DNA of 5,182 nucleotides, taken from positions 1-5,182 of the forward strand of contig JAWABG010000101.1 in assembly GCA_038884715.1 (NCBI GenBank). The letters are read 5' to 3'. Positions 1 to 5,182 of this stretch are shown one piece after another. The position numbers were made by a program, and so were the translations under genes. Each line of letters starts with the position of its first letter. The first letter of the stretch is position 1. Below the pieces are notes generated by a model that saw nothing but the letters and a program-made list of their open reading frames with translations, ran no database searches and had not been told where the DNA came from. Source of the stretch: Candidatus Woesearchaeota archaeon. Lineage in GTDB: Archaea; Nanobdellota; Nanobdellia; Woesearchaeales; UBA9642.

Positions 1-70
1 ATATTAAAATATACATTGTTATTTTTTGTCAGATAAGTATTTTTCGAGCAGAAATAAAAAAGATAATATC

Positions 71-721
71 ATGAAAAAAATATTTTTTATTCTTGGTTTA
101 ATATTAGTCATTCCGCTAACAAATTTAAACGCTCAGAGAATTGGAAAACTTGCACCTGAAAAAGAACCGGAAATTTATCCGGATAATGCATGGGGAATTG
201 ATATTATGTTTGGTGAGTCAGGGTTTGGATTAGGTACATTTCTAAGAAGACAAATCGGAGGAAACTTCACTGCATTTGCTGATATTTCTTTTGCGGAAGC
301 TAAAGATGAAAGAGAAATTGAATACATTGATTACTTTGGACAAACATTTGTAATCGGTAAAAAGAATCGTGTCTTCCAGTTACCTCTTGTTTTGGGTTTA
401 CAGTACAGATTATTTAAAGGAGATATTGCAGATAATCTGCGACCTTACATCAGTGCAGGTGCCGGACCAACTTTAGTTATCACAACTCCATATGAAGAGG
501 AATTTTTCAGTGCATTCGGAAATGCTCAGTCCAAATTTGCGTTAGGTGGATATGTTGGAATAGGTGCAAACTTCGGAATTGATAAATCAAGTTTGGTTGG
601 ATTAAGTGTTCGGTATTTCAGAGTACAGTTTTTTGATGATGGAGTAGAAAGTCTGTTCGGCAGGTTCAAAGATAATTTAAGCGGATTCTTTATTGCTCTT
701 AACCTTGGGTTGATGTACTGA
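71..721 (+). CDS. Putative secreted outer-membrane beta-barrel protein (small porin/OmpW-like fold)
   Basis: The track ORF 26..721 opens on TTG. The first ATG at 71 gives MKKIFFILGLILVIPLTNLNAQ, a typical Sec signal peptide. The mature part has alternating hydrophobic beta-strand patterns (GLSVRYFRVQF, FFIALNLGLMY), Gly-rich turns and a C-terminal aromatic residue (Y). TGA stop at 719-721. Confidence 0.7.
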   Translation: MKKIFFILGLILVIPLTNLNAQRIGKLAPEKEPEIYPDNAWGIDIMFGESGFGLGTFLRRQIGGNFTAFADISFAEAKDEREIEYIDYFGQTFVIGKKNRVFQLPLVLGLQYRLFKGDIADNLRPYISAGAGPTLVITTPYEEEFFSAFGNAQSKFALGGYVGIGANFGIDKSSLVGLSVRYFRVQFFDDGVESLFGRFKDNLSGFFIALNLGLMY

Positions 722-744
722 GATAGGAATTGAATAACTTTTCT

Positions 745-874
745 TCTTAACGGCTCTGGCATAAGCCGCAACCGGTAATTTACAGCCAATGCTTTTATGT
801 GAATTAAATTTGTAAACTAACCTAATCCAAACTAACGACCGGAAAAGGTTTTCGGTTTGATGCCATTGTTAGGC
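745..874 (-). mobile_element. Integron attC recombination site (130 bp); on the minus/top strand R''=GCCTAAC (874..868) and R'=GTTAAGA (751..745)
   Basis: On the + strand TCTTAAC (745-751) faces GTTAGGC (868-874). Stem: 757-762 TGGCAT pairs with 860-865 ATGCCA, G859 is unpaired, 763-768 AAGCCG pairs with 853-858 (one G.T pair), then T852 is unpaired. Unpaired spacer is 5 nt (752-756) versus 2 nt (866-867). It starts 5 nt after the stop of the upstream minus-strand ORF. Confidence 0.75.
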
Positions 875-1575
875 AGTTTTTATTTTATTGACCAACCAAT
901 TCTGATAGCAGCTGTTAAACTAAAAAAATTACTACTACCGTGACTAAAAGGTTTATTAAATGGAAATTCGTTTTCGATAAAAGATAATGGATAAAAACTT
1001 ATTGTTCTACTTGTAATATAACGCCAGCCAATCCCAATTGAAAAATCTGAAACAAAACCGACAATGGAAATATTTTGATAACCATATTTCAAATGTAATG
1101 CACATTCATTTCTATAAACAGAGTATTTTTCAATAAAGCTATATATCTCTTCATCGGAAACTAAATATGCCCAATGATGATTTTTAGCATCTAAATAGCG
1201 ATAAAGAAAATCTATGCTGAAATATTGACCAATGTAAGTGGCTTCTTCTTTATCAATATATTTTCTTATTTCAGTTTCAAAAGTAAATCCACTTGAGTTA
1301 TCAAGATTAATAGAAAGAATATCGGGTTTTCTGTCAATATGTAATGAATATCCTAATTCTGAATTTATTGATAAATCTTCTGATAAACCTTTTTCAAGTC
1401 CAAATTGAATTGTTGAACTTTCATATTGAATTCCAGTTATCAAATCAAGTATGCTAAATTTTAAAATATAATCGTGCGAATATTCTTTTTGTTATGAATA
1501 ATTAATATTAATCCAAAGTACAAGGAAAAGTAATATTCTTTTTGTCATATTTTTCGTAAATGTTTATCTGCCTAA
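751..1575 (-). mobile_element. Integron gene cassette (825 bp) carrying the disrupted beta-strand-rich secreted protein gene
   Basis: Bounded by the G|TT crossover positions of R' GTTAGGC (1576..1570) and R' GTTAAGA (751..745). It holds one ORF followed by its own attC, and its size is typical of cassettes. Confidence 0.65.
880..1548 (-). pseudogene. Secreted beta-strand-rich (possible outer-membrane beta-barrel) protein gene interrupted by an in-frame TAA at codon 19
   Basis: ATG at 1548 encodes MTKRILLFLVLWININYS, which looks like a signal peptide, then TAA (1494..1492). The same frame continues QKEYSHDYILKFSILDL and runs straight into the track ORF 880..1443, 35 codons downstream of the ATG. 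The track ORF has no internal ATG and opens only on TTG. Alternating-hydrophobic strands include FSIGIGWRYI, ALHLKYGYQ and FSIDFLYRY. TAA stop at 880-882. Confidence 0.6.
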
Positions 1576-1760
1576 CGACGTTGCGGTTAAGCTGCTGCCC
1601 AAAACAGGGAAGCTAAACTTTTACACAACTGCCAATGATTATTAAAAAACTTTTTTATTAGAATTACTTTGAACAAGATACTTTAAACGGAATAACAAAC
1701 TCTAAAAAATTTAAAAAGCCGAATGCGAAAGAAGCAGTCAGCTTGAACCGCTGGTTAGGT
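1570..1760 (-). mobile_element. Integron attC recombination site (191 bp, long variable loop); on the minus/top strand R''=ACCTAAC (1760..1754) and R'=GTTAGGC (1576..1570)
   Basis: On the + strand GCCTAAC (1570-1576) faces GTTAGGT (1754-1760). 1583-1598 GCGGTTAAGCTGCTGC pairs with 1734-1751 GCAG[T]CAGCTT[G]AACCGC, giving 16 Watson-Crick pairs with extrahelical G1745 and T1738 exactly 6 bp apart. Spacer is GACGTT (6 nt) versus TG (2 nt). The minus strand reads GTT[C]AAGCTG[A]C, the same L'' layout I recall for attC_aadA7. Confidence 0.85.
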
Positions 1761-2405
1761 TACTGTTGCTGAACCTTTATTTTTATTTTTTAATTCTTGA
1801 AGTTCCTTTAATAAACTTGAATATTGATATACAGCCTTCAGAAATTCTTTTGCAAATTTAATTGCAACATCCAATTCAGTTTTCCCAATATCTTTATAAA
1901 CTTTTGCTTCAATATGTGCAGCATCGTTTCCAAGCAATCTAAGTTCGTCTATACCTTCAATAAATTCTTTGGGAATGACAATTTTATTTCCAAGATCAAT
2001 TATTCTTTCTTTCAAATTGTTCCCGGTAGAGCTTTTATCTTCACAAATTTCCTCAATTGTTCTACGAACCATTATGGCTGATGCAATATATAATTGGTGT
2101 GAATGACAAGAAATTGCTTCTTCAAATGTATTTACTACTTTATTCGGAATATCCGTTACATCAAAATCAATTCGCTGTGAAGGATAAGACGCAACAACTT
2201 CACTTTTCTGAGAATCATAAATGAAGAATATATGAGTTTTACAATTTTTATTTGGACATTTTCGTTGACCAAGCCAAAGATTATTAACAACTAAATCTCC
2301 AGTTATTACAACATTTTCAAAAGAACCTTCACGTCCACAACCAGGGCATCTAATTGGAAGAGTTCCCAAATTACCAGAACTTTCTGATGTAACTTTTACA
2401 ATCAT
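1755..2405 (-). CDS. Zinc-ribbon + DUF4145-like domain protein (216 aa), function unknown
   Basis: ATG at 2405 is preceded by GAGG. The N-terminus has CPGC (res 20-23) and CPNKNC (res 50-55), a four-Cys zinc-ribbon pattern. The C-terminal half (IPNKVVNTFEEAISCHSHQLYIASAIMVRRTIEEI...IEGIDELRLLGNDAAHIE...) matches my recollection of the DUF4145 (PF13643) signature, namely EA..C, A.m.RR.iE and lR.lGN.aaH. TAA stop at 1757..1755. Confidence 0.8.
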   Translation of the reverse strand: MIVKVTSESSGNLGTLPIRCPGCGREGSFENVVITGDLVVNNLWLGQRKCPNKNCKTHIFFIYDSQKSEVVASYPSQRIDFDVTDIPNKVVNTFEEAISCHSHQLYIASAIMVRRTIEEICEDKSSTGNNLKERIIDLGNKIVIPKEFIEGIDELRLLGNDAAHIEAKVYKDIGKTELDVAIKFAKEFLKAVYQYSSLLKELQELKNKNKGSATVT

Positions 2406-2410
2406 ATATA

Positions 2411-2414
2411 CCTC
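2411..2414 (-). promoter_or_regulatory. Shine-Dalgarno-like GAGG, 5 nt upstream of the ATG at 2405
   Basis: The minus strand reads GTTAGGTTACTGAGGTATATATG. GAGG is the reverse complement of 2411-2414, followed by a 5-nt spacer TATAT and then ATG. Confidence 0.5.
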
Positions 2415-2418
2415 AGTA

Positions 2419-2607
2419 ACCTAACGACGTTGCCGCTAACCGGCAGCCCAGAACAACAATACCGAATAGAAGCAACATCTTTTTATTTATAAAAATGTTT
2501 CCTAGAACAACCGACCTAAAAGAGAAACTTAGTTTTGTAAACCAACCACAATAATTAAAACAAAGCCGCACTGAAAAACGCTGTCCGTGTTGAGCGGCTT
2601 GTTATAT
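2419..2607 (-). mobile_element. Integron attC recombination site (189 bp, long variable loop); on the minus/top strand R''=ATATAAC (2607..2601, degenerate) and R'=GTTAGGT (2425..2419)
   Basis: On the + strand ACCTAAC (2419-2425) faces GTTATAT (2601-2607). 2432-2447 GCCGCTAACCGGCAGC pairs with 2580-2598, giving 16 Watson-Crick pairs with unpaired G2592, T2588 and T2584. Spacer is GACGTT (6 nt) versus TT (2 nt). The first 14 nt CCTAACGACGTTGC are identical to the site at 1571-1584. It starts 8 nt after the stop of ORF 2616..3143. Confidence 0.75.
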
Positions 2608-2615
2608 GTAAATAA

Positions 2616-3143
2616 TCATAGATACTTTAAAATAGACTTATGTAATTCATCTAAATAATAAATTGGATATTTTATTTTATAATCACTTATATAATTATAT
2701 CCATTTTTTTTCAAGAAATTTTCTCCATCTTTTGTGGCAGATATAGAGAATGAATGATTGAATTTTAAAGGAATATTATTGATATAATTTCTCATTTCTT
2801 TAAATATATTCTTTGTAAGAATAAATGCGTGCATATCCTTGCTGATTATAAAAGAAGAAAAATAAAGTGAAGGTATTAATGAATTATTGAAAGGTAGTAT
2901 CTCCTTTTCTGTAATTTGGTTAGAAACTATACGTTGATAAGAGTCTAAATCAGTTATTAAAAATGAAATAATGGATAATATCTTACCATCTTCAACTATA
3001 GCATTACAAAAAAACACATCGGAATTAAGCCAGTGAATGAATTCTTCTACTGTAGCTTTAAATTCACTAGGATAATGACAATTCTCAAATTCATTTATAC
3101 TTTGAGAATATTCTTTACATTTTTTAGTTGACCATAAAACCAT
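2616..3143 (-). CDS. Hypothetical cytoplasmic protein, possible GNAT-fold acyltransferase-like (175 aa)
   Basis: ATG at 3143 lies 1 nt after the upstream stop (TAATATG), and the stop is TGA at 2616-2618. The size and the C-terminal SATKDGENFLKKNGYNYIS resemble the GNAT motif-B region (x-G-xx-F/L-kk-G-F/Y). No clear Q/RxxGxG/A acetyl-CoA loop is visible, so the fold assignment is weak. Confidence 0.6.
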   Translation of the reverse strand: MVLWSTKKCKEYSQSINEFENCHYPSEFKATVEEFIHWLNSDVFFCNAIVEDGKILSIISFLITDLDSYQRIVSNQITEKEILPFNNSLIPSLYFSSFIISKDMHAFILTKNIFKEMRNYINNIPLKFNHSFSISATKDGENFLKKNGYNYISDYKIKYPIYYLDELHKSILKYL

Positions 3144-3144
3144 A

Positions 3145-3753
3145 TTAGAAATAATGCTTGCATCTATTTGTTAAATCGGCTATATATAATGGAATAATTA
3201 ATATCGCAAAAACAATTATTAACCAATAAAACGACTCGAATAACTTTGCAAATGGTAGAATAACAACCATACCATTTAAGAAAATAAAAAGAAGTAAATA
3301 AAGTACAACCAGAATGAGGTCAATTAATTCATTAAAAAGAAAATCACGTTTTTTTATTTCTTCTTCAGCCAACTCTTTTGATGAAGCTATTCGTTTAAGA
3401 ATCCAAGATACAGGGACTGGGAAATATATAAGAATGGGAAGTAAGCACACACTTAAAAAGAAAATATTAAAAACAAGACCATTTGAGTTAGATGAAATTA
3501 TTGATACAGCTTTAATTGGTTTTCCGTCACCTTTATCGGTACCATAATTCTCATTTTCCATACCTATTTGTGAAATAATTGTGTTAATTCTTGTTTTATG
3601 TTCAACTAGATTATCAATTTTACTTAAAGGACTAAATCCTATGAAATATAATGAGGAAAGATAAAATACTAATACCACTAGAAGAGGTAAAAATCTTTTA
3701 ATCTGGAATAAATTTCTTATGAGACCAAGATTCTCTAAAAAACTCTTATTCAT
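3145..3753 (-). CDS. Hypothetical integral membrane protein, about 4 TM helices (202 aa)
   Basis: Hydrophobic segments FLPLLVVLVFYLSSLYFIGF, GLVFNIFFLSVCLLPILIYFPVPVSWIL, LIDLILVVLYLLLFIFLNGMVVILPF and FYWLIIVFAILIIPLYIADL. The start overlaps the upstream gene's stop by 8 nt (ATGAATAA). TAA stop at 3145-3147. Confidence 0.65.
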   Translation of the reverse strand: MNKSFLENLGLIRNLFQIKRFLPLLVVLVFYLSSLYFIGFSPLSKIDNLVEHKTRINTIISQIGMENENYGTDKGDGKPIKAVSIISSNSNGLVFNIFFLSVCLLPILIYFPVPVSWILKRIASSKELAEEEIKKRDFLFNELIDLILVVLYLLLFIFLNGMVVILPFAKLFESFYWLIIVFAILIIPLYIADLTNRCKHYF

Positions 3754-5182
3754 TTTTCTTACTCCCGAATAATAAGTTGAATAAAATTGAAAAAAGAACT
3801 ACAAGTGCATTAGCAAAATCTATATGTGATGAATGGATGGGATAATTAAAGAAGTAAACACATATTATTAGAAGAATGCTAATGAATAAAGTCATATGAA
3901 ATACTATTTTGTTCAATTTATAACCAGAAACAACCAAAATGATTGGACCAACAAAGCCACTACCAAGATAAAAAATAAAAGCTAACCAAGTACCTAAGTT
4001 GATTTGGAATAAAATAAATGGAGCAATAATAACAACTATAATAAACACTAACCTTCTATACGATGATAAAGAATATTTTTTGAAATCATTATGTATCACT
4101 TGAAGTATTGCTAGTAGATATGTATCGGCAGTCGATAAAAGGGCACTTACAAACGTGAGTGTGCTTATAATAACTAAAGCTCCGAGTAAAATATTTTGGT
4201 TTTTTAATTCAAAAATAAGTGCTGAAAAACTTGTAAGATTAAATGAACGAGCAATTATGGAGAGTAAAATGGGTATTAAGTAGAGGTAAGATAGATGAAA
4301 AGTACTTGAATAATATTTTTTACCAATCACTTTTATGACATCATCTTCGGGAATATTAAACTTAATAATAGCGTTAGAAAATAGTGTTAATCGCTGCCAA
4401 GTATCAAAGTAAATCAGTTGTGAGAATATTAGACCAATTATTAATGACGGAATTAATAACAATAGGTTTATCTGTGATAAATCGTTGTATAGTATATTAC
4501 CAATTTCTGAATAATTAAAATTTGTCAATGGATGAGATAATATTATTATAAGTATTAGAGCCAAAGAACCAAAAATTATCATCCAAAATTGAATATAGTC
4601 TGTAATTACAACACTGTTATAACCACCAATAATTACATACCAGCCTAAAAGAATCAATATGATTAGTCCAATAATAAATGAATTCAAAGAGGTAAAACTT
4701 ACTTCAGCACTTAAAAAATTTACGGAATAACCATATATCTCAGTAAATAGGAAAAGAATTAGTGAAGCAATTACTATGAGAGCGGTTAACTTTCTTGCAA
4801 GTTTTGATTCTGTACGAATACCAATTAGTAGTGGGTAATATTCTTTCTTAAGTGAGTGAGCATATACTTTTTTTAGAAATAATTTTGGGAATATTAGAAA
4901 ACTAAGCAAATAACCTAAAGAGAAAAAGAATGCATAATAAACATTAAGAAGACCCATATAAAATAAACCTAAAAATGCTGTCGTGAAAGAGGCATTTGTT
5001 GCTGTCAAAGTTTTCTCAAATTTTACTAATGCATCGTTTTGTGAAATAAATTCTCCAAAATCAAAAAATTCATCAGTTGTACTGATTACCTTTTTAAGTT
5101 TTTTTGAAACATAAAGGATAATGCCGACGAAATAGAGTATTGTTATGATTATAACTAATTCCGTTAAGTCGAATGATGCCAT
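3746..5182 (-). CDS. Polytopic membrane transporter, divergent sodium:solute symporter (SSS, TC 2.A.21)-like (478 aa)
   Basis: About 12-13 hydrophobic helices. The N-terminus MASFDLTELVIIITILYFVGIILYVSKKLKK is of the SSS type. LTATNASFTTAFLGLFYMG, VVITDYIQFWMIIFG and FDTWQRL resemble conserved SSS blocks (at.S..t.lG, tD.iQ...m..g, QR). The ATG falls exactly on the window edge (5182..5180), so an upstream extension cannot be excluded. Confidence 0.7.
   Translation of the reverse strand: MASFDLTELVIIITILYFVGIILYVSKKLKKVISTTDEFFDFGEFISQNDALVKFEKTLTATNASFTTAFLGLFYMGLLNVYYAFFFSLGYLLSFLIFPKLFLKKVYAHSLKKEYYPLLIGIRTESKLARKLTALIVIASLILFLFTEIYGYSVNFLSAEVSFTSLNSFIIGLIILILLGWYVIIGGYNSVVITDYIQFWMIIFGSLALILIIILSHPLTNFNYSEIGNILYNDLSQINLLLLIPSLIIGLIFSQLIYFDTWQRLTLFSNAIIKFNIPEDDVIKVIGKKYYSSTFHLSYLYLIPILLSIIARSFNLTSFSALIFELKNQNILLGALVIISTLTFVSALLSTADTYLLAILQVIHNDFKKYSLSSYRRLVFIIVVIIAPFILFQINLGTWLAFIFYLGSGFVGPIILVVSGYKLNKIVFHMTLFISILLIICVYFFNYPIHSSHIDFANALVVLFSILFNLLFGSKKNE

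Follow-up and report, generated by a model that had tools for sequence, protein, structure and literature searches.

Is a short gene that lies between two long, imperfect repeats on a metagenomic contig a mobile cassette, and is its product an enzyme that protects cells from phage? Both questions were raised by an initial annotation of the 5182-bp stretch of DNA analyzed here, hereafter called the window. We address them by asking how the gene is bounded, what its protein resembles, and where its relatives are found.

The cassette and its boundaries

The unit occupies positions 1576..2424 on the minus strand, its two limits being the TT of GTTAGGT (2425-2419) and the G of GTTAGGC (1576-1570). 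It contains one open reading frame (ORF) together with its own attC, and its limits and 849-bp length are exactly those first proposed. The attC of this cassette (1570..1760, minus strand, 191 nt) consists of R'' ACCTAAC, L'' GTTCAAGC with a bulged C, a long variable loop, L' GCTTAAC, and R' GTTAGGC. The 5' boundary is provided by the attC of the preceding cassette or unit (2419..2607, minus strand, 189 nt), where R'' is ATATAAC, the L'' arm GCT(C)AAC(A)CGG(A)CAGC carries three bulges, and R' is GTTAGGT. Read on the forward strand, the two sites are imperfect inverted repeats that pair GCCTAAC (1570-1576) with GTTAGGT (1754-1760) and ACCTAAC (2419-2425) with GTTATAT (2601-2607). Bulged bases fall on the arm adjoining the ORF stop in both sites, and the R' arms, 83% identical over 36 nt, form a direct repeat 849 bp apart. 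In the MFE fold of 1570-1760 both ends are paired, and GTT(C)AAGC pairs with GCTTAAC.

These attC calls rest on a duplex-energy scan with a shuffle control, the null being the best value from each of 100 dinucleotide shuffles of the window. Both flanking repeats beat the shuffles: their arm-to-arm duplex energies were -20.6 kcal/mol (1570-1760) and -17.9 kcal/mol (2419-2607), while shuffle bests averaged -11.9 with a minimum of -16.2, and 0 of 100 reached -18. The best remaining candidate in the scan was a possible third, weaker attC (745..874, minus strand; R'' GCCTAAC, R' GTTAAGA) that would close the next cassette (ORF 880-1548); its energy of -12.1 kcal/mol was within the null range. This candidate sits at the end of the array, adjoining a conserved OMP gene, in a position and orientation that fit an attC.

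All attC-like sites are oriented as the ORFs are, and the ORFs begin 19-22 nt after R', with 19 nt separating the cassette start from the ATG in the unit under study. A promoter scan found no promoter-like site in the cassette or just upstream of it, and an Rfam search of the window returned no known RNA family. Two other ways of finding attC sites were less informative: a match/mismatch arm-alignment scan gave no discrimination in the AT-rich DNA of the window, and MAFFT misaligns natural attCs of unequal length. Covariance models bootstrapped from two Rhodocyclaceae attCs (R1 and R2) found large arrays at homologous loci L018, L023, L013, and L038 and generalized neither to the window nor to most other phyla. 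As a whole, the 849-bp unit is a genuine gene cassette of the integron type, promoterless and bounded by attC sites.

The protein and its relation to RAZR

The gene (1755..2405, minus strand, ATG start) encodes a 216-aa protein that resembles RAZR/PD-T7-4 by Pfam, PADLOC, and its homologues. As the initial annotation had it, the ORF has its own Shine-Dalgarno sequence, read from the sequence as GAGG (2411..2414, minus strand) 5 nt before the ATG. At the other end, the TAA stop (1755-1757) is inside the R'' core ACCTAAC. The gene is intact, and dN/dS values of 0.13 and 0.07 against its two closest homologues therefore place it under purifying selection.

Every motif from which a four-Cys zinc ribbon and a DUF4145 pattern had been proposed is present in the protein: RCPGCG (C20, C23), KCPNKNC (C50, C55), FEEAISC, MVRRTIEE, and ELRLLGNDAAH. 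The four Cys, R156, and H164 are invariant across 36 homologues of 47-82% identity. A suggested search for PF13643 (DUF4145) returned a significant match covering aa 96-184 (52.5 bits, E 5.3e-14, gathering cut-off 23.1); an NCBIfam search of the protein gave no meaningful match. The N-terminal domain (aa 1-74; 2184..2405, minus strand), outlined by the invariant Cys and AF2, is a beta-rich, zinc-ribbon-like Cys4 domain with putative ligands C20 and C23 (CPGC) and C50 and C55 (CPNKNC), and is the proposed infection sensor. AF2 gives it seven strands (mean pLDDT 85.5 in a domain-only model), and across the 36 homologues it is well conserved as RCPxCG..GTFE and GQRRCPN..C..H.F. A conserved linker, PSQRIDFDVTDIP (aa 75-87; 2145..2183, minus strand), follows, in which P75 is invariant in the window family and P87 is kept in at least 90% of it.

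The remainder, aa 88-211 (1773..2144, minus strand), is an all-helical DUF4145/HEPN-like domain by Pfam, AF2 helices, and Foldseek, and is the proposed RNase effector. Its predicted catalytic motif is R156-LLGNDAA-H164 (R-x7-H; 1914..1940, minus strand). The full-length AF2 model (pLDDT 80) has the same division into a beta N-domain and a helical C-domain. In the suggested search for HEPN folds, the top Foldseek PDB matches of the C-domain were HEPN proteins 1o3u, 1ufb, and 1wol (TM 0.60-0.65, target-normalized), with 5yep and Csx1 also among the best, although E-values were weak, above 0.01 for every HEPN match. Like canonical HEPN RNases (HepT toxins, Csm6/Csx1, and TM0613-type proteins), the protein has a predicted alpha-helical fold with a conserved Arg and His at the putative active site; unlike them, it has R-x7-H rather than Rx4-6H, neither an MNT antitoxin partner nor a CARF domain, and a fused N-terminal zinc-ribbon-like domain. 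Because its spacing is that of RAZR and of the DUF4145 model, its sequence is best classed as a divergent, DUF4145-type HEPN and not a canonical one.

This architecture had been described as uncharacterized, a view that no longer holds, since PD-T7-4 is RAZR, in which a DUF4145/HEPN RNase follows a Cys4 zinc-finger sensor (PMC13017515), and is known from E. coli and Klebsiella (PDB 9Y9C/9Y6U; Zhang et al., Nature 2026, PMC13017515; Vassallo et al. 2022, PMC9519451). RAZR is activated by phage ring proteins and then cuts RNA; it cleaves single-stranded RNA in vitro and stops phage by abortive infection (PMC13017515). Its catalytic pair, R146/H154, is needed in full for defence and is itself R-x7-H (PMC13017515), which answers the worry that this spacing in the window protein is noncanonical. 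The suggestion that the zinc ribbon binds nucleic acid is probably wrong, as the zinc-finger domain (ZFD) of RAZR, its most variable region, binds phage proteins rather than nucleic acid and sets specificity (PMC13017515).

Several comparisons connect the two proteins. The PADLOC PD-T7-4 model (PDLC04109) matches aa 53-164 of the window protein at profile positions 50-154 of 211 (E 1.4e-8, 32.5 bits); it also matches all 36 homologues tested (best E 2.3e-12) and is their sole consistent PADLOC match. With a full-length RAZR^Ec reference taken from an E. coli genome, BLASTP gave 23% identity over 86 aa (E 0.002), and hhalign gave E 2.2e-4 at a probability of 45%, or E 1.6e-5 at 79% with broader alignments. 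An HMM of 220 window-family members matches 99 of 119 RAZR-family proteins at E<=1e-3, reciprocal HMM matches score 14-28 bits, and the alignments extend from the first CxxC as far as the catalytic His, with both Cys pairs matched. When the family profile was compared with PDB sequences, RAZR chain 9y9c was the top match (E 0.11) with R and H aligned, and HMMER, BLASTP, and hhalign all set R156/H164 against R146/H154. The linker aligns with RAZR residues 66-79, P75 with P66 and D85-x-P87 with D77-x-P79, and P66, D77, and P79 are invariant in RAZR; conservation of the aligned positions is complete or almost complete in both families.

Other searches did not recover the relationship. Single-sequence phmmer against PDB gave no RAZR and only a chance match to PilB; a search with an 87-aa RAZR fragment gave only short or partial proteins. 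Chain 9y9c was absent from the best 50 Foldseek matches of both the full model and the ZFD-only model, and the N-terminal domain model had no significant Foldseek match to the RAZR ZFD or any zinc ribbon, so the trigger may be recognized differently. By our reading, the RAZR oligomerization residues D179, D180, and R184 are beyond the alignable region and have no obvious counterpart in the window protein, and the interface that includes them and V21 was not found, the sequence after the catalytic His being unalignable. Such a higher-order oligomerization interface is a mechanistic rather than a family-defining feature.

In overall plan the two proteins are alike: each is a single gene product of ~216-219 aa with an N-terminal Cys4 domain, zinc-ribbon-like in the window protein, a conserved Pro-rich linker, and a C-terminal DUF4145/HEPN domain in which R-x2-GN-x-A-x-H gives the same R-x7-H spacing. 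Domain sizes are nearly equal, with Cys at 16/19/49/52 in RAZR and 20/23/50/55 in the window protein, and carriage on mobile DNA and a match to the PADLOC PD-T7-4 HMM are common to both. They differ in that identity over the linker and HEPN region is only ~23%, that the second Cys pair is C-x4-C in place of C-x2-C, and that the vehicle is an integron cassette in the window and, for RAZR, a tRNA-Gly island in which the gene overlaps an integrase. The hosts differ as well, an AT-rich Ignavibacterium-like bacterium here as against E. coli and Klebsiella. The similarity to the experimentally studied RAZR is, judging from these alignments, remote but co-linear.

Relatives, neighborhoods, and host

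The window clade comprises ~158 clusters at 50% identity and extends at ~50% identity over more than 10 bacterial phyla, often in integron cassettes; its homologues include some in Rhodocyclaceae, Chlorobiota, Bacteroidota, and Acidobacteriota MAGs. A survey of neighborhoods, proposed with the initial annotation, found no conserved housekeeping context: the 150 nearest neighbors of homologues represent 147 different Pfam families, none of which recurs as a partner, and include integrases, transposases, HNH, and GajA/AriA-like genes. At 11 or more of 82 other loci, the stop codon is followed directly by an attC-like hairpin, and homologues are single-gene cassettes in L018, a Rhodocyclaceae array whose plus strand carries ~19 attC sites. 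The recombinase adjoining the closest homologue (L003) was considered as an integron integrase and rejected at 51.9 bits against a TIGR02249 cut-off of 265.

The contig carries the label "Woesearchaeota," which is probably a binning error, as the flanking OMP gene falls in a cluster with Ignavibacterium proteins at >=90% identity and so points to that lineage. On this clustering an archaeal origin was rejected as unlikely.

In a survey of sedentary chromosomal integron cassettes, PD-T7-4 is reported as one of the known defence systems met most often (Darracq et al., bioRxiv 10.1101/2024.07.02.601686). The family call and the compact single-gene form in cassettes are the same in that survey as here, although it covered complete RefSeq genomes with a Vibrio focus, whereas the window is from a metagenomic contig of a different phylum with no integrase in view. 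DS-38 (DefensePredictor, bioRxiv 10.1101/2025.01.08.631726), an experimentally validated single protein, is likened to the window protein by its description as HEPN plus zinc finger; its resemblance to PD-T7-4 is confined to the HEPN domain, the zinc finger being a different one. Ishtar anti-plasmid proteins (bioRxiv 10.64898/2026.07.06.735840) likewise use a DUF4145-type HEPN for defence against mobile DNA, but in an architecture unlike that of the window protein, with the HEPN at the N terminus and an unrelated beta/alpha domain at the C terminus.

Competing readings and the proposed function

The proposal that this gene is a defence candidate is supported by the PD-T7-4 family match and by the known phage defence of RAZR, and we think it likely that the cassette gene encodes an abortive-infection defence protein of the RAZR (PD-T7-4) type that works alone, as a single-gene system. 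One challenge concerns the vehicle. If the flanking repeats were other intergenic palindromic repeats, the gene would be an ordinary chromosomal island gene, a reading that we find quite improbable. The window, part of a contig of only 5830 bp, contains neither an integron integrase nor an attI, the sites are unusually long at ~190 nt, and the third site is not significant; in addition, the ad hoc covariance model R2, built on betaproteobacterial attCs, yielded no significant match of full length in the window, a miss with a technical explanation in that the model is lineage specific and the window attC loops are ~120 nt. Against these points are the canonical RYYYAAC/GTTRRRY cores, the bulges on the ORF-proximal arm, the stop codon within R'', the start of ORFs 19-22 nt past R' in a shared orientation, and the homologues in unmistakable attC arrays elsewhere. 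The L''/L' boxes GTTCAAGC/GCTTAAC, which we take to match the classic attCaadA7 boxes, also count against it. Another challenge concerns the role of the RNase, which could be a toxin outside defence, serving stress-induced dormancy or stabilizing the cassette array by addiction. Dormancy or stress roles have been proposed for some HEPN proteins, and toxin RNases have been noted in integron cassettes (Anantharaman et al. 2013, PMC3710099); toxin-antitoxin systems are the commonest "defence" matches in integrons (bioRxiv 10.1101/2024.07.02.601686). We regard this reading as unlikely for the present gene, as its cassette has no adjacent antitoxin-like gene, the 150 neighbors include no conserved partner, the closest characterized relative is a phage-triggered Abi protein, and the PADLOC matches of the family are to PD-T7-4 only.

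The choice is less clear-cut between RAZR-type sensing and a defence HEPN RNase that senses infection in another way, is not activated by a ring scaffold, and forms a sister family as DS-38 does. This alternative is possible, if doubtful. It would fit the C-x4-C second Cys pair, a ZFD model in which structural similarity to the RAZR ZFD was not detectable, and the oligomerization residues that are not kept; the ZFD is conserved in the window clade and is the most variable region in RAZR, and DS-38 provides a precedent for zinc-finger and HEPN systems with distinct zinc fingers (bioRxiv 10.1101/2025.01.08.631726). Yet co-linearity in the HMM alignments extends past the HEPN domain to the linker and both Cys pairs, domain sizes and Cys positions are nearly those of RAZR, and Foldseek is weak for small beta-rich zinc domains.

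If the favored RAZR-type reading is right, work on RAZR suggests how the protein would act. It would remain inactive without infection, until its zinc-finger domain recognized an assembly made of phage proteins, which for RAZR^Ec are large rings such as portal protein. Binding of the trigger may rearrange HEPN dimers into a composite R156/H164 active site, and the activated enzyme would then cut cellular and phage RNA nonspecifically, stopping translation and phage propagation. The integron context would account both for a dependence of expression on upstream transcription or on cassette shuffling toward a promoter and for the occurrence of the family, at ~50% identity, in many bacterial phyla.

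The window protein is thus a believable but ordinary divergent addition to a known defence family. Characterization of the RAZR architecture lowers its novelty, and no new mechanism or class of system is opened. What it adds to the recently solved RAZR family is a divergent clade with well-defined boundaries that travels as integron cassettes in nonproteobacterial lineages, here on an Ignavibacterium-like contig, and it lends support to the idea that integrons store compact antiphage genes. More tentatively, the window clade may be a distinct RAZR sister family whose unusually conserved zinc domain serves a different, perhaps more universal infection signal, or activation without a ring scaffold; were this true, the clade would be a broadly portable, ~650-bp, single-gene RNase immunity module. 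Setting a clade with a conserved ZFD beside enterobacterial RAZRs in which the ZFD is variable could reveal how trigger specificity evolves.

The cassette and its surroundings

The initial annotation described a 216-aa ORF with its own Shine-Dalgarno sequence, and the ORF call places it at 1755-2405 on the minus strand, with an ATG start preceded at 5 nt by GAGG in the sequence. The four-cysteine and DUF4145 motifs it had listed (RCPGCG, KCPNKNC, FEEAISC, MVRRTIEE, and ELRLLGNDAAH) are all found in the protein, and aligning 36 homologues (47-82% identity) showed no variation at C20, C23, C50, C55, R156, or H164. Pfam PF13643 (DUF4145) matches residues 96-184 at 52.5 bits (E 5.3e-14; gathering score, 23.1), and dN/dS is 0.13 and 0.07 in comparisons with the nearest two homologues, whose proteins are 77-82% identical. 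Motifs, invariant residues, Pfam match, and substitution ratios together identify a real gene under constraint.

Integron recombination sites (attC) were sought by scoring every AAC...GTT pair 50-230 nt apart by arm-to-arm duplex energy. One site (1760-1570, minus strand) extends from ACCTAAC (1760-1754), within which the ORF's TAA stop falls on the gene strand, through a 5-nt spacer, GTTCAAGC, a loop of ~120 nt, GCTTAAC, and a 9-nt spacer to GTTAGGC (1576-1570). Upstream of the ORF is a second, similarly built site (2607-2419, minus strand), from ATATAAC (2607-2601) to GTTAGGT (2425-2419), with three bulged bases on its ORF-proximal arm. Their duplex energies are -20.6 (1570-1760) and -17.9 kcal/mol (2419-2607), compared with best-per-shuffle values that averaged -11.9 and went no lower than -16.2 kcal/mol when the window was dinucleotide-shuffled 100 times. 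The R'-side arms of the two sites are 83% identical over 36 nt and spaced exactly 849 bp apart. Inverse core and core, a bulged L'' arm, a stop codon in R'', and an ORF beginning 19 nt past the recombination point are features that match attC, and the G|TT crossover points, 1576 and 2424, coincide with the cassette limits proposed earlier. A third candidate in the duplex-energy scan, at 745-874 (-12.1 kcal/mol), was no better than chance, and no integrase lies within the window. Searching with a covariance model that we bootstrapped from attCs of betaproteobacteria missed the window sites; this counts as a failed test, which we attribute to lineage specificity and to the very long loops of these sites.

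Beyond the cassette, an outer membrane beta-barrel (OMP) gene with a signal peptide (71-721, plus strand) falls in a cluster of Ignavibacterium proteins at ≥90% identity, and the next cassette's ORF (880-1443) groups with proteins from Ignavibacteriales and Melioribacteraceae. These sequence affinities indicate that a bacterial contig was most likely mis-binned, and citing it as an archaeal integron would be unwarranted, even though MEM4261176.1, a protein identical to that of the window, is deposited from a 5830-bp contig of a "Candidatus Woesearchaeota archaeon" MAG. GC content is 0.37-0.385 across the OMP gene versus 0.22-0.33 across the cassettes. The neighboring cassette gene (880-1548, minus strand) corresponds to a 222-aa protein with a signal peptide in its Ignavibacteriales counterpart (P0285). 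An in-frame TAA at codon 19 (MTKRILLFLVLWININYS*QKEY...) means that only a 187-aa, TTG-started remnant is annotated, reflecting either a pseudogene or a sequencing error. Immediately upstream of the cassette, three tightly packed or overlapping minus-strand genes of very low GC content (0.22-0.29) occupy 2616-5182, up to the attC at 2419-2607. Their products are a polytopic membrane protein of at least 478 aa with a faint resemblance to SSF/sodium-solute symporters, a second membrane protein of 202 aa, and a 175-aa protein that matched no family; the block is either an unusually large multigene cassette or a noncassette array edge.

Relationship to the antiphage RNase RAZR

The sole significant PADLOC model for the window protein was PD-T7-4 (E 1.4e-8), which also matched 36/36 family members. 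This system has been renamed RAZR, "ring-activated zinc-finger RNase" (Zhang et al., Nature 2026, PMC13017515). In RAZR, phage proteins are sensed by a Cys4 zinc-ribbon domain at the N-terminus, which a conserved linker joins to a DUF4145 of divergent HEPN RNase type at the C-terminus (PMC13017515). Its essential residues R146 and H154 form R-x7-H (PMC13017515), exactly the spacing that had seemed noncanonical in the window protein. The zinc-finger domain (ZFD) sets the phage range; a 24-mer forms around large phage rings (SECphi27 Gp77 and T7-like portal proteins), and the assembled enzyme cleaves single-stranded RNA nonspecifically, aborting infection (PMC13017515).

Using the full-length E. 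coli protein (RAZR^Ec) taken from an E. coli chromosome, BLASTP found 23% identity over 86 aa (E 0.002), spanning the linker and HEPN domain to the catalytic His. Among PDB sequences, the family profile matched RAZR chain 9y9c best, weakly (E 0.11). Alignments of the two families gave an hhalign E of 2.2e-4 (probability 45%), broader alignments of 220 versus 119 sequences gave 1.6e-5 (79%), and the window-family HMM matched 99/119 RAZR-family proteins at E≤1e-3. These HMM alignments are co-linear through the first CxxC, the second Cys pair, the linker, and R-x2-GN-x-A-x-H. The linker, with aligned P75/P66 and DxP, is common to both proteins, whereas the second Cys pair is C-x4-C in the window family and C-x2-C in RAZR.

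The suggested link to HEPN folds was borne out in the ranking of structural matches but not in their significance. AF2 (pLDDT 80) predicted seven strands in the N-domain and helices in the C-domain, and the best PDB matches of the full model in Foldseek were the HEPN proteins 1o3u (probability 1.0; TM 0.65 to target), 1ufb, 1wol, HepT, and Csx1, all with E-values of at least 0.01. The N-domain alone (pLDDT 85.5) had no significant structural neighbor in Foldseek, and neither search listed 9y9c in its top 50 matches. Homology to RAZR has good support in the effector and linker; the zinc domain shares type and position with that of RAZR, but its structural equivalence is unproven. PADLOC, Pfam, and profile comparisons thus support the defense interpretation first offered for this gene, and we place the protein within RAZR/PD-T7-4 as a divergent member, or beside it as a sister clade.

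Distribution and genomic setting of relatives

Among 1.84 billion representatives, the clade forms 158 clusters of 50% identity at a cutoff of E≤1e-30 and 413 when this is relaxed to E≤1e-10, and a search of 185,579 species genomes returned 193 stretches with a relative. Relatives occur in Bacteroidota, Acidobacteriota, Proteobacteria, Actinomycetota, Chlorobiota, Verrucomicrobiota, Nitrospirota, and Firmicutes. Their low identity (only 42-56%) across this range is a signature of horizontal transfer. Pfam annotation of the 150 genes nearest the homologues gave 147 different families, none found in more than five loci, indicating a single-gene system without housekeeping context, as the initial annotation would predict. 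HTH, tyrosine recombinase, GIY-YIG, transposase, HNH, and GajA/AriA-like ATPase genes are among these neighbors.

In integron cassettes, PD-T7-4 has been listed as one of the known defense systems encountered most often, behind PfiAT, Shedu, and AbiV (Darracq et al., bioRxiv 10.1101/2024.07.02.601686). In a Rhodocyclaceae MAG (CAZGYD010000205.1, L018), the homologue at 6955-7581 is a single-gene cassette flanked by attC sites at 6866-6937 and 7583-7653, within a large array (500-13300) of ~19 attC sites, all on the plus strand (matches at E up to 0.1). By the duplex-energy test, 11 of 82 other loci have a significant attC-like hairpin directly past the stop, versus ~1.6 expected by chance, and further sites were seen by eye at L038, L066, L053, and L037. 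Homologues (34-47% identity) also lie on ten predicted viral or proviral IMG/VR contigs (L086-L095), which makes (pro)phages further carriers of the family.

In four unrelated MAGs, a conserved ORF of ~106 aa starts ~17 nt past the homologue's stop (L020 10647-10967, L024 3684-4001, L041 4937-5254, and L048 10648-10965). A weak NCBIfam match and a Pfam GIY-YIG count of 4 mark it as a GIY-YIG-like nuclease, which may be a recurrent companion or a neighboring cassette. In JGI Ga0675942_0002423 (L001), a 362-aa HNH_2 endonuclease (1072-2157) matching PADLOC HNH and type II REase models comes directly after a homologue of 77% identity; the pair borders a housekeeping region (PTS, polyprenyl synthase).

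The RAZR^Ec gene is present in 180/5426 complete E. coli genomes. In strain CFSAN064035 (L005 3118-5401), it lies beside tRNA-Gly, shares 8 nt with the 3' end of a site-specific integrase gene, and is followed by a Rha-family regulator. Many enterobacterial entries found with a RAZR fragment (P0121-P0160) are only 109-153 aa long and either lack the ZFD or are partial or pseudogene calls, one example being a 109-aa Salmonella Typhi protein on 87 contigs. These are possibly ZFD-less or decayed RAZR copies.

Proposed activation

By analogy with RAZR, the window protein would stay inactive until its zinc domain bound a phage-made assembly, whereupon HEPN dimers would rearrange to form the R156/H164 active site, and indiscriminate RNA cleavage would arrest translation and abort infection. 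A promoter scan found the cassette promoterless, so expression would rest on read-through from upstream genes or on cassette shuffling. Ring-scaffold activation is the least secure element of this scheme, because the RAZR dimer-dimer contact residues are not conserved in the window protein and the ZFD is conserved within its clade rather than variable as in RAZR. These same differences make it a serious alternative that the clade follows a different trigger logic, as suggested for DS-38, another HEPN and zinc-finger defense protein (bioRxiv 10.1101/2025.01.08.631726). The window protein is a divergent addition to an already characterized defense family, in an already described type of vehicle.
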